From: Nitrospirota bacterium
GTDB taxonomy: Bacteria > Nitrospirota > Thermodesulfovibrionia > Thermodesulfovibrionales > Dissulfurispiraceae
DNA: 64,000 bases
Assembly: GCA_963790025.1 (NCBI GenBank)
Contig: CAWBMP010000004.1
Span: 512,001 to 576,000 of the forward strand
Reading direction: 5' to 3'
The notes under the pieces were generated by a model. That model saw nothing but the letters and a program-made list of their open reading frames with translations. It did not search any database and had not been told where the DNA came from. Positions 1 through 64,000 of the stretch are shown here, piece by piece. Both the position numbers and the translations under genes were made by a program. The number at the start of each line of letters is the position of its first letter. Within the stretch, counting starts at the first letter, position 1.

Positions 1-601
1 GAAGGTCATCCGTGCTGGTCAGAAATCCAAGAAACCACATATTGTCGGCCTCACCGGTAATCTCCAGAAGTCCCGGACATACAGCGTGAAGATCGGCCTG
101 TAGGTTGTTTACTACCCGTACTCGCTCATCGACCAAACGACGCCGGCGCCGTGATAGCCGCTTTAGAATGTCGTTGTCCCGCGGCGTTTTGCGTACCTCC
201 TGCAGCACATCCTTGGCTATCGGCAGATGATCTCGAAGCTGAAAAAGCTCCAGTCCTTTCCTTGCGTCGATTGCATCGGTCTTCGCGGCACCGGGGAATA
301 TCTCCTTGAATCGAGCAAGCTTGAGATTGTTGATATTGAAGAGGCGATAATTGCGGGCTCGAACGAGCGTGTCCAGCGGACGTGCGTAGCCGTTGAAGCC
401 CTCCATTGCTACGGCAACGGGACAACTAAACCTTTGCTCCTGCTTCTCGATGCGACAGAAGAATTGCCGGAACCCTTCAGGTTCATGCACGATTGAGAAT
501 TCATCGAGGACTTCACCGCTGGATAGGCCGATTGCAACGTTGTGACTGCGGCAGCCAATATCGACGCTTACACGCAGTTCGAGGGGATCATCTTTTTTCA
601 T
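1..601 (-). CDS. IS110-family recombinase/transposase, N-terminal 200 aa (runs off the window start)
   Basis: Manual translation from ATG 601 (RBS AAGGAG) is open to base 1: MKKDDPLELRVSVDIGCRSH...VAVAMEGFNGY...AAKTDAIDARKG...LSRRRRRLVDERVRVVNNLQADL. This has the DEDD tetrad D14/E67/D109/D112 followed by the coiled-coil typical of IS110. Absent from the ORF track because it has no stop in the window. Confidence 0.95.
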   Translation of the reverse strand, partial: MKKDDPLELRVSVDIGCRSHNVAIGLSSGEVLDEFSIVHEPEGFRQFFCRIEKQEQRFSCPVAVAMEGFNGYARPLDTLVRARNYRLFNINNLKLARFKEIFPGAAKTDAIDARKGLELFQLRDHLPIAKDVLQEVRKTPRDNDILKRLSRRRRRLVDERVRVVNNLQADLHAVCPGLLEITGEADNMWFLGFLTSTDDL

Positions 602-625
602 GTAGTCTCCTTTGCAGACAAGATT

Positions 626-817
626 ATCATCCTCAGGTCTCGTCTACTTACAGAGCCACATTTGGCACCATCCCGGTCGACCCTTTTGAGGATGATGCAG
701 ATGACGGAGGCGGCATTTCAGACTCAAGTGAGCCTGAATGAACAGGCCACTGACCCCACAAGCCACACCCCCGTTAAGCATATCTTACATGAATAAAGCT
801 GCCATAGTCATCTGCAT
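626..817 (-). ncRNA. Predicted IS110 bridge RNA (target-binding loop ~704-774, donor-binding loop 626-696)
   Basis: Stem ACGGGGGTG/CGCCTCCGT encloses an internal loop capped by hairpin AGTGGCCTG-TTCATT-CAGGCTCACT. A perfect 10-bp stem ATCATCCTCA/TGAGGATGAT encloses a second internal loop. Loop strands match the flank and the element end. Confidence 0.8.
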
Positions 818-900
818 AAATCCTATGGTAGACCCCATTGTTTCCGTTTAAACCTATATCTCCCCCTTGTCACTTGCGTTAACAGCCACAAACTTGACTA

Positions 901-1179
901 TTACTCTGCTTCGTCGAGTCCCTTATTTAAAGCGCCTTCTATAAGCGTTATATGCCGCCCGACATTTTCAGCGAGCACCGCAATTTCTTTAAAATTGCGG
1001 GGGCGTTCGTTCTCCGGGATCGCTTCAAGTGCAAGCGCGAGCAGGTGCACATTGTGATAAAGATCCTCCAGACGCCTCCGTACTGGTCCCTCACGATCCT
1101 GAAACTTCTCTATCCAATTTGCAGCTCTTTCGATCTCTGCCTCCAATTCTTCATATGTTTTTTTCTTAGCCTCCGCCAT
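901..1179 (-). CDS. Hypothetical helical protein (92 aa)
   Basis: ORF with strong RBS (GAGGAG) and protein-like charged helical composition. Confidence 0.7.
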   Translation of the reverse strand: MAEAKKKTYEELEAEIERAANWIEKFQDREGPVRRRLEDLYHNVHLLALALEAIPENERPRNFKEIAVLAENVGRHITLIEGALNKGLDEAE

Positions 1180-1205
1180 TTTAACTCTCCTCTTTTGGTG
1201 ATTTT

Positions 1206-1307
1206 TTAAATAGCCTCTTCAAGCAATTTAATGTATTCCTCTTTTTTATTCTTCTTCTTCGCTGTTTCCAATTTTAGTAATATATCATCCAGCTTTTTCT
1301 TAACCAT
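1206..1307 (-). CDS. Small hypothetical protein (33 aa, MVKKKLDDILLKLETAKKKNKKEEYIKLLEEAI)
   Basis: Manual translation; RBS GAGGGG upstream; co-oriented directly upstream of the 92-aa ORF. Confidence 0.45.
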   Translation of the reverse strand: MVKKKLDDILLKLETAKKKNKKEEYIKLLEEAI

Positions 1308-1744
1308 ATTTTTCCCCTCTATGAGCAGTAACTAAAAACCGCTCCTGTTATCACCGCGTTTGTGAGTATACCTATAATGATAGCGCTCCTCAAAGAAGAA
1401 TATCAAAGAATTCTTGATAATAATATTCTTCAGATGAGTATCCAGGCAGTTAGAGAACAGTTTCATCCGTTGCACTTCAGCGACATAAAGATAATAGATT
1501 CCATTCTGTGGGGATTTGTTTCGAAGGCAAAAGGTGGTGCTTTACTTTACCGAGATATTCAATACTTATGAGTTGAGAGGTGGACCCCATTGCGGCCGAT
1601 TTGAGATAGAAAATCCCCTGCCGTCAGCCAGCATTCGGTAAACCACATAGCGAGTGCAGAAGCAATGTTTCAAGTGGAAACCAACGCCCTTGGAGAGTTG
1701 ACTGACGTGTTGAGTTTCAGGTGCAGTAGAGCTCGGGTAAAAGT

Positions 1745-2638
1745 TCACTTCACGAGTTTCTCTAGTTCCTCAAGGCTGAACGAACTCTCATAAGTCCGTT
1801 TCATCCACCTGGCACAAAGGTTGGCGCTCAGCGGTATCCCAATGGGAGAAATCCCAAGTTTAATACAAAGCCGCATAGCTTGAGCCAGCTCCGGAATGCA
1901 AGCAATCCCGAGTGCTCCGATGTCCGGATGCTCTGCCTTTAGCCTCCCGAAGAGTTTTTTCTGGTCTATCGTTATCGATATGTAAGGCCGGATATCGTAC
2001 TTCGCAAGCAGCTTGCTGCCTAAACGTATAAAACAATCCTCGGTACAACCCATACAGACATGCTCGATATCTCCAGGGACTGAACTGCACTGTGGTCTGA
2101 AATCTCTCAGGCAATGAGGAAGGAGCGCAAACTTGTAGCTACTTTTCTTGAAAGCATTCTTGTATATTCGGTTAACCAGTTCGATCTCAAGCATGTAAAG
2201 ATGATATCTTTCCTCTCGCGTTCCGATGGTCTTGTCGAACCTCTGAGAAAATGGGATGTTCTTTAAATGCTCATTAACCCCCCGCGTATATGTGTGAAGC
2301 GCTTCATATAGTTTCTTTCGCATGAGAGCGATGAGGGCATCATCACATGCATAGGCCAACTTCTTTTTGAACCTCATTCCACCCGCTTTCTGGACGTGAA
2401 AGAGGAGGATGCGTTGATCCGGACAAAGGACTAAAAGACTTTCTACGATGGCGTGTATGGTGCTGAAGTATTGATCAGTTGATAAATCGACTCCGAATAG
2501 AGAGTAAGTCTTGCCTGAAACTGCTTTGTATGATCTATCCACTTTTTTATTATAACTCGCAGAAAGAGCCCTACGGAAGGAGCGAAACATCAGTTTCAGT
2601 CGGGAATTGATATCCTTGGCGAACAAGCAAAGGTGCAT
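1745..2638 (-). CDS. DUF116-family Cys-motif protein (true start probably further downstream)
   Basis: LLPHCLR...C...CMGC...C...GIACIPEL...GIPLSANLC motif pattern. Confidence 0.7.
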   Translation of the reverse strand: MHLCLFAKDINSRLKLMFRSFRRALSASYNKKVDRSYKAVSGKTYSLFGVDLSTDQYFSTIHAIVESLLVLCPDQRILLFHVQKAGGMRFKKKLAYACDDALIALMRKKLYEALHTYTRGVNEHLKNIPFSQRFDKTIGTREERYHLYMLEIELVNRIYKNAFKKSSYKFALLPHCLRDFRPQCSSVPGDIEHVCMGCTEDCFIRLGSKLLAKYDIRPYISITIDQKKLFGRLKAEHPDIGALGIACIPELAQAMRLCIKLGISPIGIPLSANLCARWMKRTYESSFSLEELEKLVK

Positions 2639-2921
2639 ACCCGACTACTGCTCAGGTATTGGGCGCTGAAACAGTTGCGCATTGAGGAACAAATGGAATG
2701 AAGCATTTGAGTTATCCAAAGTTCCCCATGTCAATTTGAACGTAGCTACCCGTCATTCTGGATACAGTCAGAAGCTTTATTTGGCACATAAAAAGGTTGA
2801 TAATGAAGCCGCCATAGAGTTTGGAGATAGTCAACAAGTGGGTAATTCCAAGTATAGGTTAGACATAAAAGGTTCGTAGAAGTTGCATTAATGGTTAAAA
2901 AAGTGTTATAAATCAAATATC

Positions 2922-2950
2922 GATCGGAGGTTCGAATCCTCTCGCCCGGA
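2922..2950 (+). other. tRNA 3'-end fragment (T-arm plus acceptor 3' strand, probably tRNA-Pro); putative attR
   Basis: GGAGG-TTCGAAT-CCTCT-CGCCCGG-A with no D-arm or anticodon arm upstream. Confidence 0.7.
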
Positions 2951-2964
2951 TTTTATTTCACAGA

Positions 2965-3570
2965 CTAGAAGGCGAAATCGCACTCTGCCTGTCTGCAGCT
3001 CTTTGCCGCCTTTATGACCTTTTCTGCCGAATCGAACCCGAGCGCCATCATTTCCCGCAACTGTATCTGAAAGATCTGTGCGGCAAAGAAGGCATCTGCA
3101 GCGGCATTATGCCGGTAAGACCGTTGCAGGCCATAAGCCGCCATCATACCGTCAAGGCTTAAATCCTTTTCTTCCATTTTCCGTTTTCGCCTCAGCCAGC
3201 GCTCCACCATTGCTATGTCTATAAGATCTCTTTTGAATTTCACTCCCAAGGCCTTGAAATTTGTTTTCAAAAAAGTGAAATCAAACTCGACAGTATGGCC
3301 AACGAGTATGCCATCGAGGACCTTAAGAATCCGGTCCGAGACCTCCTCAAATACCGGCGCATCCATGAGATTGTCCTTGCTTATCCCGTGGTACCTCATT
3401 GCTTTGTAGTCGTAACTTTTAGGTTTAATCAGGGTGTAAAAAGTATCCCGCACAAGGATTTTTAAATTAATAACAGGTACACAGGCGAAGGATATAATCT
3501 CATCCTTGTCGAAGTTTAATCCTGTTGTCTCGATGTCAATGGCATAAAATTGGGCAGTTTTCAAGTCCAT
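2965..3570 (-). CDS. DEDDh 3'-5' exonuclease (DNA pol III epsilon-like)
   Basis: DIETTG, GHTVEFD and HNAAADA motifs; usual partner of the adjacent DUF294 protein. Confidence 0.9.
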   Translation of the reverse strand: MDLKTAQFYAIDIETTGLNFDKDEIISFACVPVINLKILVRDTFYTLIKPKSYDYKAMRYHGISKDNLMDAPVFEEVSDRILKVLDGILVGHTVEFDFTFLKTNFKALGVKFKRDLIDIAMVERWLRRKRKMEEKDLSLDGMMAAYGLQRSYRHNAAADAFFAAQIFQIQLREMMALGFDSAEKVIKAAKSCRQAECDFAF

Positions 3571-3588
3571 GTAACGATGTCTTCCAAC

Positions 3589-5418
3589 CTATAGTTGACT
3601 ATACATTATTGTTCGACTAACGTCATATCTTTTCATCAGGAACTTCTGAAATTCAGAGACGATCTTAAGAGACTCCTTCAGTATGAGCAAATCGACCTGT
3701 GACAGTTCCTTTGAGGCGACCAGATTGTCCATAGCAGACTGATTCAATACCGTCCGTGCCTGATGTCTCAGCCTTAACCCCTGCAAAAAACCGAACGACT
3801 CGATAAGATCGTGGCACATTTGCCCGCTGATCGTTGCGTTGGCGCTCAACGCCTCCAATCTCTCTCTGGTGTTGGTCCTCGCCCATATCCCGCTGTCTAT
3901 AGCGAGGACCCTTGCGCCGTTAACAATCGGATAAATACCATAGGTCTTCAGGTCCACACCCTGACGCAGACCTAATATTCCGAATATTCCAAGTGGAGGC
4001 CTGATTTCAATCGCATCTTCAGCCATCAGCTTCAGGGCCTCGGCTTTCACTAAGTCCTTAATCGACTCCAGCAAGTCGTCGTACAGGTCTGTCTCCCCGT
4101 ATACAGGTCTCATATCGAGAAACACGGAGAGGTACCGGAGATGAAAAGGGATCGGGTCTGAAAACCACTGTTTAAAGTATTCTCTCCACACCCGCAGGGG
4201 TTGATTCCACATGCTGTTGGATGCCATGTAGTTTCCGCGGCATTTGGGAACCCCGATGACAGCCAACGTTTCACTAATATCGTCGGCTAATGTTACGGGG
4301 ATGTCTCCTTCGTAAATTATAGCGTTGTCCTGGTCGGTCCCGATGATCTCTTCTTTTCTGCCGGAACTGCCCATATGCATCCACAGGAACTGAGCAGGAG
4401 CATGTCTGCCGATAAGTATCTCAATGACCTTGGACACTACAGCGTCATGAACAGTGCATAACATCCTGGTCAGGTCATAGAAATTAGGACCCGACATCGC
4501 AATCTTTGAGACTGATACCCTGAGACTGTCAAAAACGGTTTTGAGCTCGTCTATAGAAGTTGCCCGATTGATCCTTCTGAAAAGCTTCACTATGGAGAAG
4601 GAGGGTTCCAGATGGACCTGAATGTCCTTTCTTGTGATAATACCGCAGACCTTATCGTCTTTAGTGACAACAAGGTGGTCTATTCCGGCATCGATCATTT
4701 TTGTAAAGGCATCGAATATCGTTGCCTGCGCGTCTACTGTCTTAACAGGAGATGACATGAACCCGGTAACAGGGTCCAGCCTGTCGCCCCGGATCAATAC
4801 CTTTCTCAGGTCCTCATCGGTCAGTATGCCGACCGGCTTTGCATCATTGTCCACAATGATGATCGAACTGACCGAATTCTTGTCCATCTCAGAAGCAGCG
4901 CTTAGTATCGTAATATCAGGGCTGCAAACAATAGGTTTTTTATATATAATCCTCTCAACCTCAAGAACGAATGAGGCCTCCTCAAGGATCTTCTTGTCAG
5001 ATGCAATGGTCTTGAATGACCGGAGTCTCCTGTTGATTAAAGTCGAGAAAAACAATGCAAATCTCTCATTGGCATCGAAGACAGCCTTAAATTGCCGGTA
5101 AGCTACCGAATAGCAAACGGTGTCCTCGATCGCCCTGGCAGTCGTATTCAACAGGCGTCCAAAAAGTGATATAATGCCGAATATCTCGCCTCTTGCAAGG
5201 TAGTCGACTACTGTTTCGTCATCATAGAGGCCGACAAGTCCGGAGAATATCAAATAAACGTATTCAGAGGTCTGTCCCTTTTTATAGATTGTCTTCCCTT
5301 TTTCAAACAACTCGACTTCTAATCCGGATATTATGATGTCCAGCTCATTTTCCGACAAAAAGGAAAAGGGACGTATCTTGCGTATAAACTCCTGCGGTGG
5401 AATCATCAATAATATCAT
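3589..5418 (-). CDS. cNMP-binding + CBS + DUF294 putative nucleotidyltransferase
   Basis: N-terminal cNMP domain, CBS pair, MGSSGRKEE...TDQDNA, FLDMRPVYG, DLKTYG...T.ERL. Confidence 0.9.
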   Translation of the reverse strand: MILLMIPPQEFIRKIRPFSFLSENELDIIISGLEVELFEKGKTIYKKGQTSEYVYLIFSGLVGLYDDETVVDYLARGEIFGIISLFGRLLNTTARAIEDTVCYSVAYRQFKAVFDANERFALFFSTLINRRLRSFKTIASDKKILEEASFVLEVERIIYKKPIVCSPDITILSAASEMDKNSVSSIIIVDNDAKPVGILTDEDLRKVLIRGDRLDPVTGFMSSPVKTVDAQATIFDAFTKMIDAGIDHLVVTKDDKVCGIITRKDIQVHLEPSFSIVKLFRRINRATSIDELKTVFDSLRVSVSKIAMSGPNFYDLTRMLCTVHDAVVSKVIEILIGRHAPAQFLWMHMGSSGRKEEIIGTDQDNAIIYEGDIPVTLADDISETLAVIGVPKCRGNYMASNSMWNQPLRVWREYFKQWFSDPIPFHLRYLSVFLDMRPVYGETDLYDDLLESIKDLVKAEALKLMAEDAIEIRPPLGIFGILGLRQGVDLKTYGIYPIVNGARVLAIDSGIWARTNTRERLEALSANATISGQMCHDLIESFGFLQGLRLRHQARTVLNQSAMDNLVASKELSQVDLLILKESLKIVSEFQKFLMKRYDVSRTIMYSQL

Positions 5419-5601
5419 ACCATAAGGGTAGTGGTCCGATGAGTTCTGTTGTCAACAAATAGAGTTGTCCGGTTTTAGAGCAAATAAACTGTCCGGTGAG
5501 TTCTTGACAGAGGGAGAAAGTGTGATAGCATTTAAAAAAGAACCGGGAAGGAGCCCTATGCTCATTAGTTTGAAGGAACGCCGGGCCAGGTAAGATTATA
5601 G

Positions 5602-6177
5602 ATGAAACGTTGTGAATGGGCCAATGGAAGTGATATCGAACAGTCTTATCATGATAATGAATGGGGAGTAGAAAAACATGATGACAGAACACTGTTAGAA
5701 TTCCTCATCCTGGAGGGCGCTCAGGCTGGATTGAGTTGGTCTACCATCCTTAAAAAGCGTGAAGGTTACAGAAAGGCCTTCGATAATTTCGATGCCCGGA
5801 AAATTGCCCGATACTCGGAGAAGAAGATTTCCATGTTGCTCGCCAATCCTGAGATCATAAGAAACAGGCTCAAAATCAACTCGACTATCACCAACGCCAG
5901 GGCATTCCTGAATGTACAGAATGAATTTGGAAGCTTCGATAAATACATTTGGAGATTCGTGAATGGGAAACCCATCAGGAATTCATGGAAAAACATATCG
6001 GATATCCCCTCCAGAACCCCTGAGTCGGATGCCATGAGTAAGGATTTGAAGAAAAGAGGTTTCAAATTCGTCGGTGCGACAATTTGTTATGCGTTCATGC
6101 AGGCAGTGGGCATGATAAACGATCATGTTGTGGGCTGCTTCAGATACAAAGATAGAGGTGGAGTGAAGCATATTTAA
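5602..6177 (+). CDS. tag: DNA-3-methyladenine glycosylase I
   Basis: RCEWA, YHDNEWG, LEGAQAGLSW, IIRNRLKI, FKFVG...QAVGMINDH. Confidence 0.95.
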   Translation: MKRCEWANGSDIEQSYHDNEWGVEKHDDRTLLEFLILEGAQAGLSWSTILKKREGYRKAFDNFDARKIARYSEKKISMLLANPEIIRNRLKINSTITNARAFLNVQNEFGSFDKYIWRFVNGKPIRNSWKNISDIPSRTPESDAMSKDLKKRGFKFVGATICYAFMQAVGMINDHVVGCFRYKDRGGVKHI

Positions 6178-6377
6178 CATATATGGACTTTTTCAGAGTA
6201 TCATTTTGACCGGCATATTTAGACAGGAAATTCTTGCACTTGGCAATTGACTTCCTCCAAAAATCCGCTCAATGGCTGCGGCGCTACGGGCTGTGACTTT
6301 GCACTTACGAACAAACACTCCTGCTAATCCGAATCAGTATCAAGAACGTGAGCACAAGTTCATGTATATGCAAAAAC

Positions 6378-7100
6378 TTATATTTTATGAGACTGTTTTT
6401 TCAGCACTTTTAATCCATAGGGACAGACTGCTGAGCAAATTCCGCAGTTATGCCCTTTGTGATACTGAAAATAGTGTTCCTTTTTCCATTGATCACATGC
6501 CAATACGTCTAATATCTCTTCTCGTGGCAATCCCGGATACCATGTGTTTCCTTTCAATGCTCTTGCAGGGCAGGCTTCCACGCAGCGCCTACAACGACCA
6601 CAGAAGTTTCGCTCCATCCGTAACCCACATGGAAGCTCAATGTCGGTGAAAACAGTTCCCAGTCGAATCCATGATCCGAACTGGCGCGTGATAAGTTGAC
6701 AATGACGACCTATCCACCCCAACCCTGCTCTAGTTGCTGCAGTTTTGTGGGGAAAGTCTCCTCTGATATTAACAGTATCGGTACGAGTCGAGACCGCCAG
6801 CGGTTTGGATCGAAAACCTCTGACTTTGATTTCGGCTGCTAATGCGATTGATAATTCATTGATATGACTGTTAACTCTGGCATACTCATTAGCGTATGCT
6901 TGGTTAGGCGCGTTCTGGATACTGACCATTATTTGCGGGTTCATTGGAATTGCCCATGAAAGAGCGAAAGGAAATCTTTGCCCTGTTTCATCCTGAGGTG
7001 TGGAAATATCCCTAAGATCTGCTGCACCCCATAGCGTAATCTTGCGTACTTCCATCCAGTCAGTAAGCCAGATAGGAGCAATTATTGACGGATCAGACAA
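6378..7100 (-). CDS. Epoxyqueuosine reductase-like 4Fe-4S (cobalamin-type) protein
   Basis: HKTAATRAGLGWIG, CGRCRRCVEACP, CGICSAVCPYG. Confidence 0.75.
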   Translation of the reverse strand: MSDPSIIAPIWLTDWMEVRKITLWGAADLRDISTPQDETGQRFPFALSWAIPMNPQIMVSIQNAPNQAYANEYARVNSHINELSIALAAEIKVRGFRSKPLAVSTRTDTVNIRGDFPHKTAATRAGLGWIGRHCQLITRQFGSWIRLGTVFTDIELPCGLRMERNFCGRCRRCVEACPARALKGNTWYPGLPREEILDVLACDQWKKEHYFQYHKGHNCGICSAVCPYGLKVLKKQSHKI

Positions 7101-7117
7101 TTCATGCCTCGTATTTG

Positions 7118-7405
7118 TTAATCATGGGTCTCCTCTTGAGAAGCAGTGCTTCTGATAATGCTTTCCTCAAGTTGTTTTACTCTTTTTTTCTGCTCCCGTA
7201 AATCAGAACTTTTTCTTAATAGCGAAGGAATAGATATGAGCATGCCGGCGAGCAAACCTAAAGTAAACACTACGACCAAAATCAAAGCGAGAGAGCCATT
7301 ATAATGGAACGCAAGAAAGCTAACTGTTACAATAGCTGAATTTTGAACTGAAAAAAGAACAATTGCGATTGCAATTAAAAGTGCGAGAACAATAAAAAAC
7401 AGCAT
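7118..7405 (-). CDS. LapA/DUF1049-family small membrane protein
   Basis: TM helix, FSVQN...V.V.F, second TM helix, coiled-coil tail. Confidence 0.8.
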   Translation of the reverse strand: MLFFIVLALLIAIAIVLFSVQNSAIVTVSFLAFHYNGSLALILVVVFTLGLLAGMLISIPSLLRKSSDLREQKKRVKQLEESIIRSTASQEETHD

Positions 7406-7550
7406 AACCTCATCCCAACAGAGTTTTAGCAATTATATCACAAATAAGAATGCGGTCATATCAAAATTACCACTTGTCACATGCAAAGTTATAACAGATT
7501 CGGTTCTTGGGGGCTACAGGAAGCAATCGTGCTTATGATGTTGCGCTCTC

Positions 7551-8357
7551 TTAAGCGAGAAGATTGAGTATCTGACCGTTTTGCTGGTTTGCCTGATTCA
7601 GGACGTAAATCGATGCTTGCAGCCTCACTTTGTCTGCCATCTGCTTGGATGCCTCGGATGCAAGATCGGCGTCGCTTATCTGCGAATAGGCGCTTGCGGT
7701 GTTTACGGCACTATTTGAGAGGCTTTCAGCTGTCGAGCTGAGTCCGTTCTCAGCAGCCCCTATGTTGGACTGTTGTGATGAAATTGCATCTATTGCGTTT
7801 GCCACGGAGGAGATCGCCGATTCTGACTGTGCCTGCGTCTCCGTACCGGCGCCTGACAAGCCCAGGTTTCCGTTGGTGATGTTTCCCGTTGGCACGGTGC
7901 TCTGGTCTCCCGCACCGGTTCCCGACTGGATGCCTATCGATGATGCGCTTCCGTCCAGGATTGAGATTCCGTTAAATGAAGTATTCTGTGCAATATCGCC
8001 AACCGCAGCGTTCAGCTGCTGGAATTGGGTGTCGATGTCGTTCAAGTCGGAGGACGTAAGGATGCCGTCTCCCCCCTCCACCGCCAGAGTGCTCATGGCC
8101 TGCAGGTCATTGCTGGCGTCCGACATTCCTCCAGATGCAGTCTCCAGCATATTCATCCCGTCTGCAACGTTGTTTTCCGCCTGCTGGCTGCCGTTAAGTT
8201 GTGATAAGAGACTTTGTGCTATGGAATAGTCGGCCGAGTTGTCTGAGGCATCGTTGAGCTGGCTGCCAGTGCAAAGTCTTTGAAGAGGCTGAGTAAGCAG
8301 ATTGTAGGCGTTGCTTACAGAATTCACTGAATCACCGTTATTTGTAATGCTGATCAT
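7551..8357 (-). CDS. Short flagellin-like protein (268 aa)
   Basis: Flagellin N-helix (LQRLCTG..LN.ASD..A; NTSFNG..ILDG) and C-helix (ISDADLA.E...L.QANQ....IL.LL). Confidence 0.85.
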   Translation of the reverse strand: MISITNNGDSVNSVSNAYNLLTQPLQRLCTGSQLNDASDNSADYSIAQSLLSQLNGSQQAENNVADGMNMLETASGGMSDASNDLQAMSTLAVEGGDGILTSSDLNDIDTQFQQLNAAVGDIAQNTSFNGISILDGSASSIGIQSGTGAGDQSTVPTGNITNGNLGLSGAGTETQAQSESAISSVANAIDAISSQQSNIGAAENGLSSTAESLSNSAVNTASAYSQISDADLASEASKQMADKVRLQASIYVLNQANQQNGQILNLLA

Positions 8358-8363
8358 GCTGTT

Positions 8364-8392
8364 AGGTTACAACATTAAAAATTATTTGTCAA
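8364..8392 (-). promoter_or_regulatory. sigma70-type promoter, probably leaderless, for the flagellin-like gene
   Basis: TTGACA-17 nt-TAACCT ending 6 nt before ATG; no SD. Confidence 0.5.
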
Positions 8393-8534
8393 GTAAAAAA
8401 TGCACGTTTTTCTGAAACATCTAATAATTCCGATAACATACTGAATTAATAGTATTTTTCTGAATTAACTAGGCTGTCCATACACAAAAGGGGTAGTGAT
8501 TTTTTCCAGAATAACACCGACATCCACACTGGTT

Positions 8535-11500
8535 TCAATTTAACTTGCAATCCAGGACTTCACGCAATTTTGCTGACAGTTCGCCCGCAGTAATGGGTTT
8601 CTGCATGAATATGGCATCTTTGATCTCTTTATACAAAATCTCTTTGTCTCCGTATCCGGACATTATGATTACCTTTGTATTTGGCCACCTTTCAATGAAC
8701 AATTCCCCGAGTTCACTCCCTCTCATGCCCGGCATTACCAGGTCCGTCAGTAACAGATCTATCCTTCCCTCGACCTGTTCCGCTATATTCAATGCCTCCT
8801 CCGCGCTGTCGGCTTCGTATAGCTTGTACCCCAGAGGCTGGAGCACGTCGCTTACAAACTGTCTTATGAGAGGCTGATCATCTACTACAAGTATTGTTTC
8901 TGTCCCTTCACTCGTTATGGACGGCCCAGCTTTTCTCGTCTCTTTTACTTCTTCTTCTGTTGCCGGCAAGTAGACCTTGAACGTCGTACCTTTGTCGGGT
9001 TCACTATACACCCATATATACCCGTTGTGCTGCTTAACAATGCCGTACGTGGTTGACAGGCCGAGACCTGTGCCTTTCGCTGTCCCTTTGGTTGTGAAAA
9101 ATGGATCAAAAATCTTTTCCCTGATTTCAGGACTCATACCTGCACCATTGTCAGTCACCGACAACATTACATAATGACCCGGTTTTACGAGCTGACTGTG
9201 CATAAGTGAATATGCCTTATCAAGATATACATTGTCCGTCTCGATTATCAGTCGGCCTCCATTGGTCATCGCATCGCGGGCATTTACAACAAGGTTCATT
9301 AATACCTGCTCTATCTGCCCCGCATCAGCCGATACATTCTTGACAGGCTTGTCAATATTCAGTTCCAGTTCAATGTCTTCCCCTATTGTTCGTTCGAATA
9401 TCTTATTCATGTTGTGGACAATTTCGTTTAAATTGACCGGCTTGATTTCAAGCATTTGATTGCGGCTGAAAGCCAAAAGCTGTCTTACCAGATCAGAAGC
9501 CTTGTTTCCTGCATCCTTAATGATCTCGATTTTGTCGCTTGCAAAATGCTTTTTGGGAAGTTCTCTCAGCACTAAATCGCTGTAGCCGATAACGGCAGTC
9601 ATCAGGTTATTAAAGTCATGCGCTATCCCGCCTGCAAGCCTTCCCATCGCCTCCATTTTCTGTGCTTGCAGAAACTGCTCTTCAAGCTTCTTGTGTTCAG
9701 TTATGTCACGCATTATTCCCCTGTAGGCCGTAACTGAACCTTTTTCATCTCTGACGACCGACGATGTTGTCAAAACAGTCAGTTTGCTTCCGTCCTTCCT
9801 TTTCATTTCAATCTCATAATCTTTGGTAAACCCGTTTTCATGCAACATCTTCTCATATTTTTCCCTGTCTTCCGGATTGACATACAAGTCTCTGGCTATA
9901 TCAATGGCAAGAAGTTCTTCTTTTGAAGCATACCCAAGCAGTTCAATGCCGGCCCGGTTAATATCCAGATACCTTCCTTCAGGTGTGCTGATAAAAACTG
10001 CATCTTTTGATTCCTCAAAAAGGGTGCGATATTTCTCTTCCGATTGTATTGATGCTTTTTCAGCTTTTTTCTGTTCGGTCAATGTCCGTAGAGTCATAAT
10101 CCCGTAAGCCAGATTATCGGATAGTGAAGTAAGCAACATAACTTCATCTTCATTAAAAGCATTTGGTTCAGCAGCGTAAATAGTCAGCGCCCCAAAGGTG
10201 TCTGAATTTGTATTCAAGGGCAGCCCGAGGATTGAACCATAACCGAGATTAAGAGCATCCTTGCGCCAGGGCGAAAAATCAGGATCTGTTGTAATATTAT
10301 TAAAAATAGACGCTTTGCCCGTACGAATAGCTGTGCCGGCTGGTCCCCTGCCATACTCAGTATCATCCCATGATATTTGTATATTCTGAAGATAACTGTC
10401 TTCATATCCCTTTTGTGCAACCGGTCTAACTGTCTTAGCTTCGTCACGTTCGGCATAGCCAACCCAGCACATCCGATAACCACCCGTTTCCACTATGATT
10501 TTGCATACCTCATCAAGCAAATTTGTTTCTTCTTTAACGTGTGTTATAGCCTCATCGCAGCGATTGATTGCATTGAGCGCGCGATTAGCTCTGAACAATC
10601 TAATCTCCGCCTTCTTGCGCTCAGCGATGTCATGATCGATCGTGGCTATCATGGTATTAAAGGCACTCGAGAGCGTACCAATTTCGTCTTTGGTGTTTAT
10701 GTTAAGAAACCTGTCGTCCCCTTCTTTTTGCCCAATGTCCCGAACGTGACTAGTAAAAACTTCAAGAGGAACTGTCAGGCGCCTTATGACGATCAAGGTA
10801 ATCAAGAATATAGCAGCAATACCTGCAACAGTAGCTATCAGGAAGTATTCCTCCGCTTTCCGGATAGGCAGATATGCCTCAGCCTGAGGATAGTTCGCGG
10901 CCAGGATCCAGTCCTTGGTCTTCAGCCTCTTGAATGAAGTAACTGCTTTCAGTCCATACGACGTTGTGGTTTCCCCGGTACCCTCGAATCCATCCCTGGC
11001 CATATCGTAAAGCTTATTCAAACCGCGAGGCTGATTTAGCAGAATTCTTTTTTTATTCGGATGCATAATCATAGTGCCATCTGTTTCATACAGATAGAAA
11101 TTACCCGTCTTACCAACTTTCACGGTGCTTATCCTGTCCATAAAATTGCTTTTCATGAGGTCGATGCTGCCGGTCAATATACCTGTAAGTTCGCCTTTGT
11201 GGCCAAAAAGCGGCACTGTCATCATAATAGAAGCATGTTTATGTGACTGCGATGATATGAACGGATCGGAAATATAGGGCTTTTTTGTCTGGGTGGTTTT
11301 TTTTATATAGTCCCGGAAAGAAAGGTCCAGTCCCCGTCTGCCCGGAATGTACGGTGATTCGACAAAAATCTTGCCCTCCGGAGTGAACAAGAAAAGGTGG
11401 TTGTCGAATATCAGACGCAAATCCTCCCTGCTGTCAAGAAGTGCCTGCGCTTTTTCAGTATTTTTCATTATGTCATGAGGAACAATTTTGGCAAACGTCA

Positions 11501-11693
11501 CAAGGTGCTGTTGGGCTGTCAAAAGTCTGTTGTCAATTTCATCAGCGAATATGGAAACCATGAGAAATTGCTGTTGAGAAATGGTCTTTTTGATGGATTC
11601 TCTATAACTGGAAAAAGTGAAGTAAGCAGTTGCTGCAAATATGGTAATCATAACGCCGGATATAATTAATATGAATTTGGCTTTAAGTTTCAT
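8535..11693 (-). CDS. Hybrid sensor histidine kinase (Cache-HAMP-GAF-PAS-HisKA-HATPase-REC)
   Basis: Two TM helices, [26 protein letters not shown]-terminal [10 protein letters not shown] receiver. Confidence 0.95.
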
Positions 11694-12181
11694 ATTTGCC
11701 GTACCGCCACGATTACAACTGTCCGTGCGTCAGGCCTACTCCCTGCAACTGCCATACAAGAATTATTGCAGCAACAATAATTAACACTGGTCCCGAGACT
11801 TTTCGTTTACGGCGTGAATAATATACATTATAGCATGCCTGAGAAAATGGTTTTGACACTTTCTCTCAGTACTACGCAGAATTTTCGTAGTGGTGAAAAA
11901 CAACCTTTGCAGGGGAACTGCGCGGACAGCCGCATTTATTTTTTTTTGCACTGTTCCATATGTGCATCTGAAATAGCTTTTTTCACTTTCTTCCCATAAT
12001 TGTTATTGCGTCGGTCTAGGCGGTGTCGTTTTTTTATGGCTGAAACAAACAATTGGAAAGAGCCCTTCATTTTGCGTCTTTCTTTGGTGTAATAAAGAAC
12101 TGGGGCGAGACTTAATCGTACTCTGTCCGCAAGGTCAAGTAATGGCAACTACAATTTATGACGCTATTATGCATCATATTT

Positions 12182-13543
12182 TTATATATGCCAGTCAGCG
12201 ATGTCCGAATTTTCGGTAAAATGTGGATATGGCACGACATTCCAGCATGTGACAATGCCATTTTTCCACTTGACGACATCCACATTCCCATCCTGGGAGA
12301 TTACCATCGCCATAGCATCATGCAGCTCATTACAAAGGTGATAGGCAGCTCTGTGCCGCATACCCACCCCATCTACCGGTTCCAATAAAGTACTACCACC
12401 CTCCGAATCCAATGATCTTGCAACGAGTCTTACCTTATCCAAAGGTCCCAGTATAACGCCGCCGAAACCCAGGAGTTCGTGTCTCTGTGACAATATGACA
12501 GCACCGTCAACAGCGGTCAGGCCGGCGACGTAATGAGCGTATTCGAAGACGGCTTCATCGAGCTGTGAGAGGACATCATTCTTACTTGTAACATACTCTT
12601 TCCAACCCACGACCCGATCGGTCTGCTTCAGGTCTCCATAACTTTCTGCAAGAGTGTTCATAAGTTTAACAAGCAGTGTACGAAACCTTTTTCGTGGCTC
12701 TTCATCTCTAAACAGGTACTTAATATTCAAGTAATGGTTCTCAGAGCAAACTTCGGGCGCCCTCTCCTGAGACAGAGAGATTATAGTACCGCCATGATGA
12801 GAATTGCGTACTGTACTGATTATGCGTTTGGCGACCTGCCGGGCAATCATGTTCGGGAAATTCCGTTCCAGCAAGGCCCAGGGCCCCTTCGTCTTTGACC
12901 GTGCCGCCTCATGAAGATTCCAGAGTTCTGCGTACGCCTCAGTATAGCCCTCACTAATCCAACGTGAGCTGAACACACTCTTGGATGGGGTGAAAATCTT
13001 TCCTCCATTCAGCATGGCTATCATTGCGGAGCCTTTGCACGCCACTATGTGCCCAGGGCCTGTAACATATAAAACAAGTGATTCAGGCAGTAGCGAGTAT
13101 TCCAGGCTGCCTCCCCTTATTGCCTGTACCCATCGCTGGCCCGAGTGTATTAAACCCCAAATTTGCAGTTCTCCCTCGGCATTTGCATTAACGCCGATCA
13201 GTGAACGGTAATAATCAACGGCAGGGGCCAGTTTACCCAGCTCATATTCATTGAGGGGGCGAGGCTCGTTAAAAATAAGCCTATGCAGGCCATTGGGTGG
13301 CCCATCTTCGGCTGCAAGCTTTTCCGGGTCCCGCAAAATAAGCCTGAATCTTAAACGTCTCTCCTCTTCCATCATTATGCTGGTTTGGTAACACGTGGAA
13401 ATAAGCCCCTCTAACACTGCCGAGTCCGGTAATTGGTCAAATTTAACGTCTGTTGATGCAATGCTTGAATAAAGTCCGGCCTGGCCGGCATCCCATTTTT
13501 CGAGGACTATCTCCATCAAGTTATGCGGATAAGAATGAACCAT
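12182..13543 (-). CDS. Diadenylate-cyclase (DisA_N/DAC)-like protein with long N-terminal putative sensor region (DACNV-like)
   Basis: HGG, VDGAV, GFG, GMRHRAA and ISQDG motifs. Confidence 0.75.
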   Translation of the reverse strand: MVHSYPHNLMEIVLEKWDAGQAGLYSSIASTDVKFDQLPDSAVLEGLISTCYQTSIMMEEERRLRFRLILRDPEKLAAEDGPPNGLHRLIFNEPRPLNEYELGKLAPAVDYYRSLIGVNANAEGELQIWGLIHSGQRWVQAIRGGSLEYSLLPESLVLYVTGPGHIVACKGSAMIAMLNGGKIFTPSKSVFSSRWISEGYTEAYAELWNLHEAARSKTKGPWALLERNFPNMIARQVAKRIISTVRNSHHGGTIISLSQERAPEVCSENHYLNIKYLFRDEEPRKRFRTLLVKLMNTLAESYGDLKQTDRVVGWKEYVTSKNDVLSQLDEAVFEYAHYVAGLTAVDGAVILSQRHELLGFGGVILGPLDKVRLVARSLDSEGGSTLLEPVDGVGMRHRAAYHLCNELHDAMAMVISQDGNVDVVKWKNGIVTCWNVVPYPHFTENSDIADWHI

Positions 13544-13570
13544 GTCTCTATTTCTCCTATTTAATCCTTA

Positions 13571-14365
13571 TCATGTACCCTGACGGTCCGCAATAACAGG
13601 GTTGACCAGTATGCCTATACTTTCGATTTCGACCTCTATTTTTTGTCCTGCACGGAGGAAAACCGGGGGCTTTCTTGTAAAACCAACTCCTTCGGGAGTG
13701 CCCGTCAGTATGATTGTGCCCGGAAGAAGCGTCATGCAGCGGGACAGATACGAAACGATGCTTCTGGATGAGAAAATCATGTCGGATGTATTGGATGACT
13801 GCATCACCTGCCCGTCCAGGCGACAAACAATATTGAGGTTGTCACCATCGATGTCTGTTACGATAGCAGGGCCGATGGGGCAAAAGGTATCGTAGCTTTT
13901 CGAACGCACCCATTGGCCGTCAGAAAACTGAACGGCCCTGTTTGATACGTCATTTGCAACAGTGAAGCCGAGAATGACATCTGAGACTTCTTCTTCAGAT
14001 ATGTCTTTTGCACGCTTTCCAATAACGATGGCCAGTTCAGCTTCGAAATCGATTTGATCGGGACTATATCGGGGAAGAACAATAGGATCATCGCATCCGC
14101 ACAACGCTGTCGTAGATTTCATGAAGAACAGAGGCTCGTCGCGACGGGGCATCCCGACCTCATCGGCATGCTTCTTATAGTTCAGTCCCAGACAGATAAT
14201 ATTGGGAGGCACGACCGGGGGCAAAAACTTGACAGTATGCAGATTAAGGACGGTTGACTGTCGTTTAAGTTGATCAAAAGGGTCTCCCGCGCATTGATGA
14301 AGCAGGGCACCCTCGACAATTCCATAATGTATTTGTCCCTCGAACATATACCGCGCAATCTTCAT
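13571..14365 (-). CDS. Fumarylacetoacetate hydrolase family protein
   Basis: GLNY..HA.E, DFEAELA, ANDVS.R, KSYDTFCPIGP, TGTPEGVG; start set by RBS GGAGG. Confidence 0.93.
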   Translation of the reverse strand: MKIARYMFEGQIHYGIVEGALLHQCAGDPFDQLKRQSTVLNLHTVKFLPPVVPPNIICLGLNYKKHADEVGMPRRDEPLFFMKSTTALCGCDDPIVLPRYSPDQIDFEAELAIVIGKRAKDISEEEVSDVILGFTVANDVSNRAVQFSDGQWVRSKSYDTFCPIGPAIVTDIDGDNLNIVCRLDGQVMQSSNTSDMIFSSRSIVSYLSRCMTLLPGTIILTGTPEGVGFTRKPPVFLRAGQKIEVEIESIGILVNPVIADRQGT

Positions 14366-14390
14366 GGTCGGACCTCCTTTAAACGGCGTA

Positions 14391-15041
14391 TCACAGACTT
14401 TTTGCCGCGCCCTGCCGGTGGCGCATGAACTCAATAACAGCGGGCATTACAGAGATGAGAATGATCGCCAGAATTACGATAGAAAAATTCTGTCTCACTA
14501 CGGGAATATTGCCGAAGAAGTAGCCTGAAAAAACGCAGACCGCCACCCACGTCGTCCCGCCAAAAATGTCATAGCTGAGAAAGCGGGTATAGGTCATCCT
14601 TCCCAGGCCGGCGACAAAAGGGGCAAAGGTGCGGATGACAGGGACAAAACGTGCTATGATGATTGTCTTTCCTCCGTACTTCTCGTAGAACGCGTGAGTG
14701 CGCTCCAGGTGCTTCCTGTTCAGAAAGCGTACATCGTCCCGGTGAAACACCTTCGGTCCTACAAAATATCCTATCCAGTAATTCGCCGTATTGCCTGCCA
14801 TTGCAGCAAAAGCGAGAAGCCCGTACAGCAGGGATATATCAAAGGAGCCGAGTGCCGCAAATGTGCCGGCTGCAAAGAGCAGCGAATCACCTGGAAGAAA
14901 CGGTGTCACCACAAGGCCGGTCTCGCAGAAAATGATGAGCGAGAGGATTATATATGTGGCAGGGCCATACTGCTGGATGACCAGACTCAGGTGCCTGTCA
15001 AGATGCATGAAAATAGAAATGAAATTCCCTATCAGTTCCAT
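14391..15041 (-). CDS. dedA: DedA family membrane protein
   Basis: ETGLVVTPFLPGDSLLF, ARFVPVIRTFAPF. Confidence 0.93.
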   Translation of the reverse strand: MELIGNFISIFMHLDRHLSLVIQQYGPATYIILSLIIFCETGLVVTPFLPGDSLLFAAGTFAALGSFDISLLYGLLAFAAMAGNTANYWIGYFVGPKVFHRDDVRFLNRKHLERTHAFYEKYGGKTIIIARFVPVIRTFAPFVAGLGRMTYTRFLSYDIFGGTTWVAVCVFSGYFFGNIPVVRQNFSIVILAIILISVMPAVIEFMRHRQGAAKSL

Positions 15042-15919
15042 CAGGCCTCCACAAAAGCAGCATTCAGAGTCCCGGCCGCTACCCTTTCTATTCCTGCAAA
15101 ATCCTTAACGAACTTCAGTTGCCGGAAACCGGCGCCCAGCGCCAACTTCTTTATTTGGGCAGACTGGCCAAACCCTATTTCGAGCATAATTATGCCATTT
15201 TCCTTGAGGTGTGCCGGTGCATCCCGGAAAATCCTCCTATAGAAATCCAGACCGTCCACCCCGCCATCGAGTGCCGAAAGGGGCTCGTGTTCCCTTATCT
15301 CTCTCTGAAGCATTTTTATCTCATCATGCCTGATATAGGGGGGGTTGGAAACAATACAATCAAAACGCAGTGGGCCGACAGGCGCAAAAAGGTCGCCAAG
15401 TTTAAACCGGACATTGTGGATGTTATTTGCCAGGGCGTTCTGCGTTGCATACACCATGGCAGCCTCGGAAGAGTCAACTCCATAAACTGTGACTTCGGGA
15501 AGATTCGCTGCAACGGCCAGCGCAATACATCCGCTGCCTGTGCAAAGATCGAGGACATTTAAAGGCCGTTTTGCAGAGCGCTGAACGGATTTTATCGTTT
15601 CTTCAACGAGCAGTTCGGTTTCAGGCCTCGGGATGAGCACGCCGCTGCCGACATAAAGTTTAAGGCCGTAAAATGAAACATGACCTGTGAGATACTGAAT
15701 TGGTTCTCCCCTGGTACGTCGCACAGCCAGGCCGGTAACATGCCCTGAAACGTCCTCCGGCAAATTAGCGTCGCGCGTGTACAGTTCGGTCCTGTCGATA
15801 TGAAGAAGCCCGGTGATAAGCATCTCGGCTTCTCTCACGGGATCTTCGATACCGCTCCGCTCGAAAAGGGCTGCTATCTCCTTTATTTTGGCAAGAGCAG
15901 AAATAACATCAACCGTCAC
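15041..15919 (-). CDS. prmC: Release factor glutamine methyltransferase
   Basis: [20 protein letters not shown]; follows prfA. Confidence 0.95.
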
Positions 15920-16977
15920 AGTTCTTTCAGCCTTTCTGCTTCATAGTGCGTATTCAGCGCTTCTACGAGTTCATCCAGAGCCCCTTCAAGCACATGATCG
16001 AGCTTGTGAAGAGTCAGGCCTATGCGGTGATCGGTGACCCTGTTCTGGGGATAGTTGTATGTCCTGATTCGCTCGCTCCTGTCACCGCTGCCCACCTGGG
16101 TCTTTCTGTCTGCGGAGCGTTCCTTGTCCTGTTTCTCAATTTCCAGGTCCAGCAGCCTCGAACGCAGCACCTTCAATGCCTTTTCACGGTTCTTCAGCTG
16201 CGACCGCTCATCCTGGCACTGAACTACCAGCCCCGTAGGAATATGGGTAATCCGCACAGCAGAATACGTCGTATTCACGCTCTGTCCACCGGCGCCGGAT
16301 GAGCAGAACGTATCGATTCTCAGGTCCTTCTCCTCAATCTTTATATCGACCTCTTCGGCTTCGGGCAGCACTGCCACGGTTGCGGCGGATGTATGGATCC
16401 TGCCCGATGTCTCTGTTACTGGGACTCTTTGCACCCTGTGCACTCCGCTTTCGTATTTCAGCTTGCTGTATGCACCCTTACCGGTAATATTTGCAATCAC
16501 TTCCTTTAATCCGCCGAGCCCCGTTGGGCTGGAATCAATCACTTCAATCTTCCATTTGCGGACTTCGGCAAATTTCGAGTACATCCTGAACAAACTTGCT
16601 CCGAACAAGGCGGCCTCTTCCCCGCCGGTGCCCGCCCGTATCTCGAGAATGACGTTCCTATCATCCCTCGGGTCCTTCGGCAGCAGCATCATCTTAAGTT
16701 CGTTTTCCAGCAGCGGTTTTCTCTTCTTCAGGTCCTCAAGCTCTTCCTGTGCCAGTTCCTTCATGTCACCGTCACCGGCCACGAGCATTTCTTCGGCATC
16801 CTGCATCTCAGAAAGTATTTTTTTGTATTCCCATATTTTTTCAACTATAGGCGTAAGGTCCGACTGCTCTTTGGAATACTTCATGTACGCCTGTGCATTG
16901 GACAGCACTTCCGGATTTGCAAGGGCCTCGTTCACTTCATTATACTTTTGCTCGATAGTGAGCAGTTTCTCTAACAC
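15916..16977 (-). CDS. prfA: Peptide chain release factor 1
   Basis: GGQ motif, PVT tripeptide, IRTYNYPQ. Confidence 0.98.
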
Positions 16978-17870
16978 TCTTTACACACCTGGTCGCTGCC
17001 TGCTTGGATGTTCAATACGTCATGCACAGCGGCAATCGCTACCTCTATCTGGGAATCGTCAGGCTCTCTAACCGTCATCCTCTGCAGCAGAAGACCGGGA
17101 AGGACCATCAGGGAAATTACCGGGTTATTCTTCATTTTTGCGGAAAACTTCAGCATTTCATAGGAAATACCCGCAATAAGAGGAATCAGGACCAGCCGGG
17201 ACCCCGCCTTCCAGATAAATGGCCACTGCTGGGGAATAAAGGAGAAGATAAGTATGCTGATGACCATCACAATGAGAAGGAAGCTTGTTCCGCATCTCGG
17301 ATGGTAGGGTTTGTATTTTTTGGCGTTATCGACAGTCAGTGATTCGCCGGCCTCATAAGCATAAATGACTTTATGCTCTGCGCCGTGGTATTCAAAAACA
17401 CGTCTCATCTCTTTCCACAACCCTATTGCAAATACATAAAAAAGAAATATGGCAACACGGATTGTCCCGTCCACAACATTGAAAAGCAGAGAACTTTGTG
17501 CGATGCCGTGAAGAAAATTCCCAGCCATCTTTGTAAGCAGCAGCGGCAGCAGTATAAAGAGGGCTACGGCAAGTACTATAGCAGCGACAATAGAGATTCC
17601 GAAGCTCCAGGGGCTGACAGGTTTATCCTGCGCTTCCTCCTGGTAGGCCACATTCCCGGAAAATTCGAGCGCCTTGATTCCTATGTGCAGCGCCTGAAAA
17701 AGCGCCACCGATCCTCTCACAACCGGCAGCTTCAGAAAACCCGTCATCGGGTCTGTCTTCTCACGCTTGATGCTTATATCACCGTTGGGTCCCCTTACTG
17801 CAACGCTCCACCCCGCAGGTGATTTCATCATCACGCCCTCTATTACCGCCTGTCCACCAATATTCTCCAT
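16971..17870 (-). CDS. DUF1385 membrane protein
   Basis: [26 protein letters not shown]; conserved rpmE-DUF1385-prfA-prmC context. Confidence 0.92.
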
Positions 17871-17908
17871 GCCCCTCCGGAAACACAAGTAAAAAGTAAG
17901 AAATAAAA

Positions 17909-17948
17909 AGGGGTCAGATTTTAGGCGAACCTCTAAACTCTAACCCCT
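17909..17948. repeat. REP-like imperfect palindrome
   Basis: AGGGGTCAGATTTTAG...CTAAACTCTAACCCCT between rpmE and DUF1385. Confidence 0.55.
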
Positions 17949-17962
17949 GTTATCTGCCGCAG

Positions 17963-18163
17963 CTACTTCTTTGCGTATTTCTTCCTGAACTTTTCCACCC
18001 TTCCCTCGGCATCTATAAGCTTCTGCTTTCCGGTAAAGAACGGATGGCACTTTGAGCATATGTCAAGGCGGATATTGTCCAATGTCGATTTGGTAGTAAA
18101 TGTCTCACCGCACGCGCACACAACTTTGGATTCTTTATATTTTGGATGTATCCCTTCTTTCAT
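17963..18163 (-). CDS. rpmE: 50S ribosomal protein L31 (Zn-binding type)
   Basis: [21 protein letters not shown]. Confidence 0.98.
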
Positions 18164-18319
18164 TGAAGCACCCCCTCATCCTGAATTTGAACATTTAGTT
18201 TAATCCAAAAGCCAAAAGTTTATCAAGTCTATTTTGCTCTAATATCCACATGCCCATTGCTCGGGAACCGGTCACGAATGATGAAGGCCAGAGAGGCTTA
18301 GTGGTCGAACTGAAGGCTT

Positions 18320-19186
18320 TTACGGCGACTTCGTCCATTTTGCCGCTTCCCAGCCGAGCATCGCCTTTTTTCGGGCCTTGCCCCAGCCATAATCGCCGAT
18401 TAGCCCGATCTTCCTGATGACGCGGTGACACGGAATAATGTAACAAACAGGATTACGGCCCACGGCGCTGCCGACAGCGCGTAAGGCCTCCGGGTTGCCG
18501 ATTGATGAGGCAATATATTCATAGCTGACCATAAATCCCCTGGGAATTTTCAGCAATGCCTCCCATACCTTTATCTGAAAATTAGTGCCTTGGACCAACA
18601 GCTTAAGAGGAGAAACTTTCTGATCCTGAAAACCGGTGAATATCCTGCCGATAAAGGGGCCTGTGGACAGGTGATCTTCAAAGAATGCGGCATTCTTCCA
18701 TGTCTTCTTCAAGTCATTGACCGCTCCGCTCCGTCCGCCGGCCGTAATAAAGGACAATCCGCAGATACCCCGTTCCGTAATTGCCAGCATGCACTCGCCA
18801 AACGGCGTGGGATGAAATCCATATCGTATTACCAGACCCTCGCCTCTCTTTTTAAATTCTCCCGGTGTGATTGCCTCTATCGTTATGAACAGATCATGAA
18901 GTCGGCCGGGCGAAGATAAACCAGCATCGAGCGAAGCATCGAGCAGGCTGCGCGATTCATCCAGGACCTTCTTAGCGTATTCGATAGTCATGAACTCAAG
19001 GAATTTCTTGGGACTGATACCGGCCCAACGCCTGAAGAGTCTCTGGAAGTGGTACTCGCTCAAATTCACTACCCTGGCTATTTCCTTCAAATCAGGCTGA
19101 TCATGAAAGTTCTTCTCCAGAAAGAGAATTGCCTTCTCGACCCTCCGGTAATCTTCCGCTGGGGCTCGCAGGTTCATAAGGCTCAT
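18320..19186 (-). CDS. AraC-HTH / methylated-DNA-protein-cysteine methyltransferase fusion (Ada-like, lacking the N-terminal Zn domain)
   Basis: HFQRLF..WAGISPK, GTNFQIKVW, IPCHRV. Confidence 0.9.
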   Translation of the reverse strand: MSLMNLRAPAEDYRRVEKAILFLEKNFHDQPDLKEIARVVNLSEYHFQRLFRRWAGISPKKFLEFMTIEYAKKVLDESRSLLDASLDAGLSSPGRLHDLFITIEAITPGEFKKRGEGLVIRYGFHPTPFGECMLAITERGICGLSFITAGGRSGAVNDLKKTWKNAAFFEDHLSTGPFIGRIFTGFQDQKVSPLKLLVQGTNFQIKVWEALLKIPRGFMVSYEYIASSIGNPEALRAVGSAVGRNPVCYIIPCHRVIRKIGLIGDYGWGKARKKAMLGWEAAKWTKSP

Positions 19187-19277
19187 TATCTCCACATTTA
19201 TGATAACGCACCGGACAGGCAGGAACAACCCGATTCTTGCTATTTGAGGGAAGATCAGGAAGAAGTAAATTTTTTCT

Positions 19278-20042
19278 CTATGAGCGATTCAAAATTCTCG
19301 CAAGCCACAACTGCCAGCCTTCTGACGAATAATTTTTTGCAAGTGCAGAGATAGCCTCGTTAGCATGTTCGTTGAACATCTTCACAACACCTGTCATGGG
19401 AGACGTTATTTCGGAGATATTCCCGTCACTCGAGGTCAGTCGTGCAAAAGGCTCGCCCGCTGCAAGGGCCTTCATATTATGCATAAACTCGACGTACATG
19501 AGTTGGCCGCTCACCAGAAAATGCCTGACATCCATTCCTATTTCCCATACCTCTTCCTTTATAAGGGGCCTTGCCCATGTACCGTCCTTGTAATACACAG
19601 TAAAATCGTCCATCTCTTCAGTCGGAACGACATACTTTTTGAACTGACTTATATACTGCATCCTCAGTATCCACCCTTTTTTATCGAATGCCCTGTTCAC
19701 TGCGTTGAGCATGAAATCGGGTGTAAAGGGTTTTTCGATATACTCAAATGCCCCAAGGCGTGTTGCCTCGCGCGCATCTTCAATCGTGGGATACCCTGTT
19801 ATCACCATGACGTCCGCCGAGGGTTGAATGATCCTTGATTCCCTCAAAATGGTCAACCCGTTTATATCGGGGAGTCTCACATCGGTTATTACCAGATCGA
19901 ACGTCTCGTCACTGACCCTCTTGATGCCGCTTTCGCCGTCCTCCGCAGTGAATACGGCATGTCCCTCCATTCCCAGTATTCTCTTGCAGCTGAGAGTAAC
20001 TACCGGGTCGTCGTCAACGATCAATATTCTCTGTTTCTCCAT
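19278..20042 (-). CDS. Response regulator receiver fused to a GcvH-like domain
   Basis: N-terminal REC (VDDD, TDVRLPD, KPF); C-terminal Y..TWAR...IG.D...GEPFA....I.SPMTG.V...N. Confidence 0.75.
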   Translation of the reverse strand: MEKQRILIVDDDPVVTLSCKRILGMEGHAVFTAEDGESGIKRVSDETFDLVITDVRLPDINGLTILRESRIIQPSADVMVITGYPTIEDAREATRLGAFEYIEKPFTPDFMLNAVNRAFDKKGWILRMQYISQFKKYVVPTEEMDDFTVYYKDGTWARPLIKEEVWEIGMDVRHFLVSGQLMYVEFMHNMKALAAGEPFARLTSSDGNISEITSPMTGVVKMFNEHANEAISALAKNYSSEGWQLWLARILNRS

Positions 20043-20096
20043 GTTATCCCCTTAGCGGCGAGTCTGATCGGGTTTTATACAAAATCGTCCCTGCAC

Positions 20097-22683
20097 TCAT
20101 TTCTCAATCACTACCCTGGTCCCATCCAATGCAGGGGCCCTTGTTGCCGGGTTTACCTTCCATTTTGCGATCTCAAAAATCCCTCCCTTTTCAAAGGGCG
20201 AAATAAAGATAACATTCTCCGGCAGGCATGGGTCCAGACGCGCAGACAGGGTCACGCTCCCCGCTTCCGTCACAACCTTCACGCGTTCACCGCTTCTTAC
20301 GGATAATCTGCCTGCCAGCATTTCACTCATATTAACATAGGGTTCTGGAGAAATGCTCTTCAAGGCGGCGGAATACCTGCTTACGTTTACTGAATGAAAA
20401 AGATGCGCTTCTCTGCGGGCAAATACGATGCCCGGATCGGATTTCTTTATTAAAGGGACAAGGTCAGGCAGCTCAAGCCCTTCTATATGCACATCGTGGC
20501 GCAGCGGTTCCCCTTTATAGGGCCACACACATTTGCCGTCTGCCGTGTCATTATAAGTGATATCTCTGTAGATATGTGAAATCCCGGCGATCTCGGCAAA
20601 TACATCGGTCACGCTCCGATAGCCCATGTCAAGACCGCATATCCTGCTCACCTCGGAAATTATCTTCCAATCCTCAATGCCATCTCCGTCAACAGCCTTT
20701 CTGACGAGTTGGATCCGCCGTTCAAGATTAGTGTACGAACCCTCTTTTTCCACCCATGACAGGGCAGGCAGCACCACCTCTGCATACTGGGCAGTTTCGG
20801 AAAGAAACCTGTCCTGAACGACAAGAAATTCAAGATTCCTGAGAGCATTTCTCACATAGTTTGCATCAGGGAGACTCAGCGCTATATCTTCGCCCATCAC
20901 ATAGAGTGCCTTTATCCCGCCGTCGTGTGCGGATTCTATCATCTCGGTGTAACTGAGCCCCGGAGTCGAAGGGAGAGAAATGCCCATAGATTCTTCGCAT
21001 CTCTTCCTGAAGGTCTCAATGATCAAGGGCCTGCCGCTTGGAAGCATATCAGGCTGGCATCCCACATCCAGAAGACCCTGTTCGTTGGGAAGTTCTGAAA
21101 GGAGATATATCCTGCCGTTCAGGAGATAGGCGAGGGCGGCAAGGAACAGGAGATTCGCATGTCCGGTGCTTGTCTGAACAATGTCTCTCCCTATTATGAT
21201 CGAAGGGTTGCTCATATTTGACAGGGTATCCGCCATATCGACAAGCTCATTCAGCCCGAATCCGCCCATTTCAGCAGCGTCTTGAAGAGGCACAGCCTGG
21301 AGCCCTCTGATTATGTCCTCAAAAGCAGGCCTTTCACCCAAAAGAGATTTCTTCTTTTTCAACTCAGACACCAACGAAGCCAGCACAACCGTTTCAGTTG
21401 TCGCATTCGTGATCAAGGCATGTTTTGAAAATCGTTTCAATCCCTCCGCATATCCTATCACGACAACCGGTGCTCCTTTCCTGGAGGCAGATACTGATTT
21501 GCAAACCCAGGACGGGATTTATTGCAGTAGGGTCGCCGCCGATAACGAAAACGCCGTCGGAATTGGATATGCCCTGTATATGGTTAGCAGTAATGCCTTG
21601 CCCGAATATCTTTTCGAAGAACCTCTGGGCAGGTCCATATGCCAGGCTTGCTACTGAATCTATGTTGTTCGTGCCGATGGCCCCCCTTAAAAACTTCTGG
21701 AACACATAGGCGTCTTCATTAGTGCACCTTCCGGACACAATGCCGGCTATGCCGTCGCTCCCATGGTCTTTCTTGATCTCCCCTAACCTGTGAGCTATAT
21801 GGGTAATCGCCTCCGTCCATGTGACCGGAGTTAACTCTCCATTTCTACGCATGAGAGGCGTATCCAATTTGTGTGCCTTGTTCATCGCGTAATAACCGAA
21901 CCTGCCCCTGTTACAGAGGATCCCCTTGTTTAATCCCAGCCCCATCCTTGGCACGCTTCTAACAACAAAATTGCAGGTCTGTATCATCATGGAACACCCG
22001 ACGCCGCAATATGCACATGTCGTCTCGACCTCTTTTTCCAACTGCCACGGTCTGGCGCCATGTCTTTGCACGCGGGATGTAAGTGCCCCCGTAGGGCAAA
22101 CGTTCAAACAGTTTCCGCAATACTCACAGTTGAATTTACCCCCGGAAAACGGCTCAAGATAGGATTTGCTGCCACGGTAAGTAATGGCCAGGGCTGACGC
22201 ACCCTGAACGGTGTCACACATCCTCACACATTTTGAGCACAGAATGCAACGCTCCGGATTCCTCACTATAAGCGGATCATCATAGCTTTCGGGATGCTTT
22301 CTCTTGCCTTCAGCAAACCTGCCCTCAGAAGGACCGTATTTCATGACGAGGTCCTGCAATAAGCACTGACCCGCTTTGTCGCAGTAAGGACAATCAAGAG
22401 GATGGTTGATCAGTAAAAATTCGAGGATAGATCTTCTTGCCTTGATAATCTCATCCGTCTCGGTCCGGACCACCATGCCGTCGGCCACATATTGGGTACA
22501 CGCGGTCTGAAGTCTCGGTACTTTCTCCACTTCAACGAGACACAGCCTGCACCCGCCATAAGGCTCAAGGATATCATCATGACAAAGTGTCGGGATATGT
22601 ATCCCCGCAGACCTCGCCGCTTCAAGTATAGTGACCGGCTTCTGCAGCGTTATTTTTTTCTCATTTATGGTTACCGTTATCAT
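20097..22683 (-). pseudogene. NuoG/formate-dehydrogenase-alpha-like Fe-S molybdopterin-fold subunit, split by a +1 frameshift near 21493 (pseudogene or sequencing error)
   Basis: 5' ORF has 2Fe-2S, HxxxCxxCxxxxxC and 4Fe-4S motifs; 3' ORF has VVLPA..W.EKEGSYTN.ERR. Removing one base joins them in frame. Confidence 0.85.
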
Positions 22684-23927
22684 CGGTTTCTTATCTTTTC
22701 CTCAAAATCACTTCTGAACTTTTCGATAAAATTCTGCACCACGACTGCCGCGCCATCTCCCAGCGCGCAGAGGGTCTTACCCATAATACTCTTTGATACC
22801 TCCGTCAACAGGTCCAGGTCGTCCTCACGTCCTGCACTATTCGATATCCTTTCGAGGATCGCCTTCATCCAGCCAACCCCCTCCCTGCACGGAGTACATT
22901 TGCCACATGATTCATGTTCGAAAAACCTGGTTATCCTCAGGCAAACTTTTATCATGTCAACCGACTCGTCAAAGACCATGACAGCCCCTGAACCAAGCAT
23001 GCTGCCGACGAGTTTGGATAAACTGACAAAGTCCATGGGGCAATCTATTTTATCCGGCAGAAGCACGGGCGTCGATATCCCACCTGGGATTACAGCCTTT
23101 AGCTTTCTGTCACCCGGAATACCTCCGCAATGCGTATAAATAATCTCTCTCAAGGGAACACCCATGGGAAGCTCATATACGCCCGGTCTCCTCACATGCC
23201 CGCTCACAGAGAAAAGCTTCAGGCCGGGGCATGCCGAACTCCCTATTTTTGCATATTCATTCCCTCCGATTTCCATAATGTATGGAATATTGGCAAGGGT
23301 CTCCACATTGTTTATGACGGTAGGCTTCGCAAGGAAGCCCTGATTGACAGGGAATGGCGGTTTAAACCTCGGCTGCCCTCTCTTCCCTTCGAGGGACTCT
23401 ACAAGGGCTGTCTCTTCGCCGCAGATATAGGCGCCTGCACCGGAGTGAACAGAAAGGCGGAACTTCACGCCCTTTCCGGCGATATTATCACCGAGATAAT
23501 TCCTTTCGTATGCCTGTTCAATCGCCTTCGACAGGACCTCTTTTGCTTCCGGATATTCTCCCCTGAGATAAATATAGCCGCTTTCCGCTCCGAGGGCATA
23601 TGCCGAGATCACCATTCCTTCCAGCAATAGATGCGGGTTCTTTTCCAGTATGATCCTGTCCTTGAAAGTGCCTGGTTCGCCTTCATCTGCGTTACAAAGC
23701 AGGTATTTCGGTTTTTCGGAGTCGGCTACCGCGAATGACCATTTCATTCCGGTGGGAAACCCTGCCCCTCCCCTGCCGCGTAACCCGGACCTCTTTACCT
23801 CATCAACTACGTTAGCAGGATTCATCTCGAATGCCTTATGGAGCGAACTATATCCCCCAATCTTTATATACTCGTCTATTTGAAAAGAATTCGGATTGTC
23901 TGTATTTTTCAGCAATACTTTTTCCAT
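22680..23927 (-). CDS. nuoF: NADH-quinone oxidoreductase subunit F-like (FMN/NADH-binding)
   Basis: GRGGAGFPTG.KW, NADEGEPGT.KD, AYICGEETAL, ESCGKCTPCREG. Confidence 0.93.
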   Translation of the reverse strand: MEKVLLKNTDNPNSFQIDEYIKIGGYSSLHKAFEMNPANVVDEVKRSGLRGRGGAGFPTGMKWSFAVADSEKPKYLLCNADEGEPGTFKDRIILEKNPHLLLEGMVISAYALGAESGYIYLRGEYPEAKEVLSKAIEQAYERNYLGDNIAGKGVKFRLSVHSGAGAYICGEETALVESLEGKRGQPRFKPPFPVNQGFLAKPTVINNVETLANIPYIMEIGGNEYAKIGSSACPGLKLFSVSGHVRRPGVYELPMGVPLREIIYTHCGGIPGDRKLKAVIPGGISTPVLLPDKIDCPMDFVSLSKLVGSMLGSGAVMVFDESVDMIKVCLRITRFFEHESCGKCTPCREGVGWMKAILERISNSAGREDDLDLLTEVSKSIMGKTLCALGDGAAVVVQNFIEKFRSDFEEKIRNR

Positions 23928-23928
23928 A

Positions 23929-24405
23929 TCAATTATACTTCTCCAGAATTTCTATGATACTTTCCTCTGTGAGGTTGCCGTAAAAGCTTGTATCGACAAG
24001 CATTGCAGGGGCCCTGTCACAGGCGCCTATACATTCCATTATGACAAGAGAAAACCTATTATCAGGACTGGTGAGGTTCGGTTCAAGTCCGTATTTTCCC
24101 TTTAAGACATCCACGAGTCTTTCTCCGCCCATGATCATGCAGGCAACATTAGTACATAACTGGATGAGATGCCTGCCCATTGGCTTATGGGCGAACATCG
24201 AATAAAAGGTGGAAATGCCTTTGACTGTTGCCGCCGGGATATTCAGTGTTTCTGACGCTGTCTCCAAAGCCTCGGGACTCAACCACCCATATTCTCTTTG
24301 AAGAATGTAAAGTACAGGTAAAAGGCAGGAGTTGACATCGTCATACTTACTCTTCAGTTCGTTGATTTCATCAAGAATCCTGTTGTCCAGTAACATTTTT
24401 TTCAA
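23929..24405 (-). CDS. nuoE: NADH-quinone oxidoreductase subunit E-like (2Fe-2S)
   Basis: TFYSMF, CTNVAC, ECIGACDRAP. Confidence 0.92.
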   Translation of the reverse strand: MKKMLLDNRILDEINELKSKYDDVNSCLLPVLYILQREYGWLSPEALETASETLNIPAATVKGISTFYSMFAHKPMGRHLIQLCTNVACMIMGGERLVDVLKGKYGLEPNLTSPDNRFSLVIMECIGACDRAPAMLVDTSFYGNLTEESIIEILEKYN

Positions 24406-24550
24406 CCCTCCGGGACACAGATCAAACGAATAATTTAAAAAATTTTCCTGAACAACGTTTTTTTACAATTTGATCATTAATCATAATAAAATAACATTTT
24501 GTTTGTCAATCGATAAATATAGTTTATAATGCAAGTCAGGTTTTCGCCAT

Positions 24551-24615
24551 AAAAAAGGCCGGCAGCCGAGCACTCAACTCGCCTCTGCGGGCGAGTTGAG
24601 TGCTCGGCGCCAGCC
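24551..24615 (-). terminator. Intrinsic terminator after hppA
   Basis: 19-bp perfect stem GCCGAGCACTCAACTCGCC/GGCGAGTTGAGTGCTCGGC, extended and followed by a T6 run on the minus strand. Confidence 0.8.
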
Positions 24616-24635
24616 TCCAAATCAGAGATAATCGG

Positions 24636-26711
24636 CTACTTCATAAGTGGAACTATAAGCAGCGCCACTATGTTGATGACTTTGATCATCGGGTTGATGG
24701 CCGGTCCTGCGGTGTCCTTGTAAGGATCGCCGACCGTGTCGCCCGTCACAGAAGCTTTGTGTCCATCACTGCCCTTTTTATGCACTACACCTTTATCATC
24801 AGTAACGCCGTCTTCAAAGGACTTCTTGGCGTTGTCCCACGCGCCGCCACCGCTTGTCATAGCAATGGCCTGGAATAATCCGGTCAGGATGGCTCCGATA
24901 AGGACGCCTCCAAGGGCCTCTCTTCCCAGCAGCATTCCGACAACAATAGGGACCACCACTGGTATAAGGGCCGGGACCATCATCTGCCTGATAGCGCCTT
25001 TTGTGACAATGTCAACGCACTTTCCGTATTCCGGCTTTGCCTTATACTCCATAATGCCGGGTATCTCCCTGAACTGTCTTCTGACTTCTTCAACAATACT
25101 GCCCGCCGCCTTTCCAACAGCCTCCATAAGGAGTGAGCCGAAATAATAAGGAAGCAGACCCCCGATGAAAAGACCGGCAAGGACCATCGGGTTGGAGAGA
25201 TCAAACAGTATAGTAGCCCCGAACGACCTTGAATACTCCGCAAAAAGGACCAGGGCCGCAAGACCTGCAGAGCCTATGGCATAACCCTTTGTAACAGCCT
25301 TTGTCGTGTTGCCGACTGCATCCAGCGGGTCTGTGATAGCACGAATCTCTTCAGGCAATCCCGACATCTCTGCGATACCGCCTGCATTGTCTGTTATAGG
25401 TCCATAGGAGTCAATCGCAACAACAATTCCTGTCATTGAAAGCATCGAAACCGCTGACAAGGCGATAGCGAAAAGACCACCAGCCGCATCACCATTAAAT
25501 CCGCCGCCCAATGAATAAGCGCCCAGGATTGAGGCGACTATAACTATAACAGGAGCGCCGGTTGCCTTCATACTGACCGCGAGGCCGGCAATCACGTTTG
25601 TGCCGTGACCGGTCAGACTGGCCTTCGCAATATGTTGCACAGGACTATACTCTTTTGCGGTAAAGTACTCGGTTATGACCACGATCAGGCCTGTCAAAGC
25701 GAGACCGATAAGCGCCATAAGAAAAACATGCATCTGTGTAAACGCCGGATGCGCAACCAACGAGGCTGAAGCAGGGCCTCCAAGAAACCTCCCTGTTACT
25801 ATATAGAATACAATTGCAGCGAGAATTCCCGAAACCGCGAGTCCCTTATAAAGGGCGCCCATGATATACTGGTTTTTGCCGAGCTTAACTGCAAATGTAC
25901 CGATAATAGAAGCGATGATAGATATACCGCCAAGAAGCATCGGGAATTCAACCCACGGGCTGTCAGCTCCAAAAACCGTCTTTGCAAGGAGCATTGCTGC
26001 AACAAGAGTGACCGTGTATGTCTCATAAAGGTCGGCTGCCATACCTGCGCAGTCGCCGACGTTGTCACCGACGTTGTCCGCTATAACAGCAGGGTTTCTC
26101 GGATCATCCTCAGGGATCCCGGCCTCAACCTTGCCGACAAGGTCTGCCCCAACATCAGCAGCCTTTGTGTAAATACCGCCCGCGATACGGGCAAATACGC
26201 TCATGAGTGAGCACCCGAAGCCGAGCCCTACCAGCGCATGGAAGGCCATCTCAGGAGCCGCCTGCTTTGCTATCGTATAGAATCCTGCAAGACCGATGAT
26301 TCCGAGGCCGACAACCATAACCCCTGTAACAGAACCGCCCTTGAAAGCGAGGCTGAGTGCAGCCTGGAGTCCCTTGTGAGCGGCCTGCGTGGTGCGCACA
26401 TTGGCGCGAACTGTCACCCACATACCGACAAAGCCGGCAAGTGCTGAACCGACAGTACCGATAATAAAACCAATACTGGTCCAAATTCCAAGTCCAATTG
26501 CAGCAATTAAAATAACAAGGATAACAGCCACAACTGCAACAGTTTTATACTCGCGGGCTAGAAAAGCATATGCTCCCTCTTTAACTGCATTGGATATCTC
26601 CTGCATCTTAGCACTACCTGCGTCCTGCTTCGATACCCACATTGCAGTAATTACAGCGTATACCACGCCCAAAACGCCGCAAGCTAAAGCAAAAAGTATT
26701 GTATGACTCAT
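24636..26711 (-). CDS. hppA: Membrane H+-translocating pyrophosphatase, K+-independent type
   Basis: [30 protein letters not shown] has Lys at the K+-dependence site. Confidence 0.96.
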
Positions 26712-26867
26712 CTACTATCTCCTCCTTACGAATGAATTTTTTAAAACGCGCATAACTTTAACACAAAAGGGCCGTCGCCGTATACCGATCAACCGGGTGC
26801 CGGTCAACCATATATAGACGGCTCCATAGTGCATCCCTTCAATCACCCCCTTTGTGATTAGTCTTGA

Positions 26868-28031
26868 TTACTGTTCCCTTTGTGCATGCCGCGCAAAAAC
26901 CATAGCCGTTGTCCTGTACACCATATGTGCCATTTTTGAAAAAGGTGCGTAAGCGAAAAGAAAAAAGATAAAAACCAGATGTATGAAGTAGACAGGATAA
27001 GCAACAGGGGCCACATCGGCAAGCCGCAGCACCTCGGACAAAATTCCTGTAACGACTATGGTAAATATAACCACAATAAAGAGCCAGTCAAAATAGCTTC
27101 CGCCTCCCGCCTTTTCGGCATTCTTCAGGCGGTTCGCAGTGACAAACAGCATACCCAGCAGCAGTGCAAACGCGCTGGCGTTGCCGACAATCTTCATCGG
27201 GTCATAGAGGGGATAAGGTGTTTCGCCAAAGTGAAAAATGGACGTCGCCTGAATGCCAAAAATTTCATGCCCGTAAAGGTAGAGAACTCCCCACCCGGTC
27301 GTGACGGCAAGGCCTATAAAAGCATAAAAAACCAGCATGTGCGCCGTAGAACGGTCTTTTGTGACATTGCACTTCTTGAACCTGTCATGCGACAGGATAT
27401 CGCAGATCGTCGCCTTTAAGCTGTCCATCACATTGCCCTTTAATTGCATGCCTGCACTCATATCCGCCCAGTACTTTTTAATACCTATAAAGAAGGATAT
27501 TACGGCAAATGCGGATGCCAGTATGAACACCGTATCTATATAAGGTACAGGTATAAAATTTGAATATACTATCCCTCCATTCGCGCCCCTCGGAATGTCC
27601 GAAAGGTGGCCCAACGAAGTGATAATGCCCAGAAAAATGAGGACCGGCAATGCGAACAGCAGGAGAATGAATTTCGGATCAGCCGTCATGTTGGCCAACG
27701 CACCGGGCACCGCATAATTCTTGATCGTCATTTTCCTTATCGCGCCGAGCACCTCGCCCGGCTTTGCTCCCCTCGGGCAGTAGGCGGTGCAGTCGCTGCA
27801 CTGGTGGCAAAGCCAGACATCCGGATTGCTTATCAGCTTGTCTTTCATCCCCCACTGCGCATACATCATCTCTTTTCTGGGGAAAGGCTTTTCATCGGGG
27901 GTAACATTGCAGACCACTGTGCAGGTGGAGCACTGGTAGCATTTCTTCAGCGACTCGCCACCCGAGGCAATAATATCATTGACAAAATTCAAGTCCGGCT
28001 TTATTATTTGTTCCATTGTCTGTTCCGGCAT
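26868..28031 (-). CDS. qmoC: Quinone-modifying oxidoreductase membrane subunit C
   Basis: Two 4Fe-4S motifs plus heme-b TM region (SKMAH), after qmoAB. Confidence 0.93.
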   Translation of the reverse strand: MPEQTMEQIIKPDLNFVNDIIASGGESLKKCYQCSTCTVVCNVTPDEKPFPRKEMMYAQWGMKDKLISNPDVWLCHQCSDCTAYCPRGAKPGEVLGAIRKMTIKNYAVPGALANMTADPKFILLLFALPVLIFLGIITSLGHLSDIPRGANGGIVYSNFIPVPYIDTVFILASAFAVISFFIGIKKYWADMSAGMQLKGNVMDSLKATICDILSHDRFKKCNVTKDRSTAHMLVFYAFIGLAVTTGWGVLYLYGHEIFGIQATSIFHFGETPYPLYDPMKIVGNASAFALLLGMLFVTANRLKNAEKAGGGSYFDWLFIVVIFTIVVTGILSEVLRLADVAPVAYPVYFIHLVFIFFLFAYAPFSKMAHMVYRTTAMVFARHAQREQ

Positions 28032-28042
28032 ATCGCTTCCTC

Positions 28043-30190
28043 CTAAAAGCCCTTGAAAGGATTAGGGCCTATTTCTTTAACTCTGTCTACAAAGTCGCCT
28101 ATTACTTTCGTGATCTTATCATATTCGTCAATGGCGAGTTGTACCATCCCCACGCGCTCGGATTCGAGCTGCAGCCTGCCGAGTGTTTCCTGTACCTTGC
28201 CGAGCCGGTAATCTGCGAGTTCGCTGCCCTTTGCAAAGTGGCATTGGTAATTATCTCCGAACTTGCAGCCCAGCAGGAGCATACCATCCACTCCCCTTGA
28301 GAGGGCATCTGCGATCCAAACCAGGTTTGTAGAGCCAAGACACCTGAGCTGTATGATCCTCACCGCCGGGTCAATCTTCATATGCTTTAATGCCGCAGTG
28401 TCAATGGCGGGATATGCGTCATTTTCACAGGCAAGAACAATGATCCTCGGCTTGTCGTCTTCGGACGGCACGGATACGTTCTTCATCATGGAGCCGATCA
28501 TATCGACATGATAATCCTTGAACGAAATAATCCTCTCCGGGCATGCCCCCATGCAGGTTGCGCATCTTCTGCAGCGCCCCGGCTTGAAGAAGGGAGTCCC
28601 CTTCTCGTCCTCGTCAATGGCCCCGAACGGGCATTCTTCCGTGCACCGCTTGCAGGACGTACACCGCTGCATCAAGGGGTCGGGCCACGTTATGTCCCAT
28701 GCCCTCGGATGCACCGCCATGCCTTGGGCAACATGCTCCGCAGACTGTATCGCCTTGAGGGCCGCGCCGGTCGCGTCTTCCTGCGCCTCAGACATACTCA
28801 TGGGCTGGCGCACGCATCCTGCGGCGTATATTCCCGTCCTCCTGGTTTCGTACTGGAAACAAATAAAATTGGAATCAGCGAACCCGTCATATAATTCAAG
28901 ATCAGGCAAACCCGGTCCCTGCCGGTACTGAAGATTCAAGACCGGGTCGTCTACGGTTGCAGGGACAATGCCGGTCGCAAGGACTACGAGGTCCGCCTCT
29001 ACCTTCACTTTATCGCCAAGGAGGCTGCCTTCCATTTCCACGTACAGGTTCCCGTTCCCCGCCTCGGACACGCCGGTTACGTCGCCTTTCGTCATCATAA
29101 CACCAGGGTCATTCTGCGCAGCCTTGTAATAGTATTCGAGATTACCGGGCGTCCTGATGTCCTTGTAGAGGATCATTGCGGTTGCATCCGGGTCCTGCCG
29201 GACATATTTCGCCTGTTTCAGAGAAGTCGTACAACACATCGCCGAGCAGTAAGGCAAGTGATTCGGGTCTCTCTGGCCCGCGCACTGTATAAAGGCGACC
29301 TTCTTGGCCTCTTTACCGTCTGAAGGCCTCGCAATCTTTCCTTTTCTTGCAATTTCTTCAAACTCAATATTGGTTACAACATCTTTTGATTTTCCATAGC
29401 CCAGGTGCTCAAGCTTGTTTGCATCATAAGGTCTCCACCCGGCAGCCATGATAACAGCACCGATCTTCACCACCTCGGAATTTCCATTGGATGTAATAGT
29501 CACATCGAATTGGCCTGGCTGTCCTTCTATCTTCTCCACCTTTGAGGACTTGAATACCTTTATATTGGCATTGCCTTCGGCCTCTTTGATTGTTTTGTCT
29601 ATGTCGGTATCTACAATCAGCGGCCCCGTAAACTCACCCTCTGATGCCGGGACTTTCTTAAAGAGTTTGTTGGCGAATCCGCCCAGCCGGTCTTCCTTCT
29701 CGACCAGCACCACCTGATAGCCCGCCTTCGCAGATTTCAGGGCAGCAGTCATACCCGAAATACCGCCGCCTATAACGAGAATGGTTTTCACCGTTTCCAT
29801 CATATAAGGTTCAGGGAGATCGCCTTTCTGCGCCTTGATAACACCCATTTTAATATAGTCTTCTGCCGCCATCTGGGCCTCTTCGGTTTTTGGTTCCTGT
29901 GTCCAGACAGCCAACTCCCTGAGGGATATCCTTTCGACCAGGCAGCCGGGAAAATCGAATTCCTCATACTTGACACGACCGGAGCATGCTGCAAGCACTA
30001 CAGTGTTGACCGCAGCACTTTTAATGTCTTCCTTGATGAGTTCCAGACCTTCTTTGCCGCAAAGGGCGAAGTGGGACCTGACAACCGGGACCTTTAAGGA
30101 GTTAGTAGCAATATTGATCGACTTTTCGACATCTATGGAGTCTCCAATGGAGCACCCCGTACATATATATAGTCCTATATTTTTATCCAT
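28043..30190 (-). CDS. qmoB: QmoB (HdrA-like with C-terminal MvhD domain)
   Basis: GGGISG FAD site, 4Fe-4S motifs, CENDAYPA...RCLGS...GCKFG..YQCHF. Confidence 0.95.
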   Translation of the reverse strand: MDKNIGLYICTGCSIGDSIDVEKSINIATNSLKVPVVRSHFALCGKEGLELIKEDIKSAAVNTVVLAACSGRVKYEEFDFPGCLVERISLRELAVWTQEPKTEEAQMAAEDYIKMGVIKAQKGDLPEPYMMETVKTILVIGGGISGMTAALKSAKAGYQVVLVEKEDRLGGFANKLFKKVPASEGEFTGPLIVDTDIDKTIKEAEGNANIKVFKSSKVEKIEGQPGQFDVTITSNGNSEVVKIGAVIMAAGWRPYDANKLEHLGYGKSKDVVTNIEFEEIARKGKIARPSDGKEAKKVAFIQCAGQRDPNHLPYCSAMCCTTSLKQAKYVRQDPDATAMILYKDIRTPGNLEYYYKAAQNDPGVMMTKGDVTGVSEAGNGNLYVEMEGSLLGDKVKVEADLVVLATGIVPATVDDPVLNLQYRQGPGLPDLELYDGFADSNFICFQYETRRTGIYAAGCVRQPMSMSEAQEDATGAALKAIQSAEHVAQGMAVHPRAWDITWPDPLMQRCTSCKRCTEECPFGAIDEDEKGTPFFKPGRCRRCATCMGACPERIISFKDYHVDMIGSMMKNVSVPSEDDKPRIIVLACENDAYPAIDTAALKHMKIDPAVRIIQLRCLGSTNLVWIADALSRGVDGMLLLGCKFGDNYQCHFAKGSELADYRLGKVQETLGRLQLESERVGMVQLAIDEYDKITKVIGDFVDRVKEIGPNPFKGF

Positions 30191-30197
30191 CGTTCGA

Positions 30198-31457
30198 TTA
30201 CCTCCCCTGTCCTGTCGTAATTGCCTTCAGGACTGCGCTTGTTGCATCCTGTGCCGAGCGGGCAACATCCATGGGGTTCCTGCTGCAACCGGCAGCATGC
30301 ACTCCCTGGTCCGACAGTGCAAAACCATCGACAGTATACTTCATCCCGTCAATCTTCCCGGCAGCCCCTGCCGGCTGCATGCCGGTGGCAAGGACCACCA
30401 TATCAGCCCTCACCTTCACCTTATTGCCGGTCTGCATATCTTCAGCCTCGACAATCACATCGTCGGAGCCTTCGGCCTGAATTATTTTTGCAACCTTCCC
30501 CTTTGTAAAGGAAACATTGGGGTCCTCTTTTACTTTCATGTAGAATTTCTCGTATTTGCCGGGGGTCCTGATATCGATATAGAAAATATGGGCCTTCGAT
30601 TCAGGGTTCTGCTCCCGTATATAAGTGGTTTGCTTCAGCGAGGCAAGACAGCATATATAAGAACAGAACGGCAAGTGGTTCTCATCCCTGCTGCCCGCGC
30701 ACTGCACAAACACGATGTTTTCGACAGGCTTGCCGTCGGAAGGCCTTATTATCTTTCCGCCTGTAGGCCCGGTCGGAGATGCCAGCCGCTCCATCATCAT
30801 ATTAGTAATGACATTTTTAACAGTCCCGAAACTCAGCGTATCTATTTTATTTGCATCGTAAGGGTCCCAACCTGTGGCGACCACAATGGAATTTACCTTG
30901 AGTGTGATCGTTTCCTGCTTCATCCCCAGGTCTATTGCATCATACTTGCATGCTTTCTGACATGCCTTCCCGCAATCGCTGCCGCAGTGGGCGCTATCGA
31001 TTACATATTTTTGGGGGAATGCCTGGTTGAATGGAAGGTAAGCAGCTTTTGTCTTGTCCATGCCGAAATTATACTCATTGGGCCTCTCTGACGGACATGC
31101 TTCAGCACATGCGTTGCATGCAACACAATTATCGTTTACATAACGTGGTGCAAGTTTCACCGTCACGGTATAATCACCGGGGCCGCCGGTTATTTTTTCA
31201 ACTTCTGCCATTGTGAAGAAACTGATCCGCGGGTTTGTCTTGAGTCTCTTGAAGTTAAGCTCAAGTCCGCAGATGGGAGGGCAAAGTTTTGGGAAATATT
31301 TATTAAGCTGTGCGACTCTTCCGCCTAAGTATGGGTTTCTTTCTACCACTATCACTTCGGCGTCTGTTTCCGCAGCATCCACCGCAGTGGTAATGCCGCT
31401 GAAACCTCCGCCAATCACTAATATGCGATTGGGCTGTTTATTGCTTTGATCTGGCAT
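30198..31457 (-). CDS. qmoA: QmoA (HdrA-like flavoprotein)
   Basis: GGGFSG, YFPKLCPP.CG, QCAGSRD; start set by RBS AGGAGGAG. Confidence 0.95.
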   Translation of the reverse strand: MPDQSNKQPNRILVIGGGFSGITTAVDAAETDAEVIVVERNPYLGGRVAQLNKYFPKLCPPICGLELNFKRLKTNPRISFFTMAEVEKITGGPGDYTVTVKLAPRYVNDNCVACNACAEACPSERPNEYNFGMDKTKAAYLPFNQAFPQKYVIDSAHCGSDCGKACQKACKYDAIDLGMKQETITLKVNSIVVATGWDPYDANKIDTLSFGTVKNVITNMMMERLASPTGPTGGKIIRPSDGKPVENIVFVQCAGSRDENHLPFCSYICCLASLKQTTYIREQNPESKAHIFYIDIRTPGKYEKFYMKVKEDPNVSFTKGKVAKIIQAEGSDDVIVEAEDMQTGNKVKVRADMVVLATGMQPAGAAGKIDGMKYTVDGFALSDQGVHAAGCSRNPMDVARSAQDATSAVLKAITTGQGR

Positions 31458-31565
31458 ACCGCTCCTCCTTATTGATTGTAATGCATGATCAGTGATGGGC
31501 AATAAACCACAGGCTGCAGGCTATTGGTCCTCGTATTTATTACACATTACTCATAACGCATAAAA

Positions 31566-31594
31566 TTAAAGGGAGGGGCGTTGCCGCCCCTCCC
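31566..31594 (-). terminator. Intrinsic terminator after aprA
   Basis: GGGAGGGGCG-GCAA-CGCCCCTCCC followed by a T-rich tail. Confidence 0.7.
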
Positions 31595-31603
31595 AAAGAA
31601 CAA

Positions 31604-33580
31604 TTATGGGAACATCTCTACATAAGGAACTTTTCTAAATTGCCATGTCTGCTTATCTTGATCGTAATTTGAATTGACGAAGCACTTCCAATCCTTGTCA
31701 TTGATGGCAAGGAAGTCGCCTCTGTAGTAGTATCCGGGATACCTTGATTCTTCCCTGAAGAGGATGTGGCGTGCATGGGCCTCAACAGAAAGAATTCTGT
31801 GGTAGTTCTCCCAGCATCTCATAAGCTCGTGGAGGTTGGCTGCGCCCATCTTCATCGCATCTTCCTTGAGAAGTGCGAGCTGTTTCAAACCCTCGTCCAG
31901 CATGGTTTTTGAGGTCATATACCAGGTGGAAATACCGCCAAAGTATTCGTCAGCGATCTTCTGCATCCTTGCCTGCAGCATTTTCGGCTTAATGTAGTAC
32001 GGGTTGATAAGAGGATCTGTCGAGAAGGTCTTATATTTCTCATAGATCTCGAACGGCAGATAAAGCTCTGCCGCAATTGCTTCAGCAGATTCCTTGACCT
32101 TCGGCTTATAATCCGGATGATCGAGAATGAACGCCAAGGCAGCTTTGGCAGCGATACGACCTTCGGCATGCGATCCGGAAGAGAATTTGTGGCCGGACGC
32201 TCCGACAACGTCACCGGCCATAAAAAGTCCGGGCACGGTGGACATTCTGTTGTATCCCCATGTGTAATTAGCGGGGCTGCCCGGTATGTCGCCGGGGCCG
32301 CTGCACCAGAATCCTGCACAGCCTGCGTGTGAACCGAGGAGATAAGGCTCGGTAGGCATGATTTCGGACGGCTCCTTGTCCGGCTCGACGTTTTTGGAGG
32401 CCCACAGGCCTGCCTGGCCGATACACATGTCAAGGAAGTCTTCCCATGCCTCTGCTTCGAGGTGCTTGATCCTCTTTGCGTCCATGGTCTTTGCAAGCTC
32501 TGCCATGGCCAGATGGGTCTGCATGAAGATCGGGCCTTTTCCGGCCTTCATATCACACATCATCATATGGTTTCTGATACAAGTGCCGAGTTTTTCAGCA
32601 TACGGGCTGTAAAGCTTCTTGGCATCTTCCATATTTGTCACGCAGTAGTCTTCGCCAAGGGCGTTGGTTGCCTTTGCCTTGAAGAAAAGGAACCATGCGC
32701 CAACCGGCCCGTATCCGTCCTTGAAACGGCCAGGAACGAACCTGTTTTCCATCATGGTAAGTTCCGCACCGGCCTGCATGCCGAGTGCAAATCCGGAACC
32801 GGAGTTCCATACAGGATACCACGCCCTGCCCTGACCTTCCTGGTTTGATCTCGGCCTGAAGACGTTGACCGCACCGCCGGAAGCATTGACCATTGCCTTT
32901 GCCTTGAAGAGATATATTTTATTTTCTCTTACGCTGAAGCCTGCGGCAGCAGCTACTCTTTTGGGATCATTGGCATCGTGATAAAGCTTTACAATAAATA
33001 CTCTCTCGTAAAGATTCTGCGGAACACCGGTTGCCAGCCGGTTGAATTCAAGGGCCTTTTTAGCAGCCTCTGCCACGACGACCTTGTAGGATTCGCCGTT
33101 GATCATGATCTGCCATTTTCCGGACCTCACCGGGGTGCCGCCGTCCTTCAACATCTTCTTGCCCTGGTCCTTTGCCTGGAAGCCGTCGAGTGAGAAACCG
33201 TCATCAGCTTTTTTCCAGATAGGGAGGCCCCACTCTTCGAAGAGATGAACGGAATCGTCAACGACTCTGCCAAGGTCATAAACAAGGTCTTCCCTGATGA
33301 TGCCCATCAGGTCGGCCCTTACATACTTGACATAGTCTGCAGGGTTATTCTCGCCGACATACGTATTAATAGCCGAAAGGCCCATTGCAACAGCGCCGCT
33401 TCTGTCAGTTGCAGCCTTGTCAACCATGGTAACTTTCAATCCTTTTGGTGTTGCCCAGCGCGCTGCCTCGTATGCCGCTCCGCAGCATGCCATACCGCCG
33501 CCGATGAGAAGGAGATCAGTATCGACCTCAACAATCTCAGGCCTCTGACAAAATGAAAACGTGCATGTTTCTTTTTCCAT
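31604..33580 (-). CDS. aprA: Adenylylsulfate reductase alpha subunit
   Basis: RSGAVAMGLSAINTY, WQIMINGESYK, GHKFSSGSHAEGR. Confidence 0.98.
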   Translation of the reverse strand: MEKETCTFSFCQRPEIVEVDTDLLLIGGGMACCGAAYEAARWATPKGLKVTMVDKAATDRSGAVAMGLSAINTYVGENNPADYVKYVRADLMGIIREDLVYDLGRVVDDSVHLFEEWGLPIWKKADDGFSLDGFQAKDQGKKMLKDGGTPVRSGKWQIMINGESYKVVVAEAAKKALEFNRLATGVPQNLYERVFIVKLYHDANDPKRVAAAAGFSVRENKIYLFKAKAMVNASGGAVNVFRPRSNQEGQGRAWYPVWNSGSGFALGMQAGAELTMMENRFVPGRFKDGYGPVGAWFLFFKAKATNALGEDYCVTNMEDAKKLYSPYAEKLGTCIRNHMMMCDMKAGKGPIFMQTHLAMAELAKTMDAKRIKHLEAEAWEDFLDMCIGQAGLWASKNVEPDKEPSEIMPTEPYLLGSHAGCAGFWCSGPGDIPGSPANYTWGYNRMSTVPGLFMAGDVVGASGHKFSSGSHAEGRIAAKAALAFILDHPDYKPKVKESAEAIAAELYLPFEIYEKYKTFSTDPLINPYYIKPKMLQARMQKIADEYFGGISTWYMTSKTMLDEGLKQLALLKEDAMKMGAANLHELMRCWENYHRILSVEAHARHILFREESRYPGYYYRGDFLAINDKDWKCFVNSNYDQDKQTWQFRKVPYVEMFP

Positions 33581-33593
33581 AGGTCATCCCTCC

Positions 33594-34010
33594 TTATTTT
33601 CTTGCTTCGTAATTGAAAAAGCCTGGCTGCTTTATCTTCGAGAAATCAGCTTCCGGCTTGCCTTTGTAAGGATCGACAGAGCCTTCCGGGGTAGTTCTGA
33701 TGGGGAATTTGAATCTCTTGAGGGAGCCGTTTCTGAATTTAATCGTCCACATAATGGAATCCGTACCTCTCATGGGGATAACATTACCGCCCAATGGACA
33801 GAAATCCTGATAGCCTCTTACCTCAATGGCCTGCTGGGGGCAAATTTTAACACAGTTGTAGCACTCCCAGCACTGTTCAGGCTCCTGATTGAACGCCTTC
33901 ATGATGTTCCTGTCGAGGGCCATGAGGTCGTTAGGACATATGTACTGACATGCGGTCTTGTCCTGGGCCTTGCAGCCGTCACACTTTTCCGTAATTACAT
34001 AACTCGGCAT
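33594..34010 (-). CDS. aprB: Adenylylsulfate reductase beta subunit
   Basis: CDGCK...CQYICP, CWECYNCVKICP, KRFKFPIRTT. Confidence 0.98.
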   Translation of the reverse strand: MPSYVITEKCDGCKAQDKTACQYICPNDLMALDRNIMKAFNQEPEQCWECYNCVKICPQQAIEVRGYQDFCPLGGNVIPMRGTDSIMWTIKFRNGSLKRFKFPIRTTPEGSVDPYKGKPEADFSKIKQPGFFNYEARK

Positions 34011-34191
34011 AACTATTACCTCCTTCGGTTTTTAGCTGATAAATTATAAATCACCTGCGTACTTGCGCCGCTAAAGCATGCTGCTTCTTGCTAATGCCTT
34101 GTGAGCACCCCCTTTCTTTTAAAGACAGGCGTAGGTCATAGGCGCCTGGCTTTCCTCCAGTGCCTATGACCCACAGCCCATTACCTTTTAA

Positions 34192-35400
34192 TTATTTTTT
34201 CTCCCCTTCCGCATATTTGTGGAGTTTTATCTCAACCTTCTCGGTAAGGCCCGCATAGTACTCTCTAAGGATGGCTAGAACTTCCGGACGGCTGAATTTG
34301 TGTGTAACCTCTTCGCCTTCCGAAAGCATCTTTCTCAGCTTTGTGCCGCTAAGAAGTATCCGGTCATCTTTTCCATGCGGACAGGTCTTCATCGAGGCCA
34401 TCCCTTCGCACTTATCGCAGTAGAAGGTCCAGTCGATGTTAAGCGGTTTGGTTTCGAGTGCATCCTTCGGAATCTCTTCGAATATCTTCTGAGCATCGAA
34501 CGGACCGTAATACTCGCCCACGCCTGCATGGTCGCGGCCTACTATCAGATGACTGCAGCCGTAGTTCTGCCTGAAGACTGCGTGCAGCAGGGCTTCTCTG
34601 GGGCCTGCGTAGCGCATATCGAGCGGATAGCCGCCTACCATTACAGTGTTCTTCACGAAATACTTTTCGACGAGCACGTCAATACATTTCTGGCGGACAT
34701 CCGACGGAATATCCCCGGGTTTTAGCTTGCCGAGAAGCATGTGTATGTAAACGCCATCGCACACTTCGACGGCGATCTTCGCGAGAAACTCATGTGAACG
34801 GTGCATCGGGTTTCTTGTCTGGAATGCTGCAACCCTGCTCCAATTATTCGCTTCAAACGCCTTTCTGGTTTCAGCAGGTCTCTGATATAATTCAGGGTAT
34901 TCTTTCGGGAAACTCCCCTCGCTGATCACCTTCACCGGTCCGGCGAGGTTGGTACCGGCCTGTTGCATGACCATTTTTACGCCGGGATGCTCGTTATCGG
35001 TGGTCCTAAATACTTGCTTGCACTCGTATTCCTTGTCAATCTTGTATACCTCGGTGACCTTCATGGTAGCCATGATTTCGCCGAACTCCTCCGAATAAAG
35101 AGCGATTTCGTCGCCGGCTTTCACCGCCTCATTGGTGGAAACGGTGATTGGAATAGGCCAGAATGTGCCGTCGGCCATCTTGTATTCCGCGCAGACGCCT
35201 TTCCAGTCCTTTTCACCCATAAAACCGGTAAGGGGTGTAAAACCGCCGATACCCATCATAATCAGGTCACCGGTTTCACGCGAAGATATATTGACCTTCT
35301 TGAGCCCCGCAGCTCTTTTTTTCTCAGCCTCCAGCTCTTTGCCGGCAAGGAGAAGCGGTTTTAATTTTTTCTCTTTTCCATGCGGATTTACTAATGCCAT
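34192..35400 (-). CDS. sat: Sulfate adenylyltransferase
   Basis: [30 protein letters not shown]. Confidence 0.98.
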
Positions 35401-35458
35401 GCTATTTCCTCCTGTTTAGTGGTTTATATACTTCAAGAGCAAACTAAAAAGTGATCCT

Positions 35459-36106
35459 TTATTTTAATCCCAGGGCCCCGCATACCTTTCCGAATATGTC
35501 ATCAATACTCCCGGTCCCGGAAACCGACTTCAAAATACCCTTCTTTCCATAATAGTCAATCAATGGCGCCGTCTGCGCATTATAGACCTCGAGTCTCTTC
35601 TTGATAGTCTCCTCTTTGTCATCATCGCGCTGGAAAAGCTGGCCCCCACACTTATCGCAGGCACCATCTTTTGACGGACGATTAAAATAGATGTTGTACA
35701 TCTGACCGCATGCCTTGCAGGTCCTTCTGCCGGTTAGCCTTTTCATGAGGTCCTCGAATGGGACATCGACACTGAGTGCAGCGGTAAGCGACATGCCCAA
35801 AGAGGAGAGCATTTTATCCAGTGCCTCCGCCTGCTTGGTATTCCTCGGGAAACCGTCCAGTATATACCCTTTTTTGCAATCGTCCTGCTTCAGCCTCTCC
35901 TCCACCATCCCCAGTACGACGCTGTCGGGAACGAGTTCGCCTTTATCCATATATGACTTCGCTTCTTTGCCGAGGGCACTGCCCGCCCCTACGGCAGCTC
36001 TCAAAAGATCACCAGTTGAAATCTGGGGCATTGGATACTTGTCAATGATTTTTTTTGCCTGGGTGCCCTTGCCTGCTCCAGGAGCGCCGAGAAGAACTAT
36101 TCTCAT
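35459..36106 (-). CDS. adk: Adenylate kinase (Zn-lid)
   Basis: GAPGAGKGTQ, LDGFPR, CxxC...CxxC lid. Confidence 0.98.
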   Translation of the reverse strand: MRIVLLGAPGAGKGTQAKKIIDKYPMPQISTGDLLRAAVGAGSALGKEAKSYMDKGELVPDSVVLGMVEERLKQDDCKKGYILDGFPRNTKQAEALDKMLSSLGMSLTAALSVDVPFEDLMKRLTGRRTCKACGQMYNIYFNRPSKDGACDKCGGQLFQRDDDKEETIKKRLEVYNAQTAPLIDYYGKKGILKSVSGTGSIDDIFGKVCGALGLK

Positions 36107-36277
36107 GGGAGAACCTCCGATTTAAATTAGATTAACAATATAAGGTACTCATTGGGCCTATTTAAAGCAATTTTAAAATTATAATCGTTGCATTAAAATT
36201 CTTTATAAACAATATAGATATTTCTTAATTTTTTTATTTTTATTAGAGACTATTTTAAAAGTTTAGGTAAAATAACC

Positions 36278-36871
36278 TTATAAAACAAGGTGCTCTAGAT
36301 AACACTTCAGTTGTTCCAGCGCTTTTTTTCTATGGCTGAGAACATCTTTTTCCTCGGGCAGCATCTCGGCAAACGTTTTTGAGTGTCCCCGCGGATAGAA
36401 TAAAGGATCATATCCAAAGCCCGATCTCCCGCGTAAATGATGACCGATAGCACCTTCGGAAAAACCTGTAAACGTCCTGATCATGCCATTAGGCAGCGCA
36501 AAAGCAATACAGCAGACAAAACGTCCTCCCCTCCTGTCATCCGGAAGGTGCTTCATTGCTTCAAGTATCTTCTCATTATTGGCCCTGTCGTCTGCATCAG
36601 GTCCGGCATAGCGGGCCGACAAGACACCCGGCGCATTATCCAACTCATATACTTCGAGGCCGGAGTCATCGGCAACTGCAGCTTTGCCTGTGCAGCGTGC
36701 TATCGTTAATGCCTTCTTGGCAGCATTGCCTTCAAAGGTGCCTGCATCCTCCTCCACTTCAGGACACAAAGGAAAGTCATTCAGAGTAAGAAAAACGATA
36801 CCTTCACCTTTAATGATCCTGGTTATTTCTTCAACTTTTTTCTTGTTTCTTGTAGCAAGCACAATCTCCAC
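36278..36871 (-). CDS. rdgB: Non-canonical purine NTP pyrophosphatase
   Basis: ADDSGLEV, PGVLSARY, GFGYDPLF, SHR. Confidence 0.95.
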   Translation of the reverse strand: MEIVLATRNKKKVEEITRIIKGEGIVFLTLNDFPLCPEVEEDAGTFEGNAAKKALTIARCTGKAAVADDSGLEVYELDNAPGVLSARYAGPDADDRANNEKILEAMKHLPDDRRGGRFVCCIAFALPNGMIRTFTGFSEGAIGHHLRGRSGFGYDPLFYPRGHSKTFAEMLPEEKDVLSHRKKALEQLKCYLEHLVL

Positions 36872-36916
36872 AATGCAGAAAATAGCATAAAAAGCAGGCT
36901 AAAGGCAAAGAGAACG

Positions 36917-36973
36917 AGGTCAGAGGTTGGAGGTCTGAGGAGGGAGGCGCCTCTGACCTCCAACCTCTGACCT
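36917..36973. repeat. Heptamer-repeat hairpin (23/24-bp inverted repeat)
   Basis: AGGTCAGAGGTTGGAGGTCTGAGG ... CCTCTGACCTCCAACCTCTGACCT. Confidence 0.8.
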
Positions 36974-37082
36974 GTAGTCCGTCTCTTTACAGCACACGTG
37001 GTGATATGCTAACCTTTTAACATTAAATATTATTCTGTAACGGCATAACGGTTAACTGAATAAACAGAAAGGTGGTGATTTA

Positions 37083-37355
37083 ATGTCACTGGATACAGAA
37101 AAGAAAAAGGAACTTATCGACTCCTTTAAAGTTCATGATCACGATACCGGGTCCCCGGAAGTGCAGATAGCGCTTCTGACGGAAAGGATTGTCTATCTCA
37201 CAGAGCATTTCAAGACTCATGCGAAGGACCATCATTCGAGACGTGGGCTTTTAAAGCTTGTCGCGCAAAGAAAAAAACTTCTCAATTATCTTAAAACTAC
37301 CGATAAAATCCGCCATGACAAGGTAATAGAACGCCTCGGACTCAGAAGTAAATAA
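37083..37355 (+). CDS. rpsO: 30S ribosomal protein S15
   Basis: [26 protein letters not shown]. Confidence 0.98.
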
Positions 37356-37402
37356 TAAGCCGCAGACCGCTGAAATTCAAATTAAGGAGACTGAAAAAAA
37401 CT

Positions 37403-39520
37403 TTGGTTACTAATTTAGAGCTTGAGATTAGAGGAAAACGCCTGATTCTGGAAACAGGGCTTATGGCAAAACAATCAGGTGGGGCTGTGGTCCTGAAATA
37501 TGGAGATACCGTAGTCCTTGCCACGGCAGTTGCAGACAAGAGAGTAAAAGAGGGTCTCGATTTCTTTCCCCTCACCATCGATTATCAGGAAAAAACCTAC
37601 TCGGCCGGAAAAATACCGGGAGGCTTTTTCAAGAGAGAGGGGAAACCTTCTGAAAAAGAAGTCCTCACCTCCCGCTTCATCGACCGCCCCATGAGACCTC
37701 TGTTCCCAAAGGGGTTTTATTCCGAAACACAGGGGATCATTTCGGTATTGTCTTACGGAGACGAAAATATTTCGGATATTCTGGGAATAATAGGGATGTC
37801 CGCTGCCACTCATATATCGGATGTCCCGTTTAACGGTCCCGTGGGCGCAGTGCGCATCGGGAGGCTCGAAGGTACGCTTATTGTCAACCCGGACCTCTCT
37901 GAACTTGAAGGGCTCGACCTTAATCTGGTGGTGGCTGGGACCGCGGACGCTGTAATAATGGTTGAAGGGGGCGGCTCTGAAGTTTCAGAGGCTACCTTGC
38001 TCGAGGCAATTGCTTTTGCACATGAGGAAATCAAGAGAATTGTGGCCGTCCAGAACGAACTTCAAAAACTGGTCGGAAAAACAAAGAGGGCGTTTGCTCC
38101 TGTTAAAGATCCGGTTGAGATCAGGCAGGAAGTCAGGACGCATGTCGCTGCTAAATTAATCGAGGCTATAAGAATACCGGGCAAGCACGTCAGACAAGAG
38201 GCGCTTAACCTGATACTTGAAGATACCATTAAGCAGTTGAACACTCCTGAAAAAGCCGAAAAGTTATTCGGCAATTCGCAAAAGGACCTGACCAGGGACA
38301 TCGCCAATATTTTCGACGATTACGAAAAGGAAATCGTCAGGAATATGATACTCGATGAAAAGGTGCGGGCAGACAACAGGAGGCCTGACGAGATAAGGCA
38401 AATTTCATGCACTTTAGGCTTTTTACCAAGAACGCACGGCTCTGCACTTTTTACCAGGGGCGAAACTCAAGCCCTTGTGGCAACGACCCTAGGCACTGCA
38501 GATGATGAGCAGAAAATAGATTCACTCGAAGGGGAAATGTATAAGACCTTTATGTTGCACTACAATTTCCCCCCCTTTAGCGTGGGCGAGGTGAAACCGC
38601 TTCGTTCGCCCGGAAGAAGAGAAATAGGTCACGGTGCGCTGGCGGAACGCGCTCTGAAATACGTGCTTCCCTCAAAAGATATCTTTCCCTACACCATCAG
38701 GGTGGTTTCCGACATTCTCGAATCCAACGGTTCTTCCTCGATGGCAACGGTTTGCGGTGCAACTCTCTCGCTGATGGACGCCGGCGTTCCAATAACCGCA
38801 CCGGTTGCAGGCATTGCTATGGGGCTCGTTAAAGAAGGAGACCGGGTCGTGATTCTGACCGACATCCTTGGACTGGAAGACCATCTTGGTGATATGGATT
38901 TCAAGGTGGCCGGCACTGAAAATGGTATCACGGCCTTTCAAATGGATGTCAAGATCGGCGGTGTAAGCCAGAATATTCTCCAGAACGCCCTTGAGCAGGC
39001 CCGCATCGGGAGGCTGCATATACTCGGGAAAATGAAAGAGGCAATGCCCTCCCCCCGTACGGACCTTTCGCCCCATGCGCCGCGCATATACACCATGCAG
39101 ATACGGCAGGAGAAAATACGTGACGTGATCGGATCAGGCGGAAAGGTGATCCGGGGCATCATAGAGCAGACAGGAGTTAAAATAGACATCAATGATGCTG
39201 GCATCATCAATATAGCGTCCTCCGACGAGGTATCGGCACAAAAGGCGATAGATATCATCAACGGCATTATAGCCGAAGCTGAGCTGCATAAAATATACAC
39301 GGGAAAGGTTGTCAGAATAACCGATTTCGGTGCCTTTGTGGAAATACTTCCGGGGATGGACGGGCTTCTGCACATATCGCAAATATCCGATAAGCGCATT
39401 GCAAAAGTCACCGATGAACTTAATGTGGGCGATGAAGTACTGGTCAAAGTAATTGAGATAGATAATCAGGGGAGGGTCAGGCTAAGCAGGAAAGAAGCAA
39501 TGAAGGAACAAAAAGGGTAA
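37403..39520 (+). CDS. pnp: Polyribonucleotide nucleotidyltransferase
   Basis: RREIGHG, ESNGSSSMA, DHLGDMDFKVAG, KH and S1 domains. Confidence 0.98.
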   Translation: MVTNLELEIRGKRLILETGLMAKQSGGAVVLKYGDTVVLATAVADKRVKEGLDFFPLTIDYQEKTYSAGKIPGGFFKREGKPSEKEVLTSRFIDRPMRPLFPKGFYSETQGIISVLSYGDENISDILGIIGMSAATHISDVPFNGPVGAVRIGRLEGTLIVNPDLSELEGLDLNLVVAGTADAVIMVEGGGSEVSEATLLEAIAFAHEEIKRIVAVQNELQKLVGKTKRAFAPVKDPVEIRQEVRTHVAAKLIEAIRIPGKHVRQEALNLILEDTIKQLNTPEKAEKLFGNSQKDLTRDIANIFDDYEKEIVRNMILDEKVRADNRRPDEIRQISCTLGFLPRTHGSALFTRGETQALVATTLGTADDEQKIDSLEGEMYKTFMLHYNFPPFSVGEVKPLRSPGRREIGHGALAERALKYVLPSKDIFPYTIRVVSDILESNGSSSMATVCGATLSLMDAGVPITAPVAGIAMGLVKEGDRVVILTDILGLEDHLGDMDFKVAGTENGITAFQMDVKIGGVSQNILQNALEQARIGRLHILGKMKEAMPSPRTDLSPHAPRIYTMQIRQEKIRDVIGSGGKVIRGIIEQTGVKIDINDAGIINIASSDEVSAQKAIDIINGIIAEAELHKIYTGKVVRITDFGAFVEILPGMDGLLHISQISDKRIAKVTDELNVGDEVLVKVIEIDNQGRVRLSRKEAMKEQKG

Positions 39521-39640
39521 ATGAGAAAATGAGTAAATGGGTTAATTGGTTATATGGGTTAATAGGTTAGTGGGTTGATGGGTGCTTTCACTTATTTTCT
39601 CTTTCACTCATACACTCATCTACTCATAAACTCATAGACC
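39519..39640. repeat. Degenerate octamer repeat tract with inverted halves
   Basis: (ATGAGTAA/ATGGGTTA)-like units followed by (ACTCAT..)-like units. Confidence 0.7.
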
Positions 39641-39646
39641 ATTACT

Positions 39647-40930
39647 ATGTTTACAAAACGATATCTCGACAACGGTATTCCAGTGGTAATGGAGCAGTTG
39701 AAAAACTACCGCTCCGTTATACTCGGCATTTGGGTCAAGGTCGGCTCCCGCAATGAGACCCTTGATAAGAACGGCATATCCCACTTTCTCGAACATATGT
39801 TCTTTAAAGGAACAAAAAAACGCTCGGCAACCGATATTGCCGTTGATATCGACTCGCTGGGAGGAGACCTCAACGCCTTCACCTCGAGGGAAAACACCGT
39901 ATTCTATGTAAAAGTCCTTGATGAGTATATCGACAAGGGCATTGAATTACTAAGTGATATTTTTCTTCACTCCACTTTTGCAGAAGAAGAGATAGAGAAG
40001 GAAAAAGGAGTTATAAAAGAAGAGATCAAGCTTGTTGAAGATACACCGGACGATTATATCCACGACCTTTTCAGCCAGACTGTATGGGGCGATACGGGGC
40101 TCGGACAGCCCGTACTGGGGCGGCGCGATACCATAAAGTCATTTACCCGCGAAGACCTGACCTCTCATGTAAGAAGGTACTATGGCACCTCCGACACCGT
40201 AGTGTCCTGCGCCGGAAATTTTAACCCCGATACCGTGGTGGGCCTCCTCAACCACTATTTCGGCTCACTGAGGAGGGGCTCCGAACCGGAGTTGTTTTCA
40301 CCGCCCTTCTTTAAAACCGAGGTCGCAGTCTTCCCAAAAGACCTGTCGGAAACACATATTTGCGCCGGCGTGGAAGCGCTGCCCTTTGCCAGCGAGGACC
40401 GCTACGCTATCAGTATCCTGAATACCATTCTCGGTTCCAGTGTCAGTTCGCGGCTCTTCCAGGAGATTCGCGAGAAATTGGGGTTTGCCTATTCCATTTA
40501 TTCCTTCTCATCGTCTTATATTGACACCGGCTTTTGGGCAGTGTATGCCGGTACCGGCAGAAAAAAAACGCTGACCGTCACCGAGCTCATTATCAAAGAA
40601 ATGAAAGGGCTGTACTCGTCGATCACCGACATAGAGTTGAGACGTGCAAAGGACCAACTGAAAGGAAATATTGTGCTCGGCCTGGAGTCGACGAGCAACA
40701 GGATGCAGAGCATTGCCCGCCAGGAAATATATTTCGGCAGGAATTTCAGCCAGAGCGAGATCATGAAAAGCATAGAAGCGGTAACTGCAGATAAGGTAAA
40801 GGACCTGTCGTACCGGCTCATCAATAACAGTAATATGTGTCTGACAGTCCTTGGCCGCGTAAAAGAGGAGGAGTTTAAAAACATTATAGCCTGCAGCGAT
40901 GGACGCCGCTGCATCCAGGAGGGCCTGTAG
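39647..40930 (+). CDS. M16 family zinc peptidase
   Basis: HFLEH inverted zincin motif, NAFT. Confidence 0.93.
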   Translation: MFTKRYLDNGIPVVMEQLKNYRSVILGIWVKVGSRNETLDKNGISHFLEHMFFKGTKKRSATDIAVDIDSLGGDLNAFTSRENTVFYVKVLDEYIDKGIELLSDIFLHSTFAEEEIEKEKGVIKEEIKLVEDTPDDYIHDLFSQTVWGDTGLGQPVLGRRDTIKSFTREDLTSHVRRYYGTSDTVVSCAGNFNPDTVVGLLNHYFGSLRRGSEPELFSPPFFKTEVAVFPKDLSETHICAGVEALPFASEDRYAISILNTILGSSVSSRLFQEIREKLGFAYSIYSFSSSYIDTGFWAVYAGTGRKKTLTVTELIIKEMKGLYSSITDIELRRAKDQLKGNIVLGLESTSNRMQSIARQEIYFGRNFSQSEIMKSIEAVTADKVKDLSYRLINNSNMCLTVLGRVKEEEFKNIIACSDGRRCIQEGL

Positions 40931-40959
40931 CAATAATGCCGCGGCATTGAACACAGGAC

Positions 40960-42666
40960 ATGCTGAAAGAATTAGGGATCAAAAACTTTACCATTATTGA
41001 CAACCTTTCTATCGCTTTTGAACCCGGTCTTAACATCCTCACAGGTGAAACCGGCGCAGGCAAATCCATTATTGTAGATGCACTCGGTCTCCTTCTCGGG
41101 GACAGGGCCTCACAGGACATGATCAAAACAGGCCGGAAGGAGGCGCATATAGAAGCCTTCTTCGACAACACCGGCAGCCAACTGCTTCAAGAGCTATCCA
41201 TCGACAGCGATGGGGGCATTATCCTGCGGAGGACTATCGCCGCACAAGGCAAAGGAAGGACTTACATAAATGATACTCCGGTCAGTATGCAGACGCTTTC
41301 CTCCGTTTGCAGGGACCTCATCGATATCCACGGCCAGCATGAACATCAGGGGCTGATGAAAAGAGACAGCCACATGCAGTTCCTTGATACTTACGGCAAC
41401 CTTTCCGGCCCTTCCCTGTTGGTTCAATCAATGTTTACCGAGATCGCCAGCTTGAGGAATACTATAACGGTGATGAAAGACAGGATTCGGGAACGGGCCC
41501 AGCGGATAGAATTCCTCAGATTCCAGATTGGTGAAATAGATGCAGCTTTATTGAAAGAAGGCGAAAAAAAACTCATAGAAGAGGAGCGGTCCATCCTGCT
41601 CAATCTCAGTAAACTGAAAGAATCCTCCGAAACCGCGTACCTGCTGTTATACGATGCCGAAGGCTCCACCCTGGAAAAACTCGCCTCGGTAGCGGCTAAA
41701 ATACGGGACATCGCACAGATAGACCGAGATGCCGGCGACATCCTCAAGAACCTTGAGTCTGCGGTACCGCTGATCGAGGATGCAGCCCTTCTCCTCAGAA
41801 GCCTTAAAGAAAAATACGACATAGATCCGCTCAAACTCGGTGAACTCGACGAACGGCTGGAAGTGATAAAACGGCTCGAAAAAAAATACGGCGAGGGTGA
41901 AAAAGGCATCCTGGATTACAGAGACAAGGCGTCGGAAGAACTCGAAGGGCTGGAACGTATAGAAGAACAGCTGGAAGGCCTCGAATCCTCTCTCGCATCA
42001 AAACAGGAAACTCTGACATCAGCTGGTGAAGACTTGTCTAAAAAACGGTATGCCGCAGCACAAAAATTAGAGCCGGTGATTATAGACGAATTGAAGGAAC
42101 TGGGATTTCAAAAAGCAGTGTTCGTTATTGATATGAAAAAAAGAGAGACCATTGCTTCCTGCGGCATGGATGACGTAGAGTTCCTCTTCTCGGCAAACCC
42201 CGGAGAAGCACCCAAATCCCTCATTAAAGTGGCTTCCGGCGGAGAACTGTCAAGAATCATGCTTGCTCTTAAATGTGTCGGAATAAAAAGCGAGAAATCC
42301 CAACAGCTCAGCTTCGAAGGACCGCCGCCCTCAAAAGCAACAGAATCTCATATGCGCACACTCATCTTTGACGAGGTCGATGCAGGTATTGGTGGTGTAA
42401 CAGCACAGCACGTCGGCAAAAGACTCAAAGACCTGGCAGGAAGCAACCAGGTGCTTTGCATCACTCACCTTCCGCAGATCGCGGCACTTGCAGACCACCA
42501 CCTGAAAGTCGAAAAGACCCTCGATGACAGCAAAGCTGTGGTAAGCGTGGCCGCGTTGTCAGGCAAAGAGCGGCAAAATGAGATAGCTCGAATGCTCAGC
42601 GGCAGGATTACAGAGGGGTCGATAAAACACGCAGGAGAACTCCTCGGCGTTGACAAAGGCAAATAA
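40960..42666 (+). CDS. recN: DNA repair protein RecN
   Basis: GETGAGKS, HGQH, ASGGELSR, FDEVDAG, THLPQIA. Confidence 0.97.
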   Translation: MLKELGIKNFTIIDNLSIAFEPGLNILTGETGAGKSIIVDALGLLLGDRASQDMIKTGRKEAHIEAFFDNTGSQLLQELSIDSDGGIILRRTIAAQGKGRTYINDTPVSMQTLSSVCRDLIDIHGQHEHQGLMKRDSHMQFLDTYGNLSGPSLLVQSMFTEIASLRNTITVMKDRIRERAQRIEFLRFQIGEIDAALLKEGEKKLIEEERSILLNLSKLKESSETAYLLLYDAEGSTLEKLASVAAKIRDIAQIDRDAGDILKNLESAVPLIEDAALLLRSLKEKYDIDPLKLGELDERLEVIKRLEKKYGEGEKGILDYRDKASEELEGLERIEEQLEGLESSLASKQETLTSAGEDLSKKRYAAAQKLEPVIIDELKELGFQKAVFVIDMKKRETIASCGMDDVEFLFSANPGEAPKSLIKVASGGELSRIMLALKCVGIKSEKSQQLSFEGPPPSKATESHMRTLIFDEVDAGIGGVTAQHVGKRLKDLAGSNQVLCITHLPQIAALADHHLKVEKTLDDSKAVVSVAALSGKERQNEIARMLSGRITEGSIKHAGELLGVDKGK

Positions 42667-42759
42667 ACACACTCCTGCCAAAAGACCCAATCGCACGTGA
42701 CTTTACGTTAGTGGGTCAGTTTGTTTTTGATATGAGATCAAATAGGTAATACCAAATAT

Positions 42760-43308
42760 CTATGAACTATAATGCTGCCTGTTGACAAATTTGAGCACAA
42801 AATATCCTCCTATGAAGAGTATGCTTATAGTCGAAGCTATAAAGACAAGATTTCTCATATTGATTCCAATATCCTGCAGGCTGTGACCTCCCGCGTAGCC
42901 GACAGCGACCCATGCAGCAATTGTAAACAGGGAGGTGAAGGCGTCTGTCAAAATGAATTTCAGGCGCGGCATTTTCATAATACCGGAGGCGAGTATTATT
43001 TGAACTCTGATTCCTATTAAATGTCTTCCGAACAATATAATGAGAATGCCGTGTCTATGGAATTTTTTTTCAATTTCGAATAGTTTGGAAGGCGGCAATA
43101 ACCTATTAAACCACCTGTGAGTAATTGCCATGCGCCCATATTTTCTGCCAAAAGTGTAAATCACATAATCAGCTATGACTATCCCGGCAAAAACGACAAT
43201 CAACGCCTGCACAGGCTTTATCACATCAACTTGTATCAACAGGCCACATAGAATGAGAGTAGCATCCTCAGGGAAAAAAGGTATGCCCACCCCTCCCAGC
43301 AGGAGCAA
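42760..43308 (-). CDS. DedA/VTT family membrane protein (start uncertain)
   Basis: G.P.FPEDATLI, GRHLIGIR. Confidence 0.8.
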   Translation of the reverse strand: MLLLGGVGIPFFPEDATLILCGLLIQVDVIKPVQALIVVFAGIVIADYVIYTFGRKYGRMAITHRWFNRLLPPSKLFEIEKKFHRHGILIILFGRHLIGIRVQIILASGIMKMPRLKFILTDAFTSLFTIAAWVAVGYAGGHSLQDIGINMRNLVFIASTISILFIGGYFVLKFVNRQHYSS

Positions 43309-43474
43309 TACAAAGAGTCCGATATACGGAGAATCAGCTAGTATCGATAAAATATGCTTGCCCCTCTCATTCCTATTTTTTCATTATCTTGCGAGCTGAC
43401 TTGATCATCGACCAGCAGCACTTTTTTATGTCTTATGTTTACTCGCAAAAACCTCCCCGAAACGTTTTTTGCCT

Positions 43475-44185
43475 TTAAACTTCTTTCTTGATCTTTGATT
43501 TTTTCATATTGAGGCCTATACCCTCGAATACGTAAAATATCCCGAAGCCCCACCATACTGTGTAAAGCACATAAAACAGAAGCAGTCCCGTTAGAAGCAC
43601 GGCATGTTCGCTGACTTTTTGACCGTCGATTTTATAAAAGTTATAGGCCGGCTCAACTGCCTTCTTGTTGACTTCACCGACTGCCTTTGACTCCTCTATA
43701 TGTTTGTCTTTCTTCAGCGCCTTTTCGATTGACGCCAGCCCCTGCCACCAATCCTTCATGACTTTTGTTTCACTGTACCCATAGCGATCGGAAACAGCCT
43801 TGCCGTCATTTTTGTACATCGCGTCCGAATCCTTCAGCACGCTTTGCAGCACGACGCCAAGATCTCCGCTCATTTTAAGTGTCCCTTGTTTTACCTCGAC
43901 CGCGGCGCCGGCCCCCGTCAGGAGCTTCGCTATCCTGGCTGCATCATCGGTTTTTTCAAGCTTTATAGTCGTTGCAAACTGCTTACCGTTGAATTCGGCA
44001 GCATTCTTTGCCATCCTGGGTATGAAATAAGAAGATCCTTTCGCAAGTCTGTTAAAGGTGTCGTCCGCGAATTGCAGCCCGTTTTTCCCGTCAAATAAAG
44101 GGGAGAAAATCAGCAGCAGGACAGCTAAAAAAGACATCATTAAAAGAAGCCCGGTCCAAAACCGTTTCTTGCTGCGAATCAGCAT
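43475..44185 (-). CDS. Conserved membrane protein downstream of the TSUP transporter
   Basis: N- and C-terminal TM helices; translationally coupled to the TSUP gene. Confidence 0.75.
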   Translation of the reverse strand: MLIRSKKRFWTGLLLMMSFLAVLLLIFSPLFDGKNGLQFADDTFNRLAKGSSYFIPRMAKNAAEFNGKQFATTIKLEKTDDAARIAKLLTGAGAAVEVKQGTLKMSGDLGVVLQSVLKDSDAMYKNDGKAVSDRYGYSETKVMKDWWQGLASIEKALKKDKHIEESKAVGEVNKKAVEPAYNFYKIDGQKVSEHAVLLTGLLLFYVLYTVWWGFGIFYVFEGIGLNMKKSKIKKEV

Positions 44186-44186
44186 G

Positions 44187-45470
44187 TTACACCTCCTTTT
44201 TAATCAAGGGGACTTTTACGTATTCATCTTCGCCCCTCAGTTTACTTATATTCATTAAAAACTTCCCGATCACCCACACGGTAAACACACCTACCACTAT
44301 CCAGAACAAAACGTTCCCCGCTGACTCGATCATCTTGACCGTAGTTTTTGAGACACTGATCATTTCGAACTCTACCAGTTTCTTCGGCAGTGTTGCGGCC
44401 CTGTTGACAAAGCCCGCAAGGATCGTTACCGCATAGAAACCCCTGATGTGGATACCTTTGACTACCTTCGTTGTCAGGGCCCCGATCTGGATGCCTATCA
44501 GTGAGCCCAGAAGCATACCCATTGCCAGCGTATAGAATACGTACCCGTAAATGGCGTATTGCACTATTGATCCGACACCTGCTGTGAAGATGATCTGAAG
44601 GATATCGGTCCCTACTGTCGTCATCGAGGAAACACCGAAAACGTACACAAACATCGGGAATGTGACAAAGCCGCCTCCCATGCCCATTACCGAAGCCAGC
44701 AAGCCCACTATAACACCGCCAAGGGCCACGACTACGGCGGAGATTTGCCTGCCTCCAGGCACAAAGTCTTCATCAAAAGTAATTGAGGGCGGGATTTTTA
44801 ACCTCTGCACATTTATTGCAAGGCCGGTAAGCCCTGACGTCCCGCCATGGGCATCGACAACTTGCTTCGACCTGGTCGATTTCCAGAAGTCCGAAAGCGC
44901 ATAGAACCCCAGAAATCCCAGAACTATTGCATAGACAATGCTGATAAAAAAATCGCTTAGATTAGGATCATAGGTGTAGATCGCCTTGTTTATATAGCCG
45001 CCTATGAAGGTGCCCCCAACGGAACCAACCAGAAATGCGATTGCCAGTTTCCCCGAAACGTTGCCCAGCTTCTTGTGAACTGCAGTCCCCATGATCGCTT
45101 TTGCAAATATATGGAAAAGGTCTGTTCCTACGGCCAGAATCCCCTTGACTCCGGCAGCCATCAGCGCAGGGGTTATAACAAATCCGCCTCCCGCTCCTAT
45201 ACAGCCCGTGATCAGGCCTGCACACAGCCCAATGGCAATAGAAACAACAAAGATGTACGTGGAATAGAATGAGGGCGCATAGGCTTCCTTGCCGCCGATC
45301 ATGTCTGATGCCGCAGCAAAACCCACTACCAGGATCGGAACCAGCATAGCTAATAAGACAAGAAGCTTTTTCCTGTTTCTTATTATGCTCAAGGAAGTTT
45401 CGATCTCCCACCGGGCATGGGCCTGGGCACCCATCTTTAGAAATTCGAAAACCTGTCTCGGAATACTCAT
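44187..45470 (-). CDS. Sulfite exporter TauE/SafE (TSUP) family transporter
   Basis: GCIGAGGGFVITP, AVGTDL, MGMGGGF repeat. Confidence 0.9.
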   Translation of the reverse strand: MSIPRQVFEFLKMGAQAHARWEIETSLSIIRNRKKLLVLLAMLVPILVVGFAAASDMIGGKEAYAPSFYSTYIFVVSIAIGLCAGLITGCIGAGGGFVITPALMAAGVKGILAVGTDLFHIFAKAIMGTAVHKKLGNVSGKLAIAFLVGSVGGTFIGGYINKAIYTYDPNLSDFFISIVYAIVLGFLGFYALSDFWKSTRSKQVVDAHGGTSGLTGLAINVQRLKIPPSITFDEDFVPGGRQISAVVVALGGVIVGLLASVMGMGGGFVTFPMFVYVFGVSSMTTVGTDILQIIFTAGVGSIVQYAIYGYVFYTLAMGMLLGSLIGIQIGALTTKVVKGIHIRGFYAVTILAGFVNRAATLPKKLVEFEMISVSKTTVKMIESAGNVLFWIVVGVFTVWVIGKFLMNISKLRGEDEYVKVPLIKKEV

Positions 45471-45509
45471 TATATACTCCTCCTCATTAAACGAGATGCT
45501 TATCCATGT

Positions 45510-46286
45510 TCACAGCGCAACGGCCTGCTGAGGTTTTTCGATTTTCGTCCAGTACGCCTCCTTGATCTTCCCGGCCAGCATATCGATGTCGGCAGGCTTG
45601 TTGACGAAATCAAAGGCGCCAAGCTTTGCCGCCTCCTCCCTGTCGCCCTTGGTCTCCCTTCCAGAGAGCATGATAACCTGCATGGCGGGGGAGGATTGTT
45701 TTACCCTCCTCAGCACCTCAATTCCATCCATCCCCGGCATTCTCAAATCCAGGATCATGATGTCCGGCTTCTCTCTTTGGACAAAACCAATCGTCTCCTC
45801 TCCGCTCGTCGCAACATCTGTCTTCAGGTTCCTCAGGTTCAGCCTCTTTGCAAGAGAGGTCACAAATTCGACCTCGTCATCGACAAGAAGAATCTTGAAG
45901 GTCGAGAAATCGCTTGGGACAATGGAGACACTGCACGGAGCGCGCCTCCCGATTTCTGCATACTTTTCAGGGATGAGGATCAGCTCGATCCTATTTTCCT
46001 TTGCGTACTTGACAAACTCTTCCTCGGGAATGCCATCCATGGTGGTGAAGCTCACTCTTATCCCTTTCCCCACTTCAGCAATGATCTTCTCCGCTTCAGA
46101 CAGGTAATAGGAAAGCTCACGTCGTGCGGTTTCCTCAGCGTTGAACCCCGCATACTCAGTAATAAGGGCACTGTCGAGCACATGGATGACGTGAAGCTCG
46201 CCGCCCGTCGTCTTCGCCCTGAACAATCCATACCTCACAACGTCCTTCGAATTCAACGTGCCATCATAGACCGCCAATATCCTCAT
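45510..46286 (-). CDS. Universal stress protein - response regulator receiver fusion
   Basis: ILAVYDG...APCSV USP fold followed by VDDE...LDLRMPG...KP; RBS GGAGG. Confidence 0.85.
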   Translation of the reverse strand: MRILAVYDGTLNSKDVVRYGLFRAKTTGGELHVIHVLDSALITEYAGFNAEETARRELSYYLSEAEKIIAEVGKGIRVSFTTMDGIPEEEFVKYAKENRIELILIPEKYAEIGRRAPCSVSIVPSDFSTFKILLVDDEVEFVTSLAKRLNLRNLKTDVATSGEETIGFVQREKPDIMILDLRMPGMDGIEVLRRVKQSSPAMQVIMLSGRETKGDREEAAKLGAFDFVNKPADIDMLAGKIKEAYWTKIEKPQQAVAL

Positions 46287-46416
46287 GTCAACCTCCTTTA
46301 AGCACCGCTTTGTGGCAAATCGGGCCACTTATTGTCCCAGCCGCAATTGCCCTTAAATTCAAATTCCATCTCATCATCAACAATAAGCACCTTTGTCTGC
46401 ACCATAAAACCTCCGT

Positions 46417-48174
46417 TTACCCAATCTCCTTGTGGACGGGTATCTCAATCAAAAACAATGTTCCCTTCCCCTCCTCGGTCTCCACTGTTATCGTCCCCCC
46501 GAGTCTGGTTATGATGCCGTAGGATATGGAGAGACCGAGACCCGTCCCTTTTCCTTTCTCTTTTGTCGTGTAGAATGGCTCGAATATATGCTTCAGTACA
46601 TCCCTGGGCATACCGGGACCATCATCTTTTATGGTGACGCGTACTGTATCTTTGTCCTTAAGCTCGGTCCCTACGTCAATCAGCCCTCCGTTTTTAACGG
46701 CGTCAACGGCATTGTTGATAATATTCAGAAACACCTGCTGGAGCTGTCCCTTATCGCTCAGCACCAGCGGAATGTTATCTCCGAGATGCACGTAAAGGCG
46801 GACATTTCTATATAGCATCTCCCGCTCGACGAACCCCAGGACCTCCGTTATCGTTTCATTGATATCAGTCTCCATCGGTGTAACGTCCATCCTCCTGGCA
46901 AATCCCAGGAGGCGATGGGTGATCGTTCTGCAGCGGTTCAGACTGTCAGAAATCCCTTTTATCTGAGCAATAAAATTCTCCTTGTTGGGAAAGTCCCCTG
47001 ACATCCCGAGGATATCTTTCATAAGTCCTGCTTTCTCATTGATGATCGCCAGAGGGTTGTTGATCTCATGCGCAACGCCGGCTGCAAGCCTACCGATTGA
47101 CGCGAGCTTCCCGGCGTGCTCTGTCTCGGCGATCGCTTCCTCCCTCTTTTGCTCCGCCTCCCTGATCCAGTTCACCGCGGTGAAGGATATGCGCAGGTTT
47201 ACGATGATACCGATCACGATGAGCGCCCCGATAAGATAAATCACCCCGAGCCCGCTTCGGAAAATTCCGAAGAGCTTTGAATATGCCGTCGACTTGATGA
47301 CGACGCCCAGGAACCATGGGGAGTTCCGTATCGGGGCATACCCCAGGATGAAGCGGCTCTGATCGGCCACTATCATTTCGGTAAGAAAAACCCGCTGTTG
47401 GGGTACCGGCATAGGCAGAACGACCTTTTCAAGCACGCGGCCATGGGACCGCGAAGGGGTTTGAAGGGTCCCCTCCCGATTGATAATGAACGCATCGTCG
47501 TCCTGCTTGATATTGATTGTCGACAAATACCTGTGCAGCGTCTCAACGTCTATCGTGGCCCTCAGAATCCAGAAAGTATCTTTCCCGGGGATCTCTCTCC
47601 GTACCGCTATCGCGAAATGAGGGATCTTACGATATCCCATGAAGACTTCGCTGATGTAGACCCCCCTCACCGTAGCCTCATTAAACCAGTCCTGGCCTGA
47701 ATAATCTTTCCCCTGGAGCTGGTACGGGCCTGCATACGAGCGCTGGATACCTTTTGCATCGATTACTCCGAGGTCGACAAGCTCTCCGAATTCATTCTTG
47801 AAATTGACAAACAGGGAATAAAGCACTTTCTTATCGGACACCTGGTCGTAGGTGTAGGTCGCCGAAAGGAACCGAAGGACAGCGAGTTTCTCTTCCAGGA
47901 GGAACCCTACGGATTGTGAGGTGCTCTCCAGCTGCCACTCAACCTGATTGTTGATGTCTTCTTTCACATTACTTTTCAGCCAGAGAAAACTGGCGATTGT
48001 GACGATGATGAGCGGGACGCCGGCGAGCATACCGATGAGCAGAAATATCTTGATCTTAAGGCTTTTGTACCTGTCTTTCGTCAGGAACAAGACAGGGTCG
48101 TCAGCCAGATCGTGAAAGCCAAAGACCTTACAACAACCGACAAACCATTCCTTTATTTTTCCTGCAAACAACAT
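46417..48174 (-). CDS. Cache-domain sensor histidine kinase
   Basis: GVAHEINNPL, NIINNA.DA, GTGLGL. Confidence 0.93.
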   Translation of the reverse strand: MLFAGKIKEWFVGCCKVFGFHDLADDPVLFLTKDRYKSLKIKIFLLIGMLAGVPLIIVTIASFLWLKSNVKEDINNQVEWQLESTSQSVGFLLEEKLAVLRFLSATYTYDQVSDKKVLYSLFVNFKNEFGELVDLGVIDAKGIQRSYAGPYQLQGKDYSGQDWFNEATVRGVYISEVFMGYRKIPHFAIAVRREIPGKDTFWILRATIDVETLHRYLSTINIKQDDDAFIINREGTLQTPSRSHGRVLEKVVLPMPVPQQRVFLTEMIVADQSRFILGYAPIRNSPWFLGVVIKSTAYSKLFGIFRSGLGVIYLIGALIVIGIIVNLRISFTAVNWIREAEQKREEAIAETEHAGKLASIGRLAAGVAHEINNPLAIINEKAGLMKDILGMSGDFPNKENFIAQIKGISDSLNRCRTITHRLLGFARRMDVTPMETDINETITEVLGFVEREMLYRNVRLYVHLGDNIPLVLSDKGQLQQVFLNIINNAVDAVKNGGLIDVGTELKDKDTVRVTIKDDGPGMPRDVLKHIFEPFYTTKEKGKGTGLGLSISYGIITRLGGTITVETEEGKGTLFLIEIPVHKEIG

Positions 48175-48470
48175 AGTCCTCTCTTGTTAGTCTCGCCTGC
48201 ATTAACACATTCCTTTGCAAAAGCTGATTCGGGACGGATGGCGTCTGCTCGACTTTAGACAAACCGGGATCAACCTGACACCGCTTCGCTTTGAGCCGTG
48301 CTCCAATTCAAGGTGGTGGCTTCGGACCACCACCTTGACCACAGGGTCGCTTAGCGCTCCTTGGAAACTCACCTTATGATAAGTAAAAGCTATACCAGTA
48401 AGGTTTATCAATCAGGAATATGGAAGCACGAAGTCAGGAAATTCCTGATCCGGATAATTCATGGACCTGA

Positions 48471-48542
48471 GATATGTGGGCAGTGCGTTACCGGCCCGCA
48501 CTGAAAAACTCAGGTGGTCCGGAGCAAAAACAAACTGACCCA
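48471..48542. repeat. Partial inverted copy of the 58429-58607 MITE-like element
   Basis: GATATGTGGG...CTCAGGTGGTCCGGAGCAAAAACAAACTGACC aligns with the reverse complement of 58441-58510. Confidence 0.7.
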
Positions 48543-48596
48543 TTGCAGGCTTTACTTATAGCCGGATTAGTAATATATAATATGGACATCAACTAT

Positions 48597-48818
48597 ATGG
48601 CTAAGAAACCAAAAGGAAAAATTGTTATAGATAAGGAACTGTGCAAGGGGTGCCGGTATTGCATAGAGGCATGCCCGAAAGGTTCCATCGTTGTTGATAC
48701 CAAGTTCAACAGTGTGGGCTGCTTTCCAGTAGATTTTTCACATCCTGAGCAATGCACCGGCTGTGCCATGTGCGCCTGGATGTGCCCTGAAATAGCAATC
48801 GAAGTCTGGCGCGAATAG
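48597..48818 (+). CDS. 2x[4Fe-4S] ferredoxin (2-oxoacid oxidoreductase delta-subunit-like)
   Basis: CKGCRYCIEACP, CTGCAMCAWMCP. Confidence 0.9.
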   Translation: MAKKPKGKIVIDKELCKGCRYCIEACPKGSIVVDTKFNSVGCFPVDFSHPEQCTGCAMCAWMCPEIAIEVWRE

Positions 48819-48929
48819 CGTGCGGCGTATTGCGTACAACGTTCTGCGTAAAAAAAGTACTTCTGCCTTGAACGCAGTACACAGAACGCAGTACGCTGAA
48901 CATATAAAAAAAGCGACGGGAGGTGTCGT

Positions 48930-49145
48930 ATGGCTAAAAAAGTATTGATTTTTGGAAAAGCCGGTTGACCCTTTACTGAGAAGGCCGTTTCGGCTTTCGG
49001 GAACAGTGCAGATTATTTCGATGTCAAGGCTGATGAAACAAAAATGGAAGAAATGCTGAGGTATTCAGGAGGAGTCAGGAAGGTGCCGGTCGTAGTTGAA
49101 AACGGGAAGGCCGTTGTCGGCTACGGAGGCTCATGAGGGGTTTGA
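48930..49145 (+). CDS. Glutaredoxin-like selenoprotein with two Sec (U13, U69); UXX-star-type
   Basis: RBS GGAGGT; MAKKVLIFGKAG-U-PFT...RKVPVVVENGKAVVGYGGS-U-GV*; a hairpin starts 11 nt after each UGA. Confidence 0.88.
48980..48998 (+). promoter_or_regulatory. SECIS-like hairpin 1
   Basis: GAAGGCCG-TTT-CGGCTTTC, 11 nt after UGA 48966-48968. Confidence 0.75.
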
Positions 49146-49147
49146 TC

Positions 49148-49164
49148 GCCGGTCGTGTACCGGC
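49148..49164 (+). promoter_or_regulatory. SECIS-like hairpin 2 (in the 3' UTR)
   Basis: GCCGGT-CGTGT-ACCGGC, 11 nt after UGA 49134-49136. Confidence 0.75.
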
Positions 49165-49186
49165 ACAAGAGTAAATGAGTAAATGA

Positions 49187-50569
49187 GTGAATGGGTTAAT
49201 GGGTAAAAAAGCTAGAAGGTTAAGATTTTACTCGAATACTCATATACTCATTTTCTCATATACTTTATTGTTGTGTCTTTTTCCTGTGACGTTGCATGCC
49301 TCCATTACAGACGCCACAAAAGAGTTTACGCTCAGGAACGGTCTTAAAGTACTGGTCGTTGAAGACCACAAGGCCCCGGTAATAACATTTCAGGTGTGGT
49401 ACAGAATAGGTTCACGCTACGAGTCTATCGGCAAGACCGGCCTGAGTCATTTCCTGGAACACATGATGTTTAAGGGGACGCCGGAATTCGGTCCCAAAAC
49501 ATTTTCAAATATTATCCAGCGCAATGGCGGCACCGACAATGCCTTTACAACAAAGGAATACACCGTCTACTTCGAATCGATCTCATCAGACAGAGTAAGT
49601 ATTCCCATAGAACTCGAATCCGACAGAATGACAAACCTTCTCCTCGCTCCTAAAGAGGTATCATCCGAACGGAATGTGGTCATGGAGGAGCGGCGTATGC
49701 GGTACGATGACAACCCTCAGAACTTGCTTGAAGAGGAAGTGACGGCCCTCGCCTTCAGCGCGCATCCCTACCGGTGGCCCGTTATCGGATGGATGTCTGA
49801 CATCACCGGACTCAGCAGGGACGACCTTTACCGTCACTACAAACAAAACTATTCGCCGGACAATGCCTTTATTGTTATTGCAGGGGATGTTAATACCGGT
49901 ACGCTATTGCCTCAGCTCGACAAATATTTCGGCGCAATCGCCCCTTCCGGGAAGAGGCCGGCTGAAGTACCCACAAAGGAACCCAGGCAACAAGGCGAGA
50001 AAAGGATAAATCTGAGGAAAGAACCGGTACAACTCCCGTTTATTCTTATTGCATACCATGTCCCTTCCTTCCCCAATGAGGACAGTTTTGCCCTTGATGT
50101 ATTGTCCACCATCCTTTCAGGAGGGAAAAGCTCGCGGCTTTACCTGGACCTGGTATACGAAAAGAGAATGGCCCTCAGCGCTTTTGCCGATTACAGCGGC
50201 TTCTACAAAGATCCGTTCCTTTTTACCCTGGGCGCGAACGCTCCACCGGGCAAAGACATCAGTGAGTTGGAAAAACTCCTGTACGATCAGATCGACAATA
50301 TTAAAAAAGCCCCTCCGTCGGAACGGGAAATGCAAAAGGCTAAAAACCAGATAGAGGCTTCATTTATTTTTGCCCAGGATTCCAACTATTCAAAAGCACA
50401 TTATACGGGGCTGTTTGAAATTCAGGGGGGATGGAGGCTTATGGACGCCTATCTCCAAGGGATCAGGAAAGTAAAATCTTCCGATGTTCAGGCCGTGGCG
50501 AAAAAATACTTCGTCACGGACAATAAGACGGTGGGTATTTTACTGCCCGGCAGGAGAAGTGAGCAATGA
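49187..50569 (+). CDS. M16 family peptidase, catalytic subunit, exported (start uncertain)
   Basis: Signal-like segment, HFLEHMMFKG, NAFT, EERRMR. Confidence 0.92.
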   Translation: MNGLMGKKARRLRFYSNTHILIFSYTLLLCLFPVTLHASITDATKEFTLRNGLKVLVVEDHKAPVITFQVWYRIGSRYESIGKTGLSHFLEHMMFKGTPEFGPKTFSNIIQRNGGTDNAFTTKEYTVYFESISSDRVSIPIELESDRMTNLLLAPKEVSSERNVVMEERRMRYDDNPQNLLEEEVTALAFSAHPYRWPVIGWMSDITGLSRDDLYRHYKQNYSPDNAFIVIAGDVNTGTLLPQLDKYFGAIAPSGKRPAEVPTKEPRQQGEKRINLRKEPVQLPFILIAYHVPSFPNEDSFALDVLSTILSGGKSSRLYLDLVYEKRMALSAFADYSGFYKDPFLFTLGANAPPGKDISELEKLLYDQIDNIKKAPPSEREMQKAKNQIEASFIFAQDSNYSKAHYTGLFEIQGGWRLMDAYLQGIRKVKSSDVQAVAKKYFVTDNKTVGILLPGRRSEQ

Positions 50570-51900
50570 CAATGCGTGCAACATTCTGCATAGTGCTTCT
50601 TTCTATCTGCATCCATGTCACCGGTGCTCGTGCCATGGAGGTGAAGAAATATACCGGACCAAATGGTCTTTTGGTGGTACAGGTTGAACAGCACTCCCTC
50701 CCCATAGTAATGGCCACGCTCCTTATAAAGGCATCTCCCCTGGATGAGCAGCCGGATAAAGCAGGGGTTGCGAACCTGACATCGAAAATGCTTACCGAAG
50801 GTACGGTACAAAAAAGTGCCGCCGAACTGAATGAGGACATTGAATTCCTCGGAGCGTCCCTGGAAACAGCGACAAATTATGACTATACTACAGTCTCGCT
50901 CTCAGTTCTCAAAAAAGATATTGATACAGGATTCGCATTATTTTCAGACGTAGTACTGAACCCCGCTTTCAAAGAGGATGATCTCAAGAGAAAAAAGGAC
51001 CTGGTCCTGGGCGCTTTTAAGCAGAAAGAGGAAGAGCCATCCTTCGTTGCAAAAAAGGCGTTCCTTCAAGGTGTCTTTGGGACCCATGCTTACGGCAGGC
51101 CAGTTGAAGGGGATGAGGCCACGGTCAAGGGCTTGAATAGGGAAGATGTCGCGCATTTTTATCACATGCATTATTTGCCGGGAAATGCGGTCCTCTGCGT
51201 AGTTGGAGACCTGACAACCGGAGAACTTGATGCATTAATAAAAAAATACTTCTCCCCCTGGCAAGGTCATGCGGCACAACATGCCGTTTCTCCGCATAAA
51301 GAAAAAACGACTATTGGAATAACAGGCGTAAAACGCGTCCTGATCAACAGGGCTATCAGCCAGGCAAACATAATACTCGGCCATAAAGGAATCGCGCGTG
51401 ACAATCCTGATTATTATGCCGTGACCGTTATGAACTATATTCTCGGCGGCGGTGGCTTCGCCTCACGTCTTATGAAGGTCGAAAGAGAAGAGATGGGTCT
51501 CACATACAACATCCGCAGTTCCTTTGCGGCCAATAAGGAACCGGGGCAGTTCGAAGTGGAAGTCCAGACAAAAAACGAGTCTGGAGGTACCGTTGTTGAG
51601 GAGACGCTCGGGCAGATAAGAAAGATCCGGTCGGGACCTGTTTCAGATCAGGAACTCGCAGATGCCAAGGCATACCTGACAGGAAGCTTTCCGCTAAGAC
51701 TTGAGACCAGCAGAAGGGTCGCAGACTTCCTGGCTGCAGTCCAGTTCTATGGTCTTGGCGATGATTACATCCGGAAATATCCCGCCTATATAAATAGCGT
51801 CACAAAAGAGGAGGTGCTGAGAGTAGCAAATAAATATCTGAATACGGAAAACTACGTATTGGTCATTGTCGGAAACCAGAAAGAAATAAGTAAAAAGTAA
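50566..51900 (+). CDS. M16 family peptidase, non-catalytic partner subunit
   Basis: Signal peptide; HxxEH replaced by NLTSK; LGGGGFASRL. Confidence 0.9.
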   Translation: MTMRATFCIVLLSICIHVTGARAMEVKKYTGPNGLLVVQVEQHSLPIVMATLLIKASPLDEQPDKAGVANLTSKMLTEGTVQKSAAELNEDIEFLGASLETATNYDYTTVSLSVLKKDIDTGFALFSDVVLNPAFKEDDLKRKKDLVLGAFKQKEEEPSFVAKKAFLQGVFGTHAYGRPVEGDEATVKGLNREDVAHFYHMHYLPGNAVLCVVGDLTTGELDALIKKYFSPWQGHAAQHAVSPHKEKTTIGITGVKRVLINRAISQANIILGHKGIARDNPDYYAVTVMNYILGGGGFASRLMKVEREEMGLTYNIRSSFAANKEPGQFEVEVQTKNESGGTVVEETLGQIRKIRSGPVSDQELADAKAYLTGSFPLRLETSRRVADFLAAVQFYGLGDDYIRKYPAYINSVTKEEVLRVANKYLNTENYVLVIVGNQKEISKK

Positions 51901-51983
51901 AAGGTAAGAAGCAAAGACAAACAGATAATAGTTTCTTTTGTTGTTTTAACTTTTTACTTTTCACTTTTTACTTTTTTACTTGA

Positions 51984-52694
51984 TTATTGCCTCATTTTCA
52001 ATTTCCTGAAAATATCCATCAGCTCAGCGGCAGAAAGCTGTCCCGGTGCAGACGGAGTATTGATATAGCCATATGTAATCAGCGAGCCGAAGAGCGGGCC
52101 GAATACCCGTGAGGGCAATCCCTTATCACCCATTGCCATCGTTATTATACCCTTGCTTTTATGGCGCAGCGTAAGCAGCATCAACCTGACAAAATCATTC
52201 TCCTCTATTGCCGTTACCGCTATTTTCACCACGTCTGCACCTTTCTGTATCCCTGACGCGATAACCTGTTCGAGAAAAATGTCAGGCGGAGTCAAATCGA
52301 AATTGTGGTAAGAACCTATGAGAAGCTTCCCTTTGTCCCTGCACAATTCCTTTGCGCGCTTCAGCATATCTCCCGAACAGACTTCAACATCGACGGCATC
52401 GGCGAAGTGGATTAAAAGGCGATACATATCCAGCCTGTCCTGAATTTCTTTTTGCCCGCCCTCTTTAATGTCTCTGACCGTACCTATAATCGGCTTGCCG
52501 AACTTGTCCCTTGCGGACCGGAATACCTGTTCAATATGTTCCGGCGCCAGAGAGTCGAACATATCAACCCTTAATTCAATAATATCAGTGTTGCTAAGGC
52601 GTTCAGGCCCGATACCCGATACATCGGAATCCGTGAGCACTCCAACAATTAGCGGCAGGTCCCCCAATTTACAATTACCGATAAACAGGTCCAT
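51984..52694 (-). CDS. aroD: Type I 3-dehydroquinate dehydratase
   Basis: ELRVD, SYHNF..TP, VKIA, SAPGQ. Confidence 0.93.
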   Translation of the reverse strand: MDLFIGNCKLGDLPLIVGVLTDSDVSGIGPERLSNTDIIELRVDMFDSLAPEHIEQVFRSARDKFGKPIIGTVRDIKEGGQKEIQDRLDMYRLLIHFADAVDVEVCSGDMLKRAKELCRDKGKLLIGSYHNFDLTPPDIFLEQVIASGIQKGADVVKIAVTAIEENDFVRLMLLTLRHKSKGIITMAMGDKGLPSRVFGPLFGSLITYGYINTPSAPGQLSAAELMDIFRKLKMRQ

Positions 52695-52778
52695 ATGTAA
52701 GTAGTATACTTAATAACAGATATGGAAATCTAAGATGTTTTATTAAGATTACAAACCTTATAATCCGGAGGGAATAAA

Positions 52779-53219
52779 GTGAACAATCCTTTACAGATCA
52801 AAATTAAATACTTCGATGACACAGTGCCCCGCATCCAAAAGGTCGAGAAAGGAGACTGGATTGACCTCTATGCGGCCGAAAACGTCAGGCTCAGTGCCGG
52901 TGATTCCTTCCTCGTCCCATTAGGCATAGCAATGAGACTGCCTGATGGATACGAGGCCCATGTCGCGCCCCGTTCGAGCACATTTAAAACATGGGGTATT
53001 CTGCAGCCTAACTCGCCGGGGATTGTCGACAGTGCTTATTGCGGCGACAACGACCAGTGGAAAATGTCGGTGTACGCCGCAAAAGACACGACTATCCATA
53101 AGGGCGACAAAATCTGTCATTTCAGAATTATAGAAAAGATGCCCGAAGTAATCTTTGAGGAAGTCCAAACGCTCGGCAATCCCGACCGCGGAGGATTCGG
53201 CAGTACCGGGAAAAAATAG
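52779..53219 (+). CDS. dut: Trimeric dUTPase
   Basis: [20 protein letters not shown]. Confidence 0.93.
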
Positions 53220-53321
53220 GACATCACTTGTAACTTTACAATGGTAATATTAGACTTAATGATATAGATCGAAATGACTGCGCTATCGGTAACAATACGT
53301 GCGCAAAGGGGGCTGGAAAAG

Positions 53322-53984
53322 ATGTCTAAATTGAGCAAGACAGTAGTAAGTTTAACGATATTTCTATTGTTAGCGGGGACCGCGCATGCTTATCAGCAAT
53401 TGGAGGGAGGTGTTGTATCATGGGTGACCACTGCTGAAAATACGAATACAGAAAACTACGGACCTCCTCAACAATATACAGCGCCGGCTCCTCCTCCCAC
53501 AGGAAACTACGGACCTCCTCAACAATATACAGCGCCAGCTCCTCCTCCGACAGGAAACTACGGACCTCCTCAACAATATACAGCGCCGGCTCCTCCTTCA
53601 ACAGGAAACTACGGACCTCCTCCGCAATATGCAGTGCCTGCTCCTCCTTCGGTGGTTGTAATACCCGGGACCTATGTATACGTTGTTCCTGATAGCAGAG
53701 TGCCAATTTTGTTTTATCACGGCAGCTGGTGGCGTCCCTTTGAAGGACGCTGGTACAGATCCAATTACTATAACGGACCGTGGTTCTATGTCAGACGTCG
53801 CGGCGTTCCCAGGGTTTTAATAACAATGCCGCCGGATTATTACTACAGCATACCACCCGGCAGCCCTTGGATACCCTATGTCGAGCTGAGAGATAATTGG
53901 GAGAGATGGGAAAGAGAGCGCCACTGGGACAGGCATGAAGAACGACGGGACGAGCACAGAGAAAGGCACTTTGACTATCGATAG
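53322..53984 (+). CDS. Exported Pro-rich repeat protein with Trp/Tyr-rich domain
   Basis: Signal peptide (AHA), four 17-aa repeats, YHGSWW...GRWY...YNGPW domain, Arg/Glu/His tail. Confidence 0.8.
   Translation: MSKLSKTVVSLTIFLLLAGTAHAYQQLEGGVVSWVTTAENTNTENYGPPQQYTAPAPPPTGNYGPPQQYTAPAPPPTGNYGPPQQYTAPAPPSTGNYGPPPQYAVPAPPSVVVIPGTYVYVVPDSRVPILFYHGSWWRPFEGRWYRSNYYNGPWFYVRRRGVPRVLITMPPDYYYSIPPGSPWIPYVELRDNWERWERERHWDRHEERRDEHRERHFDYR
53448..53651 (+). repeat. Four in-frame 51-bp tandem repeats (TGNYGPPQQYTAPAPPP)
   Basis: Direct reading of the sequence. Confidence 0.95.
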
Positions 53985-54099
53985 CCCGGTAATTTTCTTG
54001 CTTCAGGCGCCTGAAACAGGTTAAAATGTGGCGTCCTGGTAACAGGAGGCCGGAAGAGCAAAATCGTAATACCGGCAGACAATTAAATGGTAGTAAAAA

Positions 54100-54172
54100 G
54101 GGCGGTTAGCTCAGCTGGGAGAGCATCACGTTCGCAACGTGGGGGTCGAGGGTTCGAATCCCTTACCGTCCA
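54100..54172 (+). tRNA. tRNA-Ala(CGC), CCA not encoded
   Basis: Cloverleaf; anticodon loop TT-CGC-AA; G3:U70 pair; GGTTCGAATCC T-arm. Confidence 0.96.
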
Positions 54173-54245
54173 TTTTCCTTTTCTTGCGGTTTCAAGAAGT
54201 TGTATTTGACAAACTGTTTTGGCAATAGGCCGACGTTCGTTTAAA

Positions 54246-54731
54246 TCAATACTCTTCCAGATGGTACCACTCGGGGTTTTCGAGCCAGGTCTGCGGACGG
54301 GAAACGAAGTTGATTATCTCTTCCAATATGAAATAATGTTTTTTTTCTTCATCAGCGATCCTGATAAATATCTCTTTTTGAACAGGACCTTTAACTTTAT
54401 CCGCCTGTTGCAGATAAAAGTCCCTTGAATTTTTCTCTATCTCCTGGGCTCTTTTATACTGTTCCGTATGAGTGATATGCACATCTATATTTTTTTCTTC
54501 AGCTCTCATCTTTACAAAGATATTATTAACCTGCAACAAAATTTTTGTGTCGGATACATGGACTTCTTCATTGTCTTTCATCTTCCTGAAAATATTGTAA
54601 TGGACCGCCTCTGCCTCCGCAAGCATGGTCAATATGTTTCTGATCCCCGTGTTCATTGTCATCTTCGCCAACTCACGGTAATAGTTCTCACCGTCCTTCT
54701 CCATCTTCATTGCAAATTCGTATATATTCAT
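54246..54731 (-). CDS. Rubrerythrin/ferritin-like diiron protein
   Basis: E...Y, EAVH, E...FY, EEKKH. Confidence 0.88.
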   Translation of the reverse strand: MNIYEFAMKMEKDGENYYRELAKMTMNTGIRNILTMLAEAEAVHYNIFRKMKDNEEVHVSDTKILLQVNNIFVKMRAEEKNIDVHITHTEQYKRAQEIEKNSRDFYLQQADKVKGPVQKEIFIRIADEEKKHYFILEEIINFVSRPQTWLENPEWYHLEEY

Positions 54732-54802
54732 CGGGACCTTCCTTTCATTTAAAAAAACCTATAGCCTATTGCCGGTAGCCTATAACCCGTATGTATCATA
54801 TA

Positions 54803-57800
54803 TTATTCTTCGAGGACCCATTTCGCCATGTGTTTCAGATACTGCCATCTTCTTTTAACGTCTGCCTCAGCCTGTTTCATGAGGGCAGCCGCCAATTCCG
54901 GATTGCTCGCACTCAAGGCCCTGTAACGGTTCTCATTATATGCATACTCCTCGAAGGAGATCGTCGGCTCCTTGCTGTCGATAACAAGCGGGCTCTTGCC
55001 CTGGTATTCCAGTTCAGGGTTATACCGGTAGAGGGGCCAGTGGCCGCAAGCAACCGCCCTTCTCTGTTCTTCTATACCCTTGCTCATATCGATTCCCTGG
55101 GCTATGCAGGTAGAGTAGGCTACAATTAATGAGGGGCCGTTGTACGCCTCGGCCTCAATTAACGCCTTCACCGCATGGGCAGGATTTGCACCGAACGCAA
55201 TTTGAGCGACGTACACGTTTCCATACGACGCCATAATGAGACCGATGTTCTTTTTCGGCGTCCGCTTCCCGCCGGCCGCAAATTGAGCGGTAGCGGCAAG
55301 GGGCGTAGACTTTGACATCTGTCCTCCCGTGTTGGAGTAGACCTCGGTGTCGAGGATCAGAATGTTGACGTTTTTACCCAGTGCCACGACCTGGTCGAGC
55401 CCTCCGTAACCGATGTCGTAGGCCCACCCGTCTCCGCCGACCGCCCATACGGATTTATTTACGAGGTAATCGGCCAGGGACAACAGGCTCTTTGCTTCCG
55501 GCGAACTGTCTTTCGAGAGTATCTCTTTAAGCTCCAGAACACGGACCCTCTGTTCTTCTATCATTTCCTGTTTCGTCTGATCGGCATTTTTAATGGAATC
55601 GAAGAGTTCACGTGTGCCGGCATATGCGGTATTCCTGGCGAGTTTCTCAATCAGTTCCAAAGCCTGGGACCTGAACTTGTCCACCGTCAGCTTCATTCCA
55701 AACCCGAATTCGGCGTTGTCTTCGAACAGGGAATTCGACCATGCAGGACCTCTGCCATCGGCACGTTTTGCATACGGGGTAGTCGGCAGGTTGCCGCCGT
55801 AAATTGACGAACATCCCGTAGCATTGGCAATTAATAAGCGGTCGCCGAAAAGCTGAGTAAGCAGTTTCAGGTACGGCGTTTCCCCGCACCCTGCACATGC
55901 TCCGCTATACTCGAAAAGCGGCTTCACTAACTGGCTGCCCTTAACTGTCGATATGCTGTACCGGGAAGGGTCTGTCTCAGGAAGGCCGAGGAAGAATGAG
56001 TAATACCCCGCCTCCCGTGCCCTAAGCGGCTCCTGGAAAACCATGTTGATGGCCTTGAAACCGGGGACCCTATTGCCTTCAGCGTCTTTTTTGAAGCCTG
56101 GACACATGAACACGCAGGAACCGCAGCCGGTGCAGTCCTCGGGTGCTACCTGTACGGTGAATTTCAGTCCCGCCAGTTCCTTTCCCTTGGCATCGACAGA
56201 CCTGAACCCTGAAGGTGCATCTTTCAGCAGGGCCGGGTCGTAGGCCTTAATTCTTATCGTTGCGTGCGGGCAGACAAATGAGCACTGGCCGCACTGGATG
56301 CAGATATCGGGCTCCCAAACCGGTATATGGACGCCGATGTTCCGCTTTTCGTACTGCGTGGTACCAGTCGGCCATGTTCCGTCTGCAGGCATGTCTGAAA
56401 CACATATGCCATCGCCCTTGCCTGCGAGCATTTGAGAAGTAACCTTCCTGATAAACTCCGGCGCGTTATCGGGAACCGGCAGCTTTAGCCATGTCGAGCT
56501 CGTGACCTTTTCAGGGACAGGCACCTGAACTATGTTTTCGAGGGCCTTATCGACCGCGGCATAGTTCATCTTGATCACCTGCTCCCCTTTCTTCATGTAA
56601 GTCTTTTTGATTTCAGCCTTAATCGCCCGGATCGCCTCCTCTCTTGGAATAATCCCCGAGATCACAAAGAAGGCGGTCTGCATGATCATATTGATCCTTC
56701 CCCCCAGGCCAAGCTCCTCTGCGAGCGATATTGCGTCGATGATGTAGAACTTCATATGTCTCTGAATGAGGGTCTCCTGGACCTCAGCCGGCAAGGTGTC
56801 CCATATCTTGTCCCTGCTGTGCGGCGTGGCAAGAAGGAAGGTCGCACCCTCCTCCGCACGGGAGAGCATATCGTATTTCTCGACAAACGCCGGATTGTGG
56901 CATGCGATGAAATCGGCCTTAGTCAGGGAATAGGGAAAGAGTATCTTCTCTTTGTTGAAACGAAGATGAGACACGGTCATTGAGCCGGACTTCTTGGAAT
57001 CATAGGTGAAATAACCCTGGGCATAGTTGTCGGTAACTTCGCCGATTATTTTTATTGTATTCTTGTTCGCCCCGACTGTACCATCGGAACCAAGCCCGTA
57101 GAACATGGCACGGTAAGAGCCCAACCCCCGAATGATAAATGAAGGGTCGTATGCGAGGCTGGTCCCGATGACATCGTCGTTTATGCCGATAGTAAAATGG
57201 TTCTTTGGCTCGGTCAATGCAAGGTTGTCGAAGACCGCCTTTGCCATCGCAGGCGTGAACTCCTTCGAACCAAGACCGTAACGTCCTCCTACAATCCGGT
57301 GCGGATACTTTTTGAACCGCGCCGTCCCGCGCTCCATCGCCTCACCTATTGCAGTCCTGACGTCCAAGTAGAGGGGTTCACCAATCGCGCCGGGCTCCTT
57401 TGTACGGTCCAGGACAGCCATCGTTTTCACGCTGGCAGGAAGAGTCCGGACAAAGCTGTCGGTATCAAAGGGCCTGAAAAGCCTCACCTGGACCAGTCCC
57501 AGCTTTTCCCCTTTCGCGTTCAGGGCGTTGATTGTGGTGAGCACAGTTTCACCGCCCGATCCTAATATCACAATCACCCGCTCGGCTTCAGGGTCACCGT
57601 AATAATCGAAAAGGTGATACTGTCTCCCTACTATTCCAGCAAACTTGTCCATGGTCTTCTGCACAATTGCGGGGGTGGCATTGTAAAACTTATTAACCGT
57701 TTCCCTGCCCTGGAAATAGACATCCGGGTTCTGTGCCGTGCCGCGCAGCATAGGACGGTCGGGGGTAAGCGCCCTCATGCGGTGTGCGCGAACAAGGTCG

Positions 57801-58390
57801 TCGTCTATCATGGCCCTCATATCGTCAAAGGTCAACTCCTCGACCTTCTGGATCTCATGGGATGTTCTGAACCCGTCAAAGAAGTGAACGAAAGGGACCC
57901 TCGATTCAAGGGTTGCGGCCTGAGAGATGAGCGCAAAGTCCATCACCTCCTGGACGTCCCGGGAACACAGCATTGCAAAACCTGTGGCGCGCGTCGCCAT
58001 AACATCCGAATGGTCTCCGAAGATACTGAGCGCCTGGGCTGCAAGGGCGCGGGCCGTTACATGAAATACCGTCGGCGTGAGTTCTCCCGCTATTTTGTAC
58101 ATGTTCGGCATGATCAAAAGAAGGCCCTGGGAAGCGGAAGTCGTCGTGGTCAAGGCCCCGGTGGTAAGAGAACCGTGGACCGAACCCGCAACACCGGCTT
58201 CCGACTGCATCTGGCTCACCAGAGGAACAGACCCCCATATATTCACCATGCCGGCGGCAGATTTCGCATCGCATATCTCTGCAATGGGGGAAGAAGGGGT
58301 TATCGGGTAAATTGTTATTATCTCATTGGTAGCATGCGCCACATGTGCGCATGCTGTACAGCCATCAACAGTCACCATTCGCCTGCTCAT
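54803..58390 (-). CDS. nifJ: Pyruvate:ferredoxin (flavodoxin) oxidoreductase
   Basis: YPITPS, GLGSDGTVGANK, CIQCGQCSFVCP, GACAGCGE, GGDGWAYDIG. Confidence 0.97.
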   Translation of the reverse strand: MSRRMVTVDGCTACAHVAHATNEIITIYPITPSSPIAEICDAKSAAGMVNIWGSVPLVSQMQSEAGVAGSVHGSLTTGALTTTTSASQGLLLIMPNMYKIAGELTPTVFHVTARALAAQALSIFGDHSDVMATRATGFAMLCSRDVQEVMDFALISQAATLESRVPFVHFFDGFRTSHEIQKVEELTFDDMRAMIDDDLVRAHRMRALTPDRPMLRGTAQNPDVYFQGRETVNKFYNATPAIVQKTMDKFAGIVGRQYHLFDYYGDPEAERVIVILGSGGETVLTTINALNAKGEKLGLVQVRLFRPFDTDSFVRTLPASVKTMAVLDRTKEPGAIGEPLYLDVRTAIGEAMERGTARFKKYPHRIVGGRYGLGSKEFTPAMAKAVFDNLALTEPKNHFTIGINDDVIGTSLAYDPSFIIRGLGSYRAMFYGLGSDGTVGANKNTIKIIGEVTDNYAQGYFTYDSKKSGSMTVSHLRFNKEKILFPYSLTKADFIACHNPAFVEKYDMLSRAEEGATFLLATPHSRDKIWDTLPAEVQETLIQRHMKFYIIDAISLAEELGLGGRINMIMQTAFFVISGIIPREEAIRAIKAEIKKTYMKKGEQVIKMNYAAVDKALENIVQVPVPEKVTSSTWLKLPVPDNAPEFIRKVTSQMLAGKGDGICVSDMPADGTWPTGTTQYEKRNIGVHIPVWEPDICIQCGQCSFVCPHATIRIKAYDPALLKDAPSGFRSVDAKGKELAGLKFTVQVAPEDCTGCGSCVFMCPGFKKDAEGNRVPGFKAINMVFQEPLRAREAGYYSFFLGLPETDPSRYSISTVKGSQLVKPLFEYSGACAGCGETPYLKLLTQLFGDRLLIANATGCSSIYGGNLPTTPYAKRADGRGPAWSNSLFEDNAEFGFGMKLTVDKFRSQALELIEKLARNTAYAGTRELFDSIKNADQTKQEMIEEQRVRVLELKEILSKDSSPEAKSLLSLADYLVNKSVWAVGGDGWAYDIGYGGLDQVVALGKNVNILILDTEVYSNTGGQMSKSTPLAATAQFAAGGKRTPKKNIGLIMASYGNVYVAQIAFGANPAHAVKALIEAEAYNGPSLIVAYSTCIAQGIDMSKGIEEQRRAVACGHWPLYRYNPELEYQGKSPLVIDSKEPTISFEEYAYNENRYRALSASNPELAAALMKQAEADVKRRWQYLKHMAKWVLEE

Positions 58391-58397
58391 AGGAAAA

Positions 58398-58426
58398 ATT
58401 ATCACACTTTACAGATGTCCTGTCAA
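58398..58426 (-). promoter_or_regulatory. sigma70-type promoter, probably leaderless, for nifJ
   Basis: TTGACA-17 nt-GATAAT (with TG extension) ending 7 nt before ATG; no SD. Confidence 0.6.
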
Positions 58427-58428
58427 GG

Positions 58429-58607
58429 TATATGGCAGTTGGTCAGTTTGTTTTTGCTCTGGATCACCTGGGTTCTCAGCAGTGGGGCGGTAAAGCCCGC
58501 CCCACATATCGAGAAAGGGCTGCCAAAGTAATCTTCCGTACATGTTAGTATTGGAAGCGAAAGACTATTTGATCCAGAGCAAAAACAAACTGACCAACTG
58601 CCATATA
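58429..58607. mobile_element. MITE-like element with 38-bp perfect terminal inverted repeats
   Basis: 58429-58466 is the exact reverse complement of 58570-58607; partial copies at 48471-48542 and 42714-42729. Confidence 0.7.
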
Positions 58608-58694
58608 TACGAATGGTGGATTGTTGGTAATTCTTGTGATAGAGTTTGAGTAAAGGGAAGCAGTACGTCGCAACCCACGTTAAAGGAGAAAACA

Positions 58695-59714
58695 ATGAGA
58701 GTTTTTGAGATCAAAGACACTTTTGGCATCGATAACCTGGTGCTTTCCGAGCGTCCGGAACCCTCCCCCGGCCATGGTCAGATAATTGTAAAAGTCCGGG
58801 CAGTGTCCCTCAACTACCGCGATATTCTTGTCATAAAAGGCCTTTATAATCCGAAAATCCCTTTACCTCTTATTCCCTTCTCGGACGGAGCGGGAGATGT
58901 CGTCTACGTTGGCGATGGGGTCAAACGCATAAAAATTGGCGACCGCGTCGCCGGTATATTCATGCAGAATTGGCTGGCTGGCAAAGTGTCCGAGGCCAAA
59001 ACCAAACCGGCGTTGGGCGGAGACGTCGATGGGATGCTGGCCGAGTACGTTGTACTCCATGAAGACGGTGTAGTGCAGATCCCGGAGCACCTTACTTACG
59101 AAGAAGCGGCCACACTGCCATGTGCGGCAGTCACTGCCTGGCATGCAGTCATCGAGAACGAATTGAAACCCGGAGAAAGTATACTCTCACTTGGCACCGG
59201 CGGGGTTTCATTGTTTGCCCTGCAGTTCGCTCGCATGGCCGGGGCAAGGGTGATCATCACTTCAAGCAGCGAGGAAAAACTGGCAAGGGCCAGGAAACTG
59301 GGCGCAACGGATTGCATCAACTATCGGTCTGTCCCCGACTGGTCCGGTCAGGTTCGTGTGCTCACCAATGGAACTGGAGTTGATCTTGTTGTTGAAGTTG
59401 GGGGCGCCGGTACACTGCCGCAATCACTCAGGGCAGTGCGCACGGGAGGACGAATAAGCCTGATCGGGGTATTGAGCGGAACTGCGGGGGAGTTTAATCC
59501 GCTTCCGATTATCATGAAGAATATCCGCATGCAGGGAATCTTCGTCGGCTCGCGCGAGATGTTCGAAGCCATGAACCGGGCCATCAGCATTCATCAGCTT
59601 CATCCGGTTGTAGATCGTGTGTTTCCCTTTGAGGAAACCAAAGAGGCGCTGCGGTATATGGAGAGTGCCGCGCATTTCGGCAAAATCTGCATAAGGATGC
59701 AGCAGCCAGTGTAA
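58695..59714 (+). CDS. NAD(P)-dependent medium-chain dehydrogenase/reductase (quinone oxidoreductase-like)
   Basis: SLNYRD, SDGAG, LPCAAVTAW, GTGGVS, HFGKI. Confidence 0.92.
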   Translation: MRVFEIKDTFGIDNLVLSERPEPSPGHGQIIVKVRAVSLNYRDILVIKGLYNPKIPLPLIPFSDGAGDVVYVGDGVKRIKIGDRVAGIFMQNWLAGKVSEAKTKPALGGDVDGMLAEYVVLHEDGVVQIPEHLTYEEAATLPCAAVTAWHAVIENELKPGESILSLGTGGVSLFALQFARMAGARVIITSSSEEKLARARKLGATDCINYRSVPDWSGQVRVLTNGTGVDLVVEVGGAGTLPQSLRAVRTGGRISLIGVLSGTAGEFNPLPIIMKNIRMQGIFVGSREMFEAMNRAISIHQLHPVVDRVFPFEETKEALRYMESAAHFGKICIRMQQPV

Positions 59715-59715
59715 G

Positions 59716-59902
59716 AAGTGTAATGAAGGACATGTCTCTGGAGCGAATCGCGGAGTCTTGGTAACAGTTCTCGGCGAGTGAGCGTTAAGCAGGCGCGAAA
59801 CTGAAGCCCGAAGAGCTGAATTTTGCGCCTGTAGCGAAGCGAGCTGTTAGAACTGTCAAGACGCAGCGTCTGAGCGGAAGAGATATGTCCTTCATTACAC
59901 TT
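59716..59902. mobile_element. Nested palindromic MITE/REP-like element
   Basis: 23/24-bp terminal inverted repeat with inner stems ACAGTTCT/AGAACTGT and CAGGCGCGAAA/TTTTGCGCCTG. Confidence 0.6.
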
Positions 59903-59914
59903 TTCATTGAAGGT

Positions 59915-60676
59915 TTAAATCCCTAATATATCAGTCGCCTTATGGCGGCCGGCGACGTGGAGCGGGAGGTTGTTGTTCAATAAATTGCGATGGGTCTGCA
60001 ACGCCAAATACGGGTTGTTATTATGCTCGGAAAGATGGGCAAGGCATGCCCATTTCAGGCGATTGCCTGATTTCAGCAGGTGAGCTGCATCAAGGTTTGA
60101 GATGTGTCCGCCCGGGCCCTGTATACGGCGCTTTAAGAATTCAGGATACGGCCCGCGGGCAAGCATTCCGGGGTCGTAATTACTTTCGATGAATACGGCA
60201 TCAAGCGATGCGATAACATCAGCGAGTTCTTCAAAGGCATGCCCCAGGTCGGTCAATATGCCAAGTCGTTTCCCGCCGCAGGCGACCACAAAAGCAGATC
60301 CGTCCACACTGTCATGGGGTGTAGGGATTGTACGGACGGACACTCCTCCGAATACAAGGGTCCCCCCCGAAAAGAAAAAATGTACATCGTCCAGCCGCCC
60401 CAGCCTATGTCTCTTCTCGGATATGTCCAGCGTGCCAGGTGTCATATAGAGGGGCAGCTTGTATTTTCTTTGATAGACCCCGGCAAAACGGACATGGTCC
60501 GCGTGGTCGTGTGATATGATTACCGCATCGATGTCTCTGATATTGCGCCCATGGCTTGCGAGCCTGCGTTCCGCATCAGCCCCGCATATTCCGGCGTCAA
60601 ACAAAAGCCTGATGCCGCCTGTCTCTATATAAATACAGTTGCCATTGCTCCCCGATTGAAGCGAGATCGCAATCAT
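59915..60676 (-). CDS. Metallo-beta-lactamase-fold hydrolase (YycJ-like)
   Basis: SGSNGN, SHDHADH, TDLG, ESNYD, GHISN, HLSE.NN. Confidence 0.9.
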   Translation of the reverse strand: MIAISLQSGSNGNCIYIETGGIRLLFDAGICGADAERRLASHGRNIRDIDAVIISHDHADHVRFAGVYQRKYKLPLYMTPGTLDISEKRHRLGRLDDVHFFFSGGTLVFGGVSVRTIPTPHDSVDGSAFVVACGGKRLGILTDLGHAFEELADVIASLDAVFIESNYDPGMLARGPYPEFLKRRIQGPGGHISNLDAAHLLKSGNRLKWACLAHLSEHNNNPYLALQTHRNLLNNNLPLHVAGRHKATDILGI

Positions 60677-60685
60677 TCCCGTGGG

Positions 60686-61561
60686 TTAAAACTTGAAGAG
60701 ATGAATCATTTTGGACTTGTCCACCCTTTTCAACTTGATACCATCCTCTTTAATCTCTATCACCTCAAGCTTGTAAAGCCCGCCTACTGCCTTCTTGAAA
60801 GTTTTTTTACTCATGTGTACCATCTCCCGTATCTGTCCGGGTTCAGAATGATCTCCAAGCGGCAGAAAACCGCGATGTTCCTTCAATGCCTTTAGGATAA
60901 CATCCTTGGCCTGCTCAAGGTCTGCAGGTCCTGCTTTGCCAAGCATGACATCTATTTTCCCGTCAGGCCTTATCCTGTTTACAAATCCTTCGGCTTTATC
61001 ACCGATATGGAGTTTTTCGAATACCTCGTTTTTGTACAGCATACCGAAGTATCTGTTATTAATAATGACCTTTATTCCGTAGTCGGTAAAACGGTAGACC
61101 AGAAGCGAAACATTTTCTCCTTGACGAAGGGCGCTTGTGTCCTCTTCTATAAACTTCCTGATTTTTGCTGTTGCCGCTATTCGCTGCGTACGCTCATCGA
61201 GAAAAATCCCGACAATGTATTTTTTCCCTACTTCCATTTTTTCGGATTGCTCACTGTATGGTACAAGAAGGTCTTTTTGAATCCCCCAATCCAGAAACGC
61301 TCCGGCCCTCGTTACCGAGACTACTTTAAGGTAAGCAAATTCACCTGCAACAGCGGCGGGCGACAGCGTTGTTGCAATCAGCTTGTCTTCAGAATCCCTG
61401 TATACGAATACCCGCACTCTGTCCCCTGCACTGGCCCCTTGCGGGACATACTTGCGGGGCAGTAGAATTTCGCCGGCATCGGAACCGAGGTAAGCGCCGC
61501 CGGCAGTCTCGCGCTCTATTTCCAGTTCGTTAAACTTGCCTGTTTCAAGATGGGCCTGCAT
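60686..61561 (-). CDS. CvfB/YitL S1 RNA-binding protein
   Basis: GAFLDWG..KDLLVP, SKKTFKKAVG.LYK. Confidence 0.9.
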   Translation of the reverse strand: MQAHLETGKFNELEIERETAGGAYLGSDAGEILLPRKYVPQGASAGDRVRVFVYRDSEDKLIATTLSPAAVAGEFAYLKVVSVTRAGAFLDWGIQKDLLVPYSEQSEKMEVGKKYIVGIFLDERTQRIAATAKIRKFIEEDTSALRQGENVSLLVYRFTDYGIKVIINNRYFGMLYKNEVFEKLHIGDKAEGFVNRIRPDGKIDVMLGKAGPADLEQAKDVILKALKEHRGFLPLGDHSEPGQIREMVHMSKKTFKKAVGGLYKLEVIEIKEDGIKLKRVDKSKMIHLFKF

Positions 61562-61719
61562 GCTTTCTATACTCACATACCGTAAAAGAATATTACAAGT
61601 ACGTGAAACGTAACGGCTTCGATGCGTGAGAGTAAACATAAGTTCCGGGATGTGTCGGGAATGGTATATAATATATAAGCAAAGATATTGATATCAGGTA
61701 TCTGTGTGGGAGGAGTTCG

Positions 61720-62724
61720 ATGAAAAAAATAATTGCTATTCTGGCGGTGTTTTTCTTTATGGCCTCCGGCCTGGAGGTCTTCGGGGCCACAGATGCCCAA
61801 ATAGGCGGCACTGAAAATGCCCGCTACTTTGTCGACGGACTAAAATATCGCGGGGAAGGAAATTGCGAGGACGCGGTAAAGAGTTATCAAATTGCCAAAG
61901 AGCTCAAACAGTTCAAAGAAGACTGGATATATTATCTTGCGGTTGCCGATTGTTTCGTAGCTCTGAAGCGACTTGATGATGCAATAGATGCATATACAAA
62001 AGTAATTGACTCCACCCAAAACAGGACTTTGCAGAAAGAGATGTACAAGGGAAGGGCAAAGGCGTACTATTTAAAAGGCGCGCGTCCGGACACTCTGGAC
62101 ATGAAACTGGTAGACCTTGCAAGAAAAGATATGGACCTTGCAAGAAGCCTGGGCGCCGATGTTTCGGACCTGGAGAAGACTATTGCGGAAGATATAGAGA
62201 CAAAACCTGCACGGGCGGATGCGGAGGAGGGAAAGATTGTCATAACCGATAAGCCGGTATCTGTCGTGGAAGGTCCTGGCAAACTGGTTGTCGGCGACGG
62301 CGACTATGTCCTTTACATCTCCAGGGACACAAGAATAAATGACCAAAAAGGCATGGCGATTCAGGCCTCTGACATCAAACCGGGAGATCTCATTGATTTT
62401 TCATTTATTATGTCCTACCGGAACAAGGCTGACGGCATGACTAATCTCACGGCAAAAACAATCACCCTGCACCGTAACGCGGCACTCAACCCATCAGTAA
62501 AAGAGGAAAGACAGCCGAGCAGCACTGAGATGCTCATTCTCTCAGAGCTGACCACACTGGCCGCTGAAATAAGAGACCTGAAAGAGAACCAGGCGATGGC
62601 CCGAAAGGAAGCCGAAATCAAAACCTTAAAAAAAGAGACCCCGAAAAAACATCGCGTCAGGAAGAAAAAAGTCGAAGGGAATATGGCCAAACCTGTAATA
62701 AACAATCCTGCACCCAAGCCGTAG
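61720..62724 (+). CDS. Exported TPR-repeat protein
   Basis: Signal peptide, TPR-like helices, basic tail; RBS GGAGGAG. Confidence 0.75.
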   Translation: MKKIIAILAVFFFMASGLEVFGATDAQIGGTENARYFVDGLKYRGEGNCEDAVKSYQIAKELKQFKEDWIYYLAVADCFVALKRLDDAIDAYTKVIDSTQNRTLQKEMYKGRAKAYYLKGARPDTLDMKLVDLARKDMDLARSLGADVSDLEKTIAEDIETKPARADAEEGKIVITDKPVSVVEGPGKLVVGDGDYVLYISRDTRINDQKGMAIQASDIKPGDLIDFSFIMSYRNKADGMTNLTAKTITLHRNAALNPSVKEERQPSSTEMLILSELTTLAAEIRDLKENQAMARKEAEIKTLKKETPKKHRVRKKKVEGNMAKPVINNPAPKP

Positions 62725-62802
62725 GCAGTGAAGCCGAGTAAGCAATAGGGAGTAGGCAGTAAGCAGAAAAAGAATACCATAAAAAGGAGAAGTTAAATCA
62801 TC

Positions 62803-64000
62803 ATGTCTGCACAGAAAATGGAATTTAAAACAGAAGTAAAGCAACTCCTCGATTTAATGATACATTCGTTGTACTCCCACAAGGAAATATTCCTGAGAGA
62901 ACTTATTTCGAATGCATCCGATGCAATCGATAAGGCGCGGTACGAGTCCCTGACCAACAGCGCTGTCCTCGAGGGCTCCGGGGACTGGAAAATCAGGATC
63001 ACACCTGACAAGAATGCCGGCACTTTAATGGTCAGCGATAACGGTATCGGCATGACAAAGGAGGAGGTGATCGAGTCCCTGGGTACCATTGCCCATTCAG
63101 GGACCAAAGAATTCCTCAAGGTCCTGCAGCAAAAAGATGCCAGGGACAATCCTGAACTCATAGGACAGTTCGGTGTGGGTTTTTATTCCTCCTTCATGGT
63201 CGCTGACAAAGTAATAGTTATCACGCGTAAGGCAGGCGATCATAACGACCGTGGAGTCAAGTGGGAATCGACGGCCGACGGGGCTTTTACCGTCGAAGAT
63301 ATTGAAAAAGAGCACAAAGGCACCGATGTCATTCTGCATCTGAAAGACGAGGGAAAGAAATATCTCGAAATGTGGGAGATCAGAGATATTGTGCGGAAAT
63401 ACTCCGACTACATCGAACATCCCGTTGTAATGGACGTCGAGCGCGAAGTGGACTCTGCCATTGAGAAAGGGAAAAAGGTCAAGGTAACGGAAGAGGATAC
63501 GCTGAATTCGCGGAAAGCAATCTGGCTTAAAAACAAGTCTGATATAACACAGGATGAGTACAATGAGTTTTACCGTCATATTTCCCATGACTTTACGGAC
63601 CCCCTAAAGACAATTCACTACAAGGCCGAGGGCACCTCCGAATTTACCTCCCTTCTGTATGTGCCTTCGAAAGCCCCGTTCAATATCTTTTACAAGGATT
63701 TCAAGATAGGTCCGGTCCTTTATGTAAAAAGAGTACAGATCATGGACCACTGCGAGGAACTTATCCCTCTTTATTTGCGGTTCGTCAAGGGAGTGGTCGA
63801 TTCATCCGACCTCCCGCTGAATATTTCGAGAGAGATTCTGCAGTCCAACCGGCAGGTTGAAATAATAAGAAAAAGCATCACCAAGCAGGTCCTCGATACG
63901 CTCAAGGACATGAAAGAGCAGGAGTACGATACATATCTCAATTTCTATAGCGAGTTCGGAAAGATAGTGAAAGAGGGGGTGCATTTCGATATAGCAAGAA
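62803..64000 (+). CDS. htpG: Hsp90 chaperone HtpG (runs off the window end)
   Basis: Manual translation [41 protein letters not shown]...[10 protein letters not shown]. Confidence 0.97.

Follow-up and report, generated by a model that had tools for sequence, protein, structure and literature searches.

Bridge recombinases are under development as programmable DNA-insertion tools. In IS621, the guide RNA is encoded in a long left end upstream of the gene for a DEDD recombinase (PMC11208160, PMC11208158). It is built of two modules, each with a stem, an internal loop and a hairpin. The 5′ loop strands have the sense of the left half-sites, the 3′ strands complement the core and the right half-sites, the sites measure 14 nt (7 + 2 + 5), and each right guide is followed on its 3′ side by one or two 'handshake' bases (PMC11208158). 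Conservation is higher in the donor loop than in the target loop. According to Durrant et al. (PMC11208160), a mismatch at donor position 7 is tolerated, and a promoter is split between the two ends, the right end supplying the −35 element and the left end the −10 element. Among IS621 relatives, the second core base, a T, is almost invariant (PMC11208158). The IS1111 group (seekRNA systems, IS4321/IS5075) also has recombinases of the DEDD family and RNA-guided site choice; as PMC11208160 describes it, the RNA of that group lies in a long right end, and the elements carry subterminal inverted repeats of 7–17 bp. The ISCro4 transposase is represented in PDB by entry 9t56.

The locus described here, located at one edge of a 64-kb window (the whole stretch of DNA analysed, 64,000 nt), resembles IS621 in each of the respects listed for that element except the core, the split promoter and the handshake bases being candidate likenesses. 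It is read as the left end of an IS110-group element that encodes a bridge RNA; RNAs of this established class guide the recombinase of the element to its insertion site. Positions 602–830 of the minus strand are very probably the non-coding left end of an element of ~1.46 kb that encodes this RNA, a reading already advanced in the initial annotation, together with its two stem/internal-loop/hairpin modules. The gene and the left boundary are laid out as follows.

2..601, minus strand: N-terminal 200 aa of an IS110 DEDD (RuvC-like) recombinase; ATG at 601–599; the gene exits the window at its left edge.
607..613, minus strand: AAAGGAG, read in the sequence 5 nt 5′ of the recombinase ATG; Shine–Dalgarno-like, with a presumed role.
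825..830, minus strand: TACCAT, the first 6 nt of the element; right-donor positions 10–15; candidate for the −10 hexamer in a promoter made whole only by circle formation.
831..832, minus strand: left core dinucleotide TC, site positions 8–9; TC is present at both ends in relatives.
833..839, minus strand: AATGGGG, left target flank, site positions 1–7; host DNA outside the element.

The gene downstream of the RNA region had been taken for a DEDD IS110 recombinase, and the open reading frame from 601 to 2 indeed matches PF01548 (DEDD_Tnp_IS110; E 2.6e-21; score 76.4 bits, cut-off 29). With NF033542 ('IS110 family RNA-guided transposase', cut-off 140), the 200-aa fragment scores 64.7 bits and the full-length protein of a relative, L001, scores 159.3 bits. 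Relatives comprise 80 loci out of 257, the source genome not being one of them, with a best protein identity of 93%. This value belongs to L001, the closest relative, whose RNA region is 96% identical. Residues D14, E67, D109 and D112 are invariant in two alignments (A1 and A3) and are candidates for the DEDD tetrad, by comparison with D11/E60/D102/D105 of IS621 (PMC11208158). The C-terminal Tnp domain PF02371 is present in relatives (P0004, P0006 and others), where Ser322-Gly323 is invariant; this domain of theirs aligns with those of IS621 and ISCro4.

Relationships to described recombinases are distant. In PDB, a profile built from 21 relatives matches ISCro4 (9t56, E 3.2e-9, the best match, through the C-terminal Tnp domain) and IS621 (8wt6, E 4.4e-9). 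The N-terminal domain aligns only marginally with that of ISCro4 (3.4 bits). The relationship to IS621 is seen at the profile level only and for the C-terminal domain only, a single-sequence (phmmer) query of PDB giving no match. Among plasmids, window positions 1–900 have no match by blastn. The L001 recombinase finds 823 plasmid records by tblastn, all below 60% identity, with 26–27% among the 12 matches listed and no close annotated relative among them. The intact recombinase is longer (399 aa) than the IS621 chain (328 aa), and the core is TC here versus CT in IS621. The locus also differs from the IS1111 group, in that its RNA lies in a left end of 228 nt (830–603), the right end is short in relatives and no such subterminal repeats are seen at the ends. 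A rather unlikely though tenable proposal is that the element belongs to a deep-branching clade, as yet undescribed, of bridge recombinase elements found in uncultured Nitrospirota, Desulfobacterota-like bacteria, Gamma- and Betaproteobacteria, Acidobacteriota and others. Such a clade would depart from the IS621 pattern in its TC core, with C in the place of the almost invariant T, in the conserved position-7 mismatch of its left donor guide, in the additional helix of its donor module and in the long-range helix by which the 5′ leader locks the target module.

The state of this particular copy deserves separate consideration. The database protein of the window's own copy (P0001, 243 aa) tracks its relatives to about residue 213 and diverges beyond; its tail corresponds to the +1 reading frame of L001, with the same stop in that frame. 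Thus, the recombinase gene appears to be frameshifted just left of the window, after about codon 213, and, judged from this frame change, the copy is probably non-autonomous because of it. Since P0001 stops at 243 aa, the window's copy would lack the PF02371 domain with its conserved serine, whose place is left of the window. It could then be that the RNA gene is intact in a copy that is itself a dead relic, its bridge RNA either idle or served by the recombinase of another copy. This we rate somewhat short of an even chance. The departure of P0001 from its relatives favours it, as do the loss by the frame change of the C-terminal domain carrying the invariant Ser-Gly and the fact that the 64-kb window contains no further RNA hairpin or right end; when the window was searched for another such hairpin, for a right end and for a target-like site, matches were at chance level only (three target-like sites, 3.98 expected). 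On the other side, the frame break sits beyond the window and may be an assembly or sequencing error, and every family-invariant position of the RNA is retained in this copy; therefore, any decay would be recent.

The ends of the element are best read in relatives, where same-genome copies support both the boundary 830/831 and the core TC of the initial annotation. Such copies of one element diverge upstream of (G)TC/TACC (the slash marks the boundary); on the left they read flank-GGGG-TC/TACCAT, and the right end is ...GCGGGATGT-TC (GGGATGT-TC/flank). More generally, the ends of relatives are ...GGGG-TC-TACC on the left and ...GATGT-TC-AG on the right. The window itself shows only the left TC (832–831), TC at both boundaries being seen in relatives. 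Elements of relatives are 1436–1808 nt long, and in 21 of them with an ORF of 397–429 aa (alignment A3) the right end extends 19–78 nt past the stop codon. Long inverted repeats, whether terminal or subterminal, are absent from the ends, the donor core being flanked only by ATG...CAT. All 70 unique left flanks terminate in TC; GGGGTC is perfect in 39, matched at five of six positions in 25 and at four of six in the other 6. On the right, the 62 relatives with a readable end all carry GGGAT(G/A)(T/A/G)-TC, which takes the form GGGATGTTC in 55/62. Because the right side of the window's copy lies outside the window, its AGACT flank and its right end GGGATGT-TC are therefore predictions only, drawn from these sequences.

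The bridge RNA, roughly 190–200 nt long, has the following helical parts, where TBL is the target-binding loop and DBL the donor-binding loop.

810..815, minus strand: GCAGAT, 5′ strand of the long-range helix around the target module; pairs with 702–697.
762..774, minus strand: 5′ strand of the TBL stem; 774–767 pair with 711–704 and 764–762 with 714–712.
727..751, minus strand: TBL distal hairpin; eight pairs, seven changed on both sides (helix 3).
704..714, minus strand: 3′ strand of the TBL stem, partner in covariation helix 2.
697..702, minus strand: ATCTGC, 3′ strand of the long-range helix, between the modules (covariation helix 1).
687..696, minus strand: 5′ strand of the DBL outer stem; 10 bp with 635–626.
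679..686, minus strand: AAAGGGTC, initially proposed as the left donor strand; a bulge (686–683) and the 5′ strand GGTC (682–679) of the inner DBL helix.
655..666, minus strand: DBL distal hairpin, GCC ... GGC (helix 6); three pairs, 100% paired, one changed on both sides.
636..639, minus strand: GACC, 3′ strand of the DBL inner helix (helix 5); pairs with GGTC 682–679.
626..635, minus strand: 3′ strand of the DBL outer stem, with covariation.

All strings and stems of the initial annotation are found on the minus strand at the coordinates it gave. Module 1 comprises the stem strands ACGGGGGTG (774–766) and CGCCTCCGT (712–704), the loop strands TGTGGGGTC (760–752) and TGAGTCTGA (726–718) and the hairpin 751–727. 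Module 2 comprises a perfect 10-bp stem (696–687/635–626), AAAGGGTC (686–679) and GTAGAC (647–642). The junction bears TGGGGTC at 837–831 and GTCTAC at 833–828, the latter spanning the boundary. RNAfold reproduces both modules, and the fold check suggested at the outset gives energies better than those of every shuffle. A 239-nt segment folds at −89.4 kcal/mol (shuffle mean −71.8, z −3.90, 0/200 shuffles as good) and a 166-nt segment at −63.8 (shuffle mean −51.2, z −3.32, 0/200 as good). Rfam 15 has no match to window positions 1–3000 at E values up to 10, which weighs neither way.

The excess over chance is supported mainly by the relatives, through conservation and helix covariation. The non-coding RNA region is kept in 77/80 related loci. 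Across 39 pairs in 45 non-redundant relatives, 95.7% of the structure cells are paired, compared with 37–48% in slid controls. Compensatory (both-side) changes occur at 23 pairs, compared with 7–10 when partners are slid; none of 500 shuffles, which leave relatedness among the sequences in place, reaches the observed values. RNAalifold independently yields the same helices. Long-range helix 1 has both-side changes at five of its six pairs and 89.6% of cells paired; the TBL stem (helix 2) has 12 pairs, six of them changed on both sides, and 99.1% of cells paired. The DBL outer stem is conserved family-wide only for 695–690 with 632–627 (helix 4: six pairs, 100% of cells paired, two changed on both sides). 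In the inner DBL helix, pairs 165/228 and 167/226 display six and two both-side changes, respectively, with GGCC/GGCC in L011 and AGCC/GGCT in L029. Two of these helices distinguish the RNA from that of IS621: here the 5′ leader pairs with the linker between the modules and so encloses the target loop (helix 1), and the donor module contains an extra 4-bp helix (helix 5). The DBL distal hairpin is lengthened by self-complementary inserts in some relatives.

The internal loops present the guide strands and candidate handshake bases.

752..760, minus strand: TGTGGGGTC, left target guide; identical to the sense of site positions 1–9, so that it would pair with the bottom strand.
718..724, minus strand: AGTCTGA, right target guide; complements top-strand positions 14 to 8, TC-AGACT.
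716..717, minus strand: AA, candidate TBL handshake bases; after exchange, the partner of A717 would be donor position 7 (T).
667..674, minus strand: GGGATGGT, candidate left donor guide; matches donor positions 1–8 of relatives, GGGATGTT, apart from position 7, where a mismatch is conserved.
643..647, minus strand: GTAGA, right donor guide; complements TC-TAC, the core and the first three nt of the element.
641..642, minus strand: CG, candidate DBL handshake bases; C642 complements target position 7 (G), not donor position 7 (T).

Three of the four guides had been read correctly from the outset; the left guide of module 2 had not. As claimed for the left strand of module 1, positions 3–9 of the left target guide are identical over 7 nt to the actual flank TGGGGTC (837–831), positions 1–2 being mismatched with this flank. 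The guide is a near-invariant GGGGTC in the family and matches at least five of six flank positions in 64/70 unique flanks. In two loci, guide and flank have changed together (GGTGTC in both for L062, AGCGGTC in both for L063), and the association grid displays a same-sense diagonal between them (z 4.2 and 3.6). Covariation is nevertheless weak, because the guide is nearly invariant, and 102/5000 shuffles reach the observed identity.

The right target guide gives a clearer signal. With its own right flank it forms 3.88 of 5 Watson–Crick pairs at positions 10–14, versus 2.73 after shuffling, a value that 0/5000 shuffles reach (57 events, 34 distinct guides; these shuffles keep relatedness). In the unbiased grid, the highest scores fall precisely along the antidiagonal (z 3.7–5.7), and no pairing signal appears beyond position 14, where the 14-nt site of IS621 likewise ends. 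Complementarity of this strand to the right flank had been claimed with AGAC as the expected flank; AGAC is seen in L001, which has the same guide as the window and the right flank TC/AGACT. L002, L056 and L057 share this guide, yet pair with their right flanks at only two of five positions in a by-eye count. The first base 3′ of the guide is A in 62/62 loci and donor position 7 is T in 58/62; by analogy with the handshake bases of IS621, A717 may have such a role in the target loop.

On the donor side, the right guide shows the strongest association found (z 29.3). In 73 loci, TAC is accompanied by G at the first guide base 66 times and TAT by A seven times, without exception. Mutual information in its plain form, taken between columns of the RNA and positions inside the element, is dominated by shared ancestry and was used only for this signal (647 and position 12); an anchored grid otherwise took its place. 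The guide GTAGA is contiguous here. The IS621 guide also has a discontinuous upstream part, of which the UG of CTCTG, pairing with positions 13–14, may be a counterpart. The initial match of GTAGAC with the junction sequence GTCTAC stands as a complementarity, but its final C is better regarded as a candidate handshake base than as a guide base. C642 is invariant and target position 7 is G in 72/73 loci, and the IS621 precedent suggests a handshake role for this base in the donor loop.

These associations also bear on the idea that the structured left end is solely a leader or regulatory RNA, acting through sequestration of the ribosome-binding site or as an antisense target, with no guide function and with incidental matches to flanks and ends. 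The location of the region directly 5′ of the start codon, with the Shine–Dalgarno-like AAAGGAG at 613–607, would suit such a role. However, the right loop strand tracks right-flank positions 10–14, which are host DNA outside the element, the change from TAC to TAT is matched by a change of the first loop base from G to A in 7/7 loci, and the architecture is that of the experimentally solved IS621 RNA. Covariation with host DNA beyond the element is not expected of a leader, and we hold this idea to be very improbable and retain the bridge RNA as the preferred reading.

For the left donor guide, the better candidate from sequence comparison is GGGATGGT (674–667), which, as in IS621, adjoins the inner hairpin and sits 5′ in the internal loop of the DBL. 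The region GGGATGGTG accompanies the right end GGGATGTTC in 51/62 loci. Seven of nine bases are identical and the mismatches, at positions 7 and 9, are conserved; both partners being nearly invariant, the case for this guide is one of identity. Conservation of the mismatch at position 7 is a difference from IS621, for which PMC11208160 describes tolerance of a mismatch there. Donor-loop motifs gave 0 matches and 1 unrelated hit in the portions of the Durrant et al. supplements searched, which is weak evidence of absence. The initial annotation had instead assigned AAAGGGTC (686–679) as the left donor guide, with a right end ...AAAGGG-TC, a layout that we find scarcely credible: AAAGGGTC exists and terminates in TC like the left target guide, and the right end of the window's copy is out of sight, but all 62 readable relatives, including L001 with its 96% identical RNA, finish in GGGAT(G/A)(T/A/G)-TC, the right end is constant in relatives whose sequence at this segment differs (GGTGTGTC, GTAGCGTC, GTCAAGCC and others), its last four bases, GGTC, pair with GACC (639–636) with compensatory changes, and no diagonal associates it with target flanks (maximum z 2.9, scattered). 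A right end unlike AAAGGG-TC had been named in that annotation as evidence against it; relatives carry such an end, and by this standard the donor part is refuted. Likewise, both left strands do end in TC as strings, but the second TC belongs to the helix 682–679/639–636 and not to a guide.

The two ends can also be joined on paper. In 53 distinct pairs of right and left ends, the left-end hexamer is TACCAT (45), TATCAT (7) or TACCTT (1). Exactly 17 nt upstream over the junction, the right end has TTGAAA in 39/53 and TTGNNA in 53/53, and 52/53 left ends have TACCAT or TATCAT at this spacing. Window positions 560–1000 of the integrated copy contain no complete sigma-70-like promoter. The hexamers may function as a promoter across the circle junction, as described for the −35 and −10 elements of IS621 in PMC11208160.

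By analogy with IS621, the element would be excised as a circle, in which right-end TTGAAA and left-end TACCAT, brought together at the 17-nt spacing, would form a promoter that transcribes the RNA. The RNA would fold into target-binding and donor-binding loops, each held by a recombinase dimer. In the target loop, TGTGGGGTC (760–752) would base-pair to the bottom strand at target positions 1–9, and the specified target would be approximately (TG)TGGGG-TC-AGACT. In the donor loop, GGGATGGT (674–667) would pair with GGGATGT-T, the bases that close the right end, and GTAGA (647–643) with the left-end TC-TAC. Following top-strand exchange, A717 and C642 would make the handshake, each with the other DNA's position 7, and recombination would occur at the shared TC. 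Transcription, protein binding, strand chemistry and handshake roles are put forward here by analogy, and all that concerns the right end of this copy is likewise presumptive.

Any natural orthologue in which the sequence reveals the four guides, core and ends is a candidate tool that follows different site rules, and the putative clade would offer a TC core in a compact element of 1.46 kb. From 57–70 unique natural insertions, the specified site positions can be mapped to 3/4–9 and 10–14. For genome scanning, the bridge RNA is recognizable by eye, but its donor guides can be assigned only with relatives or the opposite end of the element in view.

Two minor features of the flanks may be added. 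Right flanks are not generally long palindromes of the REP-like kind, such palindromes occurring only in L008, L018, L029, L036 and L065 as well as L052, and the reverse complement of the left 8-mer is found in only 4/58 right flanks. Tandem duplications of the left flank, 15–17 nt in length, are present at 6/70 insertions and might be traces of some side reaction, as yet unknown, that accompanies bridge recombination.

The window element is an ordinary though well-resolved IS110-group member, which, judged from its sequence, would work like IS621 and, taken together with its relatives, shows the features expected of the IS110 group. The core observation of the initial annotation, a bridge RNA with readable guides, is confirmed; its class, boundary, core and three of its guides hold, and its left donor guide and predicted right end do not. 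Of 842 candidates in the protein search, 674 are relatives with E no higher than 0.001. One genome scan matched 326 stretches, 257 of which encode relatives; the best 80 loci of these 257 were kept (L001–L080), and the window's own genome is absent from them. Among the 80 loci, 77 have a non-coding left end that blastn recognises as conserved; that of L001 is 96% identical to the window's. RNA motif anchors were located in 76 loci (none in L025, L032, L041 and L069), and the mis-anchored L052 was left out of all later counts.

Features of the element within the window (all minus strand)
830–603: non-coding stretch upstream of the recombinase ORF, 228 bases
815–810 with 702–697: long-range helix
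774–704: target module
724–718: predicted right target guide, AGTCTGA
696–626: donor module
682–679 (GGTC) with 639–636 (GACC): inner donor-module helix, 4 bp
674–667: candidate left donor guide, GGGATGGT
647–643: right donor guide, GTAGA
601–599: ATG of the recombinase ORF, which runs past the window's left edge; 200 aa visible

Same-genome copies (e.g. L013/15/26, L021/22/24, L075–79 and L034/35) are 99–100% identical over 1.44–1.62 kb and then abruptly differ on both sides. Their left junctions consist of flank-(G)GGG-TC followed by TACCAT(A/C)GGA, and their right junctions of ...CTTGAAAATTCCAGCGGGATGT-TC followed by AG..., which bears out the left boundary (830/831) and the TC core first proposed. 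The right end foreseen with them, AAAGGG-TC, is seen in none of the 62 readable right ends of relatives.

Last nine bases of the right end in the 62 loci where it is readable
GGGATGTTC: 55 loci
GGGATGATC: 3 loci
GGGATATTC: 3 loci
GGGATGGTC: 1 locus

The L077 copy (about 6086–8108) is split: relative to the sister copies L075, L076, L078 and L079, its last ~150 nt are displaced ~2 kb to the right, so something was inserted into it. Internal indels separate L064 from L070 (~86 nt) and L072 from L073 (~105 nt). Upstream of the element, the host genes of the window (901–5418, minus strand) begin with a 92-aa ORF without Pfam match, whose end is ~70 nt from the insertion; beyond it are genes for a DUF116 protein, an RNase T-type exonuclease and a cNMP-binding/CBS/DUF294 nucleotidyltransferase-like protein. 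The element lies between genes, with a small gene upstream of it.

The strings quoted in the initial annotation are each present where it placed them, and its two modules are reproduced by RNAfold (z −3.90 for 239 nt and −3.32 for 166 nt; 0 of 200 shuffles as good at either length). From an alignment of the window with 44 non-redundant relatives (<95% similar; kept from 61 with a normal-length leader), RNAalifold predicts the target-module stem and hairpin, the donor-module outer stem and hairpin, and the inner donor-module helix. The structure counted has 39 pairs, namely these helices and the long-range helix, guide–guide pairs being excluded. Standard pairs occupy 95.7% of its cells versus 37–48% for slid partners, and 23 pairs are changed on both sides versus 7–10. 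None of 500 shuffles attains any of five measures; shuffles keep relatedness in, slid controls remove it, and both agree. In the long-range helix, which joins the 5′ leader to the inter-module linker, five of six pairs covary, and the target module thus sits within a multi-helix junction. The accessible parts of PMC11208158 and PMC11208160 describe no such leader–linker helix for IS621.

IS621 sites are 14 nt long (positions 1–7, core 8–9, positions 10–14); left guides are complementary to the bottom strand, hence resemble the top strand, and right guides pair with the top strand (PMC11208158). Guides in the window RNA were assigned on this layout, the target being the host DNA flanks and the donor the element's own joined ends. 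Right target guides, anchored on the conserved GA before AATGCC, form 3.88 of 5 Watson–Crick pairs with positions 10–14 of their own right flanks, versus 2.73 when shuffled (0 of 5000 shuffles reach the observed value; 57 unique events, 34 distinct guides). Past position 14, own and foreign flanks pair no differently. When all loop positions are set against all flank positions in an unbiased grid, the six strongest complementary associations include five that fall exactly on the antidiagonal expected (z 3.7–5.7). For the window, the predicted right half-site is TC-AGACT; L001 has an identical right target guide and the right flank AGACT. L002, L056 and L057 also share this guide, yet their flanks match at only 2/5 positions (counted by eye), and these insertions may have been guided mainly by the left half-site. 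‘Half-match’ insertions are described for IS621 (2026 preprint, 10.64898/2026.08.31.748434).

The left target guide is almost invariant among relatives (xxxGGGGTC), which makes left guide–flank covariation weak: the observed identity is reached in 102 of 5000 shuffles. Among 70 unique left flanks, GGGGTC is perfect in 39, matched at 5/6 positions in 25 and at 4/6 in 6. Guide and flank have changed jointly in L062 (GGTGTC in both) and L063 (AGCGGTC in both). The match between guide and flank claimed for the window stands at positions 3–9, which are identical; positions 1–2 differ.

The right donor guide is complementary to TC-TAC. Over 73 loci, an element start of TAC goes with G in the guide (66 loci) and TAT with A (7), without exception (z 29.3). 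The seven TAT/A loci are probably one or two lineages, and so count as one or two events, not seven; the change also makes TACCAT into TATCAT, a better −10 hexamer. In IS621, each right guide is followed on its 3′ side by two ‘handshake’ bases, which after strand exchange pair with positions 7–6 of the other DNA (PMC11208158). Here, target position 7 (G in 72 of 73 loci) is the complement of the C that follows GTAGA; donor position 7 is T. That T, present in 58 of 62 loci, is in turn matched by the A that follows the right target guide. GTAGAC, correctly observed at the outset to be the reverse complement of the junction GTCTAC, would by analogy with IS621 be the guide plus one handshake base.

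The left donor guide originally chosen, AAAGGGTC, fares badly: its sequence differs greatly between relatives whose right ends are constant, its GGTC forms a helix with GACC that is supported by compensatory changes (6 and 2 on both sides), and no diagonal of association links it to the flanks. A better candidate is GGGATGGT, placed beside the inner hairpin on the internal loop's 5′ side and identical to the right-end bases GGGATGTT apart from position 7. Candidate left donor guide and right end are GGGATGGTG versus GGGATGTTC in 51 of 62 loci. This assignment relies on identity and position, because guide and right end are both too constant for a test of covariation. Donor position 7 of IS621 is unusually mismatch-tolerant (Durrant et al., PMC11208160).

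In 53 distinct end pairs, the right end always carries TTGNNA (TTGAAA in 39), and a spacing of exactly 17 nt separates this from the first left-end hexamer (TACCAT in 45, TATCAT in 7, TACCTT in 1). No complete sigma-70-like promoter occurs between 560 and 1000 in the integrated window copy. This would fit a promoter completed in the circle, as in the IS621 model (PMC11208160).

The visible 200-aa ORF matches PF01548 (DEDD_Tnp_IS110) at E 2.6e-21. On the NCBIfam model ‘IS110 family RNA-guided transposase’ (cut-off 140 bits), this fragment scores 64.7 bits and the full-length L001 recombinase (399 aa, 93% identical) 159.3. P0001, the 243-aa database protein of the window's own recombinase, tracks relatives up to about residue 213 and then diverges; its last ~30 residues match the +1 frame of L001, with the same stop in that frame. 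The gene thus either carries a frameshift shortly past the window's left edge or is mis-assembled at that place. A frame change of one base near codon 214 is indicated, through either real decay or an assembly error; it would delete the C-terminal domain with its invariant Ser-Gly. The family-invariant RNA positions are all kept. Shortened recombinase ORFs also occur within otherwise full-length elements in L002 (291 aa), L031 (234), L046 (246), L056 (280), L048 (334) and L072 (352), and broken copies are thus common in the clade or in these assemblies.

A profile of 21 full-length relatives matches ISCro4 (9t56, E 3.2e-9) and IS621 (8wt6, E 4.4e-9) in the C-terminal domain only; a single-sequence search of the PDB gave no match. 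Plasmid-borne homologues among the matches listed are 26–27% identical. The system differs from IS621 in its TC core (the second core base is almost invariantly T in IS621 relatives; PMC11208158), its leader–linker and extra donor-module helices and its conserved position-7 mismatch. Thousands of such RNAs have been predicted by covariance models (Durrant et al., PMC11208160); the clade's donor-loop motifs were not found in the accessible part of the supplements to that study.

Some flanks have features of their own. In the 50 nt left of the element, the left flank's final 10 nt, which end in GGGGTC, recur in tandem in 6 of 70 unique insertions (L019, L022, L039, L040, L045 and L072), against 52 of 14019 random positions in the same loci. 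The period is 15–17 nt (33 in L019), and L072 has three copies. Similar repeats, shorter or less exact, are seen by eye in L003, L034, L047 and L061; the window's own left flank has no such tandem repeat. Right flanks still share a motif past the guide-specified positions (15–22): 47 of 57 events have a T at position 15, often followed by TG.ATT or TTGAC. A few right flanks (L029, L065, L036, L018, L008 and L052) lie in long palindromes whose far arm ends in GACCC(C). These features suggest that the natural target sites are part of a conserved repeat or of a mobile-element end.

Follow-up and report, generated by a model that had tools for sequence, protein, structure and literature searches.

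The systems closest to the one reported here are the insertion sequences IS621 and ISCro4 (IS622), which, according to passages of their reports, combine a recombinase carrying the PF01548 and PF02371 domains with an RNA encoded in the left end (PMC11208160, PMC11208158, 10.1101/2025.05.14.653916). This RNA presents a target loop followed by a donor loop, each built as stem, left guide, hairpin and right guide, and acts around a 2-nt core (PMC11208160, PMC11208158). The same systems are described as having a position-7 handshake geometry, a promoter at the circle junction, a repeated intergenic target and a left donor in which position 7 is tolerant, and the element analysed here resembles them in its repeated target and tolerant position 7 and is predicted to do so in the handshake and the junction promoter. 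Homing to other mobile or repeated DNA is also a known habit of the IS110 family (PMC11187229). In the relevant passages of that source, IS4321 and IS5075 insert into Tn21 terminal repeats, ISKpn4 and ISPst6 into attC, ISPa11, ISPpu9 and ISPpu10 into REP or intergenic repeats (ISPpu9 and ISPpu10 from a listing and an abstract), and ISEc21 into IS3 transposase codons.

We analysed a stretch of 64,000 nucleotides (the window) from a Nitrospirota bacterium (assembly GCA_963790025.1, contig CAWBMP010000004.1, positions 512,001 to 576,000). The element and its parts lie on the minus strand, and coordinates that start with C2, C3, C4 or C5 refer to contigs of the source genome. The left edge of the window very probably carries part of an intact insertion sequence of the IS110 group, whose left end encodes an IS621-type bridge RNA programmed to the repeat ends of TIRYT elements. 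A preliminary description of this DNA had already proposed an RNA-guided IS110 recombinase whose bispecific bridge RNA is encoded in the left end, with the target loop in module 1 and the donor loop in module 2, and this outline held; its class, core and target loop stand, while one of its four guides had been misread and both the terminal-repeat target and the junction promoter were missing from it.

The limits of the element were read from six near-identical copies in the source genome, which are 1,464-1,465 bp long and differ at 3 alignment columns. Measured from core to core the window copy is 1,465 bp, of which 1..832 falls within the window and the rest extends past the left edge to C4:511368. 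In all six copies the element starts TC-TACCATAGG behind a flank ending in GGG and ends CAGCGGGATGT-TC ahead of AG(A/G)CTT, the left junction reading (G)GG-TC-TACCAT and the right junction CGGGATGT-TC-AG(A/G)CT. The left copy of the core (TC, 831..832) is common to both junctions in the six copies, and beside it lies the left target half AATGGGG (833..839), which empty sites and terminal repeats identify as the outer part of a TIRYT element's terminal inverted repeat, which the insertion has divided. At the far end of the element are the left donor CGGGATGT (C4:511377-511370) and the right core TC (C4:511369-511368), both read in the six copies. The site reconstructed for the window copy has identical empty counterparts, for example at C4:1215130, C4:1222712 and C5:249364, with one core where occupied sites have a core at both junctions, as is a feature of IS110. 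The layout is likewise that of IS110, with a long left non-coding end (229 nt) and a short right end (about 32 nt past the stop codon). Taken together, the copy ends and the identical empty sites give TC as the core, 830/831 as the boundary, approximately TGGGG-TC-AG(A/G)CT as the target and CGGGATGT-TC-TAC as the donor. The six copies thus confirm the boundary and the core at 832-831 given in the preliminary description, and the right flank it expected, similar to AGAC, is AGACT in one copy and AGGCT, which pairs by wobble, in the other five.

Taken alone the 7-nt match to the flank word TGGGGTC (837-831) is weak evidence, since it turns up in 4.4% of 5000 shuffles; the four junction words, picked after the sequence was seen, came up together in 0 of 5000. 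Two of the six copies (C4:1511276-1512740 and C5:250341-251805) lack the same single base, so that the recombinase gene goes out of frame near codon 215-230; this is either decay or an assembly error. In the plasmid collection all relatives were below 60% identity. Further into the window, at 2965-5418, the neighbouring genes presumably encode, judging by motifs, a protein of 609 aa that resembles CBS-domain nucleotidyltransferases and a 201-aa 3'-5' exonuclease.

The recombinase gene starts at 601, so that its 5' half occupies 1..601, and is preceded by a ribosome-binding site read as AGGAG at 607..611; in the genome it ends at C4:511402 and encodes 399 amino acids. Both PF01548 and PF02371 scored above the Pfam cut-off, and the NCBIfam profile NF033542 (IS110 family RNA-guided transposase) reached 164.6 bits against a cut-off of 140. 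The predicted catalytic residues D14, E67, D109, D112 and S322, of the DEDD/Ser type, are invariant in 26 of 26 aligned proteins, and with these profiles they secure the membership in the IS110 family that had been proposed from the DEDD recombinase. The protein aligns to IS621 across the C-terminal domain. A single-sequence search of solved structures with the recombinase returned no match, and the ten best fold matches of the predicted model (mean pLDDT 77.5) were all to ISCro4 and IS621, at 14-17% identity. Unlike the proteins of those elements the one encoded here has 399 residues and is 14-17% identical to them in fold alignments; the element is not a close IS621 orthologue. The source genome also contains two distant IS110-like genes (C2:338661-339020 and C3:261022-261492; 26-28% identity in the C-terminal part), the first of which lies about 900 bp from a TIR-like site.

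For comparison we assembled 160 homologous loci, drawing 80 of the 199 confirmed in genomes and 80 of at least 546 in metagenomes. Parsing succeeded for 135 of these and yielded 131 distinct insertions and 114 distinct RNAs; the 25 loci dropped had the donor loop out of view (7), failed on the left-guide register (9) or the target-loop anchor (7), or had no N-terminus (2). Structure covariation was scored on 49 diverse aligned ends against 500 shuffles and slid controls, guide-flank agreement by permutation tests of 5000 shuffles, and the number of events on a quick tree of 108 proteins.

The 229-nt left end folds with z = -3.85, and none of 200 shuffles folded as well. Across the 49 ends two-sided changes were seen in 20 of 37 pairs, a level reached by 0 of 500 shuffles, and 97% of cells were paired in the proposed structure versus 37-49% in the slid controls. 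The fold score and the covariation confirm the two modules of stem, internal loop and hairpin drawn in the preliminary description, and the strings quoted there do occur at 760-752 (TGTGGGGTC), 726-718 (TGAGTCTGA), 686-679 (AAAGGGTC), 647-642 (GTAGAC) and 837-831 (TGGGGTC). Two conserved stem-loops with internal loops, a feature of IS621-type bridge RNAs, are therefore present. In the consensus fold the target-binding module (703..775) consists of covarying helices, with an outer stem at 774-768/710-704 and an inner hairpin at 751-727. The donor-binding module (627..695), also of covarying helices, has stems at 695-690/632-627 and 682-679/639-636 and an inner hairpin at 666-655. A 5' enclosing stem (816-810/702-696, spanning 696..816), with two-sided changes in 4 of 5 pairs, surrounds the target-binding module, and in this pairing of its 5' segment around the target loop the RNA differs from those of IS621 and ISCro4. 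Rfam gave no match at E up to 1. In homologues L075, L076, L069 and L078-L083 the left end is longer, with additional sequence ahead of the target loop, which in L075 and L076 includes a long palindrome.

The match between target loop and target that characterises bridge RNAs is present, strong on the right and weaker on the left. The right target guide AGUCU-GA (718..724), which would pair TC-AG(A/G)CT, covaries with the flank at positions 10-14 over the 131 insertions, with 348 of 455 matches versus 251 in shuffles (0/5000), and the signal persists when each distinct guide is counted once (76/110 versus 53, 0/5000). Loop strands that covary with the flanks had been set as a test in the preliminary description, and on this side they do. 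Mismatches at positions 11-13 lean toward G-U/G-T wobble, and position 14 is looser. We also considered a nine-base right target guide, all nine bases of which pair by wobble in five of the six copies and eight of nine in the sixth; since positions 15-16 do not covary with the guide (28/182 versus 34 shuffled), it was dropped and is not claimed.

The left target guide UGUGGGG-UC (752..760) rests on match counts and permutation tests. At positions 4-7 it matched the flank in 362 of 416 cases (391 with wobble), position 3 was partly read (54/104), and positions 1-2 matched in 56 of 208. Positions 3-9 are thus apparently read and positions 1-2 not, giving a working target of approximately (T)GGGG-TC-AG(A/G)CT; module 1 is the target loop, as first described, and the longer target TGTGGGG-TC-AGAC assigned to it was overstated by two guide letters. 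Overall the left guide agreed with the flank in 471 of 728 comparisons versus 447 shuffled (0/5000), and its covariation at positions 1-3 vanishes once distinct guides are counted (631/5000), which counts against the model. Recognition would thus cover about 5 bases on the left, which is short, and 5 on the right, which is long, by comparison with IS621 and ISCro4. In homologues L110, L111, L007, L112, L107 and L062 the left target guide has CC or UU at the core positions despite a TC junction.

On the donor side, the right ends of the six copies and invariant RNA columns point to CGGGAUG-G-U (667..675) as the left donor guide. Its first seven bases (675-669) equal the right end CGGGATG, position 7 is mismatched, and a U then stands for the first base of the core. 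Module 2 thus has GACCGGGATGGT as its true left loop strand, with CGGGATG invariant in the 49 ends, and the segment matches the right end in 102 of 102 loci, a match that is partly built into the parser and independent in the six genomic copies. The preliminary description had instead taken AAAGGGTC as this strand, a reading in which TC closes both left strands and AAAGGG-UC is the left donor guide, with AAAGGG-TC-TAC as the donor. That wiring has some appeal, as AAAGGG-UC shares its terminal TC with the left target guide and sits just inside the outer stem of module 2, yet it is almost certainly wrong. Its own prediction was a right end AAAGGG-TC, and the six copies all end CAGCGGGATGT-TC, which makes the donor CGGGATGT-TC-TAC; in none of 102 loci does the homologous segment agree with the right end; and GGTC (682-679) pairs with GACC (639-636), three of these four pairs showing two-sided changes, while AAAG (686-683) is a variable bulge, with 35 different 8-mers in 131 rows. 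Against our preferred guide, CGGGAUG-G-U, stands the mismatch at position 7 in all 102 rows, although the same position is the tolerant one in IS621 according to a passage of PMC11208160. Among the homologues we found no compensatory change in this guide, the few variants of donor or guide at positions 0, 2 and 6 being uncompensated.

The right donor guide GUA-GA (643..647), which would pair TC-TAC, was placed by its concordance at position 12, seen in 118 of 118 rows (103 C/G and 15 T/A). The change was compensated in all 15 rows that carry it, representing one or two events on the quick tree. The donor loop is therefore complementary to both strands of the joined ends, with covariation at one right-donor position only. 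Since the donor guides barely vary, the covariation evidence here is thin, and a reading is conceivable in which the RNA is mainly a single target-seeker (a seekRNA), module 2 being structural or regulatory and the donor ends being recognised by the protein. Passages of PMC11187229 are in line with this in that target matching is the feature traced in the RNA of ISEc21 and IS1111 members. Module 2 nevertheless carries both donor halves on the expected strands and at the expected positions, and the sole donor change is compensated wherever it occurs, which leaves the seekRNA model very improbable and favours a donor loop that reads both ends. One homologue, L092, lies in a donor-like site, with a left flank ending GGGATGT-TC and a right flank unlike the target guide, as expected from the donor-donor recombination described for IS621 and ISCro4.

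The last C of GTAGAC, which had been quoted as the right strand of module 2, does not fit a donor guide base, unlike the GUA-GA before it; it fits a handshake base that would meet target position 7 after strand exchange. By the geometry described in passages of PMC11208158, the candidate donor-loop handshake bases are CG (641..642), with 642 opposite target position 7 (G), and the candidate target-loop handshake bases are AA (716..717), with 717 opposite donor position 7 (T). The donor-loop base pairs in 114 of 118 rows, where the guide is invariant, and the target-loop base in 78 of 102, staying A, uncompensated, in the 24 rows with donor A. The candidate handshake bases are thus complementary in the window element, with no compensation in homologues.

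The core is TC in all six copies and in the homologues, and not the CT of IS621, which puts a C where IS621 orthologues keep a near-invariant T. In passages of PMC11208158 the second core base of these orthologues is almost always T, which IS621 reads through the protein backbone, and GT, AT and TT cores work. These functional cores with a near-invariant T raise the question of whether the register is shifted by one base, so that the core is an ordinary xT, read as GT in the target and as TT or AT in the donor, with the C behind it common to both. Such a register fits neatly with the left donor guide CGGGAUG-GU, seven matches followed by GU, and with a donor position 7 that alternates between T and A without compensation. 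We nevertheless regard it as decidedly unlikely: unequal cores would leave a mismatch to be resolved either way, yet among 122 right junctions none had G at position 7, and T occurred there in 2 of 125 left junctions, a donor-like site and a probable mis-parse. Moreover the spacing of the target loop (a nine-base guide, one linker and an invariant hairpin G-C) equals that of IS621 in the TC register only, and this register gives position-7 handshake pairs in both loops where the shifted one gives none. With TC as the core, the residues behind the catalytic glutamate become of interest: G68, N70, G71 and Y72 are invariant in the 26 aligned proteins, and it is our guess that they explain the different core preference.

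The right donor would also extend into a promoter element. TAC(CAT) forms the -10 box TACCAT (825..830) of a predicted circle-junction promoter, whose -35 box TTGAAA stands at the right end (C4:511390-511385, six copies); in all six copies joining the ends would place TTGAAA 17 nt ahead of TACCAT. Among homologues TTGAAA occurs in 82 of 102 right ends and TACCAT or TATCAT in 116 of 118 left ends, the -10 letters being partly required by the parser. A -35 box with at least five of six matches was found at the 17-nt spacing in 85 of 102 loci, and in 0, 0, 1 and 0 at spacings of 15, 16, 18 and 19. A circle junction is therefore predicted to form a TTGAAA-17-TACCAT promoter, an arrangement described in passages on IS621 (PMC11208160) and ISEc21 (PMC11187229). 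A promoter scan of the linear element gave 3 sites versus 2.5 expected, none of them at the left end, and no circle joint was present in four contig sets, a type of data that drops rare forms. A soil RNA contig from a 90-95% identical relative covers the left end only; as it runs into the flank, we set it aside as evidence for the bridge RNA.

What the target guides read became apparent from the flanks. In all six occupied sites the right flank continues as a conserved TIR-like tail, and in the source genome this tail forms 28-31-nt inverted repeats that start GGGGTCAG around intact genes for 306-residue proteins. These proteins class as REP-associated tyrosine transposases, falling 3 bits short of the NCBIfam cut-off, with a Y1_Tnp domain and a weak Bac_DnaA_C match. 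In passages of earlier work, the elements formed by TIRYT genes, or TIRtrons, have repeats that share GGGGWSAS (PMC3733652), and TIRYT corresponds to RAYT subclass 2.1 (10.1101/279083). The intact copies in the source genome show the defining arrangement of TIRtrons, a RAYT-like Y1 transposase between GGGGWSAS terminal inverted repeats, and resemble subclass 2.1 in the weak C-terminal DnaA-like helix-turn-helix as well (PMC3733652, 10.1101/279083). Judged from these repeats, the guides are most likely programmed for the GGGGTCAG end of the inverted repeats that bound TIRYT (RAYT subclass 2.1) elements, which would make the insertion sequence a parasite of another mobile element's ends that lands between genes.

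The window copy interrupts the left repeat of a TIRtron derivative that carries a deletion but retains a 24-codon stub and the opposite repeat, and two more copies lie in right repeats beside TIRYT coding sequence. Only three of the six copies thus adjoin recognisable TIRYT coding sequence, the other three being in TIR-like solo or short repeats. The copy at C2:40053-40137 occupies one arm of a short inverted-repeat unit, with its partner about 80 bp away and a variant tail; the unit has no transposase and is like a miniature element. Several near-identical TIRtrons (over 90% protein identity), full-length and deleted, are found at C4:1206597-1222712, C5:55798-56780, C5:248907-250343 and C5:494852-495419, which suggests recent TIRYT mobility in this genome. 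In the TIRtron at C4:1209017-1211460 the transposase gene is interrupted by an element with a gene for a 432-residue transposase-like protein.

Among the homologues, GGGGWSAS was matched in full by 42 of 92 reconstructed targets and by 74 when one mismatch was allowed, the core letters being fixed by the parser. An inverted partner of the target was present within 1.2 kb at 12 of 64 loci versus 1 of 64 for a control word. A TIRYT-like gene lay alongside 20 of the 116 loci with enough flank, on the 3' side in 19 of the 20, against a background of 1.65% of 20,000 random points taken in the source genome only; in the other 96 no such gene was present in the flanks available. This absence invites the view that the TIRYT link is incidental, the guide reading a short motif of which TIRYT ends are the commonest matches, with no lasting specialisation. 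In the source genome 15 of 19 free sites with the full motif are TIR-like anyway, so that six of six occupied sites require no determinant beyond the guide, and one that we considered is unsupported for the same reason. Even so, we consider an incidental link unlikely. The left guide GGGG-UC has been kept over several phyla, down to 55% protein identity, and the right guide tracks repeat variants; the flanks keep T at position 15 (80%) and at positions 20-21 (56-68%), where the guide does not covary; and TIRYT genes occur at roughly ten times the background rate, on the inward side in nearly every case. These observations favour a guide specialised for TIRYT repeat ends.

By analogy with IS621, the ends of the element would join into a circle reading ...CGGGATGT-TC-TACCAT..., whose junction would assemble the TTGAAA-17-TACCAT promoter and drive both the RNA and the recombinase gene. 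The bridge RNA encoded in the left non-coding end would be about 190 nt long (roughly 818-625). Its loop 1 would read (T)GGGG-TC on the bottom strand of the target and TC-AG(A/G)CT on the top strand, loop 2 would read the donor as CGGGATG and TC-TAC, and the DEDD/Ser recombinase would exchange strands around TC.

As this mechanism has already been published, the locus itself is no surprise. Unlike IS621 and ISCro4, the element targets a TIRYT terminal repeat and not REP. With IS4321/IS5075, ISKpn4/ISPst6, ISPa11, ISPpu9, ISPpu10 and ISEc21 it shares a guide tuned to a conserved site in some other element, and it differs from these in its target family and in an RNA located upstream, as in the IS110 group. 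For ISPpu10 a folded-target determinant is reported, whereas we have no evidence of one for the window element. Insertion of IS110 elements into TIRtron repeats goes unmentioned in the matching text of PMC3733652, where IS110 occurs 0 times, and of 10.1101/279083, where it occurs once. A search of the literature found no description of a TC core for a bridge RNA or of a TIRtron target for IS110; ISfinder and preprint supplements were outside its scope, and a listed member of the clade is possible there. Motifs of the clade were absent from the searchable supplements of PMC11187229 and had a single match, outside a bridge-RNA context, in those of PMC11208160. On balance we lean towards a cross-phylum clade far from IS621, with a natural TC core and recognition of about 5 bases per side, that is a specialised parasite of TIRtron repeats.

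If this is true, the clade would provide a ready-made bridge system orthogonal to IS621 and ISCro4. According to a passage of 10.64898/2026.04.29.721476, giving co-expressed bridge RNAs orthogonal cores eliminated their cross-talk but lowered efficiency, and a recombinase whose natural core differs could be considered for multiplexed editing; the donor and target strings, now worked out exactly, open the system to direct tests. For the biology of the family, the terminal repeats of TIRtrons would join the list of mobile-element sites to which IS110 elements home. As the insertion splits the conserved GGGGWSAS motif, it offers a natural handle on the function of these poorly understood repeats, and the clade, if real, would represent a mobile element whose RNA guide lets it follow the ends of another and perhaps put them out of action.
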